37,767 nt of DNA from a virus (Duplodnaviria; Caudoviricetes). The translations under genes and the position numbers were made by a program. Below the pieces are notes generated by a model. It searched no databases and had not been told where the DNA came from. It saw only the letters and a list, made by a program, of their open reading frames with translations. Every line of letters begins with the position of its first letter. Positions within the stretch are counted from its first letter, which is position 1. This document shows, in pieces, positions 1 to 37,767 of this stretch. The DNA is taken from IMG/VR virus record IMGVR_UViG_3300048896_000180, positions 1 through 37,767 of that record; one strand, written 5' to 3'.

Positions 1-147
1 GTTGATGGCATGCTCGGAACCGGCTTTAGCATTGCCGCAGCAGACACCAAATACATTAGCTTCTTGCCTGGCGTATTGCGCAAAATCGCCGATGACATCG
101 AGAAGAACGGAGACAAGAACACGACCAAAATGGAGTTTAAACTATGA
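1..147 (+). CDS. 3' part of hypothetical phage protein (...GTGFSIAAADTKYISFLPGVLRKIADDIEKNG...)
   Basis: Frame 1 is open from the window edge to TGA at 145-147, which overlaps the next ATG (ATGA coupling at 144-147). Not in the supplied ORF track. Confidence 0.6.
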   Translation, partial: VDGMLGTGFSIAAADTKYISFLPGVLRKIADDIEKNGDKNTTKMEFKL

Positions 148-389
148 GAACCCAAGACGAGATCCAGCGCGCGCACGACTTGCTTAACGCCATCCTAAAC
201 GGGGAAGGCCCGAGAATCAGCAGGGAGGAGACCTACGACAATATGAGCGCCGTCTTTACGGCCCTTTGCTGGGCGCTGGGCCACGACGCCCCCCCAGGCA
301 GGATGCTGGCTGAAATTCTGGCCAAGACCGAGGAGCAGATGACCGCCAAGGGCTACAAGCTCGAGGCTATTCATACCACCACTGAATGA
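144..389 (+). CDS. Hypothetical phage protein (81 aa)
   Basis: ATG start coupled to upstream stop; helical, protein-like composition. Confidence 0.7.
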   Translation: MRTQDEIQRAHDLLNAILNGEGPRISREETYDNMSAVFTALCWALGHDAPPGRMLAEILAKTEEQMTAKGYKLEAIHTTTE

Positions 390-407
390 CCCCAGCGGCC
401 TAATTCC

Positions 408-617
408 ATGACCGTCCAGCAGCTCGCCCACGACCTGGCCGCACGAATCCCGGACATGGCCAAGGACAGCCCGATCAATAACGCCGACATGATGGAGCGC
501 ATGATCGAGGAGTGCTTCCTTGAGCGCTACGCACTGACAACAGAAAACCCCCAAGCCGGAGGCGAGGGGGCGATGCTTGGGGTTGAGCAGGCTAACGGTT
601 GGCGGCTTTCCTCCTAG
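408..617 (+). CDS. Hypothetical phage protein (69 aa)
   Basis: ATG ORF continuing the plus-strand run. Confidence 0.6.
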   Translation: MTVQQLAHDLAARIPDMAKDSPINNADMMERMIEECFLERYALTTENPQAGGEGAMLGVEQANGWRLSS

Positions 618-624
618 CTGGCAA

Positions 625-819
625 TCAGCAACTGAGCCGGTTGGCGAGCCAGCAAATTCCCAAAATGCCGAGCGCGTAAAGGGCAACGCTCAGGTAGATC
701 CAGAGCTCAGGGTGCTCGCGAACTATACCAAGCCGTCCGGTGAGGCCCCAGATTATCGGGGCGATGCACACCCAGAGCGTCAGCCATTTATTGCCGCGCG
801 AATCGGGGGACTCTTTCAC
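625..819 (-). CDS. Small two-TM membrane protein
   Basis: Two hydrophobic segments; ATGA overlap with the upstream minus-strand ORF. Confidence 0.55.
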   Translation of the reverse strand: MKESPDSRGNKWLTLWVCIAPIIWGLTGRLGIVREHPELWIYLSVALYALGILGICWLANRLSC

Positions 820-995
820 TTTGCGCCTCCTTTGATACTGACGCAGGCCCCTTTCACCTTCGCCCAGCGCTTAATCCTGGCAGCAGCCAAGCTCTTCTCG
901 GATGCCCGCCGCTTGGCCCTAGTGCTCTTGCTTCCGCCCACTGCGCCTATTTCGGCGAGGTACTTCCTGACTTCGTTTGGTTGTGCGTTGCTCAT
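816..995 (-). CDS. Small basic protein with a KGG-like motif (YLAEIGAVGG)
   Basis: Probable ATG at 995 (MSNAQPNEVRKYLAEIGAVGGSKSTRAKRRAS...). Confidence 0.6.
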   Translation of the reverse strand: MSNAQPNEVRKYLAEIGAVGGSKSTRAKRRASEKSLAAARIKRWAKVKGACVSIKGGAK

Positions 996-1081
996 ACAGC
1001 CGTCAAAACTGGCATAGCTGCCAGGCTTAGTCAATCAGCAAGCAGCTTGCACAATCGCGATTTTAAGGGCCTCCAGACAGC

Positions 1082-1110
1082 AAAAAACCCTCAAGCGCTG
1101 GCCTGAGGGT
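1082..1110 (-). terminator. Rho-independent terminator
   Basis: Minus strand reads ACCCTCAGG-CCAGCG-CTTGAGGGT-TTTTT, just downstream of the 1144-1620 ORF. Confidence 0.7.
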
Positions 1111-1143
1111 CGATCTATTGTCGTTTGGAGGGGCTTAACGGGG

Positions 1144-1620
1144 TTACTCCACGCGAAACTTTCTTTCGTTCTGCTCGAGCCAGTCGCCCCAGCTTGTCAC
1201 CAGGAAGCAACCCGATTCGTCCCAGGTATCGCCGCGAACGTGCACGACCGTCAACGCGTAGGTGTCCCCGGTGTTGCAGTAGGCAGCAACAATGTTGCAC
1301 CAATAGCCGTTTTGCCACTCGCCGTGGATTGCTTCGACGCCGCATAAGCCCAGCAGCTTGTCGATTGCCTCGAGACGTTCACGCCAGGGCACATTGGCGG
1401 TGCGCCGCAGTGCCAGACGGCAGGCGCGTTGAGGGTCAGTGCAATAAAGGTCGGACAGGTCAGCTTTCATCTCTTTCCATTCGAGGGCCCGCTCGCGCAT
1501 AAGTCGGCGGGCAATTTCAGTTCGGAGGTTCCAGGTCGGTTCTGAGGTGCGCTGGCGGCTGTAGTCACGCCACCAAATAGCGCTTTCAATGAGCGTTGCG
1601 AGGAAGTCGGTTTTGCTCAT
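1144..1620 (-). CDS. Conserved-type phage hypothetical protein (YCNTGDTY motif)
   Basis: 158-aa ORF between the JAB gene and the terminator; the GVE...YxNTGDTYxxT motif is recognisable from phage early proteins. Confidence 0.75.
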   Translation of the reverse strand: MSKTDFLATLIESAIWWRDYSRQRTSEPTWNLRTEIARRLMRERALEWKEMKADLSDLYCTDPQRACRLALRRTANVPWRERLEAIDKLLGLCGVEAIHGEWQNGYWCNIVAAYCNTGDTYALTVVHVRGDTWDESGCFLVTSWGDWLEQNERKFRVE

Positions 1621-1626
1621 AGCCGC

Positions 1627-2175
1627 TTAGGAGTAGAAGTAACCCAGCTCCCGGAGGCTGGATTGCTGCCCGTTGCCAATCACAACATGATCGAGAACTT
1701 CGATTTTGAGCAGCTGCCCCGCCCTGATCATGTCGCGCGTAACCTTAATGTCCGCTTCACTTGGGACGCTTTCACCGCTCGGGTGATTGTGCATCAAAAC
1801 AAGAGCGCTGGCCCCGGCGATGATTGCAGCCCTGAAAATCTCGCGCGGGTGAACGAGCATTGTGTCCGCTGTCCCAGTTGCAACCAGAGCGTGCCCTTTG
1901 ATGCGTTTGCGCGTGTTCAAGAGCAACACAACCAGGCATTCAACCTCAGGGCTGAACGCCGGATGTTTCACGACATGGGCGCGCCAGTAAGCAGCCGCGC
2001 CGTTTGGTGTGTCGCACAAGTCCATTGCCGCTGGGAGCGGGCAATCGCGCAGCGCAACAACCTTGTATTCTTTCGGAATGGTCCGGCGCTTGGGCGCTGG
2101 GGTCGGGATTGGAGGGGATGTTACCGGCTCAGCCACTAGGGCGAGCTCGCCATTGAGACCGTCAGTTATGTTCAT
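1627..2175 (-). CDS. JAB/MPN domain protein (RadC/UPF0758 family)
   Basis: E..LLLNTRKRIK, VHPREIFRAAI, HNHPSG..PSEAD and LDHVVIG give an intact JAMM-type H-x-H-x10-D metal motif; no N-terminal HhH region of full-length RadC. Confidence 0.93.
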   Translation of the reverse strand: MNITDGLNGELALVAEPVTSPPIPTPAPKRRTIPKEYKVVALRDCPLPAAMDLCDTPNGAAAYWRAHVVKHPAFSPEVECLVVLLLNTRKRIKGHALVATGTADTMLVHPREIFRAAIIAGASALVLMHNHPSGESVPSEADIKVTRDMIRAGQLLKIEVLDHVVIGNGQQSSLRELGYFYS

Positions 2176-2240
2176 GCGGCTCAGAGTCTGATCAGCAAGC
2201 GGGTTGCTGTCAAACCTTATTGCCGCCAGCGCTGGGCCTG

Positions 2241-2490
2241 ATAATGTCCGGCAATGCGCGCAATAATGACCGGAAAACTGACCAGGTCCCAGAATCCCGC
2301 GCCAATTGAGGGTTGCCGCGCGTTTCTATATCCTGGGGTGATCGTCAAGCCCTGTGTTGCTCAAAACCCTGAAAACATTGATTGAATCAATAGAATCAGG
2401 GCTTTGCTCAGTTTGCAGAGAATTGTCAAGAAGTACCAAGAACTTGCAAGAAAGACTTGCAAGACCACGCAAACTGTCCATAATGACCGC
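2241..2490. other. Candidate attP: inverted-repeat core flanked by arm-type direct repeats
   Basis: Inverted repeat CCCTGA-N4-ATTGATT-G-AATCAAT-N4-TCAGGG (2367-2401); ATAATG(A/T)CCG at 2241, 2263, 2480; AAACTG(A/T)CCA at 2275, 2471; directly upstream of the integrase. Confidence 0.5.
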
Positions 2491-2493
2491 CGC

Positions 2494-3681
2494 ATGAAAC
2501 CTGTAAATGTCTGCAAAACAAAGCACCACGGGGTTACTAAATTTCGTGTGTGCATACCACTACAACAACAACCTCAGTTCGCCGGTGCGCCGTTCAAACG
2601 GTTTGACGATCGGGCTGCAGCTGAGGCTTTCGCTGATCAAATGAATGGTAATCGCCAGAGCTGGAATGCGCGGCTGTTAGCCTACACCGAAGACGACAAG
2701 GCGCGCCTGTGCCGGGCCATGGACAAAGCGGGAACAGCCGCTGAACTTGAGAAGGCAATTGACGCGTGGCTGATTCACCGCGCCAGAGTTCAGAAAAACT
2801 TAGCTGAGGCAGTTGCTGAATATGTCGCGATTGTCGAAGCAAAGGATGTGTCCGACAGCCACAAATACCAGGTCCGGCGTGACTGTGAGCGCTTGATTGT
2901 CGACCGTGACACGCGCAACGTCGGCGACCTGACCGGCGCTGAGATGCGCGCGTATTTCAAAGCGCTCAATTGTGCGGGCACGACAGCCGCCAACATTCAT
3001 ACGCGCATCAACGGTTTCTTTCTCTGGGCCATCAAAGCCGAATACTGCACGCGCAATCCGCTGGCCAGCGTCACCAAGCCTGAGGCCGAAGTGGGCGAGG
3101 TTACCGTCCTGACGATCGCTGAGATTAAAGCCCTGATGCGCGCCGCGCACGATCACAGTCCTGCAGCTGTCGCACACTTCGCGACGTTAATCTTTGCGGG
3201 CGTCAGGCCAGCTGAGACGAATCGGCTGGGCCCGGCTGCTTACATGACCAGCGGTGGGAGGCGTTACTTGAAAGTGGGCAAGGACGAATCGAAGACCGGC
3301 GCGCGCCGCAATATCTATTTCAGCCCGGCGCTTGAAAGCTGGATGGACATTTGCCCACCGGGCCAGCTGCCGAAGCTGAGCCGCAGCGCTTGGCGCGCCG
3401 TCGTCGCCGCAGCCGGACTCAAAGGCCCGGGAATGGATTGGAAGAAAGACGTTTGTCGTCATTCATTTGTGAGCTATACCCTGCCCAAACTGGGGTTGCT
3501 CGAGACGTCCAAACTCGCCGGTCATTCCGAGCAAGTCCTGATCGATCACTATCGCCTGGTCGTCACCGATGAATTGGGTGAGGAGTTCGCGCAGCTGCTC
3601 GCCGGGCCGGTCCTGAGCGAGCGCTCCAATGTTGTCCCCATGGCTCAGCCAGTAATTGCTGATTCGAGCGCTCAGGGTTAG
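2494..3681 (+). CDS. int: Tyrosine recombinase / phage integrase
   Basis: Core-binding region (RNPL), catalytic R (FAGVRPAE), K (SKTG), RHSF, GHS and Y (IDHY). Likely start ATG 2494, preceded by TTGCAA-N16-CATAAT. Confidence 0.92.
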   Translation: MKPVNVCKTKHHGVTKFRVCIPLQQQPQFAGAPFKRFDDRAAAEAFADQMNGNRQSWNARLLAYTEDDKARLCRAMDKAGTAAELEKAIDAWLIHRARVQKNLAEAVAEYVAIVEAKDVSDSHKYQVRRDCERLIVDRDTRNVGDLTGAEMRAYFKALNCAGTTAANIHTRINGFFLWAIKAEYCTRNPLASVTKPEAEVGEVTVLTIAEIKALMRAAHDHSPAAVAHFATLIFAGVRPAETNRLGPAAYMTSGGRRYLKVGKDESKTGARRNIYFSPALESWMDICPPGQLPKLSRSAWRAVVAAAGLKGPGMDWKKDVCRHSFVSYTLPKLGLLETSKLAGHSEQVLIDHYRLVVTDELGEEFAQLLAGPVLSERSNVVPMAQPVIADSSAQG

Positions 3682-3689
3682 GCTCTGGG

Positions 3690-3983
3690 ATGGCTCAACA
3701 CAAACCCAAACGCCCGGCGGCTGCAAAGTCCCGGGCCGTTTCATTTTCACCGCCAGCACCCCGCGCCAAACTGCGCAAGGGCCTGGCATGCCTCAGCCCT
3801 GCCCGTCGCCGCGCCATTGCCAGGCTGGGAGGTCAGGCCGTCAGCGCTGATCCGCGCCACATGGCTGCACTGGGCCGGATCGGGGGGCACAATCGATGCC
3901 TGACCCCAGCGCAACGCGCCGTCGACGCCGCAGCCCGGGCCGAAGCGCTAGCGGCCAAGCCTCAGCGCCGGTCCCGCCAGTGA
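3690..3983 (+). CDS. KGG-repeat (GsiB/YciG/Con-10-like) small basic protein
   Basis: KGLACLSPARRRAIARLGGQAVSADPRHMAALGRIGG follows the family pattern GFASM...REIAxKGG.AVS.D..HMAEIGRKGG. Confidence 0.7.
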   Translation: MAQHKPKRPAAAKSRAVSFSPPAPRAKLRKGLACLSPARRRAIARLGGQAVSADPRHMAALGRIGGHNRCLTPAQRAVDAAARAEALAAKPQRRSRQ

Positions 3984-4126
3984 GACGGTGCGCGCGGGTC
4001 GCCGTCGTCCTGCTCCTGTTCGCCTTCGCGTTACCCGCCGGGCTGGCGGTCACCATCACCCTTACCCTGGTAGAGCTCGCTGAGGCGCTCAGGGATAGCC
4101 TGGTCGACGCATGCCGCCGGGAATAG
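3980..4126 (+). CDS. Small single-TM protein
   Basis: GTG at 3980 overlaps the upstream TGA; hydrophobic stretch VAVVLLLFAFALPAGLAVTITLTLV. Confidence 0.45.
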   Translation: MRRCARVAVVLLLFAFALPAGLAVTITLTLVELAEALRDSLVDACRRE

Positions 4127-4321
4127 GGGCCGGTCACGATAAAGGGCCCAAGAGCGCGCCACACCCGCAGGAGCACCCGACACCCAGGCCAGAGCTCAGG
4201 AGCTCACCAGGAGGACGCCAGACACTTTGGCGAGTGCGATAGAGCCGGGCTGCACCAGGTCACCAGGCTTAATTGCCCATGGCTGGCTTGTCACTGGGGG
4301 TCCGATAGCCTAGGTTCGGGC

Positions 4322-4609
4322 ATGAGTAGACCCTGTGTAGCGCTGAGGCAACTGGTTAGGATGCAAGTCCTTATATTCGAGGCATGCGAAACGCCGGGGG
4401 TGGATAAGCGCGAGTTGGCTCAGCTTGCCTGTGCCTGGCAGCGCCTCGAGGCTGAGCGCCGGGCCCTGCGGATGAAGCCAGCGCCCAAGCCAATCGACGT
4501 CAGCCTTCCACCCAAGCGCCTGCACACTGCCAGGTCGGGCCTGTCCGGCGTCGGGATCAGGGCGCACACTGACCCCGTGACTGTCCAGGCTGCAGCCCAA
4601 GCAGCCTAA
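4322..4609 (+). CDS. Hypothetical helical phage protein (95 aa)
   Basis: ATG ORF with amphipathic helices (ELAQLACAWQRLEAERRALR). Confidence 0.6.
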   Translation: MSRPCVALRQLVRMQVLIFEACETPGVDKRELAQLACAWQRLEAERRALRMKPAPKPIDVSLPPKRLHTARSGLSGVGIRAHTDPVTVQAAAQAA

Positions 4610-4960
4610 GCCCTTGCAATGCAACCCAGAGGAGCGCTGCGCCTGACGTTGCCACAACGAGGGGCGCGTGCACGGGCCGGGCAGGGCAAGCATGCTTTTC
4701 GTCTGGCTGGGCGGCGAGGAGGCGACGGGGGCCCCCTTTTCGCCCATCTGGTCTTTTAATCCCCCTCATCGTCTAAAAATCCTGTTTCTGGGATTGTTTT
4801 ACGAATCAGTGAAACGTGCGATTTCCCTAAAACCAAGCTAGAGAGGAGGTGATGTGGACATGGACCTTTTCACGACGACATGCCTGTTTACGGCTGGCCT
4901 GGGAATGGTGCTGGCCAACCGAGCCCGGGGGCAGGCGCATCCGGCATGAGAAACACGCCT

Positions 4961-5030
4961 TTTCGTCAGTCGGGGCCCTGATTTCGTCGATTTCGGGGTC
5001 GATTTCGTCGTCCAGCTGCATGATTTCGTC
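4961..5030. repeat. Four TTTCGTC direct repeats at exact 21-bp spacing
   Basis: TTTCGTC starts at 4961, 4982, 5003 and 5024; three copies are GATTTCGTC. Confidence 0.7.
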
Positions 5031-5075
5031 AGTTCCGCTCGATTTTCCTTCGCCCCATGCCATCTTATTGCTGTC

Positions 5076-5270
5076 ATGAAACGAAAACACAAGGAATACG
5101 CGTTTGTGAACAGCCACGGCGAGCAAGTTTGGCTCAGCGGGGACGCGACGCTAGCCGATCTCGTGAAGCTCAAGATCAGGGTGGAGCTGGTCCCTCCTGG
5201 GCAGCGCCGGACGCCGACGCGTTTTCTGCACGATCCGACGAAAGAGGATCAGGTGAGGGAGGGCGAATGA
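5076..5270 (+). CDS. Hypothetical protein (64 aa), first gene of a coupled operon
   Basis: ATG directly after the TTATTGCTGTC motif; stop overlaps the next ATG. Confidence 0.65.
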   Translation: MKRKHKEYAFVNSHGEQVWLSGDATLADLVKLKIRVELVPPGQRRTPTRFLHDPTKEDQVREGE

Positions 5271-5470
5271 GTGGTTGCCACCTTCTTTGCGAGCAGGACC
5301 GTGATTTCGTGACGCGTTTGCGCGAGGCGTTTTACGGGCACCCGCTGGGGTTGATCAGGGACAGCGGGGCGCACAAGCATATCGATCCGGACGTCGTGGT
5401 CCCGTGGACCCCGGAGGACTGGTTTGGGCCGGAGGAGCTGAAATTCGAGTGGCCGTGCGAGCCGTTTTGA
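5267..5470 (+). CDS. CxxDxxF-family paralog 1 (MSGCHLLCEQDRDF...)
   Basis: ATG 5267 in ATGA overlap; shares the N-terminal motif with the next four genes. Confidence 0.7.
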   Translation: MSGCHLLCEQDRDFVTRLREAFYGHPLGLIRDSGAHKHIDPDVVVPWTPEDWFGPEELKFEWPCEPF

Positions 5471-5473
5471 GCC

Positions 5474-5671
5474 ATGAGCGGGCCGATGCCATGTGAACGG
5501 GACTGGGTATTCGCCAGCCGGATCTGCGCGACGTTTGAACAGCCGGTGAAGCGAGATCGTGGGCAGCGCCGGACGTATTCGGAGTGGTTGATAGTCAAGT
5601 ATGTGAGCAGCGGCCTCGATTTTGAGGAATTTCGGCGAATGGTGGCGGCATTCAGGAGGGTTTTGGGATGA
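5474..5671 (+). CDS. CxxDxxF-family paralog 2 (MSGPMPCERDWVF...)
   Basis: Shared motif; operon coupling. Confidence 0.75.
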   Translation: MSGPMPCERDWVFASRICATFEQPVKRDRGQRRTYSEWLIVKYVSSGLDFEEFRRMVAAFRRVLG

Positions 5672-6024
5672 GCGAGGCGATTCCATGCCTGCGGGACCGG
5701 AGTTTTGTTGTGCGGACGATCCGGGACTTTATAGAGCCGCAGAAGGAAGGCGGGGCGCGCAAGATTTACGGGAACGTCTGGATTTCGCGTTACGTGCAAG
5801 GGATGTGGGATGCGGATCGGACGGTGCTGCGGGCGGCGGTCGCCCATGCGTTAGCGCCTTCGGCGAGCGACAGCGCGTATCGGCTGCGGCACGTTTTTGG
5901 GCTGCCCTGGGACTGTATTCCTGCGTCGGTGGGGAGTCTCCCGGACATGGCGGTGTTTGGGGGTGTCCCGGTCGTGGCTGTCCCGACGGAATACGCTGGG
6001 ATTTGGAGGTGGGTGACGGGATGA
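5668..6024 (+). CDS. CxxDxxF-family paralog 3 (MSEAIPCLRDRSF...)
   Basis: Shared motif; ATGA overlaps at both ends. Confidence 0.75.
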   Translation: MSEAIPCLRDRSFVVRTIRDFIEPQKEGGARKIYGNVWISRYVQGMWDADRTVLRAAVAHALAPSASDSAYRLRHVFGLPWDCIPASVGSLPDMAVFGGVPVVAVPTEYAGIWRWVTG

Positions 6025-6275
6025 ACTACCCCCTCTTATGCCAGGCTGACTACGATTTTTGCCAGGCGACGATCAAAATGTTTGAGAACCCGCCCAAAGC
6101 TGGCGGGGCGAGCAAGCATTACGGGGAATGGGTCGAGATGTTCCTGCGCGGGGATCTGACTGGGGGTCCGACGATGCTCAACAACGGTTTTGAGCTCTTG
6201 CAGATGTTGCGGCGGCACAGTGCGGTAGCGTTGCTTCCTGTTGAAGGCGGGCGTGGCCCAAGGCACTGGCAATGA
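6021..6275 (+). CDS. CxxDxxF-family paralog 4 (MNYPLLCQADYDF...)
   Basis: ATG 6021 in ATGA overlap; shared motif. Confidence 0.75.
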   Translation: MNYPLLCQADYDFCQATIKMFENPPKAGGASKHYGEWVEMFLRGDLTGGPTMLNNGFELLQMLRRHSAVALLPVEGGRGPRHWQ

Positions 6276-6547
6276 GAGGTGTTTGCGAGCGCGATCGTGA
6301 TTTTGCCAGGCGGGCGATCGTGGGGTTTCGCCATCCTGCGACTGGAGGCTCTCGCAGCATGTATGGGAAGGATTGGGTGCAGACTTGGGTGCAGGAGGGT
6401 TTTGATCCTGGCGAGCGCCAGCAGATGATGGCAGAGCGGAGGTGGAGATTGCGTCCGACATGGGCGGCGGAAAGGTTGCGATTGGAGCATACTTTTGGGA
6501 TCAAACTGGCTTTGGGTTCTGTGAACAGACAAAGCTCCCCCCAATAA
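6272..6547 (+). CDS. CxxDxxF-family paralog 5 (MRGVCERDRDF...)
   Basis: Shared motif; ATGA overlap. Confidence 0.75.
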   Translation: MRGVCERDRDFARRAIVGFRHPATGGSRSMYGKDWVQTWVQEGFDPGERQQMMAERRWRLRPTWAAERLRLEHTFGIKLALGSVNRQSSPQ

Positions 6548-6630
6548 ACTGGGGCGCAACGTTTTGACTTGGGAGACCCATTCCCTAGGGTCGCCCGGCT
6601 CTCGGTCATTCCAGCGTCAGAGCCAAAGGG

Positions 6631-7083
6631 TCAAACGAGCGTCGGGTTGCCCCGACTGACGGTCTCTGCTGTGCCTCTCAGGTGCGGCGACTTGGAATCG
6701 CTCGTCTCATCAGGGCCTGGACCGTTCCTGAACGGGCCGGCTGGAAGGCTTACCTTTGAGGGCTGGGCAGGGGCTTCGATGTGTTGTTTTACGTGGGGCA
6801 ATGGCCCGAAGGCTTCTCGCTCTATCACGCCGCCGACCTTATCGACGGTGAAATTGTTGGGCGGCTCAGCGTGCAGCGCAGCTTCGAGCCTGGCGACGCG
6901 CGAAATCAGGCTTTTGATCTGGTCCTGGTGGCAATCCAGGATCGTGATCACGTCTAACCCGTTGGGATGCGACTCGCGTTCAAGCTTGGCAATGCGCCCT
7001 CTAACCTTTTTCAGGTCCTCAGCCAGGCGCTGGCAGTCGGCGAGTTGAGCCTCGAGCTGGGTGATGTGTTCAGCGAGCGTCAT
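6631..7083 (-). CDS. Hypothetical coiled-coil protein
   Basis: Heptad-rich N-terminus (ITQLEAQLADCQRLAEDLKKV...). Confidence 0.6.
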   Translation of the reverse strand: MTLAEHITQLEAQLADCQRLAEDLKKVRGRIAKLERESHPNGLDVITILDCHQDQIKSLISRVARLEAALHAEPPNNFTVDKVGGVIEREAFGPLPHVKQHIEAPAQPSKVSLPAGPFRNGPGPDETSDSKSPHLRGTAETVSRGNPTLV

Positions 7084-7252
7084 GGCAGCAGACGATCGGA
7101 TCTTCCCGAGCAGCCCTTCTCGCTGGGGTGTGCCTGGGACAGCGACAGGCTGTCCATGGGCCCCGGCAGGATGGGTAGTGCAAGGGAAGAAGTCATTTCA
7201 TGTTCTGCCTGGAGCGTAATCGGGATCGGCTGATCTTCAACTCGATAAAGAA

Positions 7253-7308
7253 ACAGCAATAGTAAGGGTTGACAGCAATTGCGATCGGTGATCTCGTGTT
7301 ATTGCAGT
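7253..7308 (+). promoter_or_regulatory. Promoter/operator region of the RAMP gene
   Basis: TTGACA at 7269 lies within the recurrent TGAC(A/G)GCAAT motif; partial copies at 7253 (ACAGCAAT) and 7299 (inverted, TTATTGCAGT). Confidence 0.55.
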
Positions 7309-7324
7309 AATCCCCTCAAAACCA

Positions 7325-7999
7325 ATGAAAAAAACCACTATCACAGTCTGCATCACCTTTACCGAGCCTCTCCTTGGAACAAGGAGCGGGGATAAAGACC
7401 TGGCAAAGACGCACCTCGAGTCCAAAGCGCCCAAGCCTGAGCTCGCAGCCGAGGAAAGCGCGCTCCTGGCAGCCATGCACCTCGAGGAGGAAATGGAGAA
7501 AGGGCGGACCATTTTCCTGAAAGACGAAACTGGGGTTTTGCTCCTGGATTATCAGCTGCGCGGTTTCATCAAGGAGACTGTTGGCGACCTGATTGAGCTG
7601 GGCGACATCAAAAAGCTCTCAAAGTGGGCGTGCAAGCGCGCCATCAATGCCTTCGTCTACGTCAATCCGCGCCTGGTCTACCTCAAAACCGCTGACGGCA
7701 AGCCAATCATGGACGTCAAGGAGTATCTGCAGCGCCCCTTGCGCGCCCAGACGATGCAGGGAGAGCGTGTTGCTCTCGCGTCGAGCGAGATCCTGCCCGT
7801 GGGCACCAACATCACATTTACGATCACCGTCCTTGAATCAACCAACCTAAAGGCGAACACAGCTGTCCTTGGGCTGGACGACATGAAAAACGTCTTGGAC
7901 TTCGGCGCGTTCAAGGGCATTGGCCAATGGAGGTCCGGCGGCTACGGACGATTTTCCTGGAAGGAAATTCCGGGAGAGCAAAGCAAAGCAGCGGCATAG
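7325..7999 (+). CDS. Stand-alone RAMP-superfamily (Cas7/Csm3-like) RNA-binding protein
   Basis: N-terminal strand ITVCITFTEPLLG, helix LLDYQLRGFIKE (cf. ipgSslKGxlR), strand EILPVGTNITFTITV and C-terminal G-rich loop GIGQWRSGGYGRF: the four ordered hallmarks of a RAMP RRM fold. No other cas gene in the window. Confidence 0.85.
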   Translation: MKKTTITVCITFTEPLLGTRSGDKDLAKTHLESKAPKPELAAEESALLAAMHLEEEMEKGRTIFLKDETGVLLLDYQLRGFIKETVGDLIELGDIKKLSKWACKRAINAFVYVNPRLVYLKTADGKPIMDVKEYLQRPLRAQTMQGERVALASSEILPVGTNITFTITVLESTNLKANTAVLGLDDMKNVLDFGAFKGIGQWRSGGYGRFSWKEIPGEQSKAAA

Positions 8000-8614
8000 T
8001 GAGGCGTGGCATGGCTATGGCAAAGCAGCGCCGGGCATCGCGAGGGCATTGCTTGGCGTAGCCTGGCTACGGCGATGCTGGGAAGTGAACTGCGAGGGCA
8101 ATGCGCGGCCCCGAGCGGCGGAGCACGGCAGCGCAATGGCAAGGCGACGTTGGACAAAGCGTGACATTGCAAAGCTGCGGCATTGCAGAGCACCGCCTTG
8201 CACGGCAACGGCTATGTGTTGCAGGCCCCTACAGGGCAGAGGCAAGGCGAGCAGCCGCGAAGCAATGGCAGGGCGCGGCACGGCGGGGCGATGGCCTCGC
8301 ACAGCGCAGCCGAGCGACGGCGAGGTAGAGCACGGCCAAGAATGACAATGGCAGGGCGAGGCGTCGCACCGGCAGAGCAAAGCGCAGCAGTGGCAAGGCG
8401 AAGTTTCGCATCGCACCGGCCTAGCTTAGCGTTGCGGGGGCAAAGCGGAGAACCGCCTCGCAGTGCAGCGGCAATGGAGTGCAAGGACTCGCATAGCAAG
8501 GGCAAGGCTGGGCCGGACGCTGAAAGGCAACGGCAACACAGCGCACAGCATGGCCATGGCACTGCGGCGTCTAGCGCGGCTCGGCAGGGGCGTGGGCAAT
8601 CCGGCCCGCGCCCC
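7977..8614 (+). ncRNA. Putative non-coding RNA precursor from the array, with a 3' hairpin
   Basis: A 5-nt period is not codon-compatible; the array is contiguous with the RAMP gene and ends in the 11-bp stem GGGGCGTGGGC-AATCCG-GCCCGCGCCCC (8587-8614). Expression is inferred, not shown. Confidence 0.55.
7993..8588 (+). repeat. Pentamer-periodic N-GC-NN array, 21 GGC-initiated units (putative guide-RNA array)
   Basis: Manual parse gives 115 steps (94 pentamers + 21 hexamers = 596 nt). 93 of 115 have GC at positions 2-3; all 21 units start GGC; unit lengths are 21, 26, 31 or 41 nt. Confidence 0.9.
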
Positions 8615-8668
8615 CAGCACAAAACTTGGGGTGACTTTTGTGACAGCTTTATGCTAATCCAGAAGCGC

Positions 8669-9037
8669 ATGAACCAAAAAGTTGTCGCACCCCTCAAAAA
8701 GAAGCTGCGCGCGCGGCTCGAAACGATCAGCGGCAAGCCCAAGGGCTTCTTCGATGAGTTCAAGCCCGCCGAGCTGGACGTCCTGGCTATCCTGCTCACC
8801 GGGACAACGAAGGATTCTCATTACTCCCAGCCATGGGAATGGATGCACCCCAAGCAGAAGTGGACGGTGGAGACGCTTAACGAAGTGCCCGTCAGGGTGT
8901 GGCTCAGCTACCGATGGGTCGGCAGAACCATCCTGCCCAAGCTCAAGGCCCGGGGATGGCTGATAACGGAAGCGCCCAAGAAGAAGAAGGACCCTGCCTT
9001 TGAATGGCCGGACAGTAAGAAGAAAAAGCAGGCCTAA
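8669..9037 (+). CDS. Basic hypothetical protein with possible HhH/alpha-CTD-like segment
   Basis: Likely start ATG 8669 (or 8651); WTVETLNEVPVRVWLSYRWVGRTILPKL loosely resembles the HhH of RNAP alpha-CTD. Confidence 0.65.
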   Translation: MNQKVVAPLKKKLRARLETISGKPKGFFDEFKPAELDVLAILLTGTTKDSHYSQPWEWMHPKQKWTVETLNEVPVRVWLSYRWVGRTILPKLKARGWLITEAPKKKKDPAFEWPDSKKKKQA

Positions 9038-9320
9038 CCCGAATCCCCCCGACCCCCTTAGTGAAAGGGGCAATCGAGGGGCATCTCCTGGAGCATATAG
9101 TTTAAGCTGGCTGCTCCACTCGTGGGCCCTTTCGGGTTGTCCACGATCCCTGGCCAGCAGTCGGGCCCTTTTGTCTTCGCCTCACGGTGGGCAAGAATCA
9201 ACCGTGGCCGCGCCCCTGCAAATCGGCGGCACCCTGCCAGCGCTGCCCTCTCTCAGTGCTCACGTCCGTCTTCTGCCTTGCTGCCTTTGAGGCACCGGGC
9301 CGGGAGTTTTGAGCGGGACT

Positions 9321-9611
9321 TCAGTGCTTGACGTAAATCGTTGCGTTAACGGGAACGCGCGCTTTAAGCCCGCGCCCAGGCCCATGCGGGTTGCTGGGTT
9401 TCCCGCAGGCGTCGCAAATGATGCCCCCAATTGGGCCCTCGTAGCGGCGCAGCTTTGAAAAACAGACTTCGCACTCCACGTCAGCGAGGACGCCCCACTT
9501 GCTGCCCTCCTGCTTGCGTGTGGCCGATTCCACCCGCAGACGAAGCATCGTTTCAGCGGAAGGCATGTAAAAGACGTGCTTGACGGGACGGATCACGTCG
9601 GGATTGCTCAT
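9321..9611 (-). CDS. Zinc-ribbon protein
   Basis: CEVC...CDAC pair. Confidence 0.65.
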   Translation of the reverse strand: MSNPDVIRPVKHVFYMPSAETMLRLRVESATRKQEGSKWGVLADVECEVCFSKLRRYEGPIGGIICDACGKPSNPHGPGRGLKARVPVNATIYVKH

Positions 9612-9858
9612 CGACGTAAGGGGAAAGTGGAGCGCCTTGTGACTCCCAGTGATGGGGGTGCGGGCGATTGCTCGTTCCGCAGGCGCATGAAGGTATCACC
9701 GATTGTCACGCTTCAACCCGTAAACCTCATCCTTGCATCCCGCAAGCAAAACTTGGCAAACCGTGCTCGGAACACGCAAAATCAGGCGATCTCTGAGAGA
9801 GTGGTCAGGTGTCAGGATCACCTTGCGCCCCGCCACCGTCTTTGGCAGTGTGACGGCA

Positions 9859-10341
9859 ATGAGACATTCAGCATTGAAACACCCGCTGGCCATCTTGAGA
9901 GCGTGCTTGGGGCTTACCCAAGGGGACATGGCGGCGCTCGTCGGCTGCTCAAAAGGCAGTGTTCAATCGCTCGAGCTGGGCAACCCAAAACGCATGGTGA
10001 TGAGCGCCAAGCTGGCGGTGAAGATCTCGAGCGTGACTGGGGTCAGCATTGAGTGGCTGCTCGTCGGCGACCCGTTGCGCCAGATGGTCGACTTGAATAA
10101 TAAGCCTTACACCCTTGGGACTTATGCGGCGTGGTGTCAAACCAAGCGCCACGCTGGCGGGCGCGGCCCAGCCGTGCGTATTGAAGCAGCAGTGGAGAAG
10201 TTTTCCTGGCAGATCGAGCGCCTGCTCAAGCTGGCTGAAAAGAAAGGGCAGCTGACGATCGCGTTGCTCAGGCTCAACCGGGCAATTGCTGGGCTGATGT
10301 CCAGATACGCCGTCCCCATCCCGCAAAAGAAGGAGAAATGA
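9859..10341 (+). CDS. XRE/Cro-CI family HTH transcriptional regulator
   Basis: HPLAILRACLGLTQGDMAALVGCSKGSVQSLELG...ISSVTGVSIEWLL; likely start ATG 9859. Confidence 0.88.
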   Translation: MRHSALKHPLAILRACLGLTQGDMAALVGCSKGSVQSLELGNPKRMVMSAKLAVKISSVTGVSIEWLLVGDPLRQMVDLNNKPYTLGTYAAWCQTKRHAGGRGPAVRIEAAVEKFSWQIERLLKLAEKKGQLTIALLRLNRAIAGLMSRYAVPIPQKKEK

Positions 10342-10372
10342 AAAACCCCGGACATGCCAGAGGCAGCCGGGG
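10341..10372 (-). terminator. Probable rho-independent terminator
   Basis: Minus strand CCCCGG-CTGCCTCTGGCATGT-CCGGGG-TTTTT, downstream of 10429-10698. Confidence 0.5.
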
Positions 10373-10428
10373 CGCGCATGAAACACACTAACGAATCAGG
10401 ACTTGTAGCACGCATACCCTAGCACGCG

Positions 10429-10698
10429 TCAAGCAGATCGTGAAGTTGGCCCGCCATGCTGCTCGTGATCAGCCAGGCGCAGGACGGCATCAGCAAGGTA
10501 AGCCGCCAGCGCCTTGTTGAGCCTCGGCTCGAGGTGCAAGGCCTGGATAAAGCTGTCAAGCAGGACAAGGAAGCGGGCTGGATCGTCAAAATCGCGGTGG
10601 CTTTGGATAAATTTGATGAGTTGATCGAGCTCCCGAGCCGCTTTTGGCCGGAAAACGCGATGGGCATGTTCGGCGCGCTCTCTATCGTGAGGTGACAT
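10429..10698 (-). CDS. Hypothetical protein (89 aa)
   Basis: ATG ORF with upstream TTGACG (10746-10741) and a downstream terminator. Confidence 0.55.
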   Translation of the reverse strand: MSPHDRERAEHAHRVFRPKAARELDQLIKFIQSHRDFDDPARFLVLLDSFIQALHLEPRLNKALAAYLADAVLRLADHEQHGGPTSRSA

Positions 10699-10765
10699 AA
10701 ATGAAGCTAGTTTCCTTCAGCTACCAAGATTGCTTATAGCCGTCAATAATGTTATTGTTGCTGTC

Positions 10766-11095
10766 ATGCCCAACAAAGCTACATTACCGTCAACGTTGAG
10801 CCGTGCCGCCATGCGTGAAGCGCGCGCTAATCACAAGCTGGTCATGGGTCAGATTGACGGCTTTAAGGAGCTGCGCGACCACTATCGCCTCACGCCCACG
10901 CTCGTGGAGTTTTATCACTTGAGCGCCGCCCTCATGAAATCGTTCGCCCTGAAAGAGGGACGCACCGCCCTGTCCCATCTTTCCACACTCCTGGCTGCCG
11001 CCCTGATCGAGCTGTGGGACCTCCGCGCTAAAAACTCCGAACTCAAGAAATCGCTAAGCACCCATGAAAAAACAAACCGCACCGAAAAAGCCTGA
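10766..11095 (+). CDS. Hypothetical protein
   Basis: Likely ATG 10766, 7 nt after TATTGT; heads an overlapping operon. Confidence 0.6.
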   Translation: MPNKATLPSTLSRAAMREARANHKLVMGQIDGFKELRDHYRLTPTLVEFYHLSAALMKSFALKEGRTALSHLSTLLAAALIELWDLRAKNSELKKSLSTHEKTNRTEKA

Positions 11096-11324
11096 ACAAC
11101 CCCGCATGCCACGCCGGTTGCCCGATGATCACCAGAACGTCACAGCGCTCCTCGATGAGTCCGAGCGGTGCAGCACACACGCAATGCGCTGGCGCTGCGC
11201 CCAAATGCCTAACCATATCGCCGCCCAGAAAGCGGCTGAGATGGGATGGGCTTACGCGCTCGCTGCCGCCTTCCTGCGCTGCCACTTGAATGGGGAGTTG
11301 GTGACAAGTGAACCATCCAAATAA
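11064..11324 (+). CDS. Hypothetical protein (86 aa)
   Basis: Overlapping plus-strand operon member. Confidence 0.55.
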   Translation: MKKQTAPKKPEQPRMPRRLPDDHQNVTALLDESERCSTHAMRWRCAQMPNHIAAQKAAEMGWAYALAAAFLRCHLNGELVTSEPSK

Positions 11325-11646
11325 CCCAGAGCACAGCGAAGCGCACCTGCTCGAGTCGCTTTACGTCCTCGATGCAGACCACAATCCAGCGCGCCCGGCC
11401 AGTCTGATGGCCTGGGCTGAATTCATGGGGCGCACTCCGCACCTTGTTGACCTGGACGAGCTGCCGAAGTGCACGGTCTCAACTGTATTCCTCGGCATTG
11501 ATCACAATTTCTTTGGTGGCCGCCCAACGCTCTTTGAGACAGCTGTCTTCTTTCGTGACGGGCATTTCTCGATTTTCGATCGATACGAGACTTGGGCCAA
11601 AGCTGAGAAAGGGCACATGAGAGCGGTCAAGCAACTGAGCAAATGA
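11308..11646 (+). CDS. Conserved phage hypothetical protein
   Basis: VSTVFLGIDHNF..G.PTLFETAVF...RYETW..A..GH, a widespread phage protein pattern. Confidence 0.8.
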   Translation: MNHPNNPEHSEAHLLESLYVLDADHNPARPASLMAWAEFMGRTPHLVDLDELPKCTVSTVFLGIDHNFFGGRPTLFETAVFFRDGHFSIFDRYETWAKAEKGHMRAVKQLSK

Positions 11647-11906
11647 ATATCAACGATCCGAACAAAGGCGGCGTCCCGCCCGAGGACGCGAAGGACGCCA
11701 ACACCCGTGATCACATGCAAATCATTGGGCAGGCAGTGTCCGAGCTCCTGCCGGACAAGTGGGGTTTCTTCGTTATGGCGTTCCCATTCGACCACGCCAA
11801 GGGCCGGATGAACTACGTCGCCAGCGCTTCGCGTGAGGACGTGATCAAGCTCATGCGGGAATTCATCAAGCGCAACGGGGGGCGGGACCTCGGCGGTCAT
11901 AAGTAA
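11643..11906 (+). CDS. Conserved phage hypothetical protein
   Basis: GFFVMAFPF...NYVASASREDVIKLMREF pattern; ATGA coupling. Confidence 0.75.
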   Translation: MNINDPNKGGVPPEDAKDANTRDHMQIIGQAVSELLPDKWGFFVMAFPFDHAKGRMNYVASASREDVIKLMREFIKRNGGRDLGGHK

Positions 11907-12165
11907 TGATGGTGCGCCGCCAGCCCCCGCGCAGCTCTTCCGGCCGGTAAGGCGGCTGCCCGTCGAACAGGACGCCGATCCGTATTCGGTTCGTAACTGG
12001 GTTGGGCTGTATGCGTGAGAGCACGTTGATAAGGCGATTCCCGCGCAGCGCCTTGATTGAGCCGCCCATCTTGACGCAGGCGTTTGAGTGAAACTGCGCG
12101 CAAATCTTGCAGGCAAAGATCAGATCCTTTTCGCACAGCTCTGAGTTATCTTCCGGGGTGATCAT
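11866..12165 (-). CDS. Dispersed CxxDxxF-family paralog (CEKDLIFACKICAQF)
   Basis: N-terminal motif matches paralog 2 (CERDWVFASRICATF). Confidence 0.55.
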   Translation of the reverse strand: MITPEDNSELCEKDLIFACKICAQFHSNACVKMGGSIKALRGNRLINVLSRIQPNPVTNRIRIGVLFDGQPPYRPEELRGGWRRTIITYDRRGPAPRCA

Positions 12166-12331
12166 AACCGATGCCGATTGGCAAAAAGAATGGGATTACC
12201 TCTACCAGGAGCGCCTCGGCATGATGGTTGGCGACGAAGACCCATCGCCAGACCTTGAGGCGTCCTGTGCGAAGGAGGCGACTGCGATCATCGCTGAGCT
12301 AAAGTGGGTGCATGGCTACGGCTTGCCGTAA
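12158..12331 (+). CDS. Small acidic hypothetical protein (YQERLGMM)
   Basis: Possible GTG start at 12158; protein-like sequence; start uncertain. Confidence 0.35.
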   Translation: MIITDADWQKEWDYLYQERLGMMVGDEDPSPDLEASCAKEATAIIAELKWVHGYGLP

Positions 12332-12805
12332 CTGCTCAGCCGGGGGGTTGAAGGGCGTAAGGATGTTCGCCGGGACAAAGTAGGCAGGCGGGCGGTTGCC
12401 GTAGGGCTTGAGGAACTCTGGCCGCTTTGCCGCCTTGCCGTAGATATGGCCGACAACTTGGTAGTGGGGCAGCTTGCCCCGCACCAGAATAAACCTGTCC
12501 TCGTCGCGATCGTCATCGCGCACAATCAGGTCCCAATGCAGTTCAGAGCGCGTCCGCACTTGGTAGGGCCCGACGTCGCCGCCTTTCTTGAAGGTGTTCA
12601 CTGACCCGCCCCAGTAGCGATTAATGACCTTAGCGGCAGCGATCTCGCCGCCAGCTCCTTCAATGTTCTTCGTGTAACCGTCTTCGCCGTCGTTGCCGTG
12701 CTTCTGTTTGAGCCCGGCCATGATGGAGTCCAACTGCCGCTTTGCCCCGATCCAGCAGGCCATTTCGCATTCCTCGCGAGTAAGTTCAACTGTGATCATA
12801 GCCAT
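12299..12805 (-). CDS. Phage protein with probable PD-(D/E)xK nuclease-like fold
   Basis: EGAGGEIAAAK...GDVGPYQVRTR...LIVRDDD; motif order resembles the restriction-endonuclease fold. Confidence 0.65.
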   Translation of the reverse strand: MAMITVELTREECEMACWIGAKRQLDSIMAGLKQKHGNDGEDGYTKNIEGAGGEIAAAKVINRYWGGSVNTFKKGGDVGPYQVRTRSELHWDLIVRDDDRDEDRFILVRGKLPHYQVVGHIYGKAAKRPEFLKPYGNRPPAYFVPANILTPFNPPAEQLRQAVAMHPL

Positions 12806-12826
12806 GCGCTCTACGGCTTGCCGTAA
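12316..12826. repeat. 16-bp direct repeats CTACGGCTTGCCGTAA (12316-12331, 12811-12826)
   Basis: Identical 16-mers, each containing the inverted repeat TACGGC-TT-GCCGTA. Confidence 0.8.
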
Positions 12827-13695
12827 TTGGCCAGCCCAGGAGGGACCAGTGGGCGGTTTCCGTTCGTGTTCCCGGGAGTGATCGGAGGCCGATTCTCAGC
12901 TGGCTCTGATTCGATCAGCGCAGACAGCAGTTTGTAGCGGGCAGGGTTTTGCTTCTGCAGCTTGGCCAGCAGTTCTTTCCGGCTGGCTGGGGTCGCGTCG
13001 AGCACGGCCTTGACGCTCACGGCTGGATCAGCGGCCTGGGCTGAGAGCATGAGGATCGCCGCCGATGCCGCCATGATCACCATGCGTTTCCGCGCCAGCG
13101 CAAAAGCGGCCAAGGCGATGCCGACAATAGCGCACGCCGCCGCTGGCTCAGGCACGGGCGCAAATCCGGCGTTGGCCCCAAAGAATCCCTTGTTGGCCCC
13201 AGCAACGTCGAGGTCTGGGTATTCAAACCCCGTCCCGCTGGAGAGATAGGCGTCCCCAACTGTAACGCCGCTCGTCACGGTCACCGATGTGGCATTCCCG
13301 CGCGCCAGGTCAAAATCGTTGTCGAGGTAATGCGCGGCGATCAGATAGGTGCTTCCCGCCGTTAGCGTCAGAGGCGTTGGCAGGTTCATATACCAAAACT
13401 CATCGATCTTCGTAGCGCCGGTCGCTGGGATCACGACTGACGCCAGCAGGTTGTGCTGCGGGGAAACGTCCCAGATTCCAACCTCATGCGAACTGAACAG
13501 GCCAAACCCGCCCGAGGACTCCCAGACGCCGAGGGTGCGAATGGTCAGCGGGGCCGCTCCGACAGTGAACGAATATCCGGCCGTTCCTGGCCCAACCGAC
13601 AGATCGTCTCCTCCTGAAAAGCTGGCGACGAGCTGCGCGGCTGGGAACAGGGTTGACGACAATAGGACGCAAACGATGCAAAGAGCAGTTTTCAT
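12811..13695 (-). CDS. Secreted PEP-CTERM-type protein (DUF4082-like beta domain) with C-terminal extension
   Basis: Signal peptide; GYSFTV...LGVW...HEVGIWD domain; VPEP + TM + ARKR sorting signal followed by ~90 more residues. Confidence 0.8.
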   Translation of the reverse strand: MKTALCIVCVLLSSTLFPAAQLVASFSGGDDLSVGPGTAGYSFTVGAAPLTIRTLGVWESSGGFGLFSSHEVGIWDVSPQHNLLASVVIPATGATKIDEFWYMNLPTPLTLTAGSTYLIAAHYLDNDFDLARGNATSVTVTSGVTVGDAYLSSGTGFEYPDLDVAGANKGFFGANAGFAPVPEPAAACAIVGIALAAFALARKRMVIMAASAAILMLSAQAADPAVSVKAVLDATPASRKELLAKLQKQNPARYKLLSALIESEPAENRPPITPGNTNGNRPLVPPGLANYGKP

Positions 13696-14009
13696 GGATT
13701 AACTTGGTTGGTCACGGTGTTAGATGGGTCCGACTCACCAAACGGCTGGACGGTCGCGGTGATGAAAAAACGATAGAGGCCCGGGAGGACGCTCACTGTT
13801 CCGTTGGTTCTTGATGCTGGCCAATACGCCGTCGGCTTGAACGGCGTGAAGATCGTGCCGAGACTTGTCGACTTGTAGACCACTATGACCGCATTTGAGC
13901 CGCCAGCTGGGTAGGTGTAAGGGTCCCAGCCGAGCTTGACGTTTTTGGGCTGCGGCTGGCCTCCCAGCGAGGACAGCGACAGCAGACAGAACAGGAGGGC
14001 AATTTTCAT
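13692..14009 (-). CDS. Secreted fibronectin-III-like protein
   Basis: Signal peptide; VKLGWDP...YRFFITA...ESDPSNTV pattern. Confidence 0.7.
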   Translation of the reverse strand: MKIALLFCLLSLSSLGGQPQPKNVKLGWDPYTYPAGGSNAVIVVYKSTSLGTIFTPFKPTAYWPASRTNGTVSVLPGLYRFFITATVQPFGESDPSNTVTNQVNP

Positions 14010-14242
14010 GGTGTCAGGATTCTGAGTCCGGTTGGGGCTGGCGGCGGCAGGTAAGTGGTCATCAGATAAACGCCGTCGACGGAGGTTTGAATGGAGATCA
14101 CTGAATCACCGTCGCAGAAAATCTGCTGAGTGATCGTGTGCTCGTTGGCGTCCAGGGTGATCACTGGGATCGCTCGCGGGCCAATGGCCAGCAGTTTCAC
14201 GGCTAAGATCGCCAGAGTGAATGTCGCGGCCAGGTATCTCAT
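14006..14242 (-). CDS. Small secreted protein (ends PPAPTGLRI)
   Basis: ATG at 14242 in TAATG overlap; hydrophobic N-terminus. Confidence 0.6.
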   Translation of the reverse strand: MRYLAATFTLAILAVKLLAIGPRAIPVITLDANEHTITQQIFCDGDSVISIQTSVDGVYLMTTYLPPPAPTGLRILTP

Positions 14243-14460
14243 TAGCCGAAGGTGATGAAGGGCTTCCCGACGAGAGTTAACAGGGCGTTGACGAGAAAGA
14301 CGAAAAGGAGAATGGCGACAATGACCCGCAGGATCTTGTTCACAGGTTCGCCGATTCCGATGTAACCGATCAGCCAGTTGGCGAGCCAGAAAATCATTCC
14401 GCCGATGATGACCCAAAGGAACGCCCAAAGGAGGACGTTCGCGCTTATTGCTGCTAGCAT
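14242..14460 (-). CDS. Small two-TM membrane protein (holin-like possibility)
   Basis: Likely ATG 14460; two TM helices linked by IGEPVNKI. Confidence 0.65.
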   Translation of the reverse strand: MLAAISANVLLWAFLWVIIGGMIFWLANWLIGYIGIGEPVNKILRVIVAILLFVFLVNALLTLVGKPFITFG

Positions 14461-14558
14461 AATAGTGATGAGGAAAGGCGCTGGCGGGTAAACGATGAAA
14501 TAAACCCTGCCAGCGCCGGACCGGCCGCAAGCCATTACTTAGAATACGGCCAGAGTGT

Positions 14559-15020
14559 TTACGGCTTGGGAGTCGGGGCGGCAGCGCTCAGGCCCAGGCT
14601 GGCGGCCTTGACGCCGGACACAGCGATCTCAACCAAGTCGGAGATTGGCTCAACGCCCTCGCCCAGGTCGGCGTCGGCGTTGACCGAGACCTCGCTCGCG
14701 CCGGGGTCTTCACCGGACACGATCGTGCAGGACAGTCCGTCGTCGGCGACCGCCAGGGTCACGTTGCCGGAGACGATGGCCCATTCAGGCTTGCCGTCCA
14801 GTTTGGCGGGCTTGCCGCGCGGGGTGATGGGGCTGAGGGTCACGAGGACTTGTTCCTCGGTGCTGATTGATACACTTAACATGCTTTGTGCTTTCGTTTT
14901 GGGTTGTACCTCTACGGAGTAGTCAAACCACCCGCAGTGGCGTTGCGTTTTCTTACCGATCTTGATTCCGGCCTTTATCACACGCGCCAGATCTCGAAGG
15001 GTCAGAGTGATTAGTTTCAT
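14559..15020 (-). CDS. Ig-like beta-sandwich phage protein
   Basis: ATG 15020 in ATGA overlap; beta-rich DGKPEW...VADDGLSC...VNADADLGEGV. Confidence 0.65.
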   Translation of the reverse strand: MKLITLTLRDLARVIKAGIKIGKKTQRHCGWFDYSVEVQPKTKAQSMLSVSISTEEQVLVTLSPITPRGKPAKLDGKPEWAIVSGNVTLAVADDGLSCTIVSGEDPGASEVSVNADADLGEGVEPISDLVEIAVSGVKAASLGLSAAAPTPKP

Positions 15021-15223
15021 GAGTGTCTGATTGGCTTGCCTCTCCTGGCGATCGCGCCGGTTTGATTGGCGCAGGTCGTGCAGCAATGGACTGCCCCGCT
15101 CCTCCACTGCATAAAAGAGAGCAGTCCTTTGCATCGCGGGCAGGTCACTGGGCACAGGTCATAGGCAGCCCGTTCCTCTGCCCTTTGGGCATCCCTTTCG
15201 ATTTTTGCGATAAGGCCATTCAT
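15017..15223 (-). CDS. Small zinc-finger protein
   Basis: CPRC...CTTC. Confidence 0.55.
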   Translation of the reverse strand: MNGLIAKIERDAQRAEERAAYDLCPVTCPRCKGLLSFMQWRSGAVHCCTTCANQTGAIARRGKPIRHS

Positions 15224-15290
15224 CAGAGGCTCTCAAACGGCATTGACTGAACTTGCTCCCTTCTGGCAAGTGTTGCAAATTATTGCTGTG

Positions 15291-17108
15291 GTGAATTCTC
15301 CATCCCGGGGTCCCAAAAAACTCCCAAACGGTTTATGGCAGCACAACTACGGCGTAACTGCGGCTGTCCGGCTGGCGAATTGGCAGGTCGAACTGCTTTG
15401 CTGGCGGGAACGCTGGGATTCAGGCCTTAACCCGATTGAGCATCTGCGCCGGGCCCTGGCGATCCTCCAGCCTGAATCGATCTGGCATCCCTGGCGCGCG
15501 CGCCGCTTCGATTCCCTGTGCAATGATGCGATGGCGTCGAAGATCGGGACGACGACGATCCGCAACATCTCCTGGGTTGGGCCTGGCGCTGGCGGGAAGA
15601 CGAATGACGCCGGTGTCTTCGCGTTCTACTTCTGGCTGCTCGATCCCGCGAACACGTCCATTGCCCTCACCTCCACCAGCAAGCAGAAGATGCGGCAGCG
15701 CGTCTGGCCGCTGATCCAGGAGTGCTGGCGCGCCGCCAAGGTCGCCATGATGGACTTGGGCGACTGTGAGCCGCACATGCTCAATTCCACGATGGAGCTG
15801 CAGGCGATCAAAGGAGACAGCAAGCACGCGATCTTCGGCCAGGCTGTTGAGCAGGGTGAGATCGGCCCGGCGGTCGAGCGGCTCAAGGGCGTTCACTGCT
15901 CCCGCATCATGCTGGTGATCGATGAAGCGCCCGGCACCCCGGAAGCGATCTTCCAGACCATCCCCAACATGGCCAAGGGCTGCCAGGAGTTGATCGTTTT
16001 GACGATCGGCAACGGTCCCATGACGCACTTTGATTGCTTCTCCCGCTGCTGCAGGCCGGTCGGAGGGTGGAAGTCGATCGGGGTCGAGTCCGATCAGTGG
16101 GAGACGGCCAGCGTCCCAGAGTTCCAGCTCCCGCGCGGGACGTGCCTGCACTTCGACGGCGCGAAGTCCCCAAACGTCGAGGCCGGGCGAACGCTCTATC
16201 CGTTCCTTTACAGCTGGGAGGATTGGCAGCGCTCAATGCGAGATCCGCTGATCCAGCGCACCGCAGGCTTTTACAGCCAGGACCGTGGCTTCTGGCCTCC
16301 CGAAGGTTTCCTGCGCACCGTCCTTACTGAGGAAATGATCGAGCTCGGCAACGCGCGCGGCGAGGTAACCTTCGCTGGGCCCACGACGTCAATCGGGTCA
16401 ATCGATACCGGCTTTGGCGGGGATGCTTGCGTGCTGCGCTTCGGACGTCTTGGGCATGTTGCCAGCGGGAAGCTCGCCGTTCAGATAGACGAGCGCTTCG
16501 TGGTCCCAATCCTGGTTGATGCGGTCGATGAGAACGGCAAGCGCCTCCCTGCGGAATACCAGATCGCCAACTTCGTAAAGCCGTTATGCGACGCGCGGAA
16601 GGTCAAGCCGCACTGCTTTGGGGTTGAGGCAACCGGCACTGGGCGCGGGGCTGCGGCCGTCTTGCTCCAGCAGTTTGGTGAGATTGTCTGGGTCGAGTCC
16701 GGCGGCAAGCCGTCAGACATGCCCGCTAGCGAGGAGGACAACCGCCCGTCCCATCAGGTTTATGACCGGCGCGTGACCGAGCTCTGGTTCAGTGTCGCCG
16801 CCTTCGTGAAGGGATCGCAGCTCGGCGGGCTAACAGAGGATGATTGCACTCAATTCTGCGCCCGCCAGTACGATTACGTCTCCAAGAAATACATCCTGGA
16901 GAAGAAAGAGGACTTGAAGCCGCGCCTGGGCCGGTCGCCTGATGACGCCGACTCTGTTGCCGTCATGATCGAGGTTGCGCGCCAAATGGGCATGCACACC
17001 CGTGGCCCGCGCGGGGACCGCATGCTCGGCCAATTCGATGGCGTGATCACGCTCAATCAGGAAGTGATCAGGGAAGCAAACCTCTACCAGCCTGAGCAAG
17101 CACCGTAG
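15291..17108 (+). CDS. terL: Terminase large subunit
   Basis: Walker A GPGAGGKT, Walker B MLVIDEA, coupling motif IGNG, RNase H-like nuclease IDTGFGGD and C-terminal RSPDDADS; likely GTG start 15291. Confidence 0.92.
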   Translation: MNSPSRGPKKLPNGLWQHNYGVTAAVRLANWQVELLCWRERWDSGLNPIEHLRRALAILQPESIWHPWRARRFDSLCNDAMASKIGTTTIRNISWVGPGAGGKTNDAGVFAFYFWLLDPANTSIALTSTSKQKMRQRVWPLIQECWRAAKVAMMDLGDCEPHMLNSTMELQAIKGDSKHAIFGQAVEQGEIGPAVERLKGVHCSRIMLVIDEAPGTPEAIFQTIPNMAKGCQELIVLTIGNGPMTHFDCFSRCCRPVGGWKSIGVESDQWETASVPEFQLPRGTCLHFDGAKSPNVEAGRTLYPFLYSWEDWQRSMRDPLIQRTAGFYSQDRGFWPPEGFLRTVLTEEMIELGNARGEVTFAGPTTSIGSIDTGFGGDACVLRFGRLGHVASGKLAVQIDERFVVPILVDAVDENGKRLPAEYQIANFVKPLCDARKVKPHCFGVEATGTGRGAAAVLLQQFGEIVWVESGGKPSDMPASEEDNRPSHQVYDRRVTELWFSVAAFVKGSQLGGLTEDDCTQFCARQYDYVSKKYILEKKEDLKPRLGRSPDDADSVAVMIEVARQMGMHTRGPRGDRMLGQFDGVITLNQEVIREANLYQPEQAP

Positions 17109-17583
17109 GGGACCCTACCCATTCCTCGAGCCACCTCAACTCAGCTGCTCGGCGTTCTGCTTCTTCGCGACGGCGTTCCTGTTTCGTTTGAGGCTTAGCT
17201 TGGCCATTCGCTTGCGGGTCCGGATGCGCACTGTGCGTTTTTGCCTCATCATTCTCGTAATGTGGCCCTGGTAGTGTGCGGCGAAAACGTTGTTCCCTGG
17301 CCGGAACACTTTGGCTTTCTTCGGGTCGGACGGCATTCTGTTCTTCAATCTGATCATGGTCTTCTGGGGGATAAGCCCACCATGGCGGTTTAGCTGCCAT
17401 GAGAGCTGATTGTCGGTTGACCGCCTTCCTCCTGATGCCATCCGCTAGCACTGGCTGGCGAAGTGATGGACGTGGATCAAAAGGATAGACTGGGATTGGC
17501 CTGGCTGGCGGCGGGGGCGTCTCGGGTTTTGGCTTGGGAGGTTCCATGGCCTCGAGGGCCGCGCGCAGTTGCAGGAATCTCAT
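17068..17583 (-). CDS. Hypothetical Pro-rich protein
   Basis: ATG ORF 7 nt downstream of the 17591-18052 stop. Confidence 0.45.
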   Translation of the reverse strand: MRFLQLRAALEAMEPPKPKPETPPPPARPIPVYPFDPRPSLRQPVLADGIRRKAVNRQSALMAAKPPWWAYPPEDHDQIEEQNAVRPEESQSVPAREQRFRRTLPGPHYENDEAKTHSAHPDPQANGQAKPQTKQERRREEAERRAAELRWLEEWVGSPTVLAQAGRGLLP

Positions 17584-17590
17584 AGGGCAC

Positions 17591-18052
17591 TCAATGCGGC
17601 TCAGCCAGTCTCAACATTGTTTCAGCCATGGCGTCCAGGAAGCCGCTTTCTTTCAGCTTCTGCAGGCGTTCACATAGCTCAACAAACTCTTTAAGGGCCG
17701 CGATCTCTTTCGTGTGATCTGGGCCAATCATGAATTTCCGAACCAGCTCAAGCTCCTGGCGCGCTTTGCCGATTTCAGCAACAGCCGTCATCCTGAAACT
17801 TAGGATTGATGCCAGGAAATCCTTTTTCACCGGCTCGAAACCCTCCACCACAGCGCCAATGCCCTTGACGGCTTCTATCAGCGCGGCTTTCGCCTCAAGG
17901 GTCTGCTCCGTCAGGGAGCCTATCTGCTTGGGCCTGCGTTCAGCCGCCTCAACTGACGTGGTCGCGACGGCTTTAATCATGTCGTCGGTGTAATACAGCC
18001 CGCCAGCCTCGATCGGCCTTTGGGTTGTTTTCGGTGTGTCTGATGAGCTCAT
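17591..18052 (-). CDS. Hypothetical helical protein (153 aa)
   Basis: ATG ORF with upstream TTGACGGCAAT motif (18088-18078). Confidence 0.7.
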   Translation of the reverse strand: MSSSDTPKTTQRPIEAGGLYYTDDMIKAVATTSVEAAERRPKQIGSLTEQTLEAKAALIEAVKGIGAVVEGFEPVKKDFLASILSFRMTAVAEIGKARQELELVRKFMIGPDHTKEIAALKEFVELCERLQKLKESGFLDAMAETMLRLAEPH

Positions 18053-18116
18053 GGCAATAAACGTCAGCCCGAACTATATTGCCGTCAACTGCCAATGATT
18101 GCCAGAAGTCGCAGCG

Positions 18117-21100
18117 CTAACGGAGCCCCGATTCTTTTGCCGCCTGGTTCATCGCCTGGGCAATGTTCATGATCTCAAGCGCGTAGGCCTGGCGCTCCTT
18201 GTCGGAGTCTGCGGAGCGCGCCGCCTTGCGCAGCTCAGCCATTGCCGTAGCTGCCTTGTCGAAGCCCTCGGTCAGCCCCACCCAATCCTTGCCCTCGCCC
18301 TTGATTTCCCATCGATGCTTTTCCCCATGCAGTTTGGTCCGAAGATCGTAGAAGTCCTGAACGGACTGGCTTTGAATGCCCGCTGGTGCTGTGAAAAACC
18401 TGCCCCATGGCGCGGTATTCTGCGCAGTGCGCTGCTCGCCAGTCACCGCCGAGATGACGCGATCGACGCCTTGGTGCGTCACCTGTTTGCCGAGACCGCC
18501 GGTCATGCGGCTGATGAAGTGATCGACTTTGATTGGCGAGACGCCCATCAGCTCACCCAAGTGGCGCGCGGTTAAGCTCTGCTGATCGGTGAATTGCATA
18601 TCGGGCGCATAATCCGCAACCGTCTGCGGGATCATCCCCCGTTCCCGGAAGAAGTCGTAACCAGACATGAGCTCAAGGCTGGCCATGACAGCTGGCGGGA
18701 GCGGATTAGGGAGCAACGCCCCGCCGATGGTATTTTGCAGGCCTTTCAGCGCGTGCAGGTCGCCGCCTTCTTTGTACATCTGAATCAACCGGCCTGGGAG
18801 GGTGGCAAAGATGATGCCCGCCTCAAACGGGACTGGCAGCGGGATGAACTTGCTGTGACCGTTCTCGTCCGTCCCATAGCGGATGTTGAAGGACAGGTCC
18901 CGCCTCCACTGCGGGAGCTCCCAGTAATCGGGATCGTTATAGTTGTACGCTTGCTCGGCGAGCTTGGCCAAGGTGATGTAGGTGAAGCCGCGCAGCATCG
19001 TCCCAGCGAAGTCGCGTTTGAACGATTGCGCCAGCCGGACATTGCCTTGCAGGGCAGCGTTCCAGAAAGGGGCGATCTGCCGCAGAGACTTGGTTTTCGC
19101 GCCGCCCTTAGCGAAGTCTTGCCGGTCGCGAGATTCAAATGCCGCCAAGATCCTGGCGTCGCCTTCGGGCATGCCACCCTTGATGAGATCCTTGTAGATC
19201 GTCTCGTATTCGCCGATGCGCGTCGCCTCTTCCAATGTGCCCGTCAGAAACTTCAATGCGCTGATCGGATTATACTGCACCAATGCGCGCTGCACTGGGG
19301 TCATCTCCTTGGTGATTTTCTCACGCAGAAACTTGGTGAGCGCCTCTGGGTTGAAATAGGCTGATTCAACCGCATTCCTCCCGCCAGCCGCTGACCATTC
19401 CGCAACCAGCTTCGGCTTGTTGAGCAGCGCAGCTACACCCTTGAGCATGGCTTCAAATGGGACCAGGCCATACTCCGAGACAACCGCCGAAGAGAAGGCG
19501 TCCCGGAACGGGTTAGCGCCTAGCGCAAAGCCAGGGTCCAGCGTCACGCCCGCCCGCAGAAGGTCTGCCGACTTGGCCAGCATGCGGACCAGCGCCGTGC
19601 TGTCCTCCAGGTCCAGGGAGTGGAAGGTGTTGTACAGCTCAGTCTTGAGCTGGTAGAACTTCGCTGTGTCGCCTTGGACAACGCGAATGATGTTGTTCCC
19701 GTTCGGGATCTGCCTCGAGTTACGCCAGAACGACAGGAGCGACTCATCAGGCACGTCGGTAAGATCAGCGCCAAGATCCTCGAGCTGCTTGCGGACACGC
19801 TCGAGCTCAAACTTGACCTGCTCCTTGGGTGCGCCAACGTCACTGACCCATTCACCCATGCCTTTCATTTTCGACAGCCTGGCCAGCCTGGTGTGAATCC
19901 AATGCTTTTCCGCCGCCGTCGTCAGGACGTAGGCGTTTTTGACCATCGTCTCGAGCGGGTTCATGATCGCCCGGGGTGAGCCGCCCAAGTGGCGCAACGA
20001 TCCAGGCATGCCGAGATTCAGCCCGCCGCCAGCATGCCCGCCAGCCTGTGAGCCTTCCTCACCAGCCCCGATCTCGTAAAGCCGGTGAAACGGGACAAAG
20101 TCTTGATGCAGCTTTCGCATGGCTGCCGCCGCCTTGCGCGTGACAAGCCCAGCGTCGACGGCGTACTGCAGGAGTGAGTCCTGCCAGGCCTTGAGCTTTT
20201 CAAACGTGTCGTTGAAGAGCTTATTGTTCTCGAATTTCTTCACGACGGCAGCAGTGGCGTCGCGCGGGATGCCGGTCTCTTTGCCCTGCCGGTTCAACTC
20301 CATGGCGCGCAGGGAAACGATGTAGTCGACAAAGTCAGCAGTGTGCCCGCTGATCGGCTTCAAGATGTCATTGAAGCTATTTCCAAGAGTCACCTCCTTG
20401 GTGTGAAAATCAACCGTCCCATGCCGGACGAAGGTGTCAGCCCGGCCATAGGCCCCGCGCAGCAGCCTGGCGAGCATGTAGATATTATCCTTCGGCCGGA
20501 TCGCTTTCCCGCCCAAGCGCTCAGCGTCGTCCATGACGATCCGCAGAATGTGCAGGTCATCGATCAAATCCCTTGTGAGCTGGCGCAGGGTCATCTGCGT
20601 CTTGTTCGGATTCCCGGTGACGACGTGCGCCCTGACTTTCGCCTGCGCCTCCGACCCTGCCCAAGTCTGGTAGTCGTCGCGCGCGGTCCGCATGGTGTTG
20701 CCGTAGTCGCGATTGGAGTCCAAGCCTGCCTCAAAGGCGGCATACGTTTTCGGCGCGAGCTTCTTAGCCTTGGCGGGGTCCATCATCCAATGACGGGTGA
20801 ACTCAGCCACGCCCTCGCCGAGCTTGTAAGCCTTGCTCTTGCTCTTCGTCCAGGAGGAGTGCGAGCCCGGCGACAACGAAGGATCGCCGAGGACATCGAG
20901 CTCGGCCGCAATCGCAGGGTCCTTAGAGAATCCAAAGACAGCGTCCAGCTTGTGCCCAACCTCATGCGAGACCACTAGGAAGTCCTGGGCCCGGTTGCTT
21001 CGGATCAGGTTTTGGAGCGGGGCGAAGAAACCGCCAAACCTCGGATGCGGGGTCTTCCCGTAACGGATCGGCACGCCCAAGCCCTTGGCCATTTCCTTGA

Positions 21101-24100
21101 TGATCTGATGCAGCGGCTTGACCGGCTTGACTGCCGCTGCAGCCGCAGCTGGTGTCGGGATCGGTGGCGCTTTCGCGCCCGGCGCAGCCCCTTGCGGTTC
21201 GTCAAAAAGGTCCGGCCCAAGGTCGCTTGCCGCCGAGCCGGCTGGTTGATCGCCCTCCTCACCCTTGCGCGCCTCTGCCTCGGCCTCCTGCAGCCAGGTC
21301 TGGCCTTGCTTGTGACTGGGCGCTGATTCGCTGTAACCCCGGCGAGTTGCGGAGCTGGCGTCCAAGCTCATCGCTTTCCTGAGCGTCTCCATGAGCGTTT
21401 TCCCGCTTCGGAGCAGCTTGTAAACACCGTCCCCAGGAACGGCGATAATGGCGTTCCCTCTGCCTTCCGCCGCCATGGCCTTGATCATGAACTCAGCGTC
21501 AGCCATCGAATCGACGGTGAGCGTCACCGCCTCTTTGGCCGCATTCACGCGCCAAGTCCTGACCTTGAAAGCTCCCTTGTCAGTTTCCTCAACCTCCCCG
21601 AAGGAGATCGCCCCGCTATCGGCTTGAGCCACGTAAGTCCCATCCTCCCGGCGGCTGAGCGTCACCTTGTCTTTGCCCAGAGTCTCAGCGAGCGCCTGCT
21701 TGATGCGGTTGACGAGCTCGTCTTTGACGTCCCCAGCCGGGCGACCGCCCTTGGTCCCGGGCTTGCCCGCCGAATTGGCGACAGCCTGCGCTTCCACCAT
21801 CATCTTGTCCTCTTTGGCCTTTTCCTCGGCGAGCTCTTTAGCGCTGCGCTCAGCCGTCTCAGCGCTCTCTTTGTGGACGCGTTCGCTCTCTGACTTGATG
21901 AGCTTATGCAGCTCGTCCAGCTCAGGGCCCGGCAGCTTCTCTACCGGCTTGCCATACATCTCCGGTGAGCGTTCAAAGGGCGTGTACTTCGAGATGCGCG
22001 CCCGGGCCTCAGGTGAAAACTGGTGATAGGGCACGCCTGGCCCTTTGATCGCCGTCTCCAGCTCGGCCGCGCGCGCGGCGTGCACCTTGAACGCCGGATT
22101 GAATTCCACTTCCTTGGCGACGTCGTTCTGTAGCTGCGCCGCCCGTTCGACTTCGTTGGCCAGGCGGAACATTTCGGACTCCCGCACGTCGGGGAAGTGC
22201 TTGCGCACCTCAGCCTCAGCTTCGGCGCGAAGCATGTCTCCGAGCTCCATCGGGACCGCCTCGCCCTTTTCGCCGAACATGCGGACTCGAGCGCCAAGCC
22301 GGTTCAAGAGCGGCTTGCTCTCGTCGTTCACGATCTTGGCCAGCATCGCCAAGTCAGTAGCCAGCTGATCCTTGGCCGCGCCCCGCCGGATCGCATCCTT
22401 TTGCGTCTCGAGAGAATGCACCTCCCGGGACAGCTCGTGATACCGCGCGACATCGGCCTTTTTCGCTGATGCCTTGATGCGGCCTTTGTTCCAGCCCCTG
22501 GTGCTCAGGATTTCCTTGGCAAGCTCCTGGTGGGCCTCATAGGTCTTCTTGCGCTGCTCCTCGAGCGCGTCGATCTGGCGCTGGGCGAACTTCGCCGCTT
22601 CCTTAGCCTCGCTGTTGTCTGGGGCCTCCGCTTGGAGCCACTTGTTTGACGGCTTGGGCGTCTCGGTTGGCGGCTTGGCGGGCGTTGCCTCCTCCGTTGG
22701 CTTGGGTGCTGGCGGCTCGGGTGGCTTTGGCGCGCGAGTCTGCTTGTCCAGAATATCGTGAGCTTCCTCCACTCGAATCAGGTTGCGCTGTTCCTTGGTG
22801 TAGCCGAGATCAGCGAGCCCTTGCTCCATCTCCCTCGTGATCCATAGCGGCTTGGAGATCTTGCCCTCGCCTGGCTTGGTCTCAGCGCTCGGTGTGGGCG
22901 TCGGCTCTGGCGGGGCGGCTGCCTCCTTCTTGTGCTGGTCGAGAACCTCCTGCAGGTCCACGATCGCCTCAAGCCGCCCCTCGTCGGACAGATGCGGCGC
23001 TACCTGGTCGAGAGCCTGGCTGATAGTCATCTCCCCGTTGAGGATCTTTAGAGCGTGATCGAGGTCGAGTCCCTCGCCCATGAACAAGCTGACGGTCGTC
23101 TCGAGCTTGGGATCAATCTCAGCCTTGGGAGGTTCCGGCGGCTTGGGCGGTTCCGCTGGCGCTGTGGGCGGTTCTGGCGCGGGCGCGGCGTCGGGAGGCA
23201 GATCCGCCTGGGGGCCAACCTTGAGCGGCTCTGGGGCCAGCGTAGACGGTTCAGCGACCGTCCCGGGGGCTGCGTCCTGAGTTGTCCCAGGTTTCAGCTC
23301 TGGGAATACCTGATTGCGCAGGTCGCGCGCCTGCTCTGATGTCAGATAGGGGAACGCTTCAACGATCTTCTGCCTGGTGTTCAGGTTCTTCGATTTGATC
23401 GTGTCTAAGACGTTCTGCTGCTGATCCGCCTCAAACTGTTGCTTGGCGCGCTCTTTCTGCAGCGCTGTGACGTCCCGATCGAGCTCTGGTTCTGTCGCTG
23501 GCACTTCTGGCCGGGCCGCTTTCCGCTGGGCCTGCACGTCGCGACCAGAGGGATTGAAGACGCCGGACACCCAACCGCTCATGCTGGGATCAATGTCTGG
23601 GCTGGCTGGGCGCGGAGCCTGGCGCTGCCTCTTCGTCACCCTTGCGGTCTCCGGGATCAGCTCACCGACAAGCGGGTCAAGCCTGGTCCCGCGCGCAATC
23701 TCATCGACGGACATTTCCCGCATGCCTTGCGCTGCCGTCTCCCGCACCGCACGCCCGGTTGCTTTCAGGCCATACCTCGCCGCCATTGGCGTGCCGAGCG
23801 TCAGCCCAAGCCCGAATAGCCGCCCCTGAGCTGCCTCGTCGCCGTTCCATGCCTTTGGCGTGTCCTCGGCGATCGTCTTGAGGATGTCTGGACCGTATCG
23901 CCCAAGCAGGATGGCCTCACCGAGCGGGTTGAGCGCCATCAGCGCCTCCTCTGGCTTGTTGAGCGCCCACTCACCAAGCCCAACGATCATGCCCGAAGCT
24001 TCGTTTTCAAACGAGCCGGGCTTGCCAAGGCGCGGCAGCGTGATCGGGCCAGGCTCTTGGATTATGTCCTCGTTCGTGTGCGGACGGTCCAGCTGCGCCT

Positions 24101-24362
24101 GCTCAAACTTGCGCTGAGCTTCCGCCGCACCCTGGTCCCGATCCTCCCTCGCTGGGAATGCTTGCGTTGTTCGCAGATTGCTGGCCGGTTCGCTGGAGAA
24201 CATCCCGCCCGGGGCTGGGACGTCAACCCGACTGCTAGAACTTTCCGGCGTCGGGGCCAGCTCTGGGAATGCTTTAACGATCTCACGATTGATCTCATCG
24301 GGGCCCATCCCGTCAGGAAATTCAATCGTGCGATTGCCCGGGAGGTCTACGGTTTGAGGCAT
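18117..24362 (-). CDS. Large polyvalent / ejection (internal virion) protein with C-terminal LPD38-type domain
   Basis: ~2080 aa, likely start ATG 24362; zincin-like SHEVGH; C-terminal DYWELPQWRRD...IPLPVPFEAGIIF typical of LPD38; last gene of the virion operon. Confidence 0.8.
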   Translation of the reverse strand: MPQTVDLPGNRTIEFPDGMGPDEINREIVKAFPELAPTPESSSSRVDVPAPGGMFSSEPASNLRTTQAFPAREDRDQGAAEAQRKFEQAQLDRPHTNEDIIQEPGPITLPRLGKPGSFENEASGMIVGLGEWALNKPEEALMALNPLGEAILLGRYGPDILKTIAEDTPKAWNGDEAAQGRLFGLGLTLGTPMAARYGLKATGRAVRETAAQGMREMSVDEIARGTRLDPLVGELIPETARVTKRQRQAPRPASPDIDPSMSGWVSGVFNPSGRDVQAQRKAARPEVPATEPELDRDVTALQKERAKQQFEADQQQNVLDTIKSKNLNTRQKIVEAFPYLTSEQARDLRNQVFPELKPGTTQDAAPGTVAEPSTLAPEPLKVGPQADLPPDAAPAPEPPTAPAEPPKPPEPPKAEIDPKLETTVSLFMGEGLDLDHALKILNGEMTISQALDQVAPHLSDEGRLEAIVDLQEVLDQHKKEAAAPPEPTPTPSAETKPGEGKISKPLWITREMEQGLADLGYTKEQRNLIRVEEAHDILDKQTRAPKPPEPPAPKPTEEATPAKPPTETPKPSNKWLQAEAPDNSEAKEAAKFAQRQIDALEEQRKKTYEAHQELAKEILSTRGWNKGRIKASAKKADVARYHELSREVHSLETQKDAIRRGAAKDQLATDLAMLAKIVNDESKPLLNRLGARVRMFGEKGEAVPMELGDMLRAEAEAEVRKHFPDVRESEMFRLANEVERAAQLQNDVAKEVEFNPAFKVHAARAAELETAIKGPGVPYHQFSPEARARISKYTPFERSPEMYGKPVEKLPGPELDELHKLIKSESERVHKESAETAERSAKELAEEKAKEDKMMVEAQAVANSAGKPGTKGGRPAGDVKDELVNRIKQALAETLGKDKVTLSRREDGTYVAQADSGAISFGEVEETDKGAFKVRTWRVNAAKEAVTLTVDSMADAEFMIKAMAAEGRGNAIIAVPGDGVYKLLRSGKTLMETLRKAMSLDASSATRRGYSESAPSHKQGQTWLQEAEAEARKGEEGDQPAGSAASDLGPDLFDEPQGAAPGAKAPPIPTPAAAAAAVKPVKPLHQIIKEMAKGLGVPIRYGKTPHPRFGGFFAPLQNLIRSNRAQDFLVVSHEVGHKLDAVFGFSKDPAIAAELDVLGDPSLSPGSHSSWTKSKSKAYKLGEGVAEFTRHWMMDPAKAKKLAPKTYAAFEAGLDSNRDYGNTMRTARDDYQTWAGSEAQAKVRAHVVTGNPNKTQMTLRQLTRDLIDDLHILRIVMDDAERLGGKAIRPKDNIYMLARLLRGAYGRADTFVRHGTVDFHTKEVTLGNSFNDILKPISGHTADFVDYIVSLRAMELNRQGKETGIPRDATAAVVKKFENNKLFNDTFEKLKAWQDSLLQYAVDAGLVTRKAAAAMRKLHQDFVPFHRLYEIGAGEEGSQAGGHAGGGLNLGMPGSLRHLGGSPRAIMNPLETMVKNAYVLTTAAEKHWIHTRLARLSKMKGMGEWVSDVGAPKEQVKFELERVRKQLEDLGADLTDVPDESLLSFWRNSRQIPNGNNIIRVVQGDTAKFYQLKTELYNTFHSLDLEDSTALVRMLAKSADLLRAGVTLDPGFALGANPFRDAFSSAVVSEYGLVPFEAMLKGVAALLNKPKLVAEWSAAGGRNAVESAYFNPEALTKFLREKITKEMTPVQRALVQYNPISALKFLTGTLEEATRIGEYETIYKDLIKGGMPEGDARILAAFESRDRQDFAKGGAKTKSLRQIAPFWNAALQGNVRLAQSFKRDFAGTMLRGFTYITLAKLAEQAYNYNDPDYWELPQWRRDLSFNIRYGTDENGHSKFIPLPVPFEAGIIFATLPGRLIQMYKEGGDLHALKGLQNTIGGALLPNPLPPAVMASLELMSGYDFFRERGMIPQTVADYAPDMQFTDQQSLTARHLGELMGVSPIKVDHFISRMTGGLGKQVTHQGVDRVISAVTGEQRTAQNTAPWGRFFTAPAGIQSQSVQDFYDLRTKLHGEKHRWEIKGEGKDWVGLTEGFDKAATAMAELRKAARSADSDKERQAYALEIMNIAQAMNQAAKESGLR

Positions 24363-24364
24363 GG

Positions 24365-25594
24365 CTATTTCTGGATTACGCCTGTGGGCGTCCACTGATA
24401 ACGGGTTTTGGGCGTCCACCAATGCGTTGCTGCGGGAGGGGCTACCGGCTGCGGCGGCTCGGTCGTGGTCCCAGGTGTGTTAGCGCCTGCCCCATTTCCA
24501 TGCCGGGGGGCATTGTAGGAGCTGGGCGTATTGGAAAGCTCCCCGTCGATCTGCTTTAGCCGGTCCTGCATCGCAGGCCACTTGACCTTGTTCCACGGTT
24601 CGCCGAGGGCCTTCATGATTCCAGCTCGCTCCTGCACGAGCGCGTTGTAATGCGCCCGCACTTGTGAGCCTTCATGGGCCCGATCAAACGCGCCAAGGCC
24701 TTCACGCAAGCTGTCAGCTGTCTCGTAATCACCATCCGCCTCGGCGGCGTCAATCTGCTCTTTGATGTTCTGGCGAAACGCAAAATTCTGAATTTGCGCG
24801 GTGCCATGGTTCGCCCCGTAACGCGAGCCTGGCATTTCGCTTTGCATGGCCTGGATCTTGTCCTTGAGGAAAGCCTGGCGCTCTTTGCCTGTGGCATACA
24901 GCGGGTTGCCCTCGTCCATGCCCGCCGTCGCAGCCTCAGACTGCCGCAGCTCGGCTTGAGTCTCGGCCAAATGCCCGGCGGTGACGTTGTAATGATCACT
25001 AGCGTCTGCCGTCTGCTGCAACTCCCTGCCCCGATAGGTCAGCTTGTTTTCGTCGGCGACCTTGCGCGCCTTGCCTAGTTCAATGGGGTCGTAGGTTCCC
25101 GTCTTGGGGTCCGGCTGAACAAGCGGCCCATGGTCCTTGAAGATCTCAAGCGCTTCCTTCTGATACCCTGCATTGGTCTCCTGGACCTGTTTGACGAAGT
25201 CGGTCTTGTTGTCGAATGCCTGCCGGTCGGATGCCCACTTGTTATAGCGGGTCGCCTGGAAGAAGGGAGTCTCGACGCCCTGTGTTCCGCGCGGGTTGGC
25301 ATTCACCTGAGCTCGAAAGTCGGCGAACCTCTGCGCCTCAGCCTTCTCGAATCCCTGCTGCTCGAGCGCGTCGTTGACGTTCATCGTCTCCTGCTGCAGC
25401 GCGAGCTCGGCGTGCTGGTTCTGCAGTGTCCTGGACTTCACCTCGAGCGGGAGAGTCTGCTGCTGGACGGACAGCTGGTTGGCAAAGTTGAGCCAGCCCA
25501 GGACGTTGCTCCCGCCCCCGCCAGAGCTTTCGGCGTCGTGATGAGGTTCCCAGTTTTTCTGCAGCCAGGGAGGAGGGTTTGTATCAAGTGGCAT
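24365..25594 (-). CDS. Probable internal virion (ejection) protein
   Basis: Gln/Ala-rich helical 409-aa protein upstream of the giant protein. Confidence 0.6.
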   Translation of the reverse strand: MPLDTNPPPWLQKNWEPHHDAESSGGGGSNVLGWLNFANQLSVQQQTLPLEVKSRTLQNQHAELALQQETMNVNDALEQQGFEKAEAQRFADFRAQVNANPRGTQGVETPFFQATRYNKWASDRQAFDNKTDFVKQVQETNAGYQKEALEIFKDHGPLVQPDPKTGTYDPIELGKARKVADENKLTYRGRELQQTADASDHYNVTAGHLAETQAELRQSEAATAGMDEGNPLYATGKERQAFLKDKIQAMQSEMPGSRYGANHGTAQIQNFAFRQNIKEQIDAAEADGDYETADSLREGLGAFDRAHEGSQVRAHYNALVQERAGIMKALGEPWNKVKWPAMQDRLKQIDGELSNTPSSYNAPRHGNGAGANTPGTTTEPPQPVAPPAATHWWTPKTRYQWTPTGVIQK

Positions 25595-26354
25595 GGTGTG
25601 TCCTGTAAAATTCTTTCTGCGGCTCGCGCATTACGCCCTGCACGATCCTGTGATCATTATAGACGGCCCGGTGAGCGTCCTGCAGGCCCGGGATCGCATC
25701 CCGCATCCGATGGATGTACGACGCGCAGTGCAAATGGTCATAGGTCTCATTCTCTTCGGCGGTGAAACAGTCCCCGCCAATAGCATTGTATAGCCCAGCA
25801 GCTGTGTCCTGGAAAGCTGGCGGCATGCCCGGCCCGCGCGGGATGTAGCACTGGCGGATGAGCTCCACCTGCGGCGTGAACGGAAAACCTGACGGATGCC
25901 AGCGCCGGACCCATTCGCGAATCATGGGGCGCACAAGCAGGGGATTGATGTAGAGCAGCGACGTATGCAACCGCTGCAGTGTGACCGTTCCCGTCCATGG
26001 TTCATGGAATACGAGCTCGCTCCTGCCCTTGAGGTAAGTCTCCTGGTTGACGAAACCCTCAACTGGGCCGTGAAAGACGACGTCAGGATCGCAGATCCAA
26101 AAAGGGCTGTCCTCGTAGCGCAGCAGCGTGCTGATCCACTCGTCGTGGGCAATCCGAGCCCGCAGGCTGAATTGAGCCCCGGCCTTCGCGCACTCAGCCT
26201 TGAGCGCGTCCTGCTCAGCAGGCATCACCCCGTTGCCGTCCACGTAGACAGGCAGCGTCGGGAATCCAATCCGCAATGTCCGAAAGACAAGCAGCATAGA
26301 ATCCATGTCCCCGCCCGGGAGGCGCGTGGCCAGAATGTGAACGTTAGTCGTCAT
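25584..26354 (-). CDS. Glycosyltransferase-like (GT-A, DxD) protein
   Basis: VYVDGNG, FWICDPDVVF (DxD) and late DTAA/HLH motifs; likely ATG 26354. Confidence 0.55.
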   Translation of the reverse strand: MTTNVHILATRLPGGDMDSMLLVFRTLRIGFPTLPVYVDGNGVMPAEQDALKAECAKAGAQFSLRARIAHDEWISTLLRYEDSPFWICDPDVVFHGPVEGFVNQETYLKGRSELVFHEPWTGTVTLQRLHTSLLYINPLLVRPMIREWVRRWHPSGFPFTPQVELIRQCYIPRGPGMPPAFQDTAAGLYNAIGGDCFTAEENETYDHLHCASYIHRMRDAIPGLQDAHRAVYNDHRIVQGVMREPQKEFYRTHHAT

Positions 26355-26544
26355 CGCCCCACTCAACGAATTCGTATTGCCCGGGCATCAGGACTTTACC
26401 CTGCAGGTAGAGGTCGCGCTGAATGCGGACACGCTTGATACGGTCAGTGCCAGCGACAAGGTCGAGGACGTTCGCAACGTAAAGCTTGTTCTGGTGTTCG
26501 ATCACGGCAATGCGGCCGATCTTGTTGGGCTTTTCTTCTGTCAT
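26344..26544 (-). CDS. Small hypothetical protein
   Basis: ATG 26544 in ATGA overlap. Confidence 0.55.
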   Translation of the reverse strand: MTEEKPNKIGRIAVIEHQNKLYVANVLDLVAGTDRIKRVRIQRDLYLQGKVLMPGQYEFVEWGDDD

Positions 26545-26987
26545 ACAACCTTGCCCTCCGCATCGTGATGTTCCTTCCAGCAAATCTCCCTCAGGACTTT
26601 GCTGACTTCTCTCATGTGCGAATACCCGCCGCAGATTGACGCGACGGCTAGGACCATCTCCGCGCCAAAGTGCCGGTAGTGATCACTGAAATTCACCTGC
26701 CAGGCTACAGGACTCTGCTCCCAGCGCACCGAATCGGCATAAGCGTTGGTGCAGTTCACAACGAGCTGCCGCAGGGCCGCGACGTGCTCTTGGAAGAACG
26801 GCAGCGTGTAGAGGAAAGCCGCCATCATGAAAACCTCGATGATCGCCTCTGGGGTCTTCCGGTCACCGTCGACAATGTCGTCAATCCCGTGCACGTAGGC
26901 GCGCCAGGCGAACAGGAACTCAAGCGCCTCAGGGTTGCCCTTGGTGATCCAGTTTGCCTCCTCCAGCTCGATGTCCTTTGCCGTCAT
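26541..26987 (-). CDS. Isoprenoid-synthase-like (DDxxD) helical protein
   Basis: VHGIDDIVDGD motif in an all-helical 148-aa protein. Confidence 0.6.
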   Translation of the reverse strand: MTAKDIELEEANWITKGNPEALEFLFAWRAYVHGIDDIVDGDRKTPEAIIEVFMMAAFLYTLPFFQEHVAALRQLVVNCTNAYADSVRWEQSPVAWQVNFSDHYRHFGAEMVLAVASICGGYSHMREVSKVLREICWKEHHDAEGKVV

Positions 26988-27650
26988 TTAGTAGCTCTTG
27001 ATCGGTCCAGTAGCCGTATCCATCGACATATTCGTCAGCGAATCGCCAAACCCAGCCAGTGCTTTCATCCACGGCTCAGGCTGGGCCTTCATCTGATTTT
27101 TGAGGTTCTGGACGTTCCACATATTCTCCTGGTTCTTCCACGTCGACGCGATGCGGTCACTGGCGCTCATGAACGTCCCGCCGAAGTCGAACAGCGGCGC
27201 TTTCTTAATCCCGGCGATCGCTGTCATGTAGCCGGGCAGGTTCTGCTGGGCATTGGTTTGCACCGCATACCTCTCCAGGCCCAGGTCGCGCAAGGTGGTA
27301 GCGACCCCAGCGGGCGAGCCAGCTGTCCCTCTGCCAAGGTTCCCGGCCGCGCTGGAGCGCAGGCGTGAGGATTCATCGCTGAGCGAAAGCTCGCCCCGCA
27401 GCTGCTTGGCGTAATTGCTATTGGCCTGCGCTTCCAGCCCGGCAAATGCGGGATTCGACTGGTTGAGCTGGTTGAGCACCTGCTGCTGCTGAAAGGTGTT
27501 GTACTGCGCGGCCAGCCCTTGCACCGCCTGAAAGGCCGAAGTGTTGGACTGGGCGTTAGCCACCTGCTCAGCGTTGACGTCTACCGTCGCCGCTGTAGGG
27601 ACCTTGTACTTGGTGGGTGTGATGAAATCGGTGAAGCCTGTAAAAGACAT
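26988..27650 (-). CDS. Probable internal virion protein
   Basis: Gln/Asn/Ala-rich 220-aa protein in the ejection-protein position. Confidence 0.6.
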   Translation of the reverse strand: MSFTGFTDFITPTKYKVPTAATVDVNAEQVANAQSNTSAFQAVQGLAAQYNTFQQQQVLNQLNQSNPAFAGLEAQANSNYAKQLRGELSLSDESSRLRSSAAGNLGRGTAGSPAGVATTLRDLGLERYAVQTNAQQNLPGYMTAIAGIKKAPLFDFGGTFMSASDRIASTWKNQENMWNVQNLKNQMKAQPEPWMKALAGFGDSLTNMSMDTATGPIKSY

Positions 27651-27653
27651 AGG

Positions 27654-28733
27654 TCAGATCATGTTGTCAACGTAAGCGCCATCCGTCGCCCCGCTCTCCC
27701 GCCGGATCACCATTACAGCCCCAGGGCCCTGATAGGAATCGAGCTCATCCTCCAGGATCGGCACTGCGCCGCCGACGTAACGCCGCCGCAGCGGGTCAAG
27801 AGATCCATACATCGCCACTCGCGCGCCCTCAGCATCCCCGCGCTCCTCGCGCATAATCGAGAGCATTGCCAGCTTGAGCGCCGAGGGATTGGAGATCGGC
27901 AGGAAGTCGGTATCAGCGACGATCGGGATAAACTTGGTCTTGGCGATCACCGTCACGAGCTTGCGATTGGCGCAGGCCTCAGTGTTGGTGGTCGAGCACC
28001 CGCACCCGCTGCCAGCCATGCTCGGAATATAGGAGCGCCGGTAGTCGGGCAGCGTCTCGGTTGGTTCCCAGATGGCCAAGGCCTTGAGCGGGGTATCCAG
28101 CGGGCCAGGGTTCTGCGGAGGCACAGGGAGCAGCGCGTCGTAGCTGAATGCCCTGACGTGGCCCTTGGTCACGCCCTTGATCACCTCATTGAACACCTGC
28201 GGTGCCCAGGTCGTGACTGAGTCCACAAACGGAGAGGCCAGGGTGAGCACCTCGCCGAGCGTGTCGCCGCTGGCGGTGAGGACTGTCTGCATGTCAGAGT
28301 CCAATCCCCTGATCGTGACCGTCTTGCCAACGTCGGCTGGGAATTGAGGATAGAGCCGGATCTTGGAAGCGACTGTGATGTCATCGAACATGGCAAAGCC
28401 GCTGCCCCGATCAAAGGCGTTGAAGACCCCACAAGCCCCTAGCCCGCCCAGGCCAGGGCCGTTCTCGAGGAATTCATGCCATGGGGAGCGGAGCGGGACG
28501 GTGCGCCCGCAGATGTCCATGGCGTAGATAGCCTCGAATTGCCGGGCCCAAGTCAGGCAGCCGTCGATCACGCAAATCGCGTAGCGCTGGGTTGTCCCCA
28601 TCCACATGGCCATGCTGAGCAGCCGGTGCGTCGCTTGGTTGAGCAGCTGCAGCCAGCGAGGGTCAGACGCCTCCATGTTGAGCACCTGGGGCCAATTGGA
28701 CGTCCCTTTGAATTCGATAAGGTTTTGCCGCAT
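27654..28733 (-). CDS. Probable tail adaptor / tubular protein A-like virion protein
   Basis: Likely ATG 28733; LLNQATHRL and ALKLAMLSI helices flank a beta insert; operon position. Confidence 0.55.
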   Translation of the reverse strand: MRQNLIEFKGTSNWPQVLNMEASDPRWLQLLNQATHRLLSMAMWMGTTQRYAICVIDGCLTWARQFEAIYAMDICGRTVPLRSPWHEFLENGPGLGGLGACGVFNAFDRGSGFAMFDDITVASKIRLYPQFPADVGKTVTIRGLDSDMQTVLTASGDTLGEVLTLASPFVDSVTTWAPQVFNEVIKGVTKGHVRAFSYDALLPVPPQNPGPLDTPLKALAIWEPTETLPDYRRSYIPSMAGSGCGCSTTNTEACANRKLVTVIAKTKFIPIVADTDFLPISNPSALKLAMLSIMREERGDAEGARVAMYGSLDPLRRRYVGGAVPILEDELDSYQGPGAVMVIRRESGATDGAYVDNMI

Positions 28734-28734
28734 A

Positions 28735-29523
28735 TCAATTGGGAGGAAAAACGTGAGTGCGAATGGTGCGCCGAAGCAGGAAGCGGCCGATGAAAGGCGG
28801 CATGTTGCTGTGGGCAACAGTCGTTGTGCCGGTCCCGCCTGAGCCGGAAGGCAGTGTGAACAGGTCAGCCGTCGTCTCTGGCAGCTCGAGGGGATCATCC
28901 CCGGCGACGAAGTAACCGTGATAGCTGGGCACAGTGACCGGCGTGGCAATCTTACTCAGGAAGACAGAGTCGCCGCCGAGCTCGGAGATGCCGAAAGCGT
29001 GCGTGTGCGTTCCAGACGCGCCCTGCGCTTCGGTCAGCGTGATGCTGTACGCGCCAGACATTCCGTTGGAATCGATGCTGGCCCCTACGTCAACCGTCGC
29101 CGCCGGGCTGCTCGTGGGAATGCTGCCAGGTCCGATGAGGAACTTGCCGTCAATGTCGTGGTCAACCTCCCAAATCGGCCCGCTCAGCGCGCCGAGCGCC
29201 CCAGGCGTGCCGCCGTCCAGAGTTTCAACCTCGCTCTCAAGCCCGTAGTAGACCCATTCCCGCTTGGTGCCCGGGACGATCTCGTGCGCGCGCGACCAGT
29301 AGCCGTCCTGGTAGAGGTAGATCTTGTTTGAGATTGAGTGCAGCCAGGCATAGCCGCGCTGATCGGCGGTCGGTTCGTCCGGCCGGATGATCAGCCCGGT
29401 GAAGCCAACCTCTAGCGTCCCAGAGGCGCGCGTGAACAGGTCGACATTGTACTCCTGCGGGTTCTCAGGGTAGCAGTAATTCGACGGCAGTGTTCCGGGG
29501 AGTAGGACAATGGGGATGGGCAT
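28735..29523 (-). CDS. Tail fibre/collar-associated structural protein
   Basis: GKFLIGPG...ITLTEAQ...HTH...HSNMPPF, characteristic of tail-collar/fibre tip proteins. Confidence 0.65.
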   Translation of the reverse strand: MPIPIVLLPGTLPSNYCYPENPQEYNVDLFTRASGTLEVGFTGLIIRPDEPTADQRGYAWLHSISNKIYLYQDGYWSRAHEIVPGTKREWVYYGLESEVETLDGGTPGALGALSGPIWEVDHDIDGKFLIGPGSIPTSSPAATVDVGASIDSNGMSGAYSITLTEAQGASGTHTHAFGISELGGDSVFLSKIATPVTVPSYHGYFVAGDDPLELPETTADLFTLPSGSGGTGTTTVAHSNMPPFIGRFLLRRTIRTHVFPPN

Positions 29524-29524
29524 A

Positions 29525-30544
29525 TTACCAAGGCAACAGGGCGGCGCGTTTGTTCACGGTGGAGGAAGTCCAGACGTAGATGTAATCAGCGTCCCAAGTG
29601 ACCGCCCCGGCGTAGTTCGTCTCTGCGCTGCTCGCTGGGGTGTGCAGTGGGATGACCGGCGTCGGAAGGAAAATCAGCGTGTTGGTCGCATTGCCGATAA
29701 CAATCTCGTTGGAGTTTGTCACGACTGCGTAAGCCCCGAGGGCCATTCCATTCGTGATGTTGCGGGCGCTGGTTGCGCTGTAACCCAAAAAGGTATTGCC
29801 GATTCCGTTTGTGATTCCGCCGTTTGCTGTTGGCAGGACGGCGTTGCCTGTATTGCCGCCAATGCCAGTGTTGTAGTTGCCAAGGACGTGCGAGAACGTG
29901 CCAATGCCAATGGCAGTGTTGTTGACGCCAGTTTGCAGGGCGAATAGAGTCGACGTCCCAATGCCAGTGTTGCCGTCACCATTAGAGAGAACTGGGGCCG
30001 CACCCGAGCCGATGAGGACGTTTTGATTCCCGCCAGTGATATTCCACCCTGCCCGCTGCCCCAGGACTGAATTGTTACTGCCGCTGGTTATGCGCTCCCC
30101 AGCCTCAGCGCCTATTGTGGTATTGCCTGATGCGAATAGGCTCAGGTCAATTTGATGCAACGCGCCAAAGCCAATGCCGAGGTTGCCGTCGTCGATGTTG
30201 TCGGCGTAGAAAAACAGGTTGGTGTCGGTCCCAAACCCGAGATGGTTCGTTGAGACAAAGCGCCAAGGGGACGTTAGAAAGTCCTCTCCGTCCCAATATG
30301 GAACATAGCCAGCATCAGTGCTGACTGTCGGGCCCATCCGGCCCCTGAACAGATTCGTCACCGAGATGCGAAAGGTGTCGTTGGTTGTGCGCCCTGGGTA
30401 AGGCTGGACGATTGGGATATAGCCGGTGTTGTTTGCGTTGGTCGTCAGTGGCAAGACGCCGATCTTAATGCCGTTATCCGCAGCCAGCATTGGCGCGGCG
30501 CGGAGCACAATCTTGAGAACTAACAGGAAAAGAATCTTCTTCAT
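29525..30544 (-). CDS. Adhesin/tail-spike-like protein with YadA-head-like N-x-x-(I/L)G repeats
   Basis: Likely ATG 30544; ~14-residue repeats (NTTIGAEAG, NSVLGQRAG, NTGIGTSTL, NTAIGIGTF). Confidence 0.7.
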   Translation of the reverse strand: MKKILFLLVLKIVLRAAPMLAADNGIKIGVLPLTTNANNTGYIPIVQPYPGRTTNDTFRISVTNLFRGRMGPTVSTDAGYVPYWDGEDFLTSPWRFVSTNHLGFGTDTNLFFYADNIDDGNLGIGFGALHQIDLSLFASGNTTIGAEAGERITSGSNNSVLGQRAGWNITGGNQNVLIGSGAAPVLSNGDGNTGIGTSTLFALQTGVNNTAIGIGTFSHVLGNYNTGIGGNTGNAVLPTANGGITNGIGNTFLGYSATSARNITNGMALGAYAVVTNSNEIVIGNATNTLIFLPTPVIPLHTPASSAETNYAGAVTWDADYIYVWTSSTVNKRAALLPW

Positions 30545-32499
30545 GGCTGGTTCTGAGCTTGGATTACCACTCCGCTCTCCGTTGTGATCCACGTTCCGCC
30601 CTCGGTGAGGAGTCCAGCGAGCGGCGGTTCTACTGGCGTTAGCGGGCTGCCCCCGCAACAGACGATCTCTTCACAGGTCGCTTCCCCGGGCAGGCCGGTC
30701 CCGAAGACAGATTCAGTGAGCCGGTTGCACAGCAGCCGGATTGCGGTCACGTCACAATCGCCAAGGATCTCGAGCCGGATCTGAAAGCCGCAGCCCAGGC
30801 GGGAAGGCTGGCCCATGATCACTGCATCAGGCGGGCGCTGGCCGCTTATCCGCACGCGATACTGAGGCTTGAGGTTCAACCCCGTCAGGCAGCCGTCAAT
30901 CGCATCAGTGGCGCAGCGCTCGATCTTCGCGCAGACTTGCCAGTGCTTCCACGGGAGAAAGCAGGGGTAATCATCCGGCCGGTAGAGCAGTGTAAAATCA
31001 ACCGTCCCGCGCACGTCGCTGCACCAGACCTCGCAGGCCTCCAGCAGCTTTTGCTCGAGCTTGTTGGAGAAGTCGAATCGGGGCGTTTCAATGGCGCGCG
31101 CGATCCGGCGGGACGCATTGTTCTCGTCCACATCCTTGCCCAGAGTCTGCGTCAGCTCCCAGAGCTGGATCTTGCGCATCCCGTTCTCGTCCTCAGGTGC
31201 CAGGACCGCCGCATAGGTGTGCGAGATGCCCTGGCTTGGGACGTTGAACACCTTGAGGATGTCAAAACCAATCCAGAGCCCCTCCCAGCTTGGCGATTCC
31301 GCAGACTGCAGCGATGAAAGCGGCAGGAAGTCCAGGACCACAAGGCCACGATGAAGAATGCCATGCTCTTGATTCCGCTCCGGGGAGCAAGTCACCAGCA
31401 GCCGGTTGTCACAGAGCGCCGAGCTGCAATGACTCAGCAGCGCCTGGTCGTCATCCTTCAAGTGCCTGGTCACCTCGCTGGACATGGGCTTGTTCCCCCA
31501 GGTCCCGAAGTCGCGCCGGGCAATCATGAACGAGCGAACGCCGTCCAGAGCCCTGTACCACGCGTCCCCGTTGACGAGCGTGACCCCATTGTCGGAGAGC
31601 GCCCCATTGTCCAGGAGCGAGACGGTCTTGATCGGGTCAGTCATAACCGCCCAGAGCGCGCGGTCGAATGGGGCTTGAACCGAAAAGCTCCCGCTGTGCG
31701 TAAAGATTTGCAGGGGACCCTGGCCGAGGCTGGTGTCCAGGTTGGCCAGCGGGACCATGGCGGTGATCGGGCCCATGTTCGACGGGACCGCAAACGGAAA
31801 CCCGCCGGATAAATAGTTGTTCTCCGTCGTCCGCAGGATCGCGTCACGCTGTTGGAAGGCTGCGGTGCCTGTGGGTCCGTAAACACCATCGCCAGCAATG
31901 AACGAGCGCCCGTCAGGCAAAGTGACCCAGAGCCGCCCCCCGCTGTAAGCCATGCACGTCCCAACTGGGATCTCGGTCATGGGTTTTCCGTCAGGGTCAG
32001 TGCCGCCGGTGCCAGCAACGTCAGACTGCCGGATGCCACCACCCCAATAGAACAGCGGCCTGCTCTGCCCGTCCTGGATCACCAGGAAGATCTCGCCCTG
32101 GCAGAACCAGACTCGAGGCCGGTTGGTCGGGCCAGTGATGCCCGGCGGGAGCACGATCTTTTGCGTATTGCCCGCCAGCTGAGTACGGAAGAGCTGCCCG
32201 CTGATCGACCAGACCATGTGTGAAGGCCCACTGTCTGGGATGTAGCCCGTGACGCCCTGGTAGTAGCCGTCTTCAAATGCGGCTTGGATCTGCTCAGCCG
32301 TTTCGTCTGCGGTGTCCGCAAAGGTGAGTGGGATCTGCCGCCAGCCTGGGCGCGGGCCAACGAAGTCGCTGCGGGTTGTGTTGTTGACCAGGAGGCATGA
32401 CTGGTTGCGGGGCACTCGAGCTGGCGAGGGGTAAGTGTCGACCCCCTTCTCAAAGCTGAGCTGGCCGTCGATCAGAGCATTTTTGATCGCGATAGCCAT
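30541..32499 (-). CDS. Tail tubular protein B / nozzle-like beta-propeller protein
   Basis: 652 aa, beta-rich; N-terminal GVD...NN...GPRPG pattern like podovirus nozzle/stabilisation proteins. Confidence 0.65.
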   Translation of the reverse strand: MAIAIKNALIDGQLSFEKGVDTYPSPARVPRNQSCLLVNNTTRSDFVGPRPGWRQIPLTFADTADETAEQIQAAFEDGYYQGVTGYIPDSGPSHMVWSISGQLFRTQLAGNTQKIVLPPGITGPTNRPRVWFCQGEIFLVIQDGQSRPLFYWGGGIRQSDVAGTGGTDPDGKPMTEIPVGTCMAYSGGRLWVTLPDGRSFIAGDGVYGPTGTAAFQQRDAILRTTENNYLSGGFPFAVPSNMGPITAMVPLANLDTSLGQGPLQIFTHSGSFSVQAPFDRALWAVMTDPIKTVSLLDNGALSDNGVTLVNGDAWYRALDGVRSFMIARRDFGTWGNKPMSSEVTRHLKDDDQALLSHCSSALCDNRLLVTCSPERNQEHGILHRGLVVLDFLPLSSLQSAESPSWEGLWIGFDILKVFNVPSQGISHTYAAVLAPEDENGMRKIQLWELTQTLGKDVDENNASRRIARAIETPRFDFSNKLEQKLLEACEVWCSDVRGTVDFTLLYRPDDYPCFLPWKHWQVCAKIERCATDAIDGCLTGLNLKPQYRVRISGQRPPDAVIMGQPSRLGCGFQIRLEILGDCDVTAIRLLCNRLTESVFGTGLPGEATCEEIVCCGGSPLTPVEPPLAGLLTEGGTWITTESGVVIQAQNQP

Positions 32500-33560
32500 T
32501 AGATGATGAACCAGCTTGTCCCATTACAGACCATGGAGAGGGAGGCCCACTGCGCACTGATTACTTGAGTATTCGCCCCGTCGATCAGCTCGCCGGTGTT
32601 GCCCTGGACGGTCACTGTGTTGACGGTGACGTCGAGCTTCTTGACGGTGATCACGAGTCCGGTAGAGGAGGCAGCCAGCGGCAGCACTACGGTGATCGCC
32701 AGGGCCGTTGCGTCGACAAGGATCACGCTGTCAGTGATTAGAGCTGCGTAGTTCGCGATCTTCGTCGCGATCGCCAGGAGGCCGACGCCGAGATTCACGC
32801 GCGCCGCAGCGGCTGAGCTCGCCCCGGTCCCGCCGTCTGCAACCGCAAGGTCGGTAATGCCGGTAATGGTCACGCCGCTGATCGCCCCGGCAGTGATAAC
32901 CACCGCATTCGAGGCCTGGGTCGACATGGACCCAAGTCCGAGCGCGGCCTGGGCGAGGACGGCCGACTTGGACTCGATGCCCGCCGCAGCTGCAAAGACT
33001 GCCTGCCCAGCTGTCAGCCCGGGCGCAACTACGAGCGGGAGCTTCCCGGTTGTGATTCCTGTGTCGATCAGCGCCGCTGACTTGAGGCCAAGGTTGGCGC
33101 GAGACGCTACAGCGTCGGCAACATCATTCAGGTTGTTCGCCTTTAGGAGCGCATCGGCAGGACTAGCCCCGGGCGCACCCTGCAACCCGCCTGGCTGGAT
33201 ATGCAGCCCGGCAGTGAACGCTCCCCCGCCTGCGTTGTTCCCGGCGTAGCCGAGGTTGAGCAGCTCCACCGAAGTATCAGACGGTGTGCTGACAACCTGG
33301 AAGTAGCCAAGGGCTTGGATGTAAACGACCTGGGTCGCCGCCATCCAAAGCGAGCCCGGCGGGGCCGTCAGCTCGATCGTCTCTGAATTCCCGAAAGTGG
33401 GAATGGTCTCCCCGCCCACAAGTGTAGTGAAGCAGTTCAGGCCGTTCGTCCCATCCGCCCCAGGAGCGCCATCATTGCCCGCCACACCTGGCACGTTGAC
33501 CTCTTGCGGATCGCTGCAGGTCTGGCAGCACTCGAGTGGGGTTGGAAGAGTTGACGCCAT
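32499..33560 (-). CDS. Tail fibre-like protein with short collagen-like segment
   Basis: GVAGNDGAPGADG, NNLNDVAD..ASRANLGL, DGGTGASSAAAARVNLG and C-terminal VILVDAT...IDG fibre motifs. Confidence 0.75.
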   Translation of the reverse strand: MASTLPTPLECCQTCSDPQEVNVPGVAGNDGAPGADGTNGLNCFTTLVGGETIPTFGNSETIELTAPPGSLWMAATQVVYIQALGYFQVVSTPSDTSVELLNLGYAGNNAGGGAFTAGLHIQPGGLQGAPGASPADALLKANNLNDVADAVASRANLGLKSAALIDTGITTGKLPLVVAPGLTAGQAVFAAAAGIESKSAVLAQAALGLGSMSTQASNAVVITAGAISGVTITGITDLAVADGGTGASSAAAARVNLGVGLLAIATKIANYAALITDSVILVDATALAITVVLPLAASSTGLVITVKKLDVTVNTVTVQGNTGELIDGANTQVISAQWASLSMVCNGTSWFII

Positions 33561-33669
33561 AGAATCAGGTTAACGTTAACGGAGAGTCGGTCCAACGGCT
33601 GTTTAAGTCAACATTGGGTCTTGACACAACGCGTTGACCAGCAATGCCGTTAGCGTTAACGTGCAGCCA
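33561..33669. promoter_or_regulatory. Divergent promoter pair for the tail and portal operons
   Basis: Plus: TTGACC(33634)-N17-TAACGT(33657), then ATG 33670. Minus: TTGGAC(33595)-N17-TAACCT(33572), then ATG 33560. GTTA(A/G)CGTTAAC at 33569 and 33649. Confidence 0.6.
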
Positions 33670-34173
33670 ATGATGCGTCCCTATGGCCGAGGTGCTGTCC
33701 CCCCGGGAGGACTGTGCCGGTATATCGACGCTGATGCGGGGTTCACTATCTCCCATCCCTATTGGGTCTGGTGCAAGAACCTCGCGACACAGGAGCGAAT
33801 CAAGCGAGGGCTGCCGATTCCTTACGACTGGGACGCTGTCTTCGATCGCCAATTTTGCATCGCCACGCCAAGGGGATGCGTCGAGGTCCCGGATGAGCCG
33901 ATCGAGACCGCGCCCAACTGGCTGCAGGTCGCCGCGCAATTCGGTGCAGCGCTCGCCCGCTGGATACTTTCAGGCCTCCCGCTGGTCACTTGGGACCAGT
34001 TCAAGGCGCGACACCTTCAATGCACTGGCGACGACGTTTCGCCGAGATGCCCCCATTTCACGACGTTCAAGTCTATTGGCCTGACCAAATGCGGCAAGTG
34101 TGGCTGCTCAACGGTCAAGCTCTACCTCGCCACTGAGCGCTGCCCAATCGGGCGCTGGTCGGCGCTTCGTTAA
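33670..34173 (+). CDS. Cys-rich zinc-binding hypothetical protein
   Basis: C...CPHF...CGKCGC...K...CPIGRW at the C-terminus. Confidence 0.7.
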   Translation: MMRPYGRGAVPPGGLCRYIDADAGFTISHPYWVWCKNLATQERIKRGLPIPYDWDAVFDRQFCIATPRGCVEVPDEPIETAPNWLQVAAQFGAALARWILSGLPLVTWDQFKARHLQCTGDDVSPRCPHFTTFKSIGLTKCGKCGCSTVKLYLATERCPIGRWSALR

Positions 34174-34175
34174 TC

Positions 34176-36617
34176 ATGCCTTCAACCAGCTATCAAAACC
34201 TCTACGAGGGTCTCCTAACGCTCGATCCCATCACCGGCGAAGTGCCAGAGAGCCGGATGGAGAACGCTTGGCAGGTGAGGGACATGGTCACGCGAGCGAT
34301 CCGGTATGACATGACGACACGCGATTGGAAGCGCGCGCGGATCAAGGGCTTGGTCGACGGCAACCCGCCTTACAGCCACGAGAAGCTTGTTGCTGCCGGG
34401 CGTGGTGATGAGTGCAACGTCAACTGGCGGATGTCGAAGTACTTCCTGGGCCAAGCCAAGGACATGCTTTATGACGTCATTTCAGAGGCTCAGACGTTCG
34501 CGACCGTGGTCCTGGATGAGGCCAAGATCCTGGAAGAGATCCGGGGTGATGATCCATATACCTCGGCGTCGCCTGAGCAAGTATCTGAGTGGGGCCGCAC
34601 TACCACCGAGGAGTTCGACCGGCTGCAGCGCGGAGATCCTGACTGGGATTCCACCGTCCAGCAAAGCCAGGGGCAGTGTGTTCTCTACGGCTGCGGGCCG
34701 ATGATCTTCGAGGATAGTTTGGACTGGCGTCCGTGGTCATTCGAGGCCCGGGCCCTGCTCGTTCCTGAGTGGGCTAAGAGCAATACCAACCGCTGGGAAT
34801 GGGCGGCGCTCATTGTCGAATACTCCCCCGATAAGCTTTTCCAGCACATCATGAATCCTGAGATCGCGCGCAAAAGCGGCTGGGATGTTCCCGCCACCCG
34901 TCAAGCGATCATGGGCGCGCACCCGCTCACCCGCACGGGAGTCATGTATCAGAATTGGAGCTGGCATCAGGACTTGCTCAAGAACGGGACCCTTTTCTAC
35001 ACCGACCAGTCGAAGGTCATCCGCGCCGCCCACTTCTACTTTCGCGAATTCCCCGAAGGGAACGAGGAGAGCGGCCGGATTACGGAGTGCATCGTTGACC
35101 TGGACGGACTCGAGTCCAAAGGCACAGGCGAGAGCGGCTCGATCCCGTTCCTGTTCCGCAAGGTCCGCAAATATGAATCCTGGAGCCAAGTCATGCACCC
35201 GATGTACTGGGGGCACGACGTCAACGGGTATCACCATTCAGTGACCGGCTTGGGTGTTGAGATGTTCTCCCCGCTGGAATACATGAACCGGCTTTTCTGC
35301 CGCAACGCTGACGACGCCATGGCCCCTAAGCTCCACTTCCGGCCAACGACGGCCAGTGAGCGCGAGCGCATGTCGATCGCCCAGGTAGGGCGCTATGCCA
35401 TCATCCCGTCCGGCCTGGAGATGATTCAGCAGCACATGCAGCCGTTCTTGCAGGACGGCATCGCGATGAGTCGCGAGGTGCAGCAGCTGGTCTCCTCCAA
35501 CCTCTCCCAGTTCCGCAGCGGGGCAGCGCAGAAGCAAGGCGGCAATCCTGTCACCGCGCGCCAGATCGATTACGAGGCCAGCGAGCAGGCCAAGATGGGC
35601 AAGACACAGCTCAACCGAATCTACGAGCAATACGATTGGGTTTACGCTGAGAAGTATCGGCGCGCCACCAACCCAAACCTGACTGCGGCAGTGCGCGGCG
35701 GGAAGGAAGCGCTCGATTTCCGGGATCGCTGCAAGCGGCGCGGGGTCCCACTGAAATGCTTGAGCGCGATCCAGTCGGTCAAGGCAACGCGAGTCGTAGG
35801 CCAGGGCTCTTCCTTCCTGCGCCAGCAAGCGCTCGAGTTCCTCCTGGGGCTGGTCCCGATGCTCCCTGAGTCCGGCCGCACCAACCTGATCAAGCAGGTG
35901 ATCGCTTCTCGAGCCGGCCAGACCAAGGTCGCTGAGTTCTTCCCCGACCCAACCGAAGACGTTTCCGCTGCGGCTCAGCAGGCCGAGGCAACGCTGCAGG
36001 TCGCCGCCATGAAGATCGGAATTCCTCCGGTCCCAGTCCCGACGCAGAACCCGCTGATCTTTGCGGGAGTGTTCCTGCAGGCGGGCGAGTCGGCTGCTCA
36101 ATCGGTCCAGCAAGGCGGCGATCCCGCCGAGGCGGCAGCTTTCCTGGACATCATCATTCCCGCAGTGGCGCACCACCTTTCCCGCATGGAGCAGGACAAG
36201 ACGCGCGCCGACGCCGTCAAAGAGATGGGCGCGAAGCTGAAAGAGCTGGGCGCAGCCTCAGACAGCATCAAGGAACACCTCGCCCAGCAGCAGCAAGAGC
36301 AGCAGGCCCAGCAGGCCCAGCTGGCGCAGATGGCTGGCGGGATGGATGGCGAGACGCAGGTTGGCATGGCTAAGGTCGCCGCCAAGCACCAGGTAGATAT
36401 GTCCAAGCTTCAAGGCGGCATGGTCCTCAAAGCCCACAAGCAGGACGTGGATCTCGCCATGGCCCAGCACCGCCAGGCGGTCGATACCGCCATGGCCGCG
36501 CAACGCCACCGCGCCACCATTCTTCTGGACGACGCCAGCACTGCCGCCGACATCACCCGCAAGAACGCTGAGGCGAAAGCCAAGGCTGCCCGCCCCGCCG
36601 CCAACGGAAAGAAATAA
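34176..36617 (+). CDS. Probable portal protein
   Basis: 813 aa; VDGNPPY, NVNW and PVTARQI (TAxE-like) motifs; long Gln-rich coiled-coil C-terminus like P22-type portals. Confidence 0.7.
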   Translation: MPSTSYQNLYEGLLTLDPITGEVPESRMENAWQVRDMVTRAIRYDMTTRDWKRARIKGLVDGNPPYSHEKLVAAGRGDECNVNWRMSKYFLGQAKDMLYDVISEAQTFATVVLDEAKILEEIRGDDPYTSASPEQVSEWGRTTTEEFDRLQRGDPDWDSTVQQSQGQCVLYGCGPMIFEDSLDWRPWSFEARALLVPEWAKSNTNRWEWAALIVEYSPDKLFQHIMNPEIARKSGWDVPATRQAIMGAHPLTRTGVMYQNWSWHQDLLKNGTLFYTDQSKVIRAAHFYFREFPEGNEESGRITECIVDLDGLESKGTGESGSIPFLFRKVRKYESWSQVMHPMYWGHDVNGYHHSVTGLGVEMFSPLEYMNRLFCRNADDAMAPKLHFRPTTASERERMSIAQVGRYAIIPSGLEMIQQHMQPFLQDGIAMSREVQQLVSSNLSQFRSGAAQKQGGNPVTARQIDYEASEQAKMGKTQLNRIYEQYDWVYAEKYRRATNPNLTAAVRGGKEALDFRDRCKRRGVPLKCLSAIQSVKATRVVGQGSSFLRQQALEFLLGLVPMLPESGRTNLIKQVIASRAGQTKVAEFFPDPTEDVSAAAQQAEATLQVAAMKIGIPPVPVPTQNPLIFAGVFLQAGESAAQSVQQGGDPAEAAAFLDIIIPAVAHHLSRMEQDKTRADAVKEMGAKLKELGAASDSIKEHLAQQQQEQQAQQAQLAQMAGGMDGETQVGMAKVAAKHQVDMSKLQGGMVLKAHKQDVDLAMAQHRQAVDTAMAAQRHRATILLDDASTAADITRKNAEAKAKAARPAANGKK

Positions 36618-37024
36618 TGGAAGCAACCGAAAAGGTCTGGTCTGACATACCCGAGAACGTCCTCAACACGCTGACTCAGCAATGGCTAGGGTCCTTTGAG
36701 GTAGCCGCGCGCGCTGAAAATCGCGCGGGCATCATGCAGTTATTCACGCCGCACTCGCTGATTTGCGGGTCGCAGAAGGGCGGTCCGCTGGATCGGGTCA
36801 TGTCCAAGAGCTTCGCCTGGAAACGGAAGGCGTCCAAGATGGCGATCTATCCTCCTTACGTCGTCTCGATCCTTGGCTGGGAGGCCCCGTCTGAGGTTGT
36901 GGGCGGGCCAACCTACAGAGGGGATGCCACGCTATTCCTGATGGCTCAGCGCTTCGCCCAGCCTGACGGCAAGCCCCCGATTCAAATGTTCGTCTGCATG
37001 CACGCCCATCTTTCGCTCTCGTGA
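36617..37024 (+). CDS. NTF2/SnoaL-like fold protein
   Basis: N-terminal helix (WLGSF...IMQLF) and terminal strand with HAHLS; TAATG coupling. Confidence 0.45.
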   Translation: MEATEKVWSDIPENVLNTLTQQWLGSFEVAARAENRAGIMQLFTPHSLICGSQKGGPLDRVMSKSFAWKRKASKMAIYPPYVVSILGWEAPSEVVGGPTYRGDATLFLMAQRFAQPDGKPPIQMFVCMHAHLSLS

Positions 37025-37767
37025 TTCACAACAAGCTAGACACGCGCACGCCATCGATCCTCGAGCAGACGCCCTGGCAGGCTGGCTTCTACAAGTTCCC
37101 GAAGCGTTACAAGGTTGAGTACTTCAATCCTGGGCTAGTCGACTGGCAGAATAGGCGCTGGCTGGTCACCCGCCGCCGCCGGTGCGCGTTTACTCCCGCC
37201 AAGAACGACATCACCTTCTGGCGGCTAAACGAGCGCAATGAGGTCGTGACCGAGCTCCCGCTCAAAGTGCCATCCACCCGCCAGGATGAGCATTGGGAAG
37301 ATCCGCGCGCGATGAACATTGGCGGGCAGCTTTGGGTGTCCTACTCCAACTTTTTCACCCGTGGATTCTGGGTCCATCAGGGCCTGACACGAGTTAACAA
37401 CTTGCTGCAGGCGTCCGGCATCTGCCACCCGATCTTTGGCAGCAACGGCAAAACCATTCGCGAGAACACCGGGCATGAAAAGAATTGGCTCTGGTTCGTT
37501 GGGCAGGACGGGCTGTTTTACATGGTTTACGATGCTTGCCCGCACATTGTTGTCCGGTTTGAGGGCAATCAGATCCGCGCCTTCACTGGCAAAGGCTTTC
37601 GCTGGAGCAAGGGCAAGGTCCGAGGCGGGACGCCGCCGGTCTTCGTTAAAGCCGACAACCTTTATTGGACGTTCTTTCACAGCTCAATCGATCTTGGGCC
37701 AACGCCACCGAGGCGGCTTTACTTCATGGGGGCCTATGCGTTTGAGCCTGAGCCTCCTTTCGCCATG
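37021..37767 (+). CDS. GH130-like beta-propeller glycosidase/phosphorylase, 3'-truncated by the window
   Basis: Open from GTG 37021 to the edge (absent from the ORF track): YFNPG, WEDPR, EKNW, RGGTPP and FFHS motifs. Confidence 0.7.
   Translation, partial: MIHNKLDTRTPSILEQTPWQAGFYKFPKRYKVEYFNPGLVDWQNRRWLVTRRRRCAFTPAKNDITFWRLNERNEVVTELPLKVPSTRQDEHWEDPRAMNIGGQLWVSYSNFFTRGFWVHQGLTRVNNLLQASGICHPIFGSNGKTIRENTGHEKNWLWFVGQDGLFYMVYDACPHIVVRFEGNQIRAFTGKGFRWSKGKVRGGTPPVFVKADNLYWTFFHSSIDLGPTPPRRLYFMGAYAFEPEPPFAM

Follow-up and report, generated by a model that had tools for sequence, protein, structure and literature searches.

What does the array of five-base steps that lies directly behind a small gene of this phage store, and how is it read? 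The window, by which we mean the whole stretch of DNA that was analysed, is a 37.8-kb virus record with an integrase, a repressor-like HTH protein, RadC, an LPD38 protein and tail genes. No Cas family was identified in its 34 ORFs, no CRISPR repeats were found, and there was no Rfam match. Seven of the ten sequencing runs listed contain at least a fifth of the window; all seven are soil metagenomes of 2025, one of them possibly the source of the record, and may belong to one campaign. No RNA run figures among the ten, a fact with no bearing on expression. The features discussed are collected in Table 1. On the evidence presented below, the array very likely supplies the guide RNAs of a VIPR system carried by the phage, and its units likely decode contiguously, at three bases per step, to DNA targets that would be bound and silenced.

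Table 1 Features of the window and their positions
Feature	Position	Strand	Basis or remark
vipr, 224-aa minimal RAMP resembling Cas7; thumb hairpin, glycine-rich loop	7325..7999	+	homologs, structure model
Three lead-in steps in array grammar	7977..7992	+	inside last codons of vipr
Staggered vrRNA-type array	7993..8588	+	21 units G(GC-NNN)n, n = 4-8; predicted decode 12-24 nt each
172-nt block swapped for 100 other bases, flanks near-identical	8013..8184	+	X5, X7
Unit 12 (31 nt), exactly absent in two related strains	8319..8349	+	joint 8318 to 8350 in X6, X7
Extra 21-nt unit (three pentamers and a hexamer) in related strains	junction 8469..8470	+	X5, X6, X7
Two predicted hairpins (11-bp stem; terminator-like stem with T-run)	8587..8642	+	folding
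128-aa ORF, no known family (Pfam, PHROG)	8651..9037	+	behind array
2101-aa protein with LPD38 domain (E 6e-26)	18117-24422	-	likely injected polyvalent virion protein

Grammar of the array

The array is about 600 bases long and consists of units of 21–41 nt, every one of length 5n+1 (21/21). All 21 units open with GGC, and 16 of them with GGCA. This parse had been proposed from the letters alone (hereafter the sequence-only reading), and all 21 starts and lengths were reproduced, as was the presence of GC at positions 2–3 in 93 of the 115 steps. The periodicity that it implies is also clear: GC pairs at a lag of five bases number 56 in the array, whereas 1000 shuffles that kept the dinucleotides gave 19.9 ± 3.8 (maximum 30), and no other stretch of equal size in the window has more than 17. 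At the +1 register shifts, G precedes GC in 21/21 cases, compared with 36/94 of the other steps.

The sequence-only reading divided the step into selected scaffold positions and information at positions 4 and 5. The entropy is indeed non-uniform, and a split into scaffold and information is supported, but its boundaries need to be moved. In the non-first pentamers (n = 73), scaffold positions 2 and 3 have entropies of 0.54 and 0.99 bits, and positions 4 and 5 of 1.79 and 1.97 bits, while position 1 has 1.94 bits. Position 1 is thus as variable as positions 4 and 5, and there are therefore three variable bases per step, namely 4, 5 and the next position 1. The array is better written as [G(GC-NNN)n]m, in which every step combines two scaffold bases with three variable ones, and an additional G separates the units.

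The hairpins at the 3′ end of the array have a predicted energy of −31 kcal/mol (z −2.3; 4/200 shuffles as good), and are likely to form a transcript end or tail. The terminator-like site within them (8612-8631) is weak, four such sites being found in the scan where 3.2 were expected. Folding of the array interior was no better than that of shuffles in two of three stretches, and showed no structured tail on each unit. A consensus scan found no sigma-70 promoter. The ORF that follows has no homolog in 160 related loci and is probably not part of the system. Two related strains (X5, X7) diverge from the window at 8675, just 3′ of the array, and the region downstream of this point is exchangeable.

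The vipr gene and its place among VIPR systems

The array adjoins the 3′ side of vipr, and its grammar begins within the last codons of the gene. The protein has 1457 homologs, and its clade comprises more than 1400 protein clusters, from soil to gut. The window protein itself matches no Pfam or PHROG family, and a profile of 95 homologs matches type VII Cas7 (E 0.002). An AlphaFold (AF2) model (pLDDT 89.8) predicts an RRM core, a thumb hairpin (E133-157) and a G-loop, with no second RRM. The best PDB match of this model is type VII Cas7 (E 2.2e-8), and 137 Cas7/Csm3 chains match at E ≤ 0.001; it also matches a phage RAMP (E 2.4e-19). As modelled, the window Vipr has the minimal-RAMP composition of VIPR, namely RRM core, thumb and G-loop.

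A SUSP1 Vipr was picked out of the SUSP1 genome by the residues named in the accessible text of 10.64898/2026.04.26.720927, and ranks first when the homolog profile is run against 101 SUSP1 ORFs (E 0.0045). Its similarity to the window family is weak (hhalign 21% over 35 columns, in the G-loop only; 38/185 identical). The G-loop residues W178 and R179 are kept (W in 95/95 and R in 93/95 homologs). In this low-identity alignment, H17 is replaced by T or S in 86/95 homologs and D177 by Q in 88/95, and R138 has no clear counterpart among the 95. In SUSP1 Vipr, H17 and D177 read G1; with both replaced, position 1 would be available to the target base that is skipped in SUSP1.

The grammar is found beside vipr across the clade. 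A free parser, allowed steps of 4–7 nt, chose almost only 5 and 6, and placed G first in 96% of 369 units. A grammar-trained parser found arrays in 80/80 IMG/VR loci (the best 80 of 599 confirmed) and 77/80 GTDB loci (the best 80 of 123), that is in 157/160 loci in all, although this parser had the best arrays as its training set and enforces the grammar, and the 80/80 and 77/80 include weak calls (L008, L076). The last triplet of the units is biased, being AAA in 486, AAC in 193 and AAT in 183 of 1829. Across 161 loci there is no nuclease beside vipr and no conserved neighbour, except that gut members share genes for phage recombination and replication.

The layout varies among relatives. Arrays flank vipr on both sides in some loci (L003:3103-5206, L037, L028, L033, L056), the L003 array being of low complexity, with about 61 units and several tandem duplicates. 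In others the array lies up to a few kb away (L027:7123-7873, L044:1455-3188, L235). In gut members (for example L028, L063) scaffold position 3 is relaxed from C to C/A/T, nearing NNNNG; in the GTDB set this position is C in 50% and A in 31%. One relative, G009 (L029), is a 119.7-kb record compared with about 80 kb in its relatives, and no targets were found in it.

Staggered vrRNA arrays and YNNNG repeats have already been named in the VIPR preprint (10.64898/2026.04.26.720920), whose accessible text gives NNNGG, YNNNG and NNNNG as alternatives to the GGY/NN array repeat. In that text the staggered arrays are not among the architectures confirmed by sRNA-seq, and the vap accessory gene is ‘typically’ present rather than universal. 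The window locus resembles these staggered systems closely. It is a viral setting with no CRISPR array or cas operon, and has a stand-alone RAMP gene directly followed by a pentamer array, whose C-NNN-G corresponds to their YNNNG. The one-base register shifts, present at 21/21 junctions, correspond to their ‘1 nt overlapping’ vrRNAs, as matched by legend text, and there is no self-target. A vap gene is absent at the window and across the 161 loci. Published VIPR repeats number 9–16 per unit, compared with 4–8 steps here. Three target bases per step would fit the spacing of the VIPR rule, NN with one skipped base, but in the present clade the array itself appears to keep the base that this rule skips; in the accessible text of the preprint, targets are sought by the two-base, one-skip rule only.

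The type II VIPR of SUSP1 (described in the accessible parts of 10.64898/2026.04.26.720920, 10.64898/2026.04.26.720927 and 10.64898/2026.10.15.759431) is reported to have one protomer per repeat and to bind dsDNA, repressing transcription without cutting (10.64898/2026.04.26.720927). In the structures described there, G1, G2, Y3 and the target's third base are flipped out. The window shares with SUSP1 the RRM core, thumb, G-loop and W178/R179, and presumably the five-base step per subunit. The SUSP1 locus, which was examined, has a GGY/NN scaffold, separate vrRNAs of about 100 nt, a pseudoknot tail on each, and a vap1 gene, whereas the window has a GC/NNN scaffold, units joined head to tail, a single region of hairpins at the array's end, and replacements of H17 and D177, and lacks a conserved accessory gene. 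The type II pattern of 9–16 YNNGG repeats with a structured 3′ tail on each vrRNA is absent. The window units have no spacer between them. Non-canonical VIPR-like 5-mer clusters likewise have alternative or degenerate scaffolds beside Vipr-like folds, but their model, in the accessible text of 10.64898/2026.10.21.760802, has three fixed and two variable bases, whereas the window clade has two fixed and three variable.

There is also a resemblance to the Cas7/Csm3 backbone of class 1 CRISPR, both in the fold, as judged by the best PDB matches, and in the logic of a repeat-and-variable array. Class 1 CRISPR-Cas itself was rejected: the window has no direct repeats with spacers and no cas genes or operon, and its scaffold is interleaved every five bases. 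We conclude that the window locus is very likely a member of VIPR. The system and its staggered layout are already published; the new part would be the three-base code. No test of such a code was found in the accessible part of the VIPR literature, and figs S17-S18 and data S3-S4 of the preprint may bear on it.

What the variable bases encode

Suppose that position 1 keeps the base passed over by SUSP1. Bases 4 and 5 of one step and base 1 of the following step, joined across the scaffold, should then read as natural DNA. In the joined triplets of 621 IMG/VR unit clusters, TAA and TAG together occur 55 times, compared with 83.5 ± 5.7 in shuffles (0/2000). This depletion persists where position 3 is not C, so that CTAG avoidance cannot act. 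Correlations across the scaffold, between bases that are not adjacent in the array, have z 2.9 within units and 4.3 globally; cross-scaffold dinucleotide odds agree with those of natural DNA at r 0.65, and a third measure gave z 0.9–1.8. In an independent set of 811 GTDB clusters, the three-base decode has a Markov z of 6.4, stops in the scaffold-straddling frame number 180 compared with 230 ± 10, and a ribosome site plus ATG is found 10 times compared with 4.6 ± 1.9, with ATG in all three registers. When scaffold position 3 was used in place of position 1 as a control, z was −2.0. Shuffling the order of triplets left the Markov score unchanged (z 0.5), and raised the straddling stops to 254. 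The environmental subclade that includes the window (352 units) has a z of 3.5; taken by themselves, the 21 units of the window give no such signal (Markov z −1.1; straddling stops 7 vs 4.1, in the wrong direction).

Units also share sequence out of register. Three 14-mers are common to units in different registers, compared with 0.1 ± 0.4 in shuffles (1786 units; 60 shuffles, maximum 2), and sharing at ≥13 nt involves three independent unit pairs, the longest shared stretches being 14-15-mers. Peptide-level matches showed no enrichment in 106 long units. On these statistics, the units likely decode to contiguous DNA of 12–24 nt, with three target letters per step. We are confident that position 1 carries a target base in the clade, and somewhat less so, though still fairly sure, that by kinship it does so in the window array.

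Many relatives' units (L264, L256, L262, L276, L278, L014/L017, L028 family) decode to a ribosome-binding site and start codon, which suggests that gene starts are preferentially targeted.

Carrying a target base is not the same as pairing with it, and here we lean only slightly towards pairing. The position-1 base might instead be copied when a unit is written and then be flipped out and left unpaired, as in a two-base, one-skip VIPR, in which case the signal would be a trace of acquisition and nothing more. This is what the SUSP1 structures described above would lead one to expect (10.64898/2026.04.26.720927, accessible text), and all of the three-base decode statistics fit copying as well as they fit pairing. 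The change rates in homologous units (37/447 at position 1, 47/447 at position 3, 60/475 at position 4 and 52/459 at position 5) likewise show no extra constraint on position 1, and, being similar, do not separate a base that is read from one that is copied but ignored. Such a reading would however leave just 8–16 read bases per unit, and sits poorly with the replacement across the clade of both G1-contacting residues, in the low-identity alignment noted above. Moreover, in unit pairs picked on positions 4–5 alone, position 1 is no more variable than 4–5. We therefore regard skipping of position 1 as a tenable but doubtful account. The fuller proposal, that in the three-base clade Vipr flips out scaffold bases only and pairs three bases per subunit, and that guides are written de novo in mid-array, as copies of target DNA interleaved with GC and set apart by one G each, with no adaptation enzyme in the locus, seems to us evenly balanced.

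The code has consequences. Should the three bases of each step come from the target, an ordinary sequence search would suffice to find targets for this widespread clade, and the ‘wobble-proof’ skipping seen in SUSP1 would not extend to all VIPR systems. Three-base pairing, if true, would be intermediate between the gapped pairing of VIPR and the contiguous pairing of CRISPR. Each new unit would then be a scaffold-interleaved copy of traceable DNA, and the origin of new vrRNAs, for which no explanation was found in the accessible VIPR literature, would become testable. De novo writing of guides, if true, would expose an unknown guide-writing mechanism.

Units, guides and targets

Contigs of related strains from soil metagenomes were aligned on the window, at depths of 3–7. 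Three strains (X5, X6, X7) differ from it by gain or loss of whole units exactly at junctions (Table 1). X6 has a further 21 nt near 8383, which parses as a new junction; X2-X4 show no differences over the stretches that they cover, and otherwise the strains differ by a handful of substitutions. Whole units are also absent between related gut-phage arrays. Given such exact gain and loss between close strains, the units are real modules, and each is very probably an independent one. The suggestion from the sequence alone that the units are guide-sized modules is supported, in agreement with published staggered VIPR arrays. Entire units are new in some strains of the window phage; they were therefore acquired recently, and their acquisition can be tracked.

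The sequence-only reading also took runs of equal-length neighbours to mean growth by duplication followed by diversification, and this was not upheld. In the window, adjacent units of equal length resemble each other no more than units that are not adjacent do (33/105 vs 159/507 identical bases), and in 129 arrays the identities are 0.304 for neighbours and 0.285 for non-neighbours. Only 5/368 neighbour pairs in the clade are near-identical. Equal-length neighbours number 390/1532 in the clade compared with 376 expected, and 10/20 in the window alone (p 0.026). Since neighbours are not more alike, duplication appears to be rare, and each new unit looks to have been written on its own. In L021, L008 and L285 there are some tandem duplications of units, exact or nearly so, as well as chimeric units, which show recombination inside arrays.

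The mechanism that we propose is as follows. vipr and the array would be transcribed together, as far as the hairpins at 8587-8642. Vipr would coat the array RNA with one subunit per five-base step, as established for SUSP1. The extra G would break the five-base register and so close one filament and open another, whether through cutting or simply because phase is lost, and the resulting complexes would have 4–8 subunits and one guide per unit. These may bind dsDNA matching the 12–24-nt decode and block transcription, repression having been shown for SUSP1. To judge from relatives, the targets are likely to be replication and gene-start regions of rival phages, and restriction or defence genes. 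New units would likely arise as copies of target DNA into which GC is placed behind each third base.

We consider it reasonably likely that the units are cut into separate RNAs. The RNA could alternatively be kept long, or in multi-unit pieces, with the extra G as a hinge and neighbouring units cooperating, for example as split guides. The shortness of the units and the lack of a structured tail on each point this way, as does the lack of a nuclease or conserved accessory gene beside vipr in 161 loci, and processing of staggered arrays is not among that confirmed in the accessible text of 10.64898/2026.04.26.720920. We nevertheless find a long RNA unlikely: single units are gained and lost in mid-array, and whole units are missing between gut-phage arrays, which would break fixed pairs of units. 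Far less probable still is that the array has nothing to do with the upstream gene and is a decayed microsatellite or protein-coding repeat. Long open frames do span it (7920-8345, 8183-9037), and two of the strain indels (21 nt; 172 to 100 nt) preserve the frame. However, the position-specific entropy speaks against a decayed microsatellite, and a coding repeat is rejected because the 31-nt deletion shifts the frame and unit lengths span all frames; loss of that unit implies that there is no coding constraint on the array. In addition, the grammar accompanies the RAMP gene in 157/160 loci, and neighbours are not related by descent.

Two familiar motifs, chosen by hand among the decoded units, were then tested. 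A 17-nt unit core matched four viral contigs; in three of them the match falls within the GKDRLG repeat that a DnaD-like replication gene contains. The unit agrees with one of these at 22/24 bases, although 17 of 21 contiguous bases are the query itself and the motif is repetitive. A second phage's unit matches the GKDRLG repeat at 21/30; position 1 falls on the first codon base, and 8/10 such bases match. A unit encoding MATGTGKT (L231 array) has matches in 5/151 host-family genomes (control 2), the best being in hsdR (L343:205-3021, Walker A region), at 22/23 typed bases and 22/27 over the whole unit. This hints that some clade phages may silence type I restriction genes. The replication-gene and hsdR matches are best described as homologs of targets, not as proven targets.

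Units of three phages (L079/L232, L289, L295; genes L336-L338) decode to the GKDRLG repeat of DnaD-like genes. The DNA of this repeat is itself five-base-periodic, and resembles canonical GGY/NN arrays.

No full-length target was found for any unit in searches of viral, phage, host and metagenome DNA, and window unit 6 had none in the viral or metagenome contigs scanned. Within its own genome, 0/21 window units scored above shuffles. Self- and cross-targets were absent from about 400 kb of related regions, mostly gut phage genomes, and from a host prophage contig. Targets were found in 0/44 phage records and 0/5 genomes; 301 genomes gave one match, with no extension (24/42). The ResIII loci of five host genomes held no target, and searches of DnaD-like genes gave no usable target set. 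Contiguous scans gave no match in GTDB, none in metagenomes for window unit 6, and none in one further scan; others gave 13 unrelated-looking matches, and 8 matches of 4 distinct sequences with no co-targeting. NN-only decodes with 0–3 skips, for 332 units of seven or more steps against 1.3 Mb, were at the level of shuffles. Scanned against viral contigs by their NN bases alone, three units yielded 6, 78 and 38 stretches, in which the skip base agreed about as often as expected by chance (at best 4/8 for window unit 6 and 6/8 for a ribosome-site unit). Units of 12–15 nt with A-biased ends are short for unique targeting.

Two further regions of the window may be mentioned. Between 5057 and 6547 there are small overlapping ORFs of similar wording (5474-5671, 5668-6024, 6272-6547), which may be diverged paralogs; those scanned had no Pfam match. 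The ORF at 12811-13695 on the minus strand has weak matches to PEP-CTERM and DUF4082, below the cut-off, which are a possible hint at the host group.
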